Counted from the first letter of the whole stretch, positions 1 through 61,674 are shown. The stretch: 61,674 bases of DNA, filler included, from Dugesia japonica (GCA_001938525.1; 6 parts of 6 records of this genome joined end to end with filler, not necessarily neighbours in it); one strand, 5' to 3'. Numbers and translations: made by a program. Notes: a model not told the origin generated them from the sequence alone.

Positions 1-74
1 ATATTCTACACCAGGAAAAAAAATCCTACCCCCCCTCCCCCCGGAGGGATGGGGATTGGTGTAGTGCGCCACTA
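1..74. mobile_element. GC-rich end of a probable TIR element/MITE, cut by the window start
   Basis: C/G-run hairpin (ctacacca...cccctccccccggaggg...tggtgtag) ending GTAGTGCGCCACTA, the reverse complement of TAGTGGCGCACTAC, a common style of animal DNA-transposon terminus; Penelope coding sequence starts right after it. Confidence 0.3.
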
Positions 75-894
75 TGTCCCTACTGACATATATTACCCTG
101 GAGTAGTAATACTACCATCAGACAAAAAATCGGAATAATCAAGAGCGAAAAAAAGGAGCTGAAAAACTATCTGCGAACGAAGAAATGAGACTGACTTCCC
201 TCAGGTTGATATAAAGTAAATTTCTAAAAAATGGTTATCCAAATAGAATTGTATTTAAATATCTATCCTCGAATACAAAATTAAAAAAAAATAAAACAAA
301 AGACAAACACATTAATTAAATTACATTTTATTAATGAGAAATGTAGCTAAATCATGCAAAATATAATTCAAAAATTGAAACTCAAACACAATCCAAGAAT
401 TATTTAAAACGCAAGCACATTAGGTTATCCAATTACAGAAACCAAGACAAAATTTTTGTGGTCCCAAATGCATTTGTGATGGTAGAAATATATGCANNNN
501 NNNNNNNNNNNNNNNNNNNNNNNNNNNNNNNNNNNNNNNNNNNNNNACCAAGACAAAATTTTTGTGGTCCCAAATGCATTTGTGATGGTAGAAATATATG
601 CAATAAAAAAATATCTCTTAAAAAATAACATGCACCTTATGTAAGGATACATATATAGGAGAATTATTCAGAACCTTCCGTACAAGAATTAAAGAACATC
701 TCAAACAGAAAGAAAGTGAAGTCTCCAAACACTTTCAAAACAAACATAATGTTTTACCAGAAAATNATCATATTACATGGAAAACATAAGAAACAGGTTA
801 CATTTCTACACTTCACAAAAGAAAACTTGAACAAATATTAATTAAAAAGAAGAAGCCTAAGATAAACGTGATTTTCAATAATTACAATAATTAG
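75..894 (+). pseudogene. Penelope-like retroelement remnant: RT C-terminus and GIY-YIG endonuclease
   Basis: Manual translation: ILPWSSNTTIRQKIGIIKSE / AEKLSANEEMRLTSLRLI*SKFLKNGYPNRIV (PLE thumb, NGYP motif), then KITCTLCKDTYIGELFRTFRTRIKEHLKQKESEVSKHF...EQILIKKKKPKIN (CxxC, YIGE, RxxEH, PxxN). Contains stops and frameshifts. Confidence 0.85.
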
Positions 895-1249
895 AATTTT
901 TTTCTTTCAATAATTATTTCAATAATTAAAATTTTCAAAGATTGTCAATAATTACAATAAGTTTATATAAATAATTAATTAAATAAATAATAATAAATAA
1001 ATAATTTTAAATAATTTCAAAATAAATAATTTTAAATAATTTAAAAAAAATAAAATATTTTTTAAGAATTACAATAAGTAAAAGTTTTCAATAAATAAAA
1101 TTTTTTTTCAAAGACTTTCAATGAATAAAATACTTTAAAAAATTTTGAAAGAATTCGTGAGAAATTAGAGTATCATTATTGTAATATTTTAATATTAATA
1201 AAAACATTTTTTGAGATTTAATTTTAAAAAAACATTATACTTTAAATAA

Positions 1250-1638
1250 ACCAAACAAATTTCGACAAAAAATAAATAATCGATTTTGAAAGTGATTAAT
1301 TTTTGATTGATGAAAAGATCAAACATTGTAATATAACTTATACAAAATGTTCAAAATTCGATCGTGGAATTAGTATAATTGTGTGAATTAATGGTGCTGT
1401 ATTACTAATATTAGGAACTCCATTAATTCATACTGAATAATAACATTAACTCCAATAATTTATTCTATTGTATATGTTACTTTCAAAGTATCATATTTGA
1501 AAAGCATTAAATGATGATGTTTTAACTGATGATGACATTTCAGCCAGCAAGAATATGTTTAAAGAAGTGAAAGATTTAATTTCAAAAACTAAAATAGATA
1601 TTTCGAACATGGAATTTGACAAAAATATGAAAAGTTAA
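1250..1638 (+). pseudogene. Decayed Polinton/adintovirus accessory gene, GasderminX-like
   Basis: Frame-switched translation NKFRQK..IIDFES..LIDEKIK..YTKCSKFDRGISI..INGAVLLILGTP...(FE)KALNDDVLTDDDISASKNMFKEVK resembles the FRL..I / hydrophobic segment / KAL.D..IS..E layout I recall for this family; lies next to other Polinton genes. Confidence 0.35.
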
Positions 1639-1858
1639 AATTTATTAGAGGAATAAGATGATTAAGATGATAAGATTACGTAATAAATTATTAAAAAATT
1701 TAAGCAACAAAAAAATTTAGGGATTTTTATTATGAAAAATAAGTTTATAACCTTCGGTTCATGAAATATATATCTCGACCAGACCTCTGCGAGTAATGTT
1801 TTTATACACAATATTTCTATACCTCGAGCCTCGAGCAGAGCTCTAAGAATAAAATTAT

Positions 1859-2502
1859 TTAATAAAAATATCTAAATGTAATGTATGTTTTTAAATTACA
1901 ACTTTTACCTGACCATCCTCTGAATTTACCATTATAATTGTCATGATTTGCTACCAATTATACTTACTGATTTTTGAAATATATATAATGCTGGAATTGT
2001 TATTATTTTATCTAGTCTTTCATTTGAATTGGGAAATAATTTCTTTAAAGTAATTAAATCTTTGCCTTTTAATATATTTTTTTAATAATATTATTTTCTT
2101 CTTAATAATCATCGAATTCATTATTATTATCTAATAATTCTTTATTTTTATTTTGTTTTACTTTTAACAAATGCTTTTTATTTTTTAAATGATCTTTAAA
2201 ATATTTTTGACTTGTAAAGGTTTATTACAAATTTCATATTTAATTAATATTGATGATGATAATGCTTTTAATAAACAAAAAATGTTTTATGTATAATTAA
2301 ACCTGATTTAGCTTTAAATACTTTATTACAATTATCACATTTCAGAAGGAAATTACTCACAGGACTCTGTTCAAGCCTCTGATTTTTAACATCTTCTTTT
2401 TAAATAAAAGAAACACATTTTTTTGACTATTTGACGTGTTGATTTAAATCACTTATTAATAAACACTATTTTACATTTATTGCAAATATGTAATGAAAGC
2501 AT
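1859..2502 (-). pseudogene. Decayed zinc-finger plus endonuclease VII-like gene, probably Polinton-derived
   Basis: From ATG at 2502: CNKCKIVF..SDLNQHV, KCDNCNKVFKAKSGLIIH, EICNK.FTSQKYFKDHLKNKKH (three fingers), then NHDNYNGKFRGWSGKSCNLK, matching the DHDH.TG.FRG.A...CNL EndoVII motif also seen at about 50650-50715. Frameshifts and stops present. Confidence 0.6.
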
Positions 2503-2699
2503 TTTCCTATAATAATAATTTGATATTTTTAAAACTCCAAGTATGTTTAAATCATTTAAATCATTTCATTTTTAAACTTTTTTTAATTATAAAGAACCAA
2601 TAATTTTAAAACACGACAAAATTTAACTTTAATTATTGAAAAGTAAAAGTTTATTAAAATAAAGTTGTAATTATAAATAAAACAACAGGGCAAAAGCTA

Positions 2700-2869
2700 G
2701 AAATTACAAGACTTAAAGTAGTGGAAAAGGAGGAGTTGAGAACAGGCGGTAGGGCATTGTCATGCAACCATCACCATGGCAACCAAGAAAGTAGGTCAAG
2801 GTCGTTGCTATGTACTTGAAAAGTAGGCAAAGGTCATGGAAAAGTAGGTCAAGCATAATAATAATTACT
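2700..2869 (-). mobile_element. Probable Polinton terminal repeat
   Basis: Locally GC-richer block with repeated AAGTAGGTCAAG/AAGGTC motifs and CCATGGCAAC, ending ...ATAATAATAATTACT (5'-AGT on the minus strand) exactly where the integrase frame is cut. Confidence 0.5.
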
Positions 2870-2871
2870 AA

Positions 2872-3441
2872 TCTGTTTCTAGTCAGTATAAAGCTGCTCT
2901 CGTTGAACGATTTAATCGAACATTAAGAGCAAAGCTTGCAAAATATTTCACTTGTCGCGGTAATAAAGTTTGGTTAAATGTCTTACCAAAGCTCATTCAA
3001 TCATATAACTATAGTCAACATCGTGGTCTAAATGGACATCGACCGGTTGATGTAACTGATGACTTGAATTTTCGGTTATATAATGAAGTTAAGACTGCAA
3101 AGAAGAAGCCAAAGTATAATATTGGTGACTTTGTTCGAATTAGCAATACCAGTCAAACCCCATTTACTAAAAACTTTGATCAAAATTGGAGTGATCAAGT
3201 CTTCCAAATAACAAGAATCAATACAAAGCAAACGCCTGTAATGTATGAAATCAGTGATGTTGATCATGAAGTTATTCAAGGAAAGTTCTATGAACAAGAA
3301 TTACAAGTTCTACCACGTGAACCAATTATGTATCGTATTGAGCAAATTATTCGTAAAAAAGGCAATCAGGTTTTAGTAAAGTGGCATGGTTATTCAAAAC
3401 CAAGTTGGATAGCTGCATGGAATATAAACAAAACGGAATAG
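2872..3441 (+). pseudogene. Polinton/Maverick retroviral-type integrase with C-terminal chromodomain, 5'-truncated
   Basis: Frame is open from 2872, upstream of the ORF-track start: KAALVERFNRTLRAKLAKYFT...WLNVLPKLIQSYNYSQHRGL..RP.DV...KYNIGDFVRIS...NWSDQVF...GKFYEQELQ...YRIEQIIRKKGNQVLVKWHGY..SW. The zinc-binding region and first two catalytic Asp are missing. Confidence 0.92.
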
Positions 3442-3455
3442 AACATGTCTGAAAA

Positions 3456-3860
3456 ATGACTTCATTTTATATGATATTACCTAGCAATATTTGTTCAAAC
3501 ACTCGTCTAGATAATTCTGCAAATAAATTTACTGTCGACTATGAGAATTCAATCAATTTACGTGGAGAATGGGATGTTGCCATGACTGATATTTTTCTAG
3601 TATATTGTCCACAAACCATAAAACAAGGATCATACATTGAGTATCAACCACGTGAGAGAAGAAAACATAAAATGGAATTGAAAAAAATATAAACTTGTTT
3701 TTACCCCACCTTTTCCTGAAATAAGCAATGTCATTTATCAAGCGAATAAATTTATTATAGAGACAACAAAAAAGATTGCAATAACCTCCAAAACAATGTC
3801 AGACGCATGGTTGTGGGGTTTTAATAGAATAGAAGTTCGTGGTGATATGATTAATTTAAA
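3456..3860 (+). pseudogene. Polinton/adintovirus minor capsid (penton) N-terminus, disrupted after about 78 aa
   Basis: MTSFYMILPSN...NSANKFTVDYENSINLRGEWDVAMTDI matches the FY.TLPSN...N....F...L...I.L.G.WEVAL start of Polinton pentons; begins 15 nt after the integrase stop. Confidence 0.75.
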
Positions 3861-4674
3861 TTAGATTTTTAAATGATTATTTAATTTAAATTTAGGTAAA
3901 TCAAATAAAAAAATCCAGAATTACATGGTCTGTTATGATTAAAAGTTCCATTAATATAGTAACAAATGTGTTAAAAATTTCCAATTTGTGCTAAATAATA
4001 TAAAAAAGGAAATGTGTCAAATAAGTAACAGTTGCGTTGGAATACCATACTATTTTGCGGATCTGACTCTAGTAAATAATTGACGATGATGACTGATTGT
4101 TTTTAAAACAATTGTAATAGTGTTCAAATATAACGGGATGCAATTATGAACGCCTAAATTGTATGCTGACCTTAATGGATTCGTTGTATTGGACTGTTTT
4201 ATGACGGAGGAAGTAATGTAATGATCTGTAAGGATAACACAACTGTGACTGATAAAATGCATGAAAATAGTTTAAATTTTTAATTAATTTATTTAAACTA
4301 ATTAAATTATAAAATTATATATTTAGACTACCCTAATCATATATATTTATACTACCTTGAGCATATGTATTTAGACTGCCATGAGCATATGTAGACAACT
4401 TAAACTACTTAAAATATGCTTATAAGTCACTTTTGCAACACGAAAATATGTAGATTCGTCAGCATGACCCCATCATTTTGATTAGTTAATTAAAAAACAT
4501 TTTCTTACTTAAATTTGTTAAAATTGTTAAATTTGTTTTTGACTCTCCAACAAAATTGGCTAGTTTTCCACTATCATCACGTATATTGATTTCTATATTG
4601 TTTATATATGATGAAAAAATATGTAAATACATTGGGTTATCAACAATTATTATCAATCATTATCAACAAAGTTA

Positions 4675-5100
4675 AAATTGTCACTAGTGGCAACATGGTG
4701 CTTGTTAACGAATGTTTATCCTCCTCTTATACCTCCTTCGAAAAAGGTATACATATCGTTATCTTGGAGCAACTCGATTGATTTTTCTTATGACATCAAC
4801 ACAGATGCCCATGAGATTCCAGGTATTCCAAAGATATTCACAGGCTCCACATTTTTGTGTGCTAAAGACTCTGCACAGAATTGTTGGAAAAAATCCGCTA
4901 ATAAATACACATGCAGCTTTTAATATAACATCTTATAGTCCAACAAATTTGTACAGCTGAATATTTCCCACATCGATAATACTTTCTTATATTCTTCCCG
5001 ACTAACATACTCCCATTTTGGCGCCATTTGCTTTGTTTCTTCCAAATCCTGTAAGCTTGTTGCAGAACTATACGGAAATTATCCCTTTGACTTGGTAATA
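4675..5100 (-). pseudogene. Polinton protein-primed DNA polymerase B fragment
   Basis: One frame, four stops: KG*FPY...SREEYKKVLSMWEIFSCTNLLDYKMLY*KLHVYLLADFFQQF...PGISWASVL...IELLQDNDMYTFFEGGIRGG (KGxFPY, DV.LLADVF and GIRGG motifs). Confidence 0.9.
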
Positions 5101-5129
5101 ATCTGATTCTTTAACTCTTCTATAGTCTA

Positions 5130-6050
5130 TGTTTGTTCTCGTCTTTGTTTGTTGTGAACTTCGGCGAATTGCATCTCTTCTACTTCCTCTTACTACTCTT
5201 TTATTGCTTTAAATACATCGTCTACTTTTTTCTATTTTTCTTGATATGATTTTATGTTTTTCTTTATGTTTTGCTTTTAAGGATTTTAAAGAAGCAGCAT
5301 ATTTTGAACTCCATTTAAGAGTTTAAATTTAATATATAACTGTCTGTTCATATTTGTGTAACAGTCCTACGTATGCTGGGCTTTCTTGTTGCATCTTGAA
5401 CAACTAACTTTGATACAGTCTCTTCTTAAGTGTTGTTCAGATCCACAATCATAGCACTTTTTTTTCTTGACAATTTCTGCTTACATGAACCTTTTTGTTG
5501 CAGGTCCAACAGGTCATTTCTCGTCTTTGTTTGTTGTGAACTTCGGCGAATTGCATCTCTTCTACTTCATCTTACCACTTTTTTTATTGCTTTAAATACA
5601 TCGTCTACTTTTTTCTATTTTTCTTGATTTGATTTTATGTTTTATCTTTCTGTCGTTGCAACTATTCATTATTAGCTCTTTCGTTAAGTCTGCTTTGTTT
5701 TATTTATGAGCCATTAACTTTTCTACCAATCCTCCAATCTTCTTCTTATAGATATTAATATGCTCTCCATTCCTTCGATAATTTAGAGCTTCCTTCATAT
5801 CTTTAATTTTTGTTGATGCTCTAAAGAAAGCCTTTCTGAATCTTTCTTCAAATCCCAATGATTCGTCTTGTTTTCATATATTTCACGCAGTTCTTGATCT
5901 ATGAAAGCAACTATAAACAAACTTCTTTGTTCAAGTTATATCAAAATATTTCGTTGCCTTGAAAATAATTTTTTTGACATCATCGCCCAATTTGAAAATT
6001 CCAGTATTCATGGCTTCTTTTAGCCAATCCAATGATGCGTTGGTCGACAT
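5130..6050 (-). pseudogene. LTR-retrotransposon gag remnant with three CCHC zinc knuckles
   Basis: CWTCNKKVHVSRNC, CYDCGSEQHLRRDC, CSRCNKKAQHT*DC; same layout as 59250-59440. About 130 bp is duplicated (5135-5260 vs 5519-5643). Upstream end stops at the element starting at 6058. Confidence 0.75.
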
Positions 6051-6057
6051 ATTAGTT

Positions 6058-8899
6058 AGTAGGTAGATATAAGCGCACTAGCATCGAAATACTTTTGATA
6101 AAATAACCAATTTGATATTGTTTGAACTCAAGATCAAAAACTGAACATTTTTCATGTTTGTTTTGCTATATGAATAATTTTATTTTCAAAAATAAAAGTA
6201 CTATCGCACGGTAACAGTTTACCCTGATCTATGAATTTATCGAGCAAATCGTATCGTATGGTCATGCAAATAACAGCATTTCATTCAGAATAACGTTTTA
6301 AACATATTTTATATAGGGTTTGTTCTAGAAATATGCTTAGTTTAAAAGATAGAAAATGACTGGGTACCATGCCCCACCTTGGATAGAAAATTATCTTTTC
6401 AGGAAAATACTTAGAATAGTTAAACAAATTTGGTATTGCTAAACTCAGAATTAAAAACTAAACATATTTCCCATANGGTATGTTGTAATTTAGAGCTCTC
6501 AAAATAATATATAATTAATTATAAGTTATAATTATAATTAAAATAATTATAATTTTTTAAAGTATTTATAGACTATTAAACTCAGAATAAAAAACTGAAC
6601 ATTTTATGTATAAAGTTGTCTAAATAAAAATGCTTCCTTTTAATAGTTTTATTTCATGTGTTAATTTTAATTCATTTTTATTCAATTTCAAAATTTTACA
6701 TTCTATTTTAAATTCATGATTTTAAATTTTAATAATTTTTATGATATAAATTTGATTTACTTTTAAAAATAAGCTTTAAAATCTTTATAAACTATTTACA
6801 TTAAAAAATGAAAAAACTAAAATAATAATATTACATTGATAAAAAATTAAAACTATTTGTATTAATATTGCTATGGTAACACATGTAAAATTTTTATTTT
6901 CAAAAACTTATAAGTTTACAAAACAAAAACATAAATTTAAATTACAAGACTTGATAATTTCAAATAATTTTTCTTAATAGTACATATTTTTCTAAACATA
7001 ATTAGATTAGATTAGATTAATAGACTAAACTTAAATTAAATTATTGTAATAAATTAAATAATTTTGTTTATTGTGAAAATTACAATTTAAATAATTTACT
7101 TGAATTTACTGATTTGAGCATATACTATGACAAAATAATATCTATGTGTAGTGTTAATTGGTGTTCATTGGTTTACAATGTTCACTATTTTACTATATCT
7201 ACTAAATTACTGTATACATTTGCTTACTTAAACTATTTGTTTACTGTATCGCATAGGCTTACTATTTCACTTTAGTTTACTATATCCGATTGGGTTTTCC
7301 GTAGCAAGTGGGCTTTACTGTGTTACAATGGTTTTATTGAAACACATTTGTTTACTATTATCATTGGCTTTACTGTGTCACACTGGTTTACTGAAATACA
7401 AGGGTTTTACTATGTCACATTTGCATTATTGAAATACATGGGCTTACTGTGTCACATTGGTTTACTCTATCCATTGGTTTACTGTGACCATTGACTGTAT
7501 TGAAATACATTGGCTTTACTGTGTCATATTAGCTTCATTGAAATACTTGGGGCTTACTGTATCCATTGACTTTATTGAAATACATTGGCATTATTGTGAC
7601 ACATTAGATTTATTGAAATCATGGCTTACTGTGTCACATATGCTTACTATTTCTATTGATTTACTGAAAGTTATGGGTTTTACTTTATCAGATCGGTTTG
7701 CATTACCCGTTTGCTTACTTTATCTACTTGTTCGTTCTATTTACTAGCTTTTCTATATCCTTTGCTAAACTCTGTAAAATTTATAAATTAAGGAAATTTA
7801 ATGAATCTAAATAAATTTGTCTATAGTATTACATTTTTTTCTATGCATTTATCATACATGTTGGTCTACTGTTTAAATACAACTGCTAAACTCGACAAAA
7901 CAAAGACAATATAGTACATTTAATGAATACTATAAGTCTATTAAACCTATTATATTCGATAAAATTAAGTGAAATTAATTAAATTTAATTAACTTTACTG
8001 AAATTGATGAAAATGTAATAAATCCTAATAAAATTAAGCTAAATGTTAAATCTAGCAAACCTATATCAGTTTTCTATATCCATTTGCCTACTATATCCAC
8101 TTATTTAGTGTATTTACTGGCTTTCTATATCCCTTCCTCAACTCTGAAATTTATAAAACTTAGAGAAATTAAGGGAAATTTAATAAATTTTAATAAAATT
8201 GGTCTATATTAACACATTGTTTTCTACTATTTTAGTATAACTNNNNNNNNNNNNNNNNNNNNNNNNNNNNNNNNNNNNNNNNNNNNNNNNNNGTGTAAAT
8301 AAAACTGCTGAACCCTATAAAACACTATAAATCTAGTAAATTTATTATATTCGATATACTTTAGAGGAATGGATGAAATTAAAGTTGAAGTACATTTAAT
8401 TAATTTTTAATAACTTTACAAAAATTAATAAATGTAATAAACTTAAAAGTTATTAGGACAATTAATGGAAACTTAACAAATCTTAATAAGATTAGTCTAT
8501 ATTTTAATTATGGGTCTATACATTTTAATGGAATTGCTTATGGACTTAGTATATACTTTGTGTATATCTAAAGAAAGTTATAAAAATCAAGCTATACAAA
8601 TAAAAGTTAGACTTGAAAAATTCTAACTAATGTCTCAATGTACAATAGATGGTGAAAATTTACACATAATTGGTAACAATTTGTTTATATGTGACTACAA
8701 TTTCTTAACCAATAGTGGTTATAAATTGCTCCTAACGTTCAATAATGTTTACATAGTTTGCTAAATTTGACACATATGGTGTGATAATTTGCTCATAGAT
8801 ATCAGTAAATCACATTACGGTGGTCGTAATTCATACATAAATGGTTGTGATTTGTACATAGGTGATGATAATTTGCTTGTAGTCGACTATAATCTATTC
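6058..8899. mobile_element. Non-coding AGTAG-terminated element, copy A (runs off the scaffold end)
   Basis: Starts AGTAGGTAGATATAAGCGCACTAGCAT; body is the reverse complement of about 33950-36175 and includes the minisatellite arrays at about 7250-7700 and 8650-8900. Confidence 0.8.
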
Positions 8900-8999
8900 N
8901 NNNNNNNNNNNNNNNNNNNNNNNNNNNNNNNNNNNNNNNNNNNTTAATTAATTAANNNNNNNNNNNNNNNNNNNNNNNNNNNNNNNNNNNNNNNNNNNN
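8900..8999. other. Artificial scaffold linker
   Basis: 44 N + TTAATTAATTAA (8944-8955, stops in all six frames) + 44 N. Confidence 0.97.
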
Positions 9000-9493
9000 C
9001 ACTAGACGTTTACAAATTTGTTGTCGATAAATTTGCTTTAAATTGTGGATACCTTGGTTCATATGTTGAATTAATGAGGTGGTGTTGGATGGTAAAAACT
9101 CAACCTTGATGTATCAAGGATCTTTGATTTTAGGACGAGATGGGTGTTATCCAAAAGAAGAAGGATATGACTAGAAGTCTTAGCAACTTCGTTGTCTTAA
9201 TTATTAAGTCAACTTGTAAATATGGCAGAAGTCATCCAAGCTGTTCTGTTAGAAATGTAGTGGACAGGCAGGGATTTTAAATCAATATTTTTCAGGCACC
9301 GCAGCCGTACTGTACTACGGATATACTGTACTGTGTCACATGATCAATCAGAGTGTCCACTTTAACCGAACTTTGTTTATGTTTATCAATTGTTTCAGAT
9401 AAGGGAAAGTCCATTCGGTCGATACTTAGTAGATTTTGTCACGTTAAACGGATGATACGCCTAAGCGGTGGGCCTATTAACTGGATTCCACTG
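9000..9493 (-). mobile_element. pogo/Tigger DNA transposon remnant, internally deleted
   Basis: LPVHYISNRTAWMTSAIF...ILLLLDN...VEFLPSNTTSLIQHMNQGI...YRQ (DDE_1 motifs AWMT, LLLDN, FLPPNTT, QP.DQG); end TA|CAGTGGAATCCAGTTAA at 9493. Confidence 0.85.
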
Positions 9494-12400
9494 TATACTA
9501 ATAACGCATTAAATAATAACACATACGTTACTCCTCCGAACTAAAATGCATATTGAAAAATAAATATGCATACATCAATCAGTAACATTATGGAAAGGAT
9601 TTTGATGAGACATCATCCCTTTCATAAATTTTTGTTATATTTGTCGTAAATTTCATTAAAATAAGAAAAAGCTTCCATCAAAATAAAATGTTTTTTGTAA
9701 ATGTTTTTGTTTCTTCATTACCCTCTTAAAATTTGAATTTTCATTTATTGATTTCATAAATTCGTTGATGTCCATTTAATAATTTATTTTCAATTCTTCG
9801 GGTGTCTCGCAAGAAATCATGCGTATATAATAATGAAAGACAAATTCAAAACTACAACATAATTACTTGTTTTACAATTGCAATTATTGCGATAATAATT
9901 GTTGGACATAACCATTGATCATTTTATAGAATTCATTTAAAATAAAAGCTTCGATCAAAAATTTTTTTTTTGGTATTTGATAACAATTCGATATTTCAAC
10001 CTTGTCTTCTTCAGGAATTGACTTTTTTGTATTTCGATTCCTAAAATCCGGTAAGTAATTGCAAATAATTCTCATTCCAAAATAAGTCTATCCAAAAACA
10101 AATGATGTATCATTCAACTTGACAAACAATCTTCAAATAATACTTGATGACTGTGTAATCGAGTAATGAGTAATTAGCAACTTCTTACTGGCTAACTAAC
10201 AGTAGATTAAATGAAAACGTATAAATGACTGTTGAAACTGACTTACTGAAAGAATCATGGGAATTTTTTTTGTTTTAACAAGATTGCTGCCCAATCAAGT
10301 ATTACAATCTTTTTACTGCAGTGTCCACCGTTTGTTTCTCAATAGGACGTGTTTGAACTCAATCCCCTTGGACAAAATTTTTACATTGGGTTTCGTCATA
10401 CTATGTAGATTAAAAGAATCACGATGACCGATAAGTAGGTTTGCTTATTGTTTAACTAATAATTTAAGATATTTTACAGAAATAACCAAATAATAACAAA
10501 AATTTAAAAGTAATAACAATTTTAAGGTTACATAAGTTGATAATAAATATGTCATTAGATACTATGGGTACTCGTATTTAAAAATGTTACACTTTAATTA
10601 ATTTTTTACTAATCTTTACAGAATCACGAGGCCAAAAAATAAAATAACTGAAAATTTAAAATTATTTAATTGAATAAAAAATATTTTAATGAGCTTAAAA
10701 GATAAATCGATAAAATAAAATAAATTAAAGAACCAAAAAATATAAACTAAAATAGACGAGTGATATAATACTGAATTAATTCTCGCAGATTGTATTTTTA
10801 AACCTTTATCCAAATTTTCTTTACTACGGAAATCATTGTCATTGGCATAAAATAAGATAAGGCGGATATAGAATTCTGATATCGAAAATACTTGTTCCGT
10901 AAATTACAGACAGAAAACGAATCAATTTAACATCAACAATCTAAAAATTACCTGTAAATAATATTAATTTAAATTGACCAATCAAACATACTCGATTTCT
11001 ATAAATGCCATTTGAGAAAGATTCCAAATCTCTTAGCATTATATTTTTGCTAATATTATTAAATTTCAATATTGAATGAAAATTTTAAATTTCCTATTTT
11101 GATAAATTTGTCAAAATTTATCAAGAATAATTCTGTTTTGATTATTGATTTTGAAAGTTCGAATTTAATAACTACACAAAATATGTAATCATAATCAAGT
11201 TAACAAAATCCGAATACAGGAATAGAAATTTGTTTTAATTGGATTAGTGATACCTTTTGACTATTAAATTTTTTCTGTTAACAATACTGAGAGGTTAAAA
11301 AAAGAGCTTTCTAGCTATGATCAAAAGTGTAAGAACTGTTCTTCCCAGTTTGACGACAATAATAAATCAGTGCTTATCGCGTAACAGTGACTTTCTGGTG
11401 ATTATTGGATTTGAAAGTAATTTCAGTTTGTAGTGTGAAATAAAACTCCGTTTTGTAAGAACGAATTATAATAAGTAATATATTTTCCATTTTATCTGAC
11501 ACGCTACTTTTCTTATAAATTCATGATTTTGCTCTCATAGAAGTGAATGAATTACGATATTCGGTCATCATTGTTAGTGTTTTTTGAAAAGCGAGTTGAA
11601 ATTTTTGTGTGATTGGTGATTGGTGATCATTTTTTTAAAAAATCTTTTATTTCAAAAAAGATTTAAATTATAGATAAAAANTTTAAATAACGAATATTTG
11701 CTTCTAAATTTTGAATGACAATTATGTAATAAATTAAAATTTTGACTGAACAAAAATTTGGTTGAATAATAAATTAAAATTTTCGAATAAATGAATATTT
11801 GATTTTAAATTTTGAACGACAATTAAATAATAAATTAAAATTTTTGACTGGACAGAACATTCGTTTATTAATAAATTAATGTTTTTGTATAAATGAATAC
11901 TTGATTTTAAATTTTAAGATGACGATTGAATAATAAAGTAAAGTTTTTAAATAATTTAAAATAAATTTTAAATAATTTAAAAAGATGATCACCAATTAAA
12001 ACACTGGATTTTAATTTGTTTGAATAAATAAATAATCATGTCATAGTTTTGTTTTTGAATAAATTTTCCTATGGAGTTGAATCTTGGTATTAATGATCCG
12101 ATGAGTATCTCAAACTCATCTAACAATCATCATTAATGAAAGTTTTACCAAACAGAGTTTTGAAAAACTTTGCCATAAAGGGTTATATGATGATATTGTT
12201 GAGATGAATTCGGTATTATTACGAACCCAAATCAACAGTTGTGTGAGTTTATTTTAAGATGAAATAATCCAAATATCGTATATTACGCTTATATGGTTTT
12301 CCTATATGATCTTAAATATTGTTATTATAGATAATAAATATTATTATATATAGACTATTGTTAGGTAATTTTAAAAATTTGCAAATATTTTTAAAATTTA

Positions 12401-13704
12401 ATGCAATGTTNNNNNNNNNNNNNNNNNNNNNNNNNNNNNNNNNNNNNNNNNNNNNNNNNNNNNNNNNNNNNNNNNNNNNNNNNNNNNNNNNNNNNNNNNN
12501 NNNNNNNNNNNNNNNNNNNNNNNNNNNNNNNNNNNNNNNNNNNTTGTTTAAATTTCTTATTTATACAAAAATATAAATTGGGAAAGGCAAGTTTTGAAAG
12601 AAGCGTTCAAAAAGAAAAGAATTTCAAAGAATTAATTGTAATTGAAATAAAGAATTGAATTAAAAGTCTTGTTTTAATTGATTAAAATGAAGAAGAAAAC
12701 TAATAAAACTAGTAGTCGACCTTATGAAAATTAGAAATATTTACTTTTGAAATATATATTTGAATAATAAAAGCTTTTACAATTGTAAACGTTTAATAAC
12801 TTTTGCGTTAATATTTTTATAACTTAGTGTCCGTTCCAGTAAACCTCAACTCTTTTTGTGATTTTAGAAAAAGGGTGAAAAACTAAAATTCATGCGCGTA
12901 TTTATACTAAATCGGCCGTTACAATTGACCTAAAATTAAAGTAAATTACTAATAAAAATAGTACAATTCTATAAATTAAAAAAAAATTTTTACAAATTGA
13001 AATAAATTTTTATAAAAGTTTTCGATAATTACATAAAATTATTATAAAATGTTTCGATAATTACATAAAATTCAACGAAAATCGATAAATCTGTACATAC
13101 CGATAATTATTATTTCCGTTGTGAAATCGTCAATACAGATAATAATAGAATTGCATAAATCGTCAAATTGAAAATAAAAATAAAAAGAATAAAATTTGAT
13201 ACAGATAAAATTACATAATTTGTCAAATAAAAAATTAAAAGAGTAAAATTTATACACAGATAAAATTTATACAAATGCCTGAAATGGATCACAAGTAAAA
13301 TATAATTGTAATACATGTCTGGATTTGATCACAAAATGGATAGAATTAATGTTTGAATTAGTGTTCGAATTAAGGAATCTGGAATTGGAGTTTGGCTGAT
13401 TGAGTAGCACACTGTTATGTAATTATTTTGTATTTTTTTTTATTGATTTGTACGTGTTTGTGTATTTTTAGTGTGTGGTTAATGTTTCTGTTTCCCAACA
13501 ATATTATATAATTTCCCAACTAAGCTGCAATATATTTTCACGAGTTATCAAAGATACGCGATGATTTTAAATGTATCGGTAGAACATGATTCATTTATGA
13601 TTTTACAAATTTGGCAGTTTTTCTTTTATAATAGGTGTTTTTGAACAATGATTTTATAGTAATACAGGATGATAAGTCGAATTAATTTTAAATTTTGCAT
13701 TTAG

Positions 13705-16700
13705 GCATTGCCACCATAATTATTGTATACCACAGTTGGAAACTTAATTTTGATCCTGATATCATTGCTACACCATTGGCAGCAGTTATGGGTGATACAA
13801 TCACTATTTTCATTTTATATTATGTTTCAAGATTTTGTCCCACTGAAAGTAAATTATTATTTTGAAATTCTTAATTTTATGTAAAGAGGATATTAATTTT
13901 CACCATTATCTTACTTTATCGACAACGATATTTTGTTTTCTACCTTACTTATTATCACAAGTGAATTGGAAAGAGTTCCCTGGGTGGATACCAATATTAA
14001 GTTCTATGATTTTATCAAGGTAAAATTAATTTGAAATATTTTTACTTGAAATTTTTATTAGTTTATCTGGATGGATTCTTAAAAAATTTGTGTTTAGTAT
14101 AAAGTTTTTAGCAACTCTTCAGCCTCTTGTAAATGGTATGAAAATAACTATTTTTCAATTTAAAGAAAAACATTTCAAAATTTCAGGAATTGGTGGAAAT
14201 ATTGGATCGATATTTTGTAGTTCTTTGTCCACAGATTGTCATAGATCGGGGAAAAGTAGTAATGGGAACGAAGAAAATTATTGTGCAGGTAAAATTGATG
14301 ATAAAAATGATAAAATTTAAATTATAAAATCATAAAATTATAAAATTATAAAAGAATAAAGATTTTGAGTAATGAATATCAGTCACATTACAATATCTTG
14401 ATATCTTTGAATACATTGTTAAAGTCCTTTCCCTTGTTGGCTTCTTGCTATAGATAATCTATTATAATTACATCACCTTGGGTCAATCTCTTGCTCCAAT
14501 TTTCATCAAATCCATTCATAATTTTCATTTTTATATCGTGTTCTTCATCCGCACCTTTATGCCGGTATATGTTGTTGAATTTCGATTTGAATAAATGTGA
14601 TTTTTAATACATCTTTTGAATTGTTTTTATTTTCCAAATTGGATTAACAATACTTTTACAAAATTTTTCACAAAAATCAAACAGCAAAGCAAGATGCCAA
14701 CTTTGTAATATAACGTTTACTGTTATGTATGATGGNNNNNNNNNNNNNNNNNNNNNNNNNNNNNNNNNNNNNNNNNNNNNNNNNNNAAATCGTTGCAGCT
14801 TCTTCTCAAAGATTAAAATCTTTCTTTTTACCGAAAGATAGTTCCCAAAACTATGCAGTTGCTATTGTTGAATTATTGCATATCTATCATGGTGTAAAGC
14901 AACATCTACCATACATGGCCCAGGAATACGAAATTAAAATTATAAAACAGGCATTCTCTGATTCTGAAAATGCTAAACATGTTACAACTAGACGTACTAA
15001 AGCTTCGGCAGTTGTACAAAAATTTTTTGTACCCCTTTTCAATAGAAATTGTAATAGAAGATTTGAAAAATAACGTACCATTTTCTATTTCTAATGACGC
15101 GTCGAATAGAGGCAATCATAAGCTATATTCTGCAGTCATTCAATTTTATTATCTACAGAATGGTTTGAGTTTTAAAAAATTTGATTTCTATGAAGATGCT
15201 TTTGAAGATTTAAGATCGATTAAAAATCAGCTCTGTCGAGTATTAAATGAGAACGGATTAATTTTGAACAATGTAACTGCATATGGAGCTGATAACTCTA
15301 GCGTGAATTACAGAGTAAACAATTTGGTTTTTCGAAGATTAGTGAATGAAGAAAATAAAACCATTATTGCAGCTCATTACAATGATAATTGTGCTAGAAA
15401 TGCTTTGAAATCATTATCCTTCGATATTGAAAACGTTATATTGAAAGTGCTTGCTGAGTTTTCTAATTAGTCAAAAGGCGAGAAAATTTGAAAGAATGTT
15501 ATGATTTTTACGAATCAGAATTTCGTGAAGTGGTTCNNNNNNNNCCTACTAGATGGCTATCTTTATTTAAAGCAGTTGATCGCTTGTTACTAAGCTGGCA
15601 GCCACTCAAATATTATTTTTTATCTTTGAGTGAAGATGAATGTCCAAGACCGATATGAACAATGATATCTGATCAAGAAAATGAAATATCTCCAGTAGAT
15701 GAACCTACAATTTACGAAATTTGTATGTATTTCGTTCACTCATTTATGTCTTCTTTTCAAAAAAGTTTACTAATTCTAGAAACTCGTTCAACTCTGGCAT
15801 GTGNNNNNNNNNNNNNNNNNNNNNNNNNNNNNNNNNNNNNNNNNNNNNNNNNNNNNNNNNNNNATAACATGGGCACCGAATTTTTTGATATGAAAGTAAA
15901 ATTTGCCATGATGAAAAACTATTTAGATCCTTGTCAGATGAATAAATTCAAAAAAGAGGCTTTAAATGTATATGCTAGAATATTGAAATATTTGGAAAAA
16001 TGGTTTGATTTCCAGAATTCTCCTTATATATGTACACTTTCAAGCTATGAGCCTTGCAGAAGGTAAAAAGTCTATAAGTTTGAATGAATTTTGGAAATTT
16101 GGATGCTGTCGCCAATGAAAAATGAAGTCCCACCAGACTGTTTACACGCCAAAATATGTGCGTTGAATTAGGTAATGAAGATACTTAAAGGAACATCTTC
16201 TCTTAAAAAGTGGAACTATTTCTTTCAAAAAGAGTCTGCACCAAATTTATTAAAAATGGCTCAGTTCGTTTTTTCGATTCCAGTTTCGATTGCGAATGTT
16301 GAAAGGATTTTTAGCGTAATGGGCAATCTATGGACCTACGAACGTAATCGAATGTCGTTGAATTTAGTTAAATGCTAACGTTGTATCTTCTTTAATATTC
16401 CTTATGCGAAAATGTAAGAGAAATATTTTCTAAAAATAAAAAACTGCTAAAAGCTACNNNNNNNNNNNNNNNNNNNNNNNNNNNNNNNNNNNNNNNNNNN
16501 NNNNNNAAAATTTTGTCCGGTATTCTTTAAGGTTTTACCTGGCAACTCAAACGATTATGTCCAATAATTATTCTCGCAATGATTGTAATTGGTAATAAAT
16601 TACTAATCAAAATACTAGTAGAACTGGAGATTGTTGCCAAAATTGGAGTATCCAGGCGAAAATGACACGGTTGGTAACCCTAATTAAAAAAAATCATATA

Positions 16701-17300
16701 TATACTACTTTAATAATTTCTTTTTTCTGTTTGTAATAATCCATCTTAATTTTTTAGAACAAAAGACTTGTTTCCGTGACAATAAATGACTTGTTACGAG
16801 TTTTTAGTATTATTGATTTTCATTCTCTCTGCTAGTTTGTATTAATTGTGTTTAGTTGACTAAAATAATTTTTGAATTTACTTATTTTAACGTTATATTT
16901 TAATAAATATTTTTATGAATAAAATTACATATTAAAATCTCTTTAATGCCTATTTTAGAAAATACAAAGTTATTTGGATTACTTATCATACTGAGCTCGA
17001 TCATACACACTATTCTTTTGCTGTTATGCAATTTATTTAATTTAATATCATTTGCTGATATAATGATCATTAGTTTTCCTTATTTTGTCACTGTTTTTAT
17101 TCAAGTACGTCTATGAAGGTGTATTTAATTAATCAAGTTTTCAGATTTTAGTTTTGTTGTTTATTTCACAAAAATTGGTAAATATCATGTGGCATAACAA
17201 AATAAACCCGGATAACGGAGCTATTCCGATTATTACTGGCTTGGGAGATCTACTGGGAACTTCGTTGTTATCTTTAACATTATCAGAATTTACTAGATAA
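13705..17300 (+). CDS. SLC41A: SLC41/MgtE-family Mg2+ transporter, 3' exons 13705-13848, 13887-14019, 14062-14135, 14187-14288, 16959-17104, 17145-17300
   Basis: GT-AG introns of 38, 42, 51, 2670 and 40 nt splice in phase. Protein has [39 protein letters not shown] (PX6GN) and [24 protein letters not shown] (PDX4PX6D). 5' exons not resolved. Confidence 0.88.
14640..16682 (+). mobile_element. hAT (Blackjack-like) transposon remnant inside the SLC41 intron
   Basis: BED-like [38 protein letters not shown] and dimerization motif [25 protein letters not shown]; frameshifts and stops; right-end-like CCTGGCAACTCAA (16538-16550) and TGGTAACCCTA (16672-16682). Confidence 0.85.
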
Positions 17301-18103
17301 AGACAGCTTTAAGTGTTACTTTATAAATAGTAAACTTTTATTAATAAAAATGATGGCATTTTAATTTAAAGACGAATGAATGAATAATTAAATTGATAAA
17401 TTAATGGATGAATAAACGCAGTTAAGGAAAGAATGAACGAATGAATAATTTAACGAACTGAATTTTCNTTTTACTATGCCAGAAGTGAGCAATGTGTGGG
17501 TNGCGTCTCATGTGGTTCTTTCAAGATTTTTTGTGGTTTCCTATTCAAACTTGTAAAATTAAGTAAACGCTTATATTACTAATTTTAACTCTTCGTGTGA
17601 TTAATTGAGTTCAGAATTTTCAAAAAATATATTTTGATAATTTTTGGTTAAAAATGACAACTAAATTTAATTTTAATCTAATTTCAATATGCATATGATT
17701 TGTATGTTGTGGTTCTATGCAGTTTTTTGTATTTAATAAATTCTGCCAAATATTCCAGATATTAATTTTCTTATTATTAGGNCAACCCAACACAACTTAT
17801 TGGAAAATTTAAAATTCTTTTGTCAACTTTTAATCAAAAATAATTGCAACTTTTGGTTTGCCCTAGTTATTATTCAAACAAATGTTATCTGAAAAATCCG
17901 ACTGCTATTTTGAAGGGTTATTATTCCTAGACACTTACAATCATCATTAATTGAAATTTTAGCGTTTTTTAAAATAAATGTTTCTAAAGAAAAAAATAAT
18001 TATCACGAATTGTGTATTCACAATGTATAATAATTAACCAAACATTTCATAATTACAGACTCCTCAATTTATATTGTTAATAATCATTAATGAGAATTAT
18101 TAG

Positions 18104-18700
18104 TATTGGGTTGGAAACCAAGATCCTGTACAAAGGTTATGTCTAACAGAAACTTATTTGCTTTGTATTTATTAACATATATTAGCATGGACATCACAAT
18201 AAAGGAAATGGCCAATAAATCAAGTCTGTCACGAGAAGATGTATGATTCCACATGTTGTATCACGTGAGCTGACAAAGAAATTTGACGGTACTCACACCA
18301 CCATTTGAAAGAGATTGGGATGTATGGGTTCAACACAAACTGACCGATCTTAATTGTTATGGCCACGTAGACGCCTGTGTGGCACTTCTTTTCGAAAAAG
18401 CGTAGTTACGATTATTGCAGATGAAAAACTGGCGCTTTTTTTTAATATTGCACGCAAAAGAAGCAGATTTGACAAGAGTGCAGTTCCAAAACCTCAGCCA
18501 AAGGACGATAATAGTTTGTATGTGGTGGTATATGGAAGCTGTAATTCGTTGGAAAATGTTTGGACGTAATCTGAATTGCTAAATTATACTTTCAACAATC
18601 TGTGCCATTGCACAAAAGTTGAATCATGTAATGCTTCTTCATAATAATGCCCGACTGTGGGTCAGACTGTACAAATGGTGACAACAATTTTTCCTTTAAT
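18104..18700 (+). mobile_element. Degenerate mariner transposon
   Basis: TATTGGGTTGG end; WVQHKL (WVPHEL), DEK, MWWYMEAVI, LLHNNAR (HDNARPH) in shifting frames. Confidence 0.7.
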
Positions 18701-18989
18701 ATCACATATTCTTGTGGCTGCTTCAAAATGGTTCATATTGCTACAATTTAAAAGTTAGATTATTAAAAAAACTTTTTAAATAATCTTTATTGTTCAGCTC
18801 ATTTAAATATCTATCAAATGACATATTACTTACTGACATCAATAAGCTCTATAAGCTTTAAATATTAATTTATATATAGTGTACAAGAGAACGCACGAAA
18901 TTTTATATATACTACCATGATCAAAACATACCCGGTTAACTCAATTCAAAATGAAACAAACTATTTATTCAACGCAATTTTAATTGTCA

Positions 18990-19460
18990 CCTTCGAAGTA
19001 GTGCCTATTAACCTCAACGCACCTGGAACTCCTTCTTCGGTATACCAAACAATGCATCCTTCTTTTTTTGTTTGATCGCTTCAGTGGTATCAAAACGTTT
19101 TCCTCTAAGTGCTTTTTTACCCTATTAAATAGGAAGAAGTCGCAAACAACCATATCTGGTGAATTCGAAGCTTGTTGGATGGTATTGTATTGAAGTTTTG
19201 CTAAAAATCTCGAATAACTATTACATTGTGAGCTGGTNCATTGTCATGGTGTAAAGTCCAGGACTTGTTTCTCCAGAAATTTTTTCTTTTCAAACGAACA
19301 GCTTCACGCAATCGTCTCATAACACCTAAATAATACTTCTTGTTGACTGTTTGACTTTCCGGAATAAATTCATGGTTTACAACTCCATTGAAATCGATAA
19401 AAACGGTCAGCATGACCTTCCTTTTTGACTGAAAAGTTTTTTTCTGTTTTGGCTCTTCCA
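18990..19460 (-). mobile_element. mariner transposase 3' half
   Basis: MLTVFIDFNGVVNHEF...TVNKKYY..VMRRLREAVRLKR...WTLHHDNXPAH then SPDMVVCDFFLF..VKKALRGKRF; cut by the scaffold end. Confidence 0.88.
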
Positions 19461-19560
19461 NNNNNNNNNNNNNNNNNNNNNNNNNNNNNNNNNNNNNNNN
19501 NNNNTTAATTAATTAANNNNNNNNNNNNNNNNNNNNNNNNNNNNNNNNNNNNNNNNNNNN
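19461..19560. other. Artificial scaffold linker
   Basis: 44 N + TTAATTAATTAA (19505-19516) + 44 N. Confidence 0.97.
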
Positions 19561-21399
19561 GAAATCTCAAATCCGATCAATGGTTAAGTCCAACAATTAT
19601 TCTCACAATAATTGTAATTATAAAATTTTTTAATTAGATTTTTTGTAAAAGTTAATTTAATGTTAATTTAATTGAAAATTATGCAAATCTAAAAAAAGGT
19701 AGTTAAAGGCACCATTATTATATAGTCTATGATGTTTAAGGGTTCCATTACTACGTTAAAAGTTAGTTAAGATGCAGCAAAGATGTCTTTTATGTGCTAA
19801 ATGATAGTTGAATGATATAAAATATGACATGTATTGAATAGGTAACAGTTGTGGTGGAATTCCTTCCCATTTTTCGGATTCGTGTCTAGCCAATTATTGA
19901 GAATGGTGACTTATTATTTTTAAACAATTATAGCGGTGGCCAATTTGTGACTGGATGTGAATGGTTAGAATAACCTCTATCAGAAATGCGCATGCTGAAT
20001 CCAGTTTAACATAGTNAAAATTATGCAAGCTGTTCGATAAGTTCAATTATGAACAATTTTGAGGGCCTGATCAAATCCACAATTTTAAAACTCAAAAATC
20101 AATAGCCCGCACACCCACACATACAATCTGTCTAAATATCGTTTTTTCAATATATACTTACACACACCAGCACCATAAATTTTGCACCCAAATGTGCACC
20201 TGCATTTTCTACACACAATAACACCCAAAAAAATTTTAAATCCCAAGTAAAATTCCTCCCATGAATATAAACTGCAAGAAACATTTTTTTGTATTTTTAT
20301 CGGATTTTAACATGTGATCTGATCAAAAACTTTTAATCAATCAATAACATCCAAAATTAATATATCGATCAGCAGAGTAGAGGAGTTGAATTGATCAATC
20401 AGATTAGTGGTGTCATGCTGATCTTATCTAAGCATAAGGACTTTTTAAACTTCATCAAAAAAACTAAATTTAGTCAGCAAAACAAGTTGGATCTTACTTT
20501 AAAGAAAAAGATATATGAAAAAAATTTAACTGTAATCCGCTGACATCAGAATTAAAATCTCTGACTTTTAATTTTGCCGAAGAATTAATACCATCACAAT
20601 TAGCTAATATCATCAACATTAGCAGCCTAGTCATTGAAAATATTAGCCGCCGAGTCAAAGATCTTAGTACTAATCTTACATTTTACTTCTTTATGTATAT
20701 CTGAAAACCAAACTTCCAGATCACTTCATCGGGGAGAAGGAGGCATGGTACATAAGGAAACTCATTTTCGATGTATGGATAATTTTTTATACTTATTCCA
20801 ATGATGCTAATATGTTTTTTTTAATATAAATTATTATTTCATTTTATATATAAATATATATATATATATGACTTTTTTTATTATATTGGTTCAATGCGCC
20901 ACACCCATTTTAGTGAGAAAGAAGCATTATATGACCAAGGTTCTTTAGATTATGTATAGGTAGTATTTAATGATATCAAGGTCGACTATATCCTATCAAA
21001 AATGGAGGCTTGTCGTGTTATTGACTTTACATCCTTAATAACTCTTCACGGTCACGCTGGATTGAATTGAAGATTATATCATGATATCCACTGTGTGAAT
21101 ACGCATCCATCGATATCATTACAATACATGCACTATAAAGTATCGTCCAAGAAAGTCAGTTCCCGTGCATGAATTTTTTATACCAGGTCAAACGTCAAAC
21201 CACTATATTTTCAAACTAAATCAAAATTTAGCCCAGTATATTTAGCCATGTCAAAGTTCAGCCTAATTTATTTCAGCTCAATTTGTCGACAGGGGGCCAT
21301 TACTTATCGTTTAAAAGCTTCAAAATTTTGTTTACATTGATTTGACAAAATTAATTTATTTTATTGTTTCCACATAAACTTTATTATATCCTCGAGTGT

Positions 21400-22130
21400 T
21401 TTGTATTATCTTTAAAAGATTTTCTGTAAAATTTGTTAGTCTTAAAATTATTTTGAAACATTTACGTCTTTCAAATTCTTTAATTGCTTTTATTTTTCTA
21501 AATCTGTTTCAAAACGATCTTTTCAAACGATATGATCCAGAAATTTAATCTCACTTTCCATATATACGAATTTATCAGGACTTAATTTCAAACTAGAAAG
21601 TTTGTATGTTCTTTCTCAGTCTTAGAAAATATTAGTATATCATCAAGATAAAAAATTTCTTTCTTCTAATTTTAAAGTCATAACACTTTTGCCATTAACT
21701 TGTGAAATTTTGCTGGTGCTGTAGCTATTCTAAATGACATTCGGTTGAAACAAAATTGATTGAATTTTGTAGAAATGTGTTTTTTATTTTGAACCTTCCT
21801 CTAATTCTACATGGTAATATGCATTGCTCAAATTTATAGTTGTAAAATATTTTGATTTATTCCAAATATCAAGTATTTCTCTTATATTTTGTATTGGGAA
21901 CAATAGTCTTTCAGTTATATTATTCTATAATCTAAAATCCAAGCAAATTCTAGTGTCTTTCTTCTCTTTCTTCGAAACACAAACTAATAAAATATTCCAC
22001 TTATCCTTACATTATTTAATTTCAACCATTTCTTTCATTTCCAAAATAGTCTTGTTAGTTTTTTCTTCGAAATGAATAGGTTGTCGTATATGATTTACTA
22101 CAAGTGTAACACCATATGCAACTGTTAATA
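21400..22130 (-). pseudogene. Ty3/Gypsy reverse transcriptase remnant
   Basis: RICLDFR, KYFTTINLSNAYYHVEL, NRMSFRIATAPA, FYLDDILIF, LKLSPDK, IKFLDHIV in shifting frames. Confidence 0.85.
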
Positions 22131-22149
22131 AATATAACAGTTAACTCGC

Positions 22150-22350
22150 ATTTCTTCAAAAGAGCATTTTTTTTTAAATAGGTGTAACTGGGATCACCGG
22201 AATATTCAAGAGATGTTTCGTATTTTTCGAGGATTTCTACTGGCAAATTGAATAATAAGTTGGGTAATTTGGTTGATTCTGAAGTAATCCTGGCGAGTTT
22301 GAAAAATTTTTCCACTTGCAGAAACCAGAGTTTGACATTGCGCATAAACA
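22150..22350 (-). pseudogene. Ty3/Gypsy gag N-terminal remnant
   Basis: LWFLQVEKFFKLARITSESTK matches the LWF.QVE..F....IT...TK gag motif; lies just upstream of the RT remnant. Confidence 0.65.
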
Positions 22351-22596
22351 GTAAAATTTTAAACATGCAGTGATTACAACTGCCACTGTTACTTCTGACA
22401 CCAGATAATTAAATTAAATTAAGTAATACTTTTTTTAAATAAATATTATTATCACAAATATGATATTTAAACAAATATTGTTTAATTTCAATTTTAATTT
22501 TAATGTAGAATTATTAGTAATAATTATACAGTGTTGTTAAATAAATCTTGTACGTTAAATGTCTAGAACTGATTTTATAGTTTTATTAAGGGGAAA

Positions 22597-22770
22597 TTTG
22601 AACCCAAACCAAAGGAATGTGAGCAAGCACTAAAACATCGGGTTACGAGTCATCGTCTCTATTCGAAAATCTTACAAAGGGATGTTAGATCAAATTTTTA
22701 GCGGGGTTCCCTTGAGTGACTGATCCCCCAGTCATAAACTAAAACCACTTAACTCAGATGAGACCCAAAC
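22597..22770. repeat. Dispersed repeat, LTR-end-like, copy 1 (others at 23488-23620 and 25444-25615)
   Basis: All three start T(T/G/A)TGAACCYAAAMCAAAGGA and align over 130-170 bp. Confidence 0.7.
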
Positions 22771-22974
22771 AATAATAATCGATGATGATAACAAATGAAT
22801 AGTTAATGATGGGAATTTATGACGATAAGTGATAGTGATAATAATAAATGGTGATGACGATATATAATTAACGGGAATATAAATAAAAATAATGATGATA
22901 ATAATGCTAGTGTATAAAGAATATAATAAGTATGATTAGATGTCAACGTCAGTGCTAATTCACGATAATAAAAA

Positions 22975-23065
22975 TGATAATAATAATAATAAATAATAAT
23001 AATAATAATAATAATNNNNNNNNNNNNNNNNNNNNNNNNNNNNNNNNNNNNNNNNNNNNNNNNNN

Positions 23066-23124
<59 letters not shown>
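22975..23124. repeat. (AAT)n microsatellite spanning an N gap
   Basis: AAT runs on both sides of the gap. Confidence 0.95.
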
Positions 23125-23126
<2 letters not shown>

Positions 23127-24244
23127 GGATAATAATGAATTATGAACTAAAGACTCGATTTTTTACTAGACCTACATCATTACGGATTTACAACAAACTG
23201 AAAGAGTCGTCTATCGACTACCCATCGTGCATTCCTTTAAAATTTAAAACATATAATAATGATAGTTGCAACATGGTAATGCACTAACACATCATACTAC
23301 AATAGTAACCTTTCCAACTAGGCTTACGAAGTTGTACACAGGATTATAAGGTCTCGAGTAATGAATGTCGTATATAAGTACAAGATGTTAATTTGAGGAG
23401 GCTGTTCCTATAACCAATCACTAAAACAGTAATTCACGATAATATGAACCAAAGTTTTCTGTAGAATCAAAGCGAGTATTATTGATTTGTGAACCTAAAA
23501 CAAAGGAATGCTAGCGTGCACTCAAACTACGGGTTATAAATAACCGGCTTAATTCTGAAAATCTAGAACAGGAGCACTAGATTACATTTTTTGCGGAGTT
23601 TTCACTTAGCCATGTTACCTACATTAAATAACAAAATATGAAAGGTACGAATCCAACACGAAAGTTGCAAATTGAACAATGACGCTCAAGAAAAATAAAA
23701 TAGAAAAGAAAGTAAAGCATAGTGGAAAATTACGAATAGGATTATTAATTGAATTAAAGTAAAAATAAAGGGAAATAAATAATAATAAATTTGTGAATCA
23801 ATTGTAAAAAAAATAAAACAAAATAAAATGAAAAATCATGCTAAAATGAAAAAGTGAAAAATGGAGAAACATTTTATTAGTTTTTGAACAGTCATTTTTT
23901 AATATTAATATAAAATATTATTAATAAATGAATATGCTCGATTTTTAGTGGAGGTACAGTTATATTAATTAACAATTGATTTTCAAATTAACGACTCCCA
24001 AATCTTCTGTCTTGTTTAGAATAATATGTGATGTTCAACATTTTTTGGGCGCCACCATGCGAATAGCTTTCAGGACAATAAATATTACAGAGATTTTGTT
24101 TAAAATTAAATAGGAGCCAGTTATGTTATTTTTATTTGAATTTTGTTTACACATTTTTGTAATTTTCGTTCATATTTATTAAAAGTTTTATTAAACAAAA
24201 GTTTAATTTTAGTTGATAATTGATTATTATTATTTATTATGTTA

Positions 24245-25055
24245 TGGTGAAACCCCTGTTACGAAGAATAAAAATGGCGGTAGGTAAAGCTGAAAGTGAA
24301 AAGACAGTCACCAAATAAAGAAACAAAGAATCTAAACAAAGGAAGGTCACAATTCATTGACGGAAAGAAATAATTAAAAGAAAAACCAAGGTTGGTAGTC
24401 AAAACCAACGTAATAACCAGAAAAATCTAAAGAAACAACTAAGCAAAACTAAGAAAACCATATTGAACTAATAATTAGAGAAAGAGAAAATAAATTAAAG
24501 GCATTGATTAAATTAATTTATGAAAGAAAAACGACGAACGTAAATTAAATTTAGATCAGAAAAACTAAAAATTGAACATGTAATTAAAATTTTGAAGAAA
24601 ATAAAATAAAATAATTTATTTATTTGAATAAAATAAATCATATGAATTAAAATGATGTATTTTTGAGCAGAAAATAAATTATTTGTTAAAAATAAGAAAA
24701 ATGAAGGTTTCCATTCGAGTTAAAATTGGCAGATAAGAAAATTATGGACTAGAAAAATAGGGGAATTCAAAAATGCCAGTTAGAAAATCGTAACAAGATT
24801 CAGAAAGAAGTTTGACCAATAATTTTGAAATCCTAAAATAACCACAAATAAAAAGAACTCATGTGACGTTCAAGCCAATGGAAACGTCAGTTAAATCGTA
24901 CGATTCCAATTGACCAATAAAAAGAATGAGGGTGTATCTGAAAACCGGTATAAATACCGATGTAATTTTCACCAAAAAATCAATCTTTTTTTCAAGAAAA
25001 TCCTGAAGTTAGACGGAACATTTTTCAATCATCACAGTAGGTGATTATTTTTACT
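24245..25055 (+). mobile_element. LTR-like repeat, copy 1
   Basis: Colinear with 60748-61674 from GGTGAAAC onward; carries CCAAT boxes, ATGTGAC and ACCGGTATAAATACCG (TATA box). Confidence 0.65.
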
Positions 25056-26376
25056 ATTTGATTACTGTAGCAACGATTTCCGGCTCGACTCAAAAATGAA
25101 AGATTATGGAGGGCCTCTGGAATCTTTAATGACTACTGAAATGGTGTCCATTCACATGCTATGTTTGCTCCGGATCAGGATTCAGGTCATGTTAGTTGCT
25201 TTGCTTATTATAATTGTTAAATTTAGGTACAAGTGACAGCAAAATTTATATTATATTTTTCACTTGTTAAACTCGTTTCTTTTATTTTTTTATTGATTAA
25301 TTGAACCATAAACCAGAAAAATTGTGATTAACTACGATTAAAATAGATAATACACTAGAATAGAAACGGATAAAATAAGAGTTGCTAGGAGAATAAATAG
25401 TAAAAATCAGGTATGATTTAAAAATCAAGCAAGTATATTGAAATATGAACCCAAACCAAAGGAGTGTGAGTCTATACTCGGATTACGAGTCAACGGCTTC
25501 ATTCTGAAGATCTGACTTTTTTGGGACTCCAGATTAAATTCTTCGCGGTGTTTTACTAGGCCAGCCCCCTTAGACATAATTATAAGAAACAAACCCACCC
25601 AGATAAAACCCCAATCATTATACTGCTGTTTATAATAAATAATACCTACACACCAAGTAAAAATATTAAATTGTAGTCAGAAATTTTTTTAAGAAAACAT
25701 ACAACCTATTAGAAATCTAATTGTGTTCCGAAATTATTGTGTGCTAGAGACTTTTAATGAAACTATTGGAAAAATTCATCGAAAAGAAAGACATCCGACA
25801 TAAAATATTCTAAATATATTTTGCGAAAATGATGTACAAATAAATAAAGAATTTTAAATTCGAGATATTGTGCTTGTAAATTTAAATAGACAAAAGAGAA
25901 ACTAAAAGCTTTTTACAATATATTTATCTAAAATGCTTGTTGCGTTTAGTTTTCCATTTTCAAAAAAAATTGAGTATTGATCAAAATCTTTTTTCTTGAA
26001 TATTTTTCTTGTTTTCCGAATTTTTAACATTTATCTTTACGGATAAACTTTTTGATTTGTATATGCTACCTTGAAAATCCATATGTAAAAATCAGAAATC
26101 TAATATTTGAAAAAGTTCAATCTAAAATTCTGAAAATTAACAAAAAATAAATTAAATTAAATATTTTGATTTATGTGTTTAGTGTTTATTGTTACTTGTT
26201 GGAAATTAAAGTGTTAAATGCTTACTTAAAATAAAATAAGTTTTAAGAGGTATGTTTTTGAATAAAAGAGGCGCTTAAGTAATTTGATTTAAGTATTGTT
26301 TTAATAACTATTTATTGATAATTTAATTTGTTTCCTTAAGATTTGTTTTAAAAGTTATAATTTTCAAATTTGCTAA

Positions 26377-26848
<472 letters not shown>

Positions 26849-27499
26849 GTAAATAATGAATTTCTTTATAATTTTTTAAATTCAAATTTAAAATCAAAAT
26901 ATTAATAACAATTACAAATAGTTTTTCTTTCTATTTAATTAATTTATAATATTATTAATAATAATAATAATAATTCATTTGCTAAATATTCGAAGGTCAA
27001 CTATTGCAACTATTTAATATTTACAGTCGTAATAAACAAATGATATGAGCGTTCAAATCTCACTTTTTGCATATAAATATGCTTAATTGACAAAGCTGAT
27101 GTAGAATTGATGGTTTAATTAATAATTGTGCTGCGGATATTTATTGTCTGTTTATCGAATTATTATGAAAATCATTAAGTAACTATGAAATTTCTCGCTT
27201 AATTTTTTTCGTAATGCATTTTTAATATTAATTATTTCAAAATTTAGAGAAGCCGAAATTTTCAAATTTTTGCTAAATAATTAGATTTTTTGATTGTTAT
27301 TTTTATTAAAAATCGACGAAAAAACGAGCTGAGACTCAATTAGTTATTCGAATTTGATATTTATAATATAATATACGGACAAAACATTCTACTTAGCAAA
27401 CCTCCTGTTATTATTGGAGAGAAATAACGTTTCAATCGATTTTATTAAACCTTGCAGTTAATTAATAAATCGGAACACAATAAAAACATATCTCGTAAC

Positions 27500-28720
27500 T
27501 GGAATGAGATCTATTTTTCGACGTCTTAATAATTATGGAAGCGTTTCACTACATAGTTCGTTCTGAACAAGAAGTAAAATGTCCCATTCGAGCATTTTCA
27601 TCGTTTTGGCTTCAATCACATCAATTCAGTTGCAATAATTGATGTTCCCAACGTTTACCGCTGACTGTTTCAAATATCTTAGAATAAATCACTCTTTTGG
27701 TCTCGCCAGTGCATAACGAAGCTTTCTTTACATGAAAATCTTATTTGACAATTGAAGTTACTCGTTGCTCTGAATAACTGACGATTATTTGCGTTGTTCG
27801 TTTGTCTGAATAAATCAATTTTTCGTTGTTTGTAACTGTGCAAAGCAGAAACGACTTTATTCGCAATCTTTCCATTAAATTTTCCGTTTTTCCATCATTC
27901 AATTCGTTTTCCTTCGACTTTGTCTTTTCCATATGCTCTAAACAATCACATNNNNNNNNNNNNNNNNNNNNNNNNNNNNNNNNNNNNTATCTTCAATCAA
28001 TTTGGCTTATGATTCTGCCTGGGCGTTCTTTATATTTTCTATCAAATTCGCCATTTCTGAATCGATTTAACCACCGTTCGCGAGTATTTTGGAATCAGGG
28101 ATGCCAAATGTCCCACAAGTTAAAAAAAAACTGATTTTAAATGTAAAATAACAAAATTACCTCACAAAATTGATTAATTTCTAACTGGATAAGATGAATT
28201 GCTCCACAATAATCACGAGAAGTTTTCAGCATTTACCAGAATCTTTAGAATCAATCAAGGAATTTCAAGCGAGAGTGTTTACGTAGTAATTTATTTGCAC
28301 ATCTCTGTTATTCTGCATGCGTCATATACGTCGAACGCACTACAAATAAACCAATAAATAGCTAATGGTGTATCATTCTGATCGTTTTGGAATCAATCAC
28401 ATCAATTCATTTGCAATAATTGTTTCTTATAACGATTGATTCGCCAGGTTTACATATATATCGTCGAATAACTCACTTTTCTGCTCTCACCAAATGCATA
28501 ACAAAGCTTTCCTTGCATAAAAATTGCGCCGACAATTTTCTGCGTTTCTCGTTTGTCATAAAAAATCCATTTTTCGTCGTTTGTAACTATACAATGCAAA
28601 GACGACTTTCTTCGCTGTCTTTCCGTTAAATTTTCCGTTTTTCCATCATTCATTTCAAAGATTTGTGTCTTTCCAATATGATCGCGACCAATGTTTCGCA
28701 AACTGGGCGATCAAAACCTA
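27500..28720 (-). mobile_element. Two related mariner fragments in the second Rac intron
   Basis: KSFLLCTVTNNEKLIYSD and KSSLHCIVTNDEKWIFYD (FLHRIVTGDEKWIYYD); about 27590-27940 and 28370-28680 align with each other. Confidence 0.75.
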
Positions 28721-29284
28721 TGAAAGGCTAGTTTTTATAACTTGTCTGTCTCATGAAAGCAGGACATCTGAGAGCATAATTATAACTAATCAACATAAAT
28801 CTTCTACTTTTCTTTCGTTCACAGTGTTACCTCATAGTAATGATTATCTCTGCCTGTTCTCACTTTTTTCATTCTTATTATTTATCAGCGTGTGTTTATT
28901 TCAACAGTAACATTACATTTCCACGTATCACTAAGTATGGGCAGCAGAAATTATCGAATTTGTACCGGTGACAGTCATATGTAACTGCTTAATTAGTTAA
29001 TAAAGATATACATTTTATTATGCAACGGAAATTGAAAAAAATGTTTGATTCTCATCGTTTTCTTTTCGTTTTAATTCGATTTTCACAAGGCACCCTAGAA
29101 TATCTTAATACTCGCGGAAATATTCAAGGTAAATTGAATATTGATTTGATCATCATTTTCACAAACAACGACAAATTGATAAAAATCTATCTACATTATT
29201 TTTCCTTTTATTATTTATTATTTATGAGATCTGAAATTTCTTTGATGTAAATTATAAACATGCGAAGATTATTCCCTACGAAGA

Positions 29285-29384
29285 NNNNNNNNNNNNNNNN
29301 NNNNNNNNNNNNNNNNNNNNNNNNNNNNTTAATTAATTAANNNNNNNNNNNNNNNNNNNNNNNNNNNNNNNNNNNNNNNNNNNN
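29285..29384. other. Artificial scaffold linker
   Basis: 44 N + TTAATTAATTAA (29329-29340) + 44 N. Confidence 0.97.
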
Positions 29385-29423
<39 letters not shown>

Positions 29424-30429
29424 CTGTTACTAAAGTAGATAGACATTGGGGGATGCTATTAACTTCCTTAAGATTTTTTAAGAATAAGCAGCTGAGAAAT
29501 TGATTGGCCGAAAAATGTGTGCGCATTTTTAAAATATTTTATTGGCGCAAATTTGTTAAACTCAAGTAGCCCATAATTCTTTTGGTCGAAAATTTGATTA
29601 TGCATTTTGGAGGAGGTAATATAATGGTATAAACTGAAAACAAAATTGTTATTGAAACAATGTATGAGAAAATGTTTCAGGGTCAACCAAGAACGGATCC
29701 ACAGGAGAGCGATGGGGGCAATCTCCTCCATAACTGGATTTTGAAAAAGATATAAAATTATAAGGAGTACTCACGAGAATATAAGGATAGTAGTATGAGA
29801 AAGTAAAGATGAAATAATTAAAAACAATTCTGTATCAAAAAGTCGCAATGAAAAACATAAAATTATTGTAGAATAAAAATAAAGTATATAGATAGTGGGG
29901 CACTAAACTACATACCCAGATTACAAAGTGGTTTAGAAATTCGGTTTGAAATTTCGGTTTAGTAATTTAGAATATATATATAATGTAGAAATTTTAAATA
30001 CTAAAAATGATAAATTAAATAAATTTTATTAAAAAAATTAACCTCATATAGAAATTGTACTTGTTTGTTTTTTATTGTTATTTTCATATATTTCCTCGGA
30101 ATGTGTTTTGGTGATTTTCTTCTAGAGTTATTCTTACTCAGCATAAAATTCTCTATTGAATAAATGGGTTGATGATAAAATTAGAAATACTATTTATTTT
30201 TTGAAAAATCTATGGAATATTGAGAAAATCAAAAATACCCCCATTAAATTCTTGGTATAAAAGCATTTAAAATATGAGCATCAAAATTATTTTTGAAAAC
30301 CTTGAACTGTTAACTCAGATTACAATGACAATTTGAATTATTTGTAAAAAATTTGGTTTATTGTGAAAGTTGCTTTTTTGGTAATTATTCACTTTTTTAA
30401 AATTTTAAAATTTTTCAAATTAGAATTTA

Positions 30430-31670
30430 TGTTAATGGGTTTTATACACACTAAAACGCATCTTTTATACAGGAAACAAATGGGTCATATACATAAAAAG
30501 CTAATATGTATTATACACACTATAAACCCTATGTGTCTTATACACACTATAAACCTGATTGACCTAATACACGATAAAAATTGGGTTTTATACACGGAAA
30601 ACTAATTGAATTTTATACACAAATAGAACCAATGATTATCATTCACACAAAAAACACAATGGGTCCTATACATAGAAAACCAATATGATTTTATATATGG
30701 AATAATCCCAATAGGGCACAATACACACTATAAACCAAATATAATTATTATAAAGCCCAATGGGTCTTATACACATTATAAGCCCAATGGATATTTATAC
30801 TAAGGTAATTCAATGGGTTTTGTGATTTTTATAAGAAAACCAATTGAATTTATACACATAGAGTATTATATATACCATAAACACAATGAGACTTATATAT
30901 AGAAAACCAATGGATCTGATACACACGTTAATCCAATAAAGTTATATAATATACACGATAAACCAAATTGACTCATATATGTATAGATGAAACCAATGAA
31001 TATTATTCATAAACACACAATACAACCAATTAATTCATTAAATACACGCAAATAACCTAATAGAGTCAGCAAATACATTCAATAAACCATAAATTGCGCA
31101 CAAGTAATCCAATAGGGTAACAAAATATAAACTATAAATACAATAGAAAGATATAATACATAAAAATTGTGCTATAAAATTATATAATACACATATTAAC
31201 TCATATAGAGTCAAATAATACAAATAATTAAACCCAATAAAGTAATTACATACATACAATAAACCTAGTAGAGTTATATAATACACATAATAAACCTAAT
31301 ATGGTAATGTAATACATACAGTCAATCTAATAGGTTCTTATAACACAAGCGATTAGCTCTTTAAAGTCAAATTATGCATTTACTATACCCAATAAAGGTA
31401 TATATTGCATCCATGAAATTTGATGATGATATACAACACACTCACGAAAGTCAATAAAGCCACCTAATTACACACAATAAACTTAATAGAGTCGTATAAT
31501 ACACATTAAAATTATCTAATCTGTCTTATAAACATACGAAATACATTCAATAAAGTCATATAATAAGCCTAATAATAACATTAAATACATACAAAAACCT
31601 CAATAAAACCATTAAAATACACGCACAATAAATCCAACAGTGTCTTATAATATACATTAAACCTTATAGT
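30430..31670. repeat. Degenerate minisatellite array, unit about 27-30 bp (AAACCAATGGGTCTTATACACACTAT-like)
   Basis: Dozens of diverged atacac...aaaccaat units. Confidence 0.85.
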
Positions 31671-31880
31671 TATTAAATATATAGATGTTGACAAATGTTT
31701 TCAAAAATGACATAGAAGTCTCTGGAAATATAAGAAAGCACTTTTATGTGTTCATTTTAATTAGATTTGGCATGTGCAACACGAATGCGACATAAATATT
31801 GTTAGATGCGTTTGAAGTACTCACCGGATCATAAAAAACATTAATAATCGAATATCATATAATAAATTCACAATATATAT

Positions 31881-32941
31881 TTAGTATTGAACATTCAAAT
31901 GCTTACAGAATATAACTAAACGTTTTATCTATTAAAAGCGGTTTTAAAAAATTGAAAATAATTATTTTGAAATATTTTACCTTGGCTTTATACAAATTCA
32001 TTATAGATTCATTGATCTGATTTTGATTATCTTCAGACAGTAAAAAGTCAGTATAATATTTTTTTACTTTCTTTGTTTGGTCACCAAATTTGATCTTACT
32101 AATTATTTTCTAGAATACTTGTTTATAAAATAAATACTTGCTAATAAAATTGCTTTAATATTATCATAGTGAAGTAATTTTAATTGATCTTGAGATATTT
32201 TACAATCCATATTAAAATCCAATACGATTTGGGTTGGATCATGGTTCTTAATTTTTAACATTCTTTTATTGATTGGATCAATACATGAATTCTTTATATG
32301 ATTTTCTATTAATATAATTATGTTCTTTTTAATGTTTTCTTCCATTTGAAAAATCATTAGCGAAGCATTTTCCTTTTTACATTTTCCATCATGTTTATCA
32401 ATTATTTCAAGTATTTTCTTAAATATTGTATTTTTTTGAATATTTTCTTCACTTTTTTCAATGCATCGTCTAACATAATTCAAAAACTTTGAATATTCCA
32501 CGTCAGAATCATTTATTTCAACTTTCATTTTATCAACAGTTTCTAAAATTGTTATTCTGAAAATAAAATAATGAATGTTTGTTTGGATAAATTTTAATTT
32601 AATATAATTAATTTAATAATTATACTTTTTCTTTTGTTCCTGCCACACAAATTCACCCACACATTTACTATATTTATTTAATTCATCTAATAATATTGAT
32701 TGGACATTTAAAAATCTCGTAAAAGCTACATTTTTATGAACCTAAGTGTTGTGGTTCATAATAAAAGAACTATTATTTTTTTTACCAATATATCTGCTTT
32801 CAGTCGAGAAAAGTCTTCAAATTGATTCGGGTTCAAAGCTGAAATAAAATATAATGGGTCGGTATTTACTCCAAGACTTCTAAAATATTTTTCTCCAAAT
32901 AATCCTTTGAAATCAGTTCTCAATTTAGTTTTTTTTTCATC
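31881..32941 (-). CDS. Unidentified multi-exon host gene, 3' part: exons 32941-32786, 32741-32626, 32556-32142, 32109-31981, 31928-31881
   Basis: GT-AG introns 32742-32785, 32557-32625 and 31929-31980 splice in phase into and after ORF 32103-32528; the last two exons require a GC-AG intron at 32110-32141. 5' part unresolved. Confidence 0.6.
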
Positions 32942-32989
32942 CTAAAATAATAAAAATCGTGATAAAATTGATACATTTTTAAAGATTTT

Positions 32990-35900
32990 AGTAGATAGAT
33001 ATGAGTAGATAGATATGATAGATAAATTATTAAGTCCAAAACCATTAATTTCATTATTATCAAGACTAAACCCTAAAAAGGAATATAAATTTAGGTGTGT
33101 ATACATATATGAATTTGATTGGGTAATGGAAGTTTAAAATAATTGAATAAATCTTTATAAAAATAGCTTTAATTTTAATACTCATCTCATTAAAATGGAA
33201 ACCACCATACATTCATTAAACCTATACATTCGATTCATTTACGTATTTGACTTAAATATTGTATTCAATGCTGTCATTTATCTTAATCTACTCGTTCAAG
33301 TTAAGCCATACAGTCGCCGTATCCATTAAATATGCTTGATTTGTCCCATTAGACATGGATCAATAAGCAAAAGTCACTATTTTCATTAAAATAAACACTA
33401 AGCTGATTATAATATTTACTGATGGTTAACATTATTTTAAAGTCATAATCAATTTCATCTTACAACTAATGATACAGGTAATCAAATTATATAGTTATTT
33501 AAAACTTTTTCAAGGTAAATACCGTAAATTAGTCCAATAATCAATGAACACAGCAAAGTTTGTATGTGCCTGTATATGCGAAGTTAATGGATAGAGTAAG
33601 CAAATAAGTACAGTAACCTAATATGATGGAGTGAAACCAATGGAATACTGTAAAATCAATGAATATAGTAAGCATGTTAGTACAGTAAGCTAATGTGATA
33701 AAGTAAACCCCAAGTATTACGGTAAACTAATGTGTAGCAGTGAAACTGATGGTCCTAGTAAAGTCCATGTGCTACAGATAAAACCAGTGTAATATAGTAG
33801 GTCAATGAATATCACACATAGTACCTGATCGAATCCAATCGTTCAAGTAAATTATTTGAATTATTACTAATTTATCAATTGAACATACATCAATTTCAAT
33901 CCTTTATACACTGATTTCATTAGACCATGAATATATTGTTGTCGCCTAAAAGCAAATTGTTACCACTTGTGTATTAATTACGACCATCGATGTGTAATCT
34001 ACTGACATCTATCCACAAATCATGGTCACCTATGAGCAAATTATCACGGCCCCATGTGTAAAATATCAAACTATGTACAAAAGATCGAATGTTATGACTA
34101 AATTATAACCAATATGAATAGATTATAGTCACATGTAAGCAAATTGTAACCATCTATTGTACATTAAAACATTAGTTTGAACTTTTTCAAGTCTACAGTT
34201 TATTTGAATAACTTTATTTTATAAAATTTCTATAGATATACACAAAATATATACTAAGTCTATAAGAAATTCCATTAAAATTTATGGACTCCTTAATTAA
34301 AATAAATTAACTTTATAAAGATTTATTAAATTTCCATTAAGCTCAGTAAAGTTAATTAAATTAAATTAACTTTACTAAATTTCATCGAATATTATATGTT
34401 TAATAGACTTATAGTATTCATTAAATGTACTATATTGTCTTTGTTTCGTAGAGTTCATCCGTTTTATTTAAACAGTAGACCAATGGATATAGTAAAATCA
34501 TAGAATGCAATGCAATAGTATAGACAAATTTATTAAATTTCCATTAATTTCATTAATTTATAAATTTTACAGAGTTTAGCAAGGGGTATAGAAAAACCAG
34601 TAAATATAGCAAACAAGTGGATAAAGTAAGCAAACGGGTATAGAAAACCGATTTAATACAGTAAAACCCATGACTTTCAGTAAATCAATAGAAAAAGTAA
34701 GCCAATGTGACACAGTACGCCCATGTATTTCAATAAAGCTAATGCGTCACAGTAACGCTAATGTATTTCAATAAAGTCAATGGATACAGTAAAACCCATG
34801 TGTTTCAATGAAGCCAATGTGACACAGTAAGCCCATGTATTTTAATAATGCTAACGTGACACAGTAAAACCCTTGTATTTCAGTAAACCTGTGTGACACT
34901 GTAAAGCCTACATGCTACAGTAAAGCCAATGGACATAGTAAATCAATGTGTTTCAAAAAAACCATTGTAACACATTAAAGCCCACGTGTTACGGAAAAAA
35001 CCAAAGTGAAATAGTAAGCCTATGTGATAAAGTAAACAAATAGTTTTAGTAAGCAAATGAATACAGTAAGTTAGTAGATATAGTAAAGTAGTGGACATTG
35101 TAAATCAATGAACACCAATTAACACCATTCATAGATAGTATTTTGACATAGTATATGCTGAAATCATTCAATTTAAGTAAATTATTTAATTTATTACAAT
35201 AATTTAATTTAATTTTAGTCTATAAATCTAATCTAACTTAATTATGTTTAGAAAATATGTACTATTAAGAAAAACTATTTGAAATATAATAAGTCTTTAA
35301 ATTTATGTTTTTATTTTGCAAATTTATAAATTTTTGAAAATTAAAATTTTACACGTGTTACCATAGCAGTATTTTAATGGTTTTAATTTTTTATCAATGT
35401 AATATTATTATTTTCAGTTTTTACAGTTTTTCAATGTAAATAGTTTGTAAAACGTTTAACGTTTATTTTCAAAAGTAAATCAAAATTTTTATTATAAAAT
35501 CTTTAAGATTCGACATTTACTCGACAAATCATGAATTTCAAATAAAAATCTAAACTTTGAAATTTAATAACAATAAATTAAAATTAACACTTGAAATAAT
35601 ATTATTAGAATGAAGCATTTTTATACAGTAAACCCTATATAAAAAATGTTCAGTTTTTTAATCTGAGTTTTACGGTCTCAAAATACTTTAAAAATTAATA
35701 TTATTTTAATTATAATTTAGAATTAATTATATAATTAAATATTATTTTGAGAAGCAAGCATATTTGTACAATACGCCCTATGAGAAATATGTTTAGTTTT
35801 TAATTCTGAGTTTAGCAATGCCAAATTTGTTTGATTATTCTAAGTATTTTCCTGAAAAGATAATTTTCTATCCAAGGTGGGACATGCATATTACTCGGTC

Positions 35901-36686
35901 ATTTTCTATCGTAGGAATCAAGCATATTTTTACAGCAAACCCCACACAAAATATGTTCAGAATTCTATTTTGAATTGAATGCTATCATTTAAATATCTAT
36001 ACGATAAGTATCGGTTGAGAAGTTCATGGATCAATGTCTACAGTGCCAGTGCGCTCATACCTTTTTCCTGGAAACTAAAAATATTCATATAGCAAATCAT
36101 ATAAAAAATATGTTCAGATTTTAATTCTGAATTTAAAAATATCCATTTTGTTATTTTATCATAAGTATTTCTCGAAAAAATAATTTTTCATCTTCAGTGA
36201 GACATGGCACCTGGGTATTTTTATCTTTTGAACTAAAAATAGTTTATCAACAAACCCTGCACAAAACTTGTTTGGAATTTTATTCTGAATTGAATGCTAT
36301 TATTTTCATTGCAACACAATAAGTATTGATTGAGTAATTCATAAAACAAGGTCAACAGTGCCAGTGCGCTCATATCTTTTCTCAGAGAACCAAGCATATT
36401 CATATAGCAAACCCTATATGAAAAATGTTAACCTTTCAATTCTAAGACGATCAATACTAAATTCGAAATAACACAATAAAATTAGACCGAAAAATTTGGT
36501 TTCAAAAATTCGAATTTTCGACCTTCCTGAGCAAAATCTCGACCGTTCCAACCCGAATTCAAATTTTTTTTCATATATTCAGAACGTCATCATTTATTCA
36601 GAACATCAAAACAACCCAAACAGTCGACGGCGGGGTGGATAGGGGGCGAGGGAGGTTCTATGCCAGTGCGCTCATATCAATCTATT
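32990..36686. mobile_element. Non-coding AGTAGATA-terminated element, copy B, both ends present (about 3.7 kb)
   Basis: Left AGTAGATAGATATGAG; right CTCATATCAATCTATT (14/16 inverted match). Interior: roughly 20-bp minisatellites and about 310-bp tandem units; no ORF in the track. Confidence 0.7.
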
Positions 36687-37133
36687 GAACTTGTTACGTA
36701 GAATGCTATATCAATATTAATAAAATATAAGATTGTTCTCAATTAAATAAAAATAGAAGCCAATTTTTTACTAAAATAGCAAAAATTTTATACACTAGTC
36801 TATTATGCGATAAACAAACAAAATTGTGTGGTAATTTAACTTAAATTTCTTTTATCTGACTAAAGAAATCATTCAATTAATTAAACATAATTGAGAGAAA
36901 AATAAATCAGATTGTAGATTTGTAGCAGAACTTCTTCAGAAACAAAATCAATTAAAATAGTAAAAAATAAATACAATGTGATATTTGTAAGTCATTAAAT
37001 TTAGAAGCTATACGTAGTTTAATTAAAATTGATCATAATTAACATAATATGTTTTACAAAAAGCATTATTTATGGTCCTTCGGAAGATTGCTATTGATTC
37101 CTTTTTTCATTTCCTTATTTAAACTTTATTAAT

Positions 37134-37802
37134 AGTGAGAGAGATAAATGCATACGTACCAGAACAGTTGCAAATATTTTCTATGACTTCTACGAAATTT
37201 CATAAACTTTTTATCGACTTCTATGCAATTTTAAAATTATTAGGTTGTAAACTAAGTTTTTGCAGTAAGACAAGAAATATTTAATATATTCTATTTATAT
37301 ATTTGTAAGTAATATANNNNNNNNNNNNNNNNNNNNNNNNNNNNNNNNNNNNNNNNNNNTAATAATATATATATGTAATCTATAAAAAAAATTAAAAATC
37401 AGTACAAGTTTATTATATTACAATATAATACAAATGATATCATTGTAAACAAAACATCCCGGAACCTTAATCGAAATATGCACCATCAAAACCAATGACT
37501 TTCTGCTATTTTTCCGGCAACAAATCTATCCTATTGCAATTTCCATGTGACTGCATACTTTCCCATTGTTTAACACTGGATTTTGAAGACTTTATCGACT
37601 TCTATGCATTTTATAATTATTGATTTCGTTTCAATTTTTTAAAAATATCTTTTAACTTCTATGTATTTTCATAAAATAATTATTGATTTCTTTTCAATTT
37701 TATAAAAATATTTAGTGACGTCTATACAATTTCTAAATATTTTGTGATATTTCTTTGTAAAAAAAATTTGCAACTCTTCTGGTACGTATGTATTTATCTA
37801 CT
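37134..37802. mobile_element. MITE-sized element with about 40-bp TIRs and an AGTAGATA-type end
   Basis: Left ...AGATAAATGCATACGTACCAGAACAGTTGCAAAT; right ATTTGCAACTCTTCTGGTACGTATGTATTTATCTACT; internal GACTTCTATGCAATTTT repeats; mariner-like fragment nested from about 37238. Confidence 0.8.
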
Positions 37803-38117
37803 AATAAGTTTTCTGCCCTCTCAACCATGCATCTTTATCTTTTATAACATTATTGGTTACATAAACACTTAGTAAATACAACTTATTATTTAGGATATAC
37901 TATATATTCTATCTATATATTTTATCTATTTTCTTTTTTCATGTAACCTATATTTAAATTTTTAAAACGTGCGATAATCACCGTACATACTTCATAATGT
38001 AAAAAACAATAGGTGTCAATTTCCATAGCTTAATATAAACAATGAATATTGTGGAAGTTCACCTATATAAACCACATATGAACAATCATATAAACAACAA
38101 TATTGCATGGGAAGCTA

Positions 38118-38680
38118 AGTAGATAAACTGTGACGCATGAACCGATCCTCTCCCCCTGTCGCTTAACATGGAATGAAATTTGACCTTGGCTCCAATTTAT
38201 TGACTTCACCTTTGGCCTATGAAAAAATAAGACCGAGCTTGACGGGCTTGACCTTTGACCTAATGCGTATATCTCAAATTGTTTTAATTTAATAAACCAA
38301 AATGAATGAAAATAAACTAGGCTGAACTTTGACCTGGTGCTGAAATTTATTTGTTTGTACTTTTAAGTGATTCTGAATTATTGTTACTATTTATAAGTAG
38401 CCCAGTATACTCGATTGTGATTGGTTCAGAGCTTGTTACTATTTCTAAGTGGTATCGTATAATTTATTGACATAGGTTAATTTATGCGCGCGATCTTTTA
38501 TTCAAACCATATAATTAATTTGAATATTTTGTTTAAATAAATCAGGTTTATTAAAATATACTGGTCTTACCTTTGACCAAGTGCCGAAACTTACTAGTTT
38601 TTACTTTTTTGGAGTTGCCAAATTAAAATTACTATTTATAAGTGTCCCATTATATTTAATTGTAATTGATTAAAATATGT
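38118..38680 (+). repeat. AGTAGATA-starting repeat rich in TTTGACC motifs; related in reverse to about 21180-21310
   Basis: AGTAGATAAACTG...CCCCCTGTCG...TGACCTTTGACC...TAGGCTGAACTTTGAC; 21180-21310 has GTCAAAGTTCAGCCTA and CGACAGGGGG. Confidence 0.55.
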
Positions 38681-38782
38681 GAGTAATAATCAAGCGTAAT
38701 AGTGAAAGGCTATTAAGAATTAAATAATTTAAGCTTTTCCCGCCCAAAATTTTGATAGGATAAATAGAAAATAACATAAAAA

Positions 38783-38979
38783 ATTAAGGAACATTTGAAA
38801 CAAAACGAAAGTAAAGTCCTCAAGCACTTTCAACACAAATATACAATTTAACGAGGAACAACATCACCCAACATAGAAAACACTAGTAACAGGCTACATT
38901 TCTACACTTCATATAAAAGCATGAAGAAATACTAATTAAAAAAGACAATCCTAAAATCTATGTAATTTATAATAATTAA
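38783..38979 (+). pseudogene. Second Penelope-like GIY-YIG 3' fragment
   Basis: IKEHLKQNESKVLKHFQHK...TGYISTLH...EILIKKDNPKIYVIYNN*; aligns with 688-894. Confidence 0.8.
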
Positions 38980-39329
38980 ACTTTTAAAAGAAATTAACCA
39001 ATTAACCAATTAAAATTTAGTAAAAATAAATTATTTCAAAAAAAAAATACTGTAGTAAAACTAAATATTGAATAAATCAAAAAAGTCAATTTCTGACAAA
39101 GGCAGAGTCGAAAATTAGAATTATTATCAAAATAAAAAAATAAATTTTGATTGAAGGATTTATTTATTTTAATGAATTCATTAAGAATTTAGATCAAAAA
39201 ACAATATTTTAATTGAATAAACAATATAATTTAATTGTATGTTTCCATTTTATCAATTGTGTTTTTACTTTATATTTCAATATTGTAAATTGGAATTGCG
39301 CTTGTTTATTATTACAAATAGCAATATTT

Positions 39330-41160
39330 TTATTATGTTAATGTTTTGTTACTTTTTCAATGTAATTTTATTATTATTTTAAATTTTTCAGTATAAATAG
39401 TTTGTTAAGATTTTAACACTTATTTCTAAAAGTAAATCAAAATTTATCTTATAATTCATTAAAATAAATTAAAATTAAAACATGAAATAAACAATATTCA
39501 GACGGAAGCATTAGTCTATAAGTCCTTTAGACGACGTATAGGTATTCTATATTTTAATGGTTTAAAAATAATAATATGATGTTATTATATTTATAAATAT
39601 AGTCAATAATTATATATATTATTTCGAGAACCAAGTATAATTAAAAAGTAAAGTTTTTGCCACTTATGTTTTGTTTTTAATTTAAGACGACTATTGCAAA
39701 TTCGAAACGATATGATAAAAATTGGCTGAGAAATGTCTAAACCAATTTCAATATGGTTAAAAACGCTGCACCTATTTCCTAGAGAGCGATGTATATTTTG
39801 AGAATAGTAAAATTACTATCAAAATTCCTTTAGAGACTTTAATTTTGAGTTGAATTTTAAAAAGAATAATATTTTAAAAACTACTATTAATTAGTTAAAG
39901 TTATAATTTATAGATAATTATATAATTATTTATTATTTTCTGAACGAAAAATTTATATTCAGTAAACGCTACATGAAATATGTTCAGTTTTTATTCTGAG
40001 TTAAATGATACCTGATTATAATAAGTACATCCAGAGTAAATGATTTCTTTAATACAAGGTGGTATATGTTATCCTACAATTTTCTATCTTGGGATCTAAG
40101 CATATCTTTACAAAAAACTATATATAAATGATGTTTGTAATTTTTGTCTGAATTCAATGATACTATATACGAAGCCATGCAATATAGTTTGGTCGAGAAA
40201 ATGATAAAACAAATCAAAGTGGCTCAGTGCTGCACATCCTTTTTCAAGAGAATCAAACTTATTTATACAGTAAACCCAATCAGTGTTTAGTTTTCAATTA
40301 TAAGGAAAGTAGTACTAAATTTAAAACCAAGCGACTAATTTCGATCAAAAAAATCTAAATTCAAAGTTTGGAAATCTAATTTTTTCATATTATTTCAACA
40401 AATTCGACGTTTCCGACAGATTTCTATTAAATATTCAACCTAAACAGACTACAATTGGTAAAATATGTCTAAAACGATTCCAAACTGACAATGCTGAAGA
40501 AATTACCGATTAAAATAAGTGAAAAGTGCTTTAAATTAATGAAGACAAGTTAAATATCACCGAAAACTGACCGATATAAGTAGAAAATTGACTACTTATC
40601 TAAAAAATTGAACTTTGTGAGCAAAGTAATAAATTATTATTAATGATGCAAGAATGTCTAAAAATGCATCGAAACAGACTGTGCCGAAAAACGTCTTACC
40701 AAATAGCTCTAAAATTAAACTTCCATGGAAAAAATTTGACTATGGCAAGTGGAATCTAACCAACCGCAGGAAAAAATTGACAAAGTCACTCAAAGGTTAT
40801 TCATAACCGACTATCTTGGGAACGAAGCATATTTGTACAGCAACCACTAAATGAAATAAGTTCAAGATTTTATTCATAATCAAATGATACCATATACAAA
40901 ACGATATCATAAGTTTTGACCGATGAAATTATAAAACAATCCAAAGGGGATCAATGCTGCACACCGTTTTCCAAAAGAACCAAACATATTTATACAGCAA
41001 ACCATATACAAACAGTGTTCAGCTTTTAATTCTAAGGCAATTGTTTTCAAATTCGAAATCATACAATACAAATTGACCAAAAAAATTAAAGTTAAAATTT
41101 TGAAATTCGACCTTACAGAGCAAATATTTTGATCATTTCGACCTAAATACAAAATAACTT
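39330..41160. repeat. Diverged copy of the AGTAGATA-element body
   Basis: 39370-40330 and 40820-41150 repeat motifs of 35400-36550 (aaatagtttgt, aaagtaaatcaaaattt, atgttcagtttt..attctga, caaggtgg, aagcatatt). Confidence 0.65.
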
Positions 41161-41405
41161 TCTTATCAAAATTCGACCAATGAAATCATTAGAAAGTTTG
41201 TTGGTGTAGGAGATAGCTAAGTTGTGACGTATCTCACCACTCTTGAACGAAGTAAAATTTAACAGGTTCCCGCTGAACATCAAATAAATTCAGGTAAAAG
41301 ATTATGAAAGAACAAGCATCATGAATTATGATCATCGTTTCTGATAACAAAGACGCTCAAAACTCAACTATCTTTGTAGTATTGAACATGACTTAAGTCT
41401 TCAAG

Positions 41406-41470
41406 AGTAGATAGATAGTAGCAGTAATAGCCAGCACACATTCAGTAGAACCCCCCCCCGCCCCCTATAC
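41406..41470 (+). mobile_element. Another AGTAGATAGATA terminus with the GC-rich subterminal motif
   Basis: AGTAGATAGATAG...TAGAACCCCCCCCCGCCCCCTAT matches the reverse complement of 36639-36661 (TAGAACCTCCCTCGCCCCCTAT). Confidence 0.65.
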
Positions 41471-42312
41471 GTAATCGGATTATTACATAACTGTTTTTAA
41501 ATTTTTCTAATGTAAATAGGCGTTACATAATGTAATTAATCTTATCGCAAGAATTATTATATAAGTGGCTATACATTTTCTTGAATATTTAGTTGGGAAT
41601 ATTTTTTGGCTTTTTAAGCGGCAAAGTGGCTATGGATTTTTTCCGTGTATTTAGTTAGGACAGTTTTTTCCGGCTTTTTAAGCGGTAATATTTTTCAGGC
41701 TTTTTAGTTGGGAATTTGCTCCGTGAGGTCGACAAGGTTGTATTTTGATTGGTTTAAAGTGGTTTTTGTCGAAAAATTTCTCGGTGAAGTGGAATAAGGT
41801 TGATCTTTCGTTGATCCAGGTGAATTTGATCTAATTTTTTCTCAGGATTGGTTAGATTGAGTAATTTTTGGGTGATTGGGTCAATTTTAGTTCAGCTTTG
41901 GTCAGTTTAGGTAATCTTTGGACGATTTGGTCAATTTTTGGTTGATTCAGATGATTAATCCTGATAACGCTTAATCGACACAAATAAAAAGTTATTTTTT
42001 ATAATTCTCATCCAAAATTAATGATCCAATTACTAATAGATAGAGAATTGTTTAATGATCAAGAATATATACGGTAGAAATTTTTCAAATTAGATTACCT
42101 TGAAAAAAGTTAACATTTTTATTTCTCAATAAATAATTAAAAATAAAATTTATCTCAAATTTAATTACAATCCAATCTATTTGTTAAAGAATTCTACACT
42201 GATTACAAATATATTAATCTAAAATCGCCAAATCTTAAAAATAAAAAGTTTTATTGAAAAACAAGCACATCATTTGGGAGTCCTCAATGAATATAAAAAT
42301 AAGATGATAATT

Positions 42313-42412
42313 NNNNNNNNNNNNNNNNNNNNNNNNNNNNNNNNNNNNNNNNNNNNTTAATTAATTAANNNNNNNNNNNNNNNNNNNNNNNNNNNNNNNN
42401 NNNNNNNNNNNN
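42313..42412. other. Artificial scaffold linker
   Basis: 44 N + TTAATTAATTAA (42357-42368) + 44 N. Confidence 0.97.
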
Positions 42413-43315
42413 AAAGCTGACAAAGAGAAAAGTCAAAAAACTAAAAAATATGTTGACTGAAGAATAGGATAAATCGTTAAGTCCAACAATCCGCCTAATT
42501 GTGAAAGCACAGTTTAACTAAATATTTATTCATCTAAAATAAAGTTTAAGAGATCGGCGAAAACTTTTTAATTTTACAATAACCAAAAACCGCAGTATCA
42601 TGGACAGTCTCGGAAATCCGAATGATTTTAATGTTAAATTTCTAATCAATAATAAAAAGTTAAATCTCTTTGTGACTACAAAAATATTCCATTTTACGAG
42701 TAATGGAAAAAGAAAATAAGGAAAGTAAAATTTATTATTTATCTTATAGTACAAACTTTGTACAAAAATCTATNNNNNNNNNNNNNNNNNNNNNNNNNNN
42801 NNNNNNNNNNNNNNNNNNNNNNNTTAAACATTTTTCAACGTGTTTAATTTCAAAAAAATACAGAAATAATAAATTTAAAATTTGTGCCAATAAAATTTTT
42901 TCCGTATTTTTGTTAGTATAGTTTAAAATTTCATTAAATTAAAAGCTGACAAAGAGAAAAGTCAAAAAACTAAAAAATATGTTGACTGAAGAATAGGATA
43001 AATCGTTAAGTCCAANNNNNNNNNNNNNNNNNNNNNNNNNNNNNNNNNNNNNNNNNNNNNNNNNNNNNNNNNNNNNNNNNNNNNNNNNNNNNNNNNNNNN
43101 NNNNNNNNNNNNNNNNNNNNNNNNNNNNNNNNNNNNNNNNNNNNNNNNNNNNNNNNNNNNNNNNNNNNNNNNNNNNNNNNNNNNNNNNNNNNNNNNNNNN
43201 NNNNNNNNNNNNNNNNNNNNNNNNNNNNGTAATGGAAAAAGAAAATAAGGAAAGTAAAATTTATTATTTATCTTATAGTACAAACTTTGTACAAAAATCT
43301 ATAATCTGAAAAATA

Positions 43316-45370
43316 TTAATCAAGTATTGGTCGGCCTTTCCAGCCTCTTTTACTAATTTCCCTATCTGAAAGTAAGCAGTAATCCTTATTCATTTTAAAA
43401 CTGACTTCACTTATCTTCTTATTGAGTTTCGATTCATGCTCAAAGTTAGCATGAAAACTGATTGCATGTTTGATAACTTCANCAATTCCTTGCTTTGAAT
43501 ACCAATTACAAATATTGCACATGAATAATAGAATATTATTTCTCTTAAAAATTTGAGCTCCACAATTTGCAAATATATCCATTTTTTGTTTCAAGCCATC
43601 GAACAACTGTAAAGAATTTTCTTTTTGACAAATGGCTCTTAAAATATTCACAGAATAATTAAACATCTTCTCACTAACGAAAGTTAAATCTGATTTGACA
43701 AATGATTTTTCATTGACAATACTTCCGAATTCGTCTTCACTATCGGTTAGCAATGAATCTGTATAAATCTTTTTCATGCTAATATCATTATTGACTAAAT
43801 TAATCAATTCACTATCTAGCATAAGTTCCATATTTGAATTATTTCTTGATACTTTCATTATTAGTGACATGTTTGCATTGGAAACTTCACAATGATTTCT
43901 AATGATATGTCGTTTAATATCCGTGTGAGAATGAACTGACAAATAACCACAATGTTCACAAATATAATTTTTCACATTATTTCGAATACAAGTAGACATT
44001 TGAAATTTACCTAAATTTTCCAGTTTGTCTAAAAATTTTTCTGAAACTTTCGGATTTAAAACATTAACAAGTTTCATCAATACTCGCTTAGAAAATGAGA
44101 ATTTATAGAAGGATTTTTGAATGTTTTGGTTTTCAGATTCCGGAGCATCGGCTAACGTTTTTAACATATCACTTTTTCTAATTTTGACACGACTAGAATT
44201 CAATACTTTCTTCGGGGTGACAATGACATTATCGATATTTCTAACTTCGTTATTTTCGATTAAACAGTTAGCATGAAGATTATTCATTTGAATATCACAA
44301 TTAATATGTCTTATCAATTCATAGTCTGGTAACAATTTCAGTTCCGAGTCATATCGAGAAGTTTTCATAATAATCGGAATGTTTTTGTTACTGATATCAC
44401 AATGAATTCGGAAAACATGTCGCTTAATATCCGTATATGAATGTCGGCTTTCGTATTTACAATAATCACAAATATAGCCTTTTCCTTTTTCATCTTTGAA
44501 TATAATCATTGGATACAAATGTAAATTTGCTAATTTCATCGAGAAATCTTCTTCTATTTTCGGATTGGAAACTGCTACAAACTTCTCAAAAACTGTTTGT
44601 GAATATTGGAAAATGTGATATATTTTTTCTTCGGTTAAGGGATTTACAAGAGTTGTATTTGATTTATTGTTTTCATATTCACGAGAAATTCTAATTCTTT
44701 TCGCTGGTTCCGGAGAAGGATCAAATATTTTTGATTTTCTTTTTAATCTTGGACTTAATTTTAATGGTTGAGGATCAGGAATTTCCAGAGATTTAAGAAA
44801 ACGCTTTTCATCATTCAAAAGATGTTTTATCGATGTGTCTTTATATAAGTTTTGAATATTGTTTCTACAAGTATGTAAATTTAATAATTCTTGATCTTGG
44901 AAAAAATCATTTTCATTTGTTGCTTTATTTTTTATATCACCGTATTTACAACCATATACCACTTCTTTAAATATTAAATTTTTACGGTGCTTCATTTGTT
45001 TTTGATGTTTAGAAAAAAAACTTTTATCATCAGTTTTAATAGAGCATTTTTCTTCACAACAATGGTACACACAGTTAATACTAAGGCTAAGGTGATAATA
45101 TAACATATCCATGTGGTCAAATTCTGATTTGCATATTGGACAATCGCTTTTCATTTCATGAGTATATATCATGTGTTCAAGTATCGATTCAATTTCATTG
45201 GTACATATCAATTGATTACAGAAGCAACAAAAACTCCCTGAAAATCCATTCTGTTCGTAATGGTGTTTTGAATGTTCAATCATATTTTCAGATGGAATAA
45301 GAATTGAGCATATTGAACATTTCACTTTGCTTTCTGATATTATTTTCGTAGTATTGATTAAATTATTCAT
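43316..45370 (-). CDS. Intronless 684-aa multi-C2H2 zinc-finger protein
   Basis: Only long intact ORF. N-terminal fingers (CSIC..HSKHH, CCFC..HMIYTH, CPIC..H, C..C..HQKQMKH) and three later CxxC-x13-H-x4-H fingers; one ambiguous base. Confidence 0.9.
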   Translation of the reverse strand: MNNLINTTKIISESKVKCSICSILIPSENMIEHSKHHYEQNGFSGSFCCFCNQLICTNEIESILEHMIYTHEMKSDCPICKSEFDHMDMLYYHLSLSINCVYHCCEEKCSIKTDDKSFFSKHQKQMKHRKNLIFKEVVYGCKYGDIKNKATNENDFFQDQELLNLHTCRNNIQNLYKDTSIKHLLNDEKRFLKSLEIPDPQPLKLSPRLKRKSKIFDPSPEPAKRIRISREYENNKSNTTLVNPLTEEKIYHIFQYSQTVFEKFVAVSNPKIEEDFSMKLANLHLYPMIIFKDEKGKGYICDYCKYESRHSYTDIKRHVFRIHCDISNKNIPIIMKTSRYDSELKLLPDYELIRHINCDIQMNNLHANCLIENNEVRNIDNVIVTPKKVLNSSRVKIRKSDMLKTLADAPESENQNIQKSFYKFSFSKRVLMKLVNVLNPKVSEKFLDKLENLGKFQMSTCIRNNVKNYICEHCGYLSVHSHTDIKRHIIRNHCEVSNANMSLIMKVSRNNSNMELMLDSELINLVNNDISMKKIYTDSLLTDSEDEFGSIVNEKSFVKSDLTFVSEKMFNYSVNILRAICQKENSLQLFDGLKQKMDIFANCGAQIFKRNNILLFMCNICNWYSKQGIXEVIKHAISFHANFEHESKLNKKISEVSFKMNKDYCLLSDREISKRGWKGRPILD

Positions 45371-46643
45371 AAGATATTATAATTATGAAATTCGTTTTTT
45401 CTAAACAATTAGGATTAAAGTAAATTAAATTTTTATTTAACCGAAATTTACTGGATAAAAAATTGTTTCATTTTAAAAACAAATTTAATTTTTAAATTCT
45501 GAATAAAAATTAATCAACGTATGCCGTTTACCGATTTCAAAGGTTTACTGTAAGATTATTTAAAATTTAAAATAACTGTGTTCTAAAATTAAAGTAAAGA
45601 CCTATGCAATTCTAAATACAATTTTCATCAAAAACCAACAAGAAATTTTAAATAATCTCAAATAGATTTCACATAATTTAAATTTAATTTAAAACTACCA
45701 CTTGCGGAAAATAGTTCCGAATAATACAGATATTAATTCCTATAATTTTTTCATAAACTTACTTATGATTTCATAATACTCTACAAATTCAACTAGTGTT
45801 TTATTAGATGGGATTTTTGAATAACATCAAAATATTTTTTACAATATTGTATTAAAAATTGATGTATGATAAATTTCAAATATATTATCAGCTTCGCCTT
45901 TTGTGATTAAAAATATCACAAATGATGTATTATTTGAATTATAAATAAACATGCCGTACAAGTTCAATTTTGTATACTTCGGTAAGATTTATTCAATTTA
46001 AAGTTAAATTATAATTTTAGTATTAGTATGACTACTTCATAATATGATAACTTTTGGCAATTTCATAATACAGACCAAATGTTGTAAATGTTGTGTAACT
46101 GATATTTTTCCATTCCAATTACAAAAAGTAATTTCAAAATGATAAGCTTTTATTATTGATTTTCCAAAGCATTTCATTATTGATTAATTAATATGAAATT
46201 ATTTGTGGTTTTATAGCTATATTAAACATATTTATGAATAAAAGACTAATTGAAATGCTTAACTTTGTATCAGATGTTAAATTTTAACATTGTGTTAAAG
46301 TTAGCATTGAAATATATTAGAATATATTAATAATTTTATTAAAAAATTTCAGTACTAATCGAAAAGTTAATTTCAATCATTTAATAATTTTCATCGGCAT
46401 GTATATATGATAAATGTACAAATAATTAGAATATGTCACATTTTTAAAATTTATTTTGATATTAAATTAATTTCAGTAACTTATTAGAAATGATTTAATC
46501 TTTCATAAATGTTTTGGAGATTTTAAAATTTTATTTAAAACATTCTGAACATTTAGGAAAATATTAATAGTTATTTTTATTAGTATATATTCAATATTGA
46601 AACGTCAACACTATTATCTAATTAAATATATTTGGTATATATT

Positions 46644-47037
46644 CAGGGGTTCTCAACATCTCGACCACAACAGATTTTTCTATTGATCGTTAAAAAAATT
46701 TAATATTTCAATATCAACACTAATACTATTATTAAACTACCAAAGATAAATTCTTTAGTACACGGAAACTTTCGGTTAAAAATGTCATATTTAAATCGTT
46801 TTGATCCAGTCGATTATTTTAAAAAAAATCGTTTTATTTGCTACAAAAAAACTGTTAAAGATGTAACATCAGGTGCTGGCGCTCGGCTGTAATTTTCACT
46901 GGATATTTCTCGAGATATTTCAGACTATTAAAGAATTACTGACAAATTATCAACAAATATTATTATATCATTAGTCCGTCAGACGAAAAATTATTATTTT
47001 AGTTGTCCGCGAAGTAGCAAAAGGTTGGCGATCACTG
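46644..47037. mobile_element. hAT (Charlie-like) MITE
   Basis: Left CAGGGGTTCTCAAC; right GTTGGCGATCACTG followed by CTTTAGAG (NTCTAGAN-like target); left target site does not match. Confidence 0.55.
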
Positions 47038-47329
47038 CTTTAGAGTAATTATTAAAATATTGATAAATATTACTAAATATGATGATGGTGATGATTGTAG
47101 ATGAATTTGAATAACATAATATATTGGCGATTTAACAAATTGTATATTAATTAACCAGTTAACGCCCAATTTAATTTTTTAATGTTTACAGAAGTTTAGA
47201 AGCGAATAACACAAACTTTAAAATACGTCTGATAAAAGCAATACACGCCAAGTGTAGGCATATTATTGTTTATTATTCTTATTCTAAATTTAGAATGTAA
47301 TAAGGTTTAGGTAGAGTATTAGAAAAATT

Positions 47330-47690
47330 ATAAAGCGTGCCCTCAACAGAGTACTTATAACGTGAGCAGTGTCGACTGAGCCCGACTGGGGTTTGGTTAG
47401 TGATAACCTTACGCATTTCCATGGCAAAAAGAAGCCCACCACTTCGTATTTGATGTCTCGGTTGTTCATAGTGTTTTCTATAGGACCTTTCAAATTCTCT
47501 TAGAATTCTCTGCCTTTGGAAGAGTTTCATCATTAGAGCGTCAAAGGGACACTCAAAATCAGCTAATAGATTCCGATTCCTTCTAGTTGATATCCTTGCG
47601 ACATCCGATCTACGATACCCATTCAATGGGGTTTCTTCGTCTGAAANTGGCTATGTATATCTCGGCGTATTAATACGTGTTGTTCTTAAT
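47330..47690 (-). pseudogene. Restriction-like endonuclease remnant of an R2-type non-LTR retrotransposon
   Basis: DEETPLNGYRRSDV...LLADFECPFD / SNDETLPKAENSKR / ENLK...YEVVGFF follows the E...RPD...D..CPFE...K..KY layout across frameshifts. Confidence 0.45.
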
Positions 47691-47953
47691 TAGAAAGAAT
47701 TTTGTAATTAACAGTTATCAAATCGAAATGATTTATTGATTTCAATCTTTTAAAGTTAATTTGTCGATCATTAAAATTTATGAAAATAAAATGNNNNNNN
47801 NNNNNNNNNNNNNNNNNNNNNNNNNNNNNNNNNNNNNNNNNNNNNNNNNNNNNNNNNNNNNNNNNNNNNNNNNNNNNNNNNNNNNNNNNNNNNNNNNNNN
47901 NNNNNNNNNNNNNNNNNNNNNNNNNNNNNNNNNNNNNNNATTGATCGGATTTG

Positions 47954-48014
47954 AGATTTCATTAAAATAAGATAAAGCTTTTGATCGAAGCTTTATCTTA
48001 TTTTAATGAAATCT
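47954..48014. repeat. Perfect inverted repeat, 27-bp arms, 7-nt loop
   Basis: AGATTTCATTAAAATAAGATAAAGCTT ttgatcg AAGCTTTATCTTATTTTAATGAAATCT. Confidence 0.95.
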
Positions 48015-50008
48015 TGTAATCATTTAATTATATGTAAAGTATGTAAATAAATGCGATTTCTGTTTAATAATATTAAAAGCTTTAATATTTTATATATTTG
48101 TATAATAATAAGTTTTTCTTTTAAATTCATTGATTTCTGAACATAATTTATAATTTAAAATGTAACGATTTTTTTAAAATTTATAATTACAGTATAACAT
48201 TTATATTGTTATCAATTTAAATCAGGTAAATGTATGAGTGAACTTTCAATCCGATTTATATGAAAAATAAAGAAAAATTTCAATTATAAATTTAATTTTT
48301 GTCCGGCTACTATTTTACCGAATATTTCACATAAAATTTATCTTACGAGATTTTTTTCATTATATAAATTTTTTTTGGAAAACACTGGCGGCTTATTTTT
48401 CACATGCTTTGTTAATTCGGTTATTATAATTAGGCTTACTGTTTATAAATTATAAACATTAAATTTCGTTAAAAAAGTATAAATCAAACTGTATAATATT
48501 ATATAATATTATATAAAAATTTTGAAATCAGTGTTATTTTTAATTTTTGTTTTAGGAAATTATCATTTGTAAAAATTGTTTTCATATTGGTTAAATAAAT
48601 GTTAAATATTATTAAGGACTCATAAGAAAATTAAAATACAAAAATAATTTAATTAGAAATCTATTTTTTGTCATCTGATTTTACTAAAATAAAANNNNNN
48701 NNNNNNNNNNNNNNNNNNNNNNNNNNNNNNNNNNNNNNNNNNNNNNNNNNNNNNNNNNNNNNNNNNNNNNNNNGTATTTTGTTTAATTTTAAAACATGTT
48801 TATTTTTAAACAAATACCAGTAGTTTGAAGAGAACAATGGACATTTTACAAATTTACCGTGACTTTCTTTTTTCTCAGTTGTTTATTTTTTGTAAATCAT
48901 TTATTTAAAATTGGATAATGTTAATTTATTAATTTTGAANGCTATTAAAAATTAAAAAAGATTTTAATTTTAAGACAAGACATTTTTCAAATAAAAGATG
49001 ATAAATAAATGAAATATTTTAATAAATTTCTTTAAAAATGTTATTGATTAAAAATGGGTTTTTTTAAAAAGAATGAAATTTTTGTTTTAATTAAAATTTA
49101 TATATTATAAATAATTTATTAGAATTAATAGGTATCACCCGTCAAAAATTACGGTATTTTAGTGTTTTAAAAAATTCCATAATGGTCTGATAAAATAAAC
49201 TAAATTTTATGGATTAAAAATATATATAATAAAGCTTTGGGTCAAATTATAAAAAAATGTTTAACTTTTTAATTAATTTTAATTATTTCAAATAAAGATT
49301 TTAAAAATTTTTCTGCATTTTCACTATTACAAAAATTAAAATTTTTTTCGTTAATATTATTTGACTTAAAAAACAAATCTGTTATTTTCACTTATTTTTA
49401 AAATTATTTTAAAAATTTGCCGAATTTCAAATATTTTCAATGAAGTTTCTATTATTATTATTAAAATAATTTTTATTTTTACTATGAAAATGTTAAAAAT
49501 TATTTATATTAATCTTTATAACTCGAGCTTTAGAGTCAAATTTACATATATAATAAATTATAAAAAGATAATTTATTAAATAATTTAAAAATGTTTTTTA
49601 AACTGAAATTAGTAATAAAGTTTTGTGATATTTATTAGAATCTAAGAATTTGCTAAACTTTTCCATAATTTATCCGGTTGTCCTTAAACCGGTCTTTTTT
49701 TGCAACGTCGGTGACTTTTATCGAAAAAGTGCGGGTGCGTATCGATTTAGTTTGGGTTCTTCCGGTCATAGTAATAAAAGCTTTAAAATGACCAATATCA
49801 AATGTAACCCTGCAATATATCTTCTCTTCACCATTAAAGAGAGAAATAACAATTTAAACATTTACTTCTTTTACTTTGACTAGTTAGTTTCAGTTCCAGT
49901 CATGAAAACGTGATTTCTTTTATCCGATTCTATCTGAGTGTATAATTTGTTCGGTAGTTTAGCCTAAGAGCTTAATATCTTTATCGGTTTATCTGAGAGC
50001 ATTACATC

Positions 50009-50110
50009 TAGGGCTTGCAAAATTACTGAATTTCGACTTTACCGGGAAACAGTAAATATTTGAGTTAAAACCGGTTTACCGGTAAATTACCTGCAAACCG
50101 GTTTTTAAAT
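50009..50110 (+). mobile_element. hAT-type left end
   Basis: TAGGGCTTGCAA followed by clustered TTACCGG/AAACCGG subterminal repeats. Confidence 0.55.
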
Positions 50111-50569
50111 AAAAAAAAATCATGTATAGCATATTAATGATGGCGGGAGGAAAAAAATGTACGAAGAACTAACTAACAATAATTTTATAATTAGTCTAAA
50201 TCAAAATTTTAATTCATTTATCTAGAAAACAAGAAAAAATAATTATAAAGTAGGGGGATACTAGCTCACTGAATCAGCTGACTGGCATACCCCCCTCCCC
50301 ACGGTCAGCCACGTATCGCTGACGGCCTGTTTTTATTTCTAAATAATTTTCCAAATAATTACAAATCAAAATATGTTACTTGTTGGTTTATCATCTGATT
50401 GCTACGAGGTATAATAATTTACGAGATAAAAATACTACATGTAATGATGAATCCATAGAACTTGATATATTTGATTGTTGTTTTTGATTGATGGGGAATT
50501 AAACATATAAACCTTTCGGTTGTAGTAGGTATGCATGAGATATCCCAATCTGGAAATCGGTTGAGACCA

Positions 50570-51240
50570 TACTTGAGAATGTGATGTATGTCATATCATT
50601 TGAGATTATGAAATACTTCAGGTAATTCAAATCGGATCTCTCTGCTTAAATTGCATTTATTACAAGCTGCTCCTTTGAATTCTCCGGTAAAGTGATCGTG
50701 ATCTCGAACATGATTCACTATTGATTTTTTACACAAGTAATAGGTTTTTTTGCAGCCGCAAATTTAATCTCCTGAGCTTTTGTTATTTTCATTTTCTTTT
50801 TGCTGTTTTCTATATAATAGCGATACACAATATTCTTCTTGATTTCTTCAACCGTTTTCAGGAATTCATAAACACAGTTATCTCCAAAAAACTGTTTGTA
50901 TTTAACGTTATTGGTGTAGTTGTTTACCAACAACAATCCTGCAGAAATAGGCAAATGTTTCTGGTAATATTCAGGATCCTTTGGCAAAACTGATTCAAAA
51001 TAAGCATAAATGACGAATGGGGAGTTATTATTTTTGAATAGTCTCTTAACTCCAAGTTAAGATCTGTTGGCATTTTGTAAAGAGTGGTACCAGTTTGGAT
51101 TTTGTTAAATAGGTTAAATATTTTGAAAAACAAATTTCGTAATTTAAAATTTTTTTAAAATTTATACGTACATGACTTTCGTAAGTATTTTTAGTATAAA
51201 ATCCATTGAGACAGTTTGGACACCATATTAGTTTGATTCT
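50570..51240 (-). pseudogene. Polinton pPolB N-terminal/exonuclease fragment with endonuclease VII insert
   Basis: WCPNCLNGF...ESH; PFVIYAYFESVL (ExoI YADFES); YQKHLP; FFGDNCVYEFL; VRDHDHFTGEFKGAACNKCNL; FHNLK*YDIHHI (ExoII). Confidence 0.9.
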
Positions 51241-51911
51241 CACACCGTTCCTTTTACGTCTCTATTCATTAATCGATTTAAATTCATTATTGCTGTGTAA
51301 TGATATTTTCTACCGTCTTCTAATAATAAGAGATTTATCTTTTGACCATCTTCTACTTTTGATCGGTGGATTATGTATAAATTTGGATGTTTCATCACTA
51401 CATCATCATTATTTTCTACTGCACGGGAGTTCCATGATAGAACATCTCTTCACGGACGTTAATACACTTATTTTTATATCGTTTCACTTTGGCGTTGGCC
51501 GTGTCTGTCTCCGCTTCCCATCGTCTTTTAGCTAGTCTGTATAAATCCCAGGTGAGTTCCACGTCCTCACTATCTTCGCGTAATTTTTTAGTCGGGACCT
51601 GCGATTTATTCAAAGACGAATGCACTGAAATACAAACATTTTAAATGATGGTTTAATTTTACTAGCTGTTTAATTCTAAAGTAAAACTGGCGGCCTGGTC
51701 TAACCAGGGCAGAATTAATAATGAGTGAAATTTATAAAATTCATTCAGTTCAATAACATTACTTTATATTACTATTATTTTATTTACAAAGAATTATATT
51801 AGAACCAACCACATTCCATTATTAGCAGAATTTCATCTTTACCAGAAAAAATAAAAGTAGTCACAACTAAAACACTTATTTATTTATATCAGATAGCCAC
51901 AAAAGATTAGT

Positions 51912-52011
51912 NNNNNNNNNNNNNNNNNNNNNNNNNNNNNNNNNNNNNNNNNNNNTTAATTAATTAANNNNNNNNNNNNNNNNNNNNNNNNNNNNNNNNN
52001 NNNNNNNNNNN
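51912..52011. other. Artificial scaffold linker
   Basis: 44 N + TTAATTAATTAA (51956-51967) + 44 N. Confidence 0.97.
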
Positions 52012-53081
52012 AACATTCTCTGAAATTATCAAAAAGGGCCGTAATCAGGAGAGTAAACCAGAATAATAATGAGAATAGTCATGATAACAGCAATATCAAT
52101 AACAGACTAAATAACAAATTAACAGATAACAAGAAATCCGAACCGAGACATGGAAGATAATTGACAATTACTTTGCTGATGCATCAGGCAACAATACCAG
52201 TCGTAATTAGGACATACGATATCGATTAAAAGGAATTAAAAATACTGATGGTGGCAGATAACATGAGCCAAATTAAGCCGCTTTTTCTTTTGAGTTANCG
52301 GTAAAAGTTATTGAATCTCAAAACTAAATAATGCCAAGGCCATTAGTAATAATTATCATGCTGAAAACAATAGCATGAATGGTGTGTAATTCATATTGAC
52401 TTAATCTAGTATAATTGTACAATGGGATTTGCCAGCTTAAATGTCACATACAAAAATATTTAATAGAAGATAATTGAGAATAATTGTAGTTTACGAATTT
52501 CACTGGAAAATCAGCAGAGCAGATAAATGGATGCAGTGTGTTGTATATGACAAAGTCAGCTGTCTTGAAATACCTGATGATAAAAACAACTCTTGTGATA
52601 TTATTCACGACAATGAAGATAAGACTGATTTTCTAAAACAAATATAGCAAAAATTAGTTTCGTTATTCGTCTTAACGTCTATCCATTGTAAGCTACCCCA
52701 CTATCATATTATCGAACAAACAATTAATTTTAATGCTATTTAATAAGCTGTTAACTACTTATAGCTGGGAACAGAGCTAATTTATTTTACTTCGACCAAA
52801 TAGTAATGGGTGTATTGATGGGAAAGGATATAGAGATGAATTCTGTAAGCTGTTAGCAGTGTAGCCTCAGCAGATAGATACCAGTGTACATAACCATCTT
52901 TCCACCAACTATGATGTGCTGTGCTGAAAACATGTGTTGAAAATTTGAGCATTTTGTTTGGCTGATAAAATTATATGGTAAATTTTTTCAATTTCGATTT
53001 TGGTTCGTCGAATTTTTGGTCGGGAAGTTTGAAAATTAATAATAAAATAATTAATAATAATAATAATTAATAATAATCTCA

Positions 53082-54022
53082 AGTATACAACAAGTTCTAC
53101 CGAGCACTGTAGTCAAGGGATGCTTCTTCAATTTCAGCCGAAATGTCTATAGAAAGATCCAGGAACACGGCCTACAACAAAGATATAAAAAAGATGACGA
53201 CCTTTCACTGAAAATGAAGATGATTGCAGCCCTAGCGTTCGTTTCTGAACCAGAAGAGTTGTCTGATGAACTTCCGGCTGAAGCACAACCTGTCGTCTAT
53301 TATTTTGAAGACACCTACATTGGTAGACCACAATGACGAGGACGTTGTCCACCTATTTTTGAAAGTGATCTTTGGAACATGTACCAACGATCACAAGATG
53401 AACTTCCATGAACAAACAACTCTGTTGAAGGATGACACAGAAGTTTCCAGTCAAATGTTTGTTGTAATCATCCTAATTTTTGGAATTTCCTTGACTGCAT
53501 CAAACGTGAACAAGCCCTGTTGCAACTACACTTGACACAAGCTCTTGCTCATCCTCAACCTGGAAGAATGACTTATTCAGATCTAAAGGATCAAATCCTC
53601 ACTAATGTACAAGACGTTGGAAATCGTAACAAACTGGATTATTTACGTGGCATTGCCCATAATTTAGGGTTTTAAATAGATTTTTGCATGCTTACTTTTC
53701 TTTTATAAAAAATATAATAATTTAATACTAGAAAAAACAAACAACTTTTTCAGTAAAATTTTATTTTAATTTTACAATTTTCAGAAAGTTCTATTTTAAT
53801 GTATAATATTTAAAATATTTTACTTTCCTCAAATTTTTAATTATTTTGACATGGCCACATTGTCTAGACTCATTTAGCTTATTAAAATTTGCTTAAAAAA
53901 CTTTATTTTGGTTTTAATATTATAAATAATTATTTGAAATAATTATTACTTGGGATTGAAAAGAAATAATATAATTAAATAATTTTGCGGGGGATAATGT
54001 CCGGGGGAATTGTTCTAGAACC
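53082..54022 (+). mobile_element. Mutator-like (MULE) transposon 3' half with right TIR
   Basis: One frame to 53675: KGCFFNFSRNVYRKIQEHGL...ALAF...YFEDTYIG...LWN...LP*TNNSVEG*H...HPNFWNFL...EQ...YLRGIAHN; end GGGGGATAATGTCCGGGGGAATTGTTCTAGAACC. Confidence 0.88.
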
Positions 54023-55413
54023 ATTTTATATAGTTTAATGTACATATTATGTAGAGAATTATTATTTTTAAGTTAATGATTTGATTTTAAGTTAAAGAGT
54101 TTAGTTATAAGTTAATGATTTTAAGTTAATGATACAAGATTATTACATTAATTTAATGATTTATGGTTTTGTTTAATAACATAATTTTAATCGAATAATT
54201 TTAATTTTATCTTCTAAATTTATTTATTTATTCTTCATATCCAGTGTTTTTGAAAAATTAAAATTTAACACGTCTTGAAATATTATTTGGAATTATTGTT
54301 CAATGTTTCTATTAAATATTTTAAAAGTTAGTACGAATTATTGAATAAAATGTGTAGGAAGCACAAAATGTATGAAAACCAAAATAAATTCGATGTATCA
54401 CAATTTAATTGTTATATATATATATATATATATATATACTTAGAGATCTGAAACATATTCTCAAATTTCGGAATTGAAAAGCATTGCCATTGAAAGTCAA
54501 AAGCTAATAGATAATAACAAAATTGAAGTATCAAATTATGCAAATCGTAAGGTAATTATGTCAATTTTATTTATATTTGCTTTTGCTAAGTAGATTCACG
54601 TTAACTTACTGCTCCAATTCTTTTCACCTCTCCAACTTTTGAGATTATATACAGTAGAGTATTAAGCTTACATACAGTTTATTAGGTAATCAATGCGTGT
54701 CGATTACATTAGACTTATTTGCATGAGACATAAAATATGTTTACGCCATAACTATGTAATAGTTACACAATGACTTTGAGGTTATGTAATAATTGGCATT
54801 GTGTCATAATTACACCAATTTTCATGTAATTAGTTGGAAGTTTCTTTCGCCACGGGCAATCGACAGAAAATCCATTTTCGTTAAAATTAATCAAATTATT
54901 TAATTTTTTCAAAAATTATTTTTCTTTTCAAAACATGAAAATGTTTTAATACAAGTCTGCTGAGAATTTCCACGGCTCATTTTTGGTAAAACTTTCATTT
55001 TTTCGAAAAAACGTTTTTCTCAAATTTCATCATCAACTCATTTATTTGACAGAGAAGTCACCGAACTTTCATTGATGAAATATAATGAAAAACCATAATT
55101 ACACACATAAGTACATTTAAAGTGCGTACGCAGTGAAGGAAATTAAGAACATTCGCATGTATTTATTTCCTACTGAGCCATATTTATATTAGAAACTTCT
55201 CGGGTAATAATAACATGAAAAATTGAATAACAGTAAAATTAAAATAAAATAAAAATATTAATATACAAATAAAGTCAAGGAACAAAACTACTTTCAACAA
55301 TAAAATTTGTTCGAAAAATATTTTATAAATCTGAGTAAATGAATTTGAATGAATTGATATCTTCATGTGATTACTAAAATTAAATAGTTTTAAATAAATT
55401 CATTACCTATATA

Positions 55414-56830
55414 TTAACTTGATTGAGTCGTAGGCTTATATATTTCGAGCTTTTTAATTTTGGCCTCGAGTGCTACAATTAAATTTTTAGTGGTGTACAT
55501 GTGTTGGGTTACTAGGCTTTTTGATGTTGTTTGATTGTTGTTAGTCTGATTTTTATTATTAAAATTTTTCCGACTCTTAATGTTGATTTCTGTCTGGGGT
55601 ATGATGCCTAATAACCACAGAAATTTGCGTTGCAAAACGATCCCTCATTTCCGTCTTATACTTTCAATTTCGACTTCCTTGGCTTGGATTTAGTTCGATT
55701 TCTTTTGATTATTATTAATTTATGAATTGCAACAATTTCTTATAACTAAACTTTAGTTTACATACAAATCGTTTACTCGTCTAGATCGATGACTTCTTTG
55801 GGTTGCCCATTTATCTCTTCTTTTTCTGGTCTGGATACCTGTGTTAATGTTCTTACTGTTGCTATCAGGACTCTTTCCTTGTCCGTATAGGATTTGATAA
55901 TGGTTACTTTCGCCCGACATGATTCCAAAAGAGCAAGATCTCGTTCCAGACTTTTGTCGTTCTTTACGCGTAGAGTGAAGTTCTTCTGTAGTTCGACAAT
56001 TTCTGATTTTAATTTTATTTGCATGAAACACTATTTCTGTCTAATATCGGCCATTGATGTATTTGCTGTTATTTTTGATACTGAAATTATTGAGAAGTAT
56101 AATATTCGTTTTACTTTTAAATTCGCAATTTTAATGTAATTTTATAAACGGTTTATAATTAAAAATTAAGAATATTTCATCATCAAGATTACTCTCTTTT
56201 TGTTGTGATGGTTTAAACTTCTTTTGTATAATTATTCAATAAAAACGCAAAAGGATAAGAGTAAAACTATACTGCCAATTAACAAAAAATCACTGATTAA
56301 ATAATAGTCATACTACTGTCTCTTTCTCCATCTCGTCTAATGGTAGTAGTACTTGTTGCATTATCTCCTCCACGTTGGTTGATAATCGTTTGGATAACTT
56401 TGTGTATTCCTTGGCTTCCGTTTGCGTCACCTGCATTGTCCAGATGAGATGTTGTTGATGTCTATCCAGCTCCGTTGTTCGAATCAGTAAAGATACTAAT
56501 TCCTTCTTCTGATCTTTTTGTCATTGCTTCACTTATATTTTCTGTTGATAATCCTGCTCCTGCTTATGTACTCGAACCTGTAATGCTTCAACTCTCTGGA
56601 GTTGTTCCAACTGATGCTGATTCTGTCGGTTCAATTCTGCTTTCAGCTTTCGGATTTCGTCATCTTTCATATTTAACTGGTCTTGGGAAATCCACCAAGG
56701 ATCCACGTTTGTTTCTTCGACCCCCATTGAGTCCCGCAGTATTGGCATCTCGTTGCATGAATTGGATGTAAGAAAACACCCTTTCCTGTCCAATGATATC
56801 TTAGCCATCGTTTTGTGATGGATTCTAAGT
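55414..56830 (-). pseudogene. Disrupted coiled-coil-rich coding remnants of unknown origin
   Basis: ORF 56533-56880 reads on past two stops (KDQKKELVSLLIRTTELDRHQQ...); ORFs 55773-56024 and 55414-55635 are also charged and helical. No family motif recognised. Confidence 0.35.
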
Positions 56831-59149
56831 ATATGAGAAAATATGTTCATGATTAAAATTACAAATTTAATATACGACATTATTNATTATTAAATACTTT
56901 TTATAATTCCATATTGATGTTAATTTATTTANGGAAGTCTTAGTCGATCAACGATCACTCGTCATTGTGGATGGAGTTGGATTCCATACTTCCTATATCA
57001 GAATTATATCATATCATTAGTGGCATGTCACCATCACCTTCTTTCATTAAGTAATTCATATCTTTTGTAATTTCATCTTGATAATTCCTTCAGTTATTAT
57101 ACTTCAAGAGACCCATCAATCTCCAAATGACGATTGATTCATCGACTATATAATCTTTCTAAAAGAATTGGTTGCATTTACCGATTTAAAATCGTAAACT
57201 AAAAATTAAACTATGAATGATCTATAAATTATAATGCAATAAAATAAGAAAAAATAAACACCTGATTAAAATGAATTTAATATTTTCAACGACATGAATA
57301 ACTGTTATATTACATTAACATCAGATTAAAATTAAGATGAGACTCAACCACCACACCTAATATAATTTAACATACTTAAATTGATTTTCCTTATATAATG
57401 ATTGAACTATAATCACACCACCCATCTCCTCATTACGAATACTAGTTTATCTCTTTTATTAATCATTACCATCTCCTCCGTACTTTTCCATAATAACTCC
57501 TTCATAAGCTTACAATTCATAACTTCAAGTAATTTTCAAATCAGATCTATTATGAGCATAAATAACTTTCAAATCATATCTATTATGAGCATAAATAAAT
57601 TTCAAATCATAACGATAAGTAGATGATCTCATTTGGTTGGATCTCTGGACCATGATGATCACCGCTACCAGCACAGCCAGCAAGTGATGAGAATCACTCC
57701 AGTCTTAAGTTTATCATTTTACGAATAATTATAACATAAATAAGAAATAAGTTATAGATTACTTTTTCTTCTCGTTCCAAAGTAGTTATTAAAATTTGAT
57801 AAATGCTACTTATGACTTTGAACAATAAGTACGCAAGAGCTAAAATTTTTAAGAGAATTTCTTTTATGAATTTTTTTATGCCAAATCTTGTAAATTTCAT
57901 ATTGCTTTTAAACGGTTTCTGTTTGTCATTATTTGACACATTCGGGTGGGTGTCCACTTTAATATTTGCAGAAAAATGTAAAACCATGCGGTGCTCACTC
58001 CCAGATTTTACACAAATGTCCTTATTTAGACATGATTTAATTTTCATATTGCTAGGTAGGATTACCGATGCCCACTCGGCATTGTAGATTTTTCTACGAT
58101 TGTACGGTGCTCACCCGACACATGTTTTCAATATCTCATAAATAGTGCAGTGCTCACCCAACACTTATGTTATATAATTTTGTTGATTCAGTGCTTGTTT
58201 AAACCTGCACTGGTGTCTATGAATTCTGTCAGCACAATTCATGTTGTATAAATAATAACATTCATTCTTTAAAGTAATGATTTTGATAGTTTGTTTCGAT
58301 ATTATAAATAGAAATATATACATGTATAAATATAAATAATTTAATATTATTACCAAATTCTCATTTAACTTTTCAATATCTTTTTTTTCATGCAACTCTG
58401 ATCGCTTAATTCGAAATCCTTCTTAGTAAATAATAATATTTAACGGGTAATAATAAATTTAATAATATTTATTGCAAAATAATAATATTTTTATATTTTA
58501 ATCATTTCGATACGTTATTATAGTAACATGATTTGTCCTAACTACATTATTTTAATAATATTAATAATTCAACATTATAACAATGATAGCAATTTATTTC
58601 ATATTCTTTTCTAACTATTCATTTCAATTTTATTGAAATCTTTTAATATAATACTTTTGTTTTACTTCTAACAATTATTTATTATATTATCATAATTATT
58701 TTATTATATTTCTACTTGTATAATATTTATATTAATTATAAATAATAATATATCAATTCCAATTCTAGTTTTGATTTAATTTTCGCCTCGTTTATTATTT
58801 CTCGTTTAAATAATATATTTATTTAATTATTGTTTATTCAAACTTTCTTTTCTTTTTAATTTAGTGAGCCTCATTTATGTTCTTTGTAACTTTTGTGCTT
58901 TTAATTAATTGATTATTATTTCTTTGAGCATTGTACCGTTTCTCGTGATTTATTCATTTTCTTTCTTTAATATTTTATTTTAATAATCGATTCAATTACT
59001 TTATTTCCTTTAACACTCAACATTTCTTAGTAATTCATTATTCGTTAGAAGACATGATAGACTTAAAAGTAACGTTATCTTTAGTTGAAAAAATAGAAAG
59101 AGAACCTATTAAAGTAGTAAAGAGTTACGCTGGTGAAACACTCGGAGAA

Positions 59150-59850
59150 CGTTGGAGAAAGGAGTCCAAATATTGAGAGAGTTACAAAAAGAACAGAACC
59201 ACAGTATTGGACATGCCAGAGTTATGAACATACAAAAATAGAGTGTCCAAAAAATTCTCATGTGGAATGTTCGACTTGTCACAAAAAGGGCATTTAAGTA
59301 GAAATTGTCCAGACAAGAAATCATTTAAATGTTTTGGGTGGGTAAGATTGGTCAAATCAGAAGGATGTGCATAGAAATTGTATGCAGTAAATGTAAAAGA
59401 CCGGGCCACAGAGCAGAAGAATGTTATTCAAACATAAGTAAACCTAGACTAGAAGAGAGAAGATCCAATTCTAAAAGTGAACAGCAAAAACAGATTAGAG
59501 TTGGACCAAACCAATTCATACAATTTGAAAATAATTTGATGAGGAGAATGACGAGACATTTTCTGAGAGCATAATAGAAAATGAAAATCCAAGAAGAGAA
59601 TATCGAAAAGGCAAGGCTCCATCAGTAGAGGAGTTGATCGTAGCCATTCATTTAACGAGAAATGGGATGAGACGAGTAAAGTGAGAGAAAAAGTTTACAG
59701 ATTCTAAAAAGAAGAAGCTTCAATGATGCGGAAGTTAACAAAACAGAAGTAATAGGAATTATTGAAGAAAAACAGAATTTAGAAATTTTGTATGATAAAA
59801 TGCAAAGGAGATCCAGCATTTTAGTGATGATCAAGGGTGAACAGTTTGAT
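59150..59850 (+). pseudogene. LTR-retrotransposon gag remnant with three CCHC knuckles
   Basis: CSTCHK/GHLSRNC, KCFG/GKIGQIRRMC, CSKCKRPGHRAEEC; same layout as 5330-5510. Confidence 0.75.
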
Positions 59851-60747
59851 TAGGTTCATTTGTCATACATCATCAATACTATATGTTTTTTATGCTCATG
59901 TTGGAAATCTTTTCAACATTGGCTTGTTCAGACTGTACGCTAGATGACTAGAAAACCACTTTGTCGTCTTTCTTTTCGTTTTTTGAGATGCTTTCATCAA
60001 TTTTTATACGCTTTGAGGACCTGCTAAGTTTTTCGAATCCCTCTATATTGTCTTCATTTTTTGTTTTCATTACAACAATTTGATGCAATTTTCAGGTCGA
60101 AATTAGTTAATGACTGCAATCCACCGATTGTTCATTTGATTTCATTTTATTGTAATTATTAATAATGCTGCTATAAAATCAAACATTGTTTATTTAAAAT
60201 GAGTTAAGCATAATGAAATTGGTAGTAATGTTGCTATAAAGTTGCCTCTGATAATTCATTACTCGTCTTATTGTATTTCTATTTTTTGTGTTTACAGGCG
60301 TTAATAAAGATTTTTTTATGTTTTTCCAATGTTTTCTTTTTGACTTCTCTCAAATCTACATTACCACGAACAATATTTATAATAATTTCAAGAAATTATC
60401 CATAACATATAGTGGGAATTGTTGAGGTGGTAGTTTGTTGAAATAAAATATAATTATAATAATAAATAAATAACAAAACATTATTTATTATATACCTGAA
60501 AGGGTAATAGTAATTACCTCAGTCATATGTGATTTTATTACTGCAATATTTAGGACCACTCTCAACTTAATGGGTTCTTTGATAATTGTGGTTGGTATTT
60601 ATATATTGTGCTATAATTTTCCTGTAAGATTTTCCCTTCAATTTAGATATCCCAAAGGTACGCCTTTTAGATAAGGAAGTGGGTAAAAAACAAACAAAGT
60701 TTTCACCGCTTATAATTAGCTATTATTTATAATTAATAATAATATTG

Positions 60748-61674
60748 GGGTGAAACACCTGGTATGGAAAATAAAACTGGCGGTAGNTAAAGCCGAAAGT
60801 AAAAAGATAGTCACCAAATGGGGAGACAAAGAATCCAGATAAACGAAAGTCACAATTCATTGAAGGAAATAAATAAATAAAAGAAAATCCCAGGCGGGTA
60901 ATTAAAATCAACGTAATAACCAGCAAACCTTAATGNNNNNNNNNNNNNNNNNNNNNNNNNNNNNNNNNNNNNNNNNNNNNNNNNNNNNNNNNNNNNNNNN
61001 NNNNNNNNNNNNNNNNNNNNNNNNNNNNNNNNNNNNNNNNNNNNNNNNNNNNNNNNNNNNNNNNNNNNNNNNNNNNNNNNNNNNNNNNNNNNTTAAAAGA
61101 ATTAATTTAATTAATAATTGAAAGAAAAAATGACGAACTTAAATTAATTTAAGATCAGAAAAACAAAGAAATAAAGATTTAATTAAATTTTATTAAGAAA
61201 ATAAAATAAAAAAATTTGTTTATTTGAATAAAATAAATNATATGAATTAAAATGATTTATTTTGAAGCAGAAAATAATTATTTTGTCAAAAATAAGAAAA
61301 ATGAAGGTTTCCGCTTGAGTTAAAATTAACAGATAAGAAAATTATGGTCTAGAAGAAAATCGAAGATTTCGAAAATCTAAGTTAAAAGATCATAGCAAGA
61401 CTATAGAAGAAGATATAAGGGTTTGACGATTGACCAATGGTTTTGTAATCTAAAAATATCAACTACTAAAAAGGAATCATGTGACAAAATTGAAACAATT
61501 AACCAGTAGAAACGCCTAAATGACGGTTAACCAAAGAAAAGAATGAGGGTGTGAAGAGAAACCGGTATAAATACCGTTGTAGTTTTCAACAAAAATCACT
61601 CTCTTTTTATCAAGGAAATACGGAAGTTAAAACGAGATTTTTTCAATTAACACAAAAGGTGATTATTTATGCGA
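60748..61674 (+). mobile_element. LTR-like repeat, copy 2 (runs off the window end)
   Basis: Colinear with 24245-25055, including ACCGGTATAAATACCG at 61561. Confidence 0.65.

What the first reader, a model, noticed from the sequence alone, without database searches (positions are those of the whole stretch)
32990..36686. Family of non-coding, satellite-filled elements with AGTAGATA termini: candidate non-autonomous Polintons
Seen: this 3.7-kb block has inverted AGTAGATAGATATGAG ends and no ORF. An inverted copy on another scaffold starts at the same terminus (6058, AGTAGGTAGATATAAGCGCACTAGCAT) in different flanking DNA. Related termini occur at 29434, 37802 (reverse), 38118 and 41406. Known: Polinton/Maverick ends begin 5'-AG with short tandem repeats, and they make 5-6 bp target duplications. 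Inference: these are gene-less elements copied in trans by Polinton pPolB and integrase, whose remnants are in this window, and they carry minisatellites around the genome. Flanks GATTTT/GAACTT match only 4/6, so a target duplication is not shown.
Basis: partly seen in the sequence, partly recalled or inferred. Interest (0 to 1): 0.78.

Follow-up and report, generated by a model that had tools for sequence, protein, structure and literature searches.

The report
Decayed gene-less repeat block, shared ends
A 3.7-kb stretch of non-coding, repeat-filled DNA in an AT-rich eukaryotic genome carries end sequences that recur nearby, so it is probably an old, dead, gene-less transposon relic, but nothing here ties it to Polinton/Maverick elements.

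Summary
The block 32990-36686 is real non-coding DNA. It has no ORF over 56 aa and no Pfam hit, and about 46% of it is tandem arrays. Its "inverted ends" are weak. The left end is exact, but the right end matches only 14/16, and half of that match belongs to a motif that recurs in the block's own ~315-nt satellite. Inverted pairs of that quality are common in this DNA. There is no target duplication (4/6, p=0.08).

AGTAGATA occurs 7 times against 0.43 expected. It forms the outer tip of a clean 0.66-kb MITE-like element with a 42-nt inverted repeat. Three tip-bearing ends (36686-, 38118+, 41406+) also share a C-rich box 20-55 nt inward, and their flanks are unrelated. A 1.2-kb satellite module of the block has a diverged second copy at 39334-41166, but that homology stops short of both claimed ends.

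Best reading: a relic of a local family of non-autonomous inverted-repeat DNA elements whose interiors are filled by tandem arrays. The superfamily is unresolved. The Polinton link rests only on an AGTAG start. Inverted-repeat length and target duplication do not support it, and no autonomous partner could be examined. No outside copies could be retrieved. This is an ordinary kind of feature and of moderate-to-low interest.

The parts
32990..33024 (+). Left end of the block: a 14-nt unit starting AGTAGATA, 2.6 tandem copies. Only the tip is shared with other ends; there is no C-rich box.
33581..33810 (+). Tandem array with 72-nt period and 18-nt sub-period; related to the array at 34611-35104.
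   Evidence: (D8, D12)
34611..35104 (+). Minisatellite with 37-nt period (18-19-nt sub-period) and higher-order periods of 75 and 112 nt. It contains the internal AGTAGATA hit at 35073.
   Evidence: (D4, D8)
35105..35593 (.). Very AT-rich spacer (17-24% GC). Its right part (35370-35497) is 78% identical to 39334-39454.
35594..36678 (+). Satellite with a basic unit of about 150 nt, spaced at 143, 321, 315 and 302 nt. An 18-nt motif recurs exactly at 36044, 36359 and 36661.
   Evidence: (D1, D2, D7, D19)
35370..36576 (+). Module present twice in the piece: collinear with 39334-41166 at 68-78% identity. The homology stops 110 nt before the right end and 2.4 kb after the left end.
36618..36686 (-). 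Right end of the block: a degenerate tip (14/16 to the left end) plus a G-rich box on the plus strand. It is homologous to the end at 41406-41496, and the similarity stops at the tip.
37134..37802 (.). MITE-like element: 42-nt inverted repeat at 90%, whose right arm starts with the exact tip. The interior holds 31/63-nt tandem units. It contains the N gap 37317-37359, left as it is.
   Evidence: (I1)
38118..38162 (+). Third tip-bearing end with the C-rich box, followed by a pair of 244-nt repeats.
39334..41166 (+). Second, diverged copy of the satellite module, with a longer unit spacing of 727 nt.
   Evidence: (D1, D2, D11)
41406..41496 (+). Tip-bearing end with the C-rich box, inverted relative to 36618-36686. 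The element it would begin runs off the piece or is truncated.
29434..29449 (+). Tip-only occurrence next to a (TTATCA)n microsatellite. A G5 run lies 14 nt inward, and a 13/16 direct near-copy sits at 29883.

Best explanation
The block is a decayed, gene-less relic of a DNA transposon with terminal inverted repeats. It may also be a composite built around one such relic. It belongs to a small local family whose ends carry the tip AGTAGATA followed by GA or AA. In three of the ends a C-rich box follows 20-55 nt further in.

Such an element cannot move by itself. When it was active, an enzyme encoded elsewhere would have recognised its ends and inserted it. The interior was later taken over by locally amplified tandem arrays (18/37-nt, 72-nt and ~150/315-nt units), which now make up about half of it.

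**Shown:** the enrichment of the tip. The tip's position as the outer end of a clean 42-nt inverted repeat. Homology among three ends that stops at the tip while flanks and interiors differ. The absence of coding capacity. The arrays themselves.

**Inferred:** that 32990 and 36686 are the two ends of one insertion. That the unit was mobilised in trans. Which enzyme family did it: the superfamily is unresolved, and Polinton integrase is one candidate among several.
For: - Tip enrichment is 7 against 0.43 expected.
- The 16-mer of the left end has only 0.17 expected matches at up to 3 mismatches, yet it hits 36686(-) and 41406(+) at 2 mismatches and 29434(+) at 3.
- The MITE-like element 37134-37802 has its tip at the outer edge of a 42-nt, 90% inverted repeat.
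- The end at 36686 and the end at 41406 align beyond the tip: 0/200 and 0/300 shuffles reach the score. Their flanks beyond the tips are unrelated (205/300).
- Positions 11-60 inward of the ends at 36686, 38118 and 41406 are mutually similar, p about 0.01-0.025 against random segments.
- The heptamers CCCCTAT and CCCCTGT together occur only three times in the piece, each 33-56 nt inward of one of these tips and in the same orientation to it.
- Interiors next to these ends are unrelated, as expected for non-autonomous families that share only their ends.
- No ORF or Pfam domain is present.
Against: - The block's own inverted repeat is only 14/16, and pairs of that quality are at background level.
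- The left end lacks the C-rich box carried by the right end.
- No target duplication is seen.
- The only interior sequence found twice (35370-36576 and 39334-41166) ends well inside the proposed borders. Its second copy is followed by a tip in the opposite orientation.
- Six of the seven exact tips are on the plus strand, and no plus-strand tip other than 32990 has an inverted partner in the piece.
- There are no copies from elsewhere in the genome, so mobility itself is not shown.
Confidence: 0.45

Rival explanations
1. The block is not a unit. The region is a mosaic of old tandem arrays, segmental duplicates and isolated (solo) ends of small inverted-repeat elements. The 14/16 inverted match between 32990 and 36686 is coincidental. 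The left 'end' is merely a 14-nt micro-array that happens to contain the tip motif.
For: - Inverted pairs of the same quality are abundant.
- Half of the right 'end' is a satellite motif.
- The left end shares nothing but the tip with any other end.
- The module homology does not match the borders.
- There is no target duplication.
Against: - The right end is independently shown to be a true family end by its homology to 41406-41496, which stops at the tip.
- The left end is a 12/12 match to the tip at 41406.
- A given 16-mer has only about a 3% chance of an inverted partner of this quality in range.
Confidence: 0.3
2. The units are non-autonomous Polinton/Maverick derivatives, inserted by a Polinton integrase and copied by its protein-primed polymerase acting on the AG-initiated, reiterated ends.
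For: - The tip starts AGTAG, close to the (AGT)2 end motif reported for vertebrate Mavericks (PMC8097293).
- The first 12 nt have a 4-nt reiteration, seen directly in the sequence.
- The ends with the C-rich box are about 45-90 nt long, at the low end of published Maverick inverted-repeat lengths.
- Two 6-bp flank comparisons give 4/6 each.
Against: - A 5-nt resemblance is weak evidence.
- The block's own inverted repeat is 16 nt.
- 4/6 is at chance level (p=0.08 each), and the second case depends on how the left tip of the MITE-like element is placed.
- No polymerase, integrase or capsid remnant is found in any stop-free stretch tested in this piece.
- No autonomous partner could be examined.
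Confidence: 0.15
3. The tips mark the starts of head-to-tail units of about 3.3-3.7 kb (29434, 32990, 38118, 41406). These would have been produced by tandem or segmental duplication, or by a rolling-circle type element, rather than by independent inverted-repeat insertions.
For: - Six of seven exact tips are on the plus strand.
- Spacings are 3556, 3697 (to 36686) and 3288 nt.
- The units starting at 32990 and 38118 both carry the satellite module in the same orientation in their right halves.
Against: - The units starting at 29434 and 41406 share no interior with the others.
- The ends at 36686 and 37802 are inverted.
- The tips do not show the Helitron-type 5'-TC / 3'-CTRR ends, read directly from the sequence.
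- A strand bias in five to seven sites is not significant.
Confidence: 0.1

Closest known systems
Miniature or non-autonomous terminal-inverted-repeat DNA transposons whose interiors are tandem repeats (for example the foldback-type element Tetris of Drosophila virilis, PMC4079207, and tandem-repeat families tied to mobile elements in Tribolium, PMC4675708)
   Same: Non-coding. Ends are conserved while interiors differ. Interiors are built of tandem units, including a nucleosome-sized unit of about 150 nt. The small element at 37134-37802 has a clean 42-nt inverted repeat enclosing a 31/63-nt array.
   Different: The arrays here are not part of long inverted arms as in foldback elements. No characteristic target duplication is seen, and no autonomous partner or superfamily is known. 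The 3.7-kb block has only a 16-nt imperfect inverted repeat.
Polinton/Maverick elements and their gene-poor derivatives
   Same: The ends start with AG, specifically AGTAG, which resembles the published (AGT)2 end motif (PMC8097293). The first 12 nt show short reiteration.
   Different: No perfect 6-bp duplication. The block's inverted repeats are far shorter. There is no polymerase, integrase or capsid gene remnant in the piece, and no demonstrated sharing of ends with a coding element.
Ordinary satellite or minisatellite DNA in AT-rich, gene-poor regions
   Same: About half of the block, and much of the whole 12.9-kb piece, is tandem arrays of several unrelated periods at 65-85% unit identity.
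   Different: Plain arrays do not explain the enriched tip, the conserved subterminal box at three ends, or the sharp stop of similarity at the tips.

Membership tests
Polinton/Maverick (non-autonomous derivative) | End motif 5'-AG.../...CT-3', e.g. (AGT)2//(ACT)2 or (AG)3//(CT)3 (PMC8097293) | tested here: inconclusive
   The left tip starts AGTAGA, 5/6 to (AGT)2. The right end of the block ends ...CTATT rather than ...ACT. A 5-nt agreement has little weight.
Polinton/Maverick (non-autonomous derivative) | Terminal inverted repeats of tens to hundreds of bp (46-1447 bp in the vertebrate survey) | tested here: not met
   Block: 16 nt at 14/16, with nothing further inward. Three other ends share about 45-90 nt, but no element in the piece carries two of them.
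Polinton/Maverick (non-autonomous derivative) | 6-bp target site duplication | tested here: inconclusive
   Block: GATTTT against GAACTT, 4/6. MITE-like element: 4/6 only if the left tip is set at 37134, and 1/6 if set at 37139. Background P(>=4/6)=0.08.
Polinton/Maverick (non-autonomous derivative) | Ends shared with an autonomous element encoding protein-primed polymerase and integrase in the same genome | not testable with these tools
   The rest of the genome is not available. The piece holds no such gene. Pattern scans of the public collections gave only chance hits.
Non-autonomous terminal-inverted-repeat (cut-and-paste type) DNA transposon / MITE | Terminal inverted repeats bounding a non-coding body | tested here: met
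   Clearly met for 37134-37802 (42 nt, 90%, I1; 0/200 shuffles). Only weakly met for 32990-36686 (14/16).
Non-autonomous terminal-inverted-repeat (cut-and-paste type) DNA transposon / MITE | Several copies with conserved ends in unrelated flanks | tested here: met
   Within the piece only. The ends at 36686, 38118 and 41406 share tip plus C-rich box, while their flanks and adjacent interiors are unrelated.
Non-autonomous terminal-inverted-repeat (cut-and-paste type) DNA transposon / MITE | Target duplication of a superfamily-specific length (TA, TTAA, TWA, 3, 8, 9 bp ...) | tested here: inconclusive
   No length from 2 to 10 bp gives a convincing match for the block. The MITE-like element has AAT/AAT (3/3) under one placement of its left tip.
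Helitron / rolling-circle elements | 5'-TC and 3'-CTRR ends, no inverted repeats, insertion between A and T | tested here: not met
   The tips read AGTAGATA... and their complements end ...TATCTACT. Inverted ends are present.
Satellite / minisatellite DNA | Head-to-tail arrays of a repeat unit | tested here: met
   Arrays of period 14, 18/37/75/112, 72 and about 150/315 nt lie within the block. They cover about 46% of it.

The most novel reading that the evidence does not exclude
The AGTAGATA-tipped units are gene-less parasites of Polinton/Maverick elements. Under this reading they keep only the ends that the integrase and protein-primed polymerase recognise, and their spread seeds new satellite arrays around the genome.
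Probability: 0.12. Interest if true: 0.6.

Novelty: new member of a known kind. Interest (0 to 1): 0.3.

Why it matters
If the ends prove to be shared with coding Polintons of the same genome, this would be a documented case of MITE-like hitch-hikers on a virus-like self-synthesising element. It would also be a route by which such elements spread satellite DNA. On the present evidence it is one more decayed non-autonomous DNA element family in a repeat-rich, AT-rich region. It is useful for repeat annotation of that genome but not surprising.

Tried and rejected
**Outside copies**
- A 22-nt degenerate search pattern taken from the two aligned ends (N at the two differing positions, no majority letters chosen) gave 0 hits in viral contigs.
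- The same pattern hit three identical 38.7%-GC metagenome contigs with no tip nearby. These are chance hits.
- The inverted-repeat pattern of the MITE-like element gave 0 hits in viral and in prokaryotic genome contigs.
- The 19-nt satellite motif gave 0 viral hits and 4 bacterial chance hits.
- The 14-nt tip gave more than 118 single, internal hits in viral contigs, none at a contig end. These are chance hits.

**Identifying the organism or the neighbouring gene**
- No Pfam hit.
- No word-search hit.
- No hit among 1.84 billion representative proteins.
- Seven ORFs of the piece are not in the protein collection.

**Alternative structures**
- Alternative geometry: one 4.8-kb element from 36618 to 41496, with the tips as the inner edges of its inverted repeats. 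Rejected because in the MITE-like element the tip is the outer edge, and because the tip recurs in unrelated contexts.
- Helitron reading: rejected on end sequences.
- Homology of the left 2.4 kb of the block to 38118-39333, to 41406-42312 or to 29434-31700: none above shuffles.
- Relatedness of the array at 30430-31660 to the arrays of the block: not significant. Both arrays do carry CCAATG on the plus strand.
- Rfam and tRNA scans: nothing.

Full report
**Scope**

Only the piece 29385-42312 was used. The N run 37317-37359 was left as it is. The piece is about 25% G+C. It looks eukaryotic, with short GT..AG introns in a neighbouring gene, and it is not human-like. Consensus lines printed by the tandem-repeat and alignment tools were not used.

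**The observation**

- The left end is as described. Bases 32990-33005 read AGTAGATAGATATGAG and open a 14-nt tandem repeat of 2.6 copies.
- The right end (36671-36686, minus strand) matches at 14/16.
- Two facts weaken this 'inverted repeat'.
  - Bases 36661-36678 repeat exactly a motif found at 36044 and 36359, one per ~315-nt satellite unit. So 8 of the 16 positions belong to the satellite, not to a dedicated terminus.
  - Inverted 16-mer pairs with at most 2 mismatches, 0.5-6 kb apart, occupy 442 window positions in this piece (184-281 in dinucleotide shuffles). 78 of those positions have at least 4 G/C in the arm.
- The flanks give 4/6 for a 6-bp duplication, background P=0.08, and nothing better for 2-10 bp.
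- The block has no ORF over 56 aa. Its longest stop-free run is 75 codons, about the chance expectation for this composition. No Pfam match passes cut-off.
- Tandem arrays cover about 46% of the block:
  - 33581-33810, period 72/18 nt;
  - 34611-35104, period 37 nt with higher orders;
  - 35594-36678, units of about 150 nt spaced 143/321/315/302 nt;
  - several small arrays.

**What is real about the termini**

- AGTAGATA occurs 7 times against 0.43 expected.
- The hit at 33004 is the tandem copy of 32990. The hit at 35073 lies inside a 17-nt minisatellite.
- The remaining sites are 29434+, 32990+, 37802-, 38118+ and 41406+, plus the degenerate 36686-.
- The clearest case is 37134-37802. It has a 42-nt inverted repeat at 90% (I1; 0/200 shuffles). 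Its right arm begins with the exact tip. Its left arm has the tip disturbed by a short AG-type run. Its interior is a 31/63-nt tandem array.
- In that element the tip is the outer edge of the inverted repeat. This fixes the polarity for the other sites.
- An alignment of eight tip-bearing ends shows that only about the first 12 nt are common to all.

**A sub-family of ends**

- The ends at 36686(-), 38118(+) and 41406(+) share more than the tip.
- The segment 36639-36672 aligns with the reverse complement of 41433-41468 (score 16; shuffle maximum 11; 0/300). With gaps the similarity runs from about 36618 to the tip and from the tip to about 41496.
- Similarity does not continue into the flanks beyond the tips (205/300 shuffles do as well).
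- Positions 11-60 inward of the three tips are mutually similar, p about 0.01-0.025 against random segments of the piece.
- Runs of five or more C or G are rare here: 7 in the piece, 4 of them within 15-55 nt of a tip.
- The heptamers CCCCTAT and CCCCTGT together occur only three times, each 33-56 nt inward of one of these tips and in the same orientation relative to it.
- The DNA just inside these ends is otherwise unrelated.
- Conserved ends with unrelated interiors and flanks are what a family of non-autonomous inverted-repeat elements, or their solo ends, looks like.
- The left end of the block (32990) and the site at 29434 share only the tip.

**The interior module**

- The segment 35370-36576 is collinear with 39334-41166 at 68-78% identity.
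- The homology stops at 36576/41166, 110 nt before the right end. It does not resume (269/300 shuffles do as well).
- The left 2.4 kb of the block has no counterpart at 38118-39333 or elsewhere. So the only sequence present twice is not co-extensive with the proposed element.
- One tidy model: two same-orientation copies of one family.
  - Copy 1 is 32990-36686, whose right end carries the C-rich box.
  - Copy 2 begins at 38118, whose left end carries the C-rich box. Its right end is cut by a third copy that begins at 41406.
- That model fits the module orientation, but it rests on three ends and cannot be tested in 12.9 kb.

**How it most likely works**

I take the block to be a dead, gene-less inverted-repeat DNA element, or a composite around one. 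It would once have been inserted by an enzyme supplied in trans that recognised the tip and subterminal box. Its interior has since been remodelled by local tandem amplification. My confidence is 0.45 that 32990 and 36686 are the two ends of one insertion. It is somewhat higher, about 0.6, that the tips are transposon termini at all.

The main rival (0.30) is that the block is not a unit and that the left 'end' is a coincidental micro-array. The Polinton reading (0.15) has one published feature in its favour: vertebrate Mavericks carry (AGT)2//(ACT)2 or (AG)3//(CT)3 end motifs, inverted repeats of 46-1447 bp and perfect 6-bp duplications (PMC8097293). The AGTAG start agrees with that end motif. 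Inverted-repeat length and duplication do not, and the partner could not be examined. A head-to-tail or rolling-circle reading (0.10) is prompted by the plus-strand bias of the tips. It fails on end sequences and on the two inverted ends.

**Comparison with known kinds**

Non-coding inverted-repeat elements with tandem-repeat interiors, and satellites that grow out of them, are well described (for example Tetris, PMC4079207, and tandem-repeat families in Tribolium, PMC4675708). I found almost nothing on gene-less Polinton derivatives in the paper library. One paper notes only that Tlr1 elements have sometimes been viewed as non-autonomous Polintons (PMC5499653). From my own recollection, unverified here, Repbase lists some non-autonomous Polintons. 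At best this is a new member of a known kind.

**Surroundings**

- Immediately left of the block, on the minus strand, lies a spliced gene fragment.
  - Exons: 32786-32941, 32626-32741 and 32103-32556.
  - Introns: 44 and 69 nt, both GT..AG, with the reading frame kept across both junctions.
- The fragment has no start codon. Any 5' exon would lie to the right, across the block, which would then sit in an intron or upstream region.
- The longest exon has no homologue by Pfam, by word search or among 1.84 billion representatives.
- I searched the exons separately by reference and left out the search of the joined model.

**Limits**

No copy from elsewhere in the genome could be retrieved. All collection scans gave nothing or chance hits. 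The ORFs of the piece are not in the protein collection. Mobility, target duplication and the partner enzyme therefore remain untested.

Noticed in passing
window 32103-32941 (minus strand): 5'-incomplete spliced gene fragment of three exons (32786-32941, 32626-32741, 32103-32556), with 44- and 69-nt GT..AG introns and the frame kept across both junctions. The second acceptor reads TTTTCAG. There is no homologue in any search, so it is an orphan or unannotated gene. Its missing 5' exon(s) would lie beyond the 3.7-kb block.
   Followed up: partly
window 37134-37802: Best-defined mobile-looking element of the piece: 42-nt inverted repeat at 90%, tip AGTAGATAAA at its right end, interior of 31/63-nt tandem units, and an assembly gap at 37317-37359. 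The flanks give AAT/AAT (3 bp) or 4/6 (6 bp), depending on where the left tip is placed.
   Followed up: partly
window 29434, 32990, 33004, 35073, 38118, 41406 (plus strand) vs 37802 (minus strand): Six of the seven exact AGTAGATA hits are on the plus strand. Spacings between the plus-strand tips are about 3.3-3.6 kb. The cause is unexplained and the sample is too small to test.
   Followed up: partly
window 30430-31660: 1.2-kb minisatellite (27/31/62-nt periods) with strong C-over-G and A-over-T skew. Like the arrays at 33581-35104, it carries CCAATG almost only on the plus strand (12 against 1 in the piece). The arrays do not align significantly with each other.
   Followed up: partly
window 38306-38426 and 38550-38671; 41563-41688: Further local repeats just inside the tips at 38118 and 41406: a 244-nt-spaced pair at 74% identity and a 61-nt tandem pair at 78%. 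The region 41400-42000 has a marked G-over-C and T-over-A skew, unlike the rest of the piece.
   Followed up: no
window 29385-29423 and 29883-29898: A (TTATCA)n/(TTA)n microsatellite abuts the tip at 29434. A 13/16 direct near-copy of that tip region lies 449 nt downstream at 29883.
   Followed up: no
L001:1233-1254, L002:1918-1939, L003:3393-3414: Three metagenome contigs (38.7% GC, identical around the match) contain the C-rich 22-mer, immediately followed by its G-rich inverted complement. No tip is nearby. This is an unrelated chance hit.
   Followed up: yes
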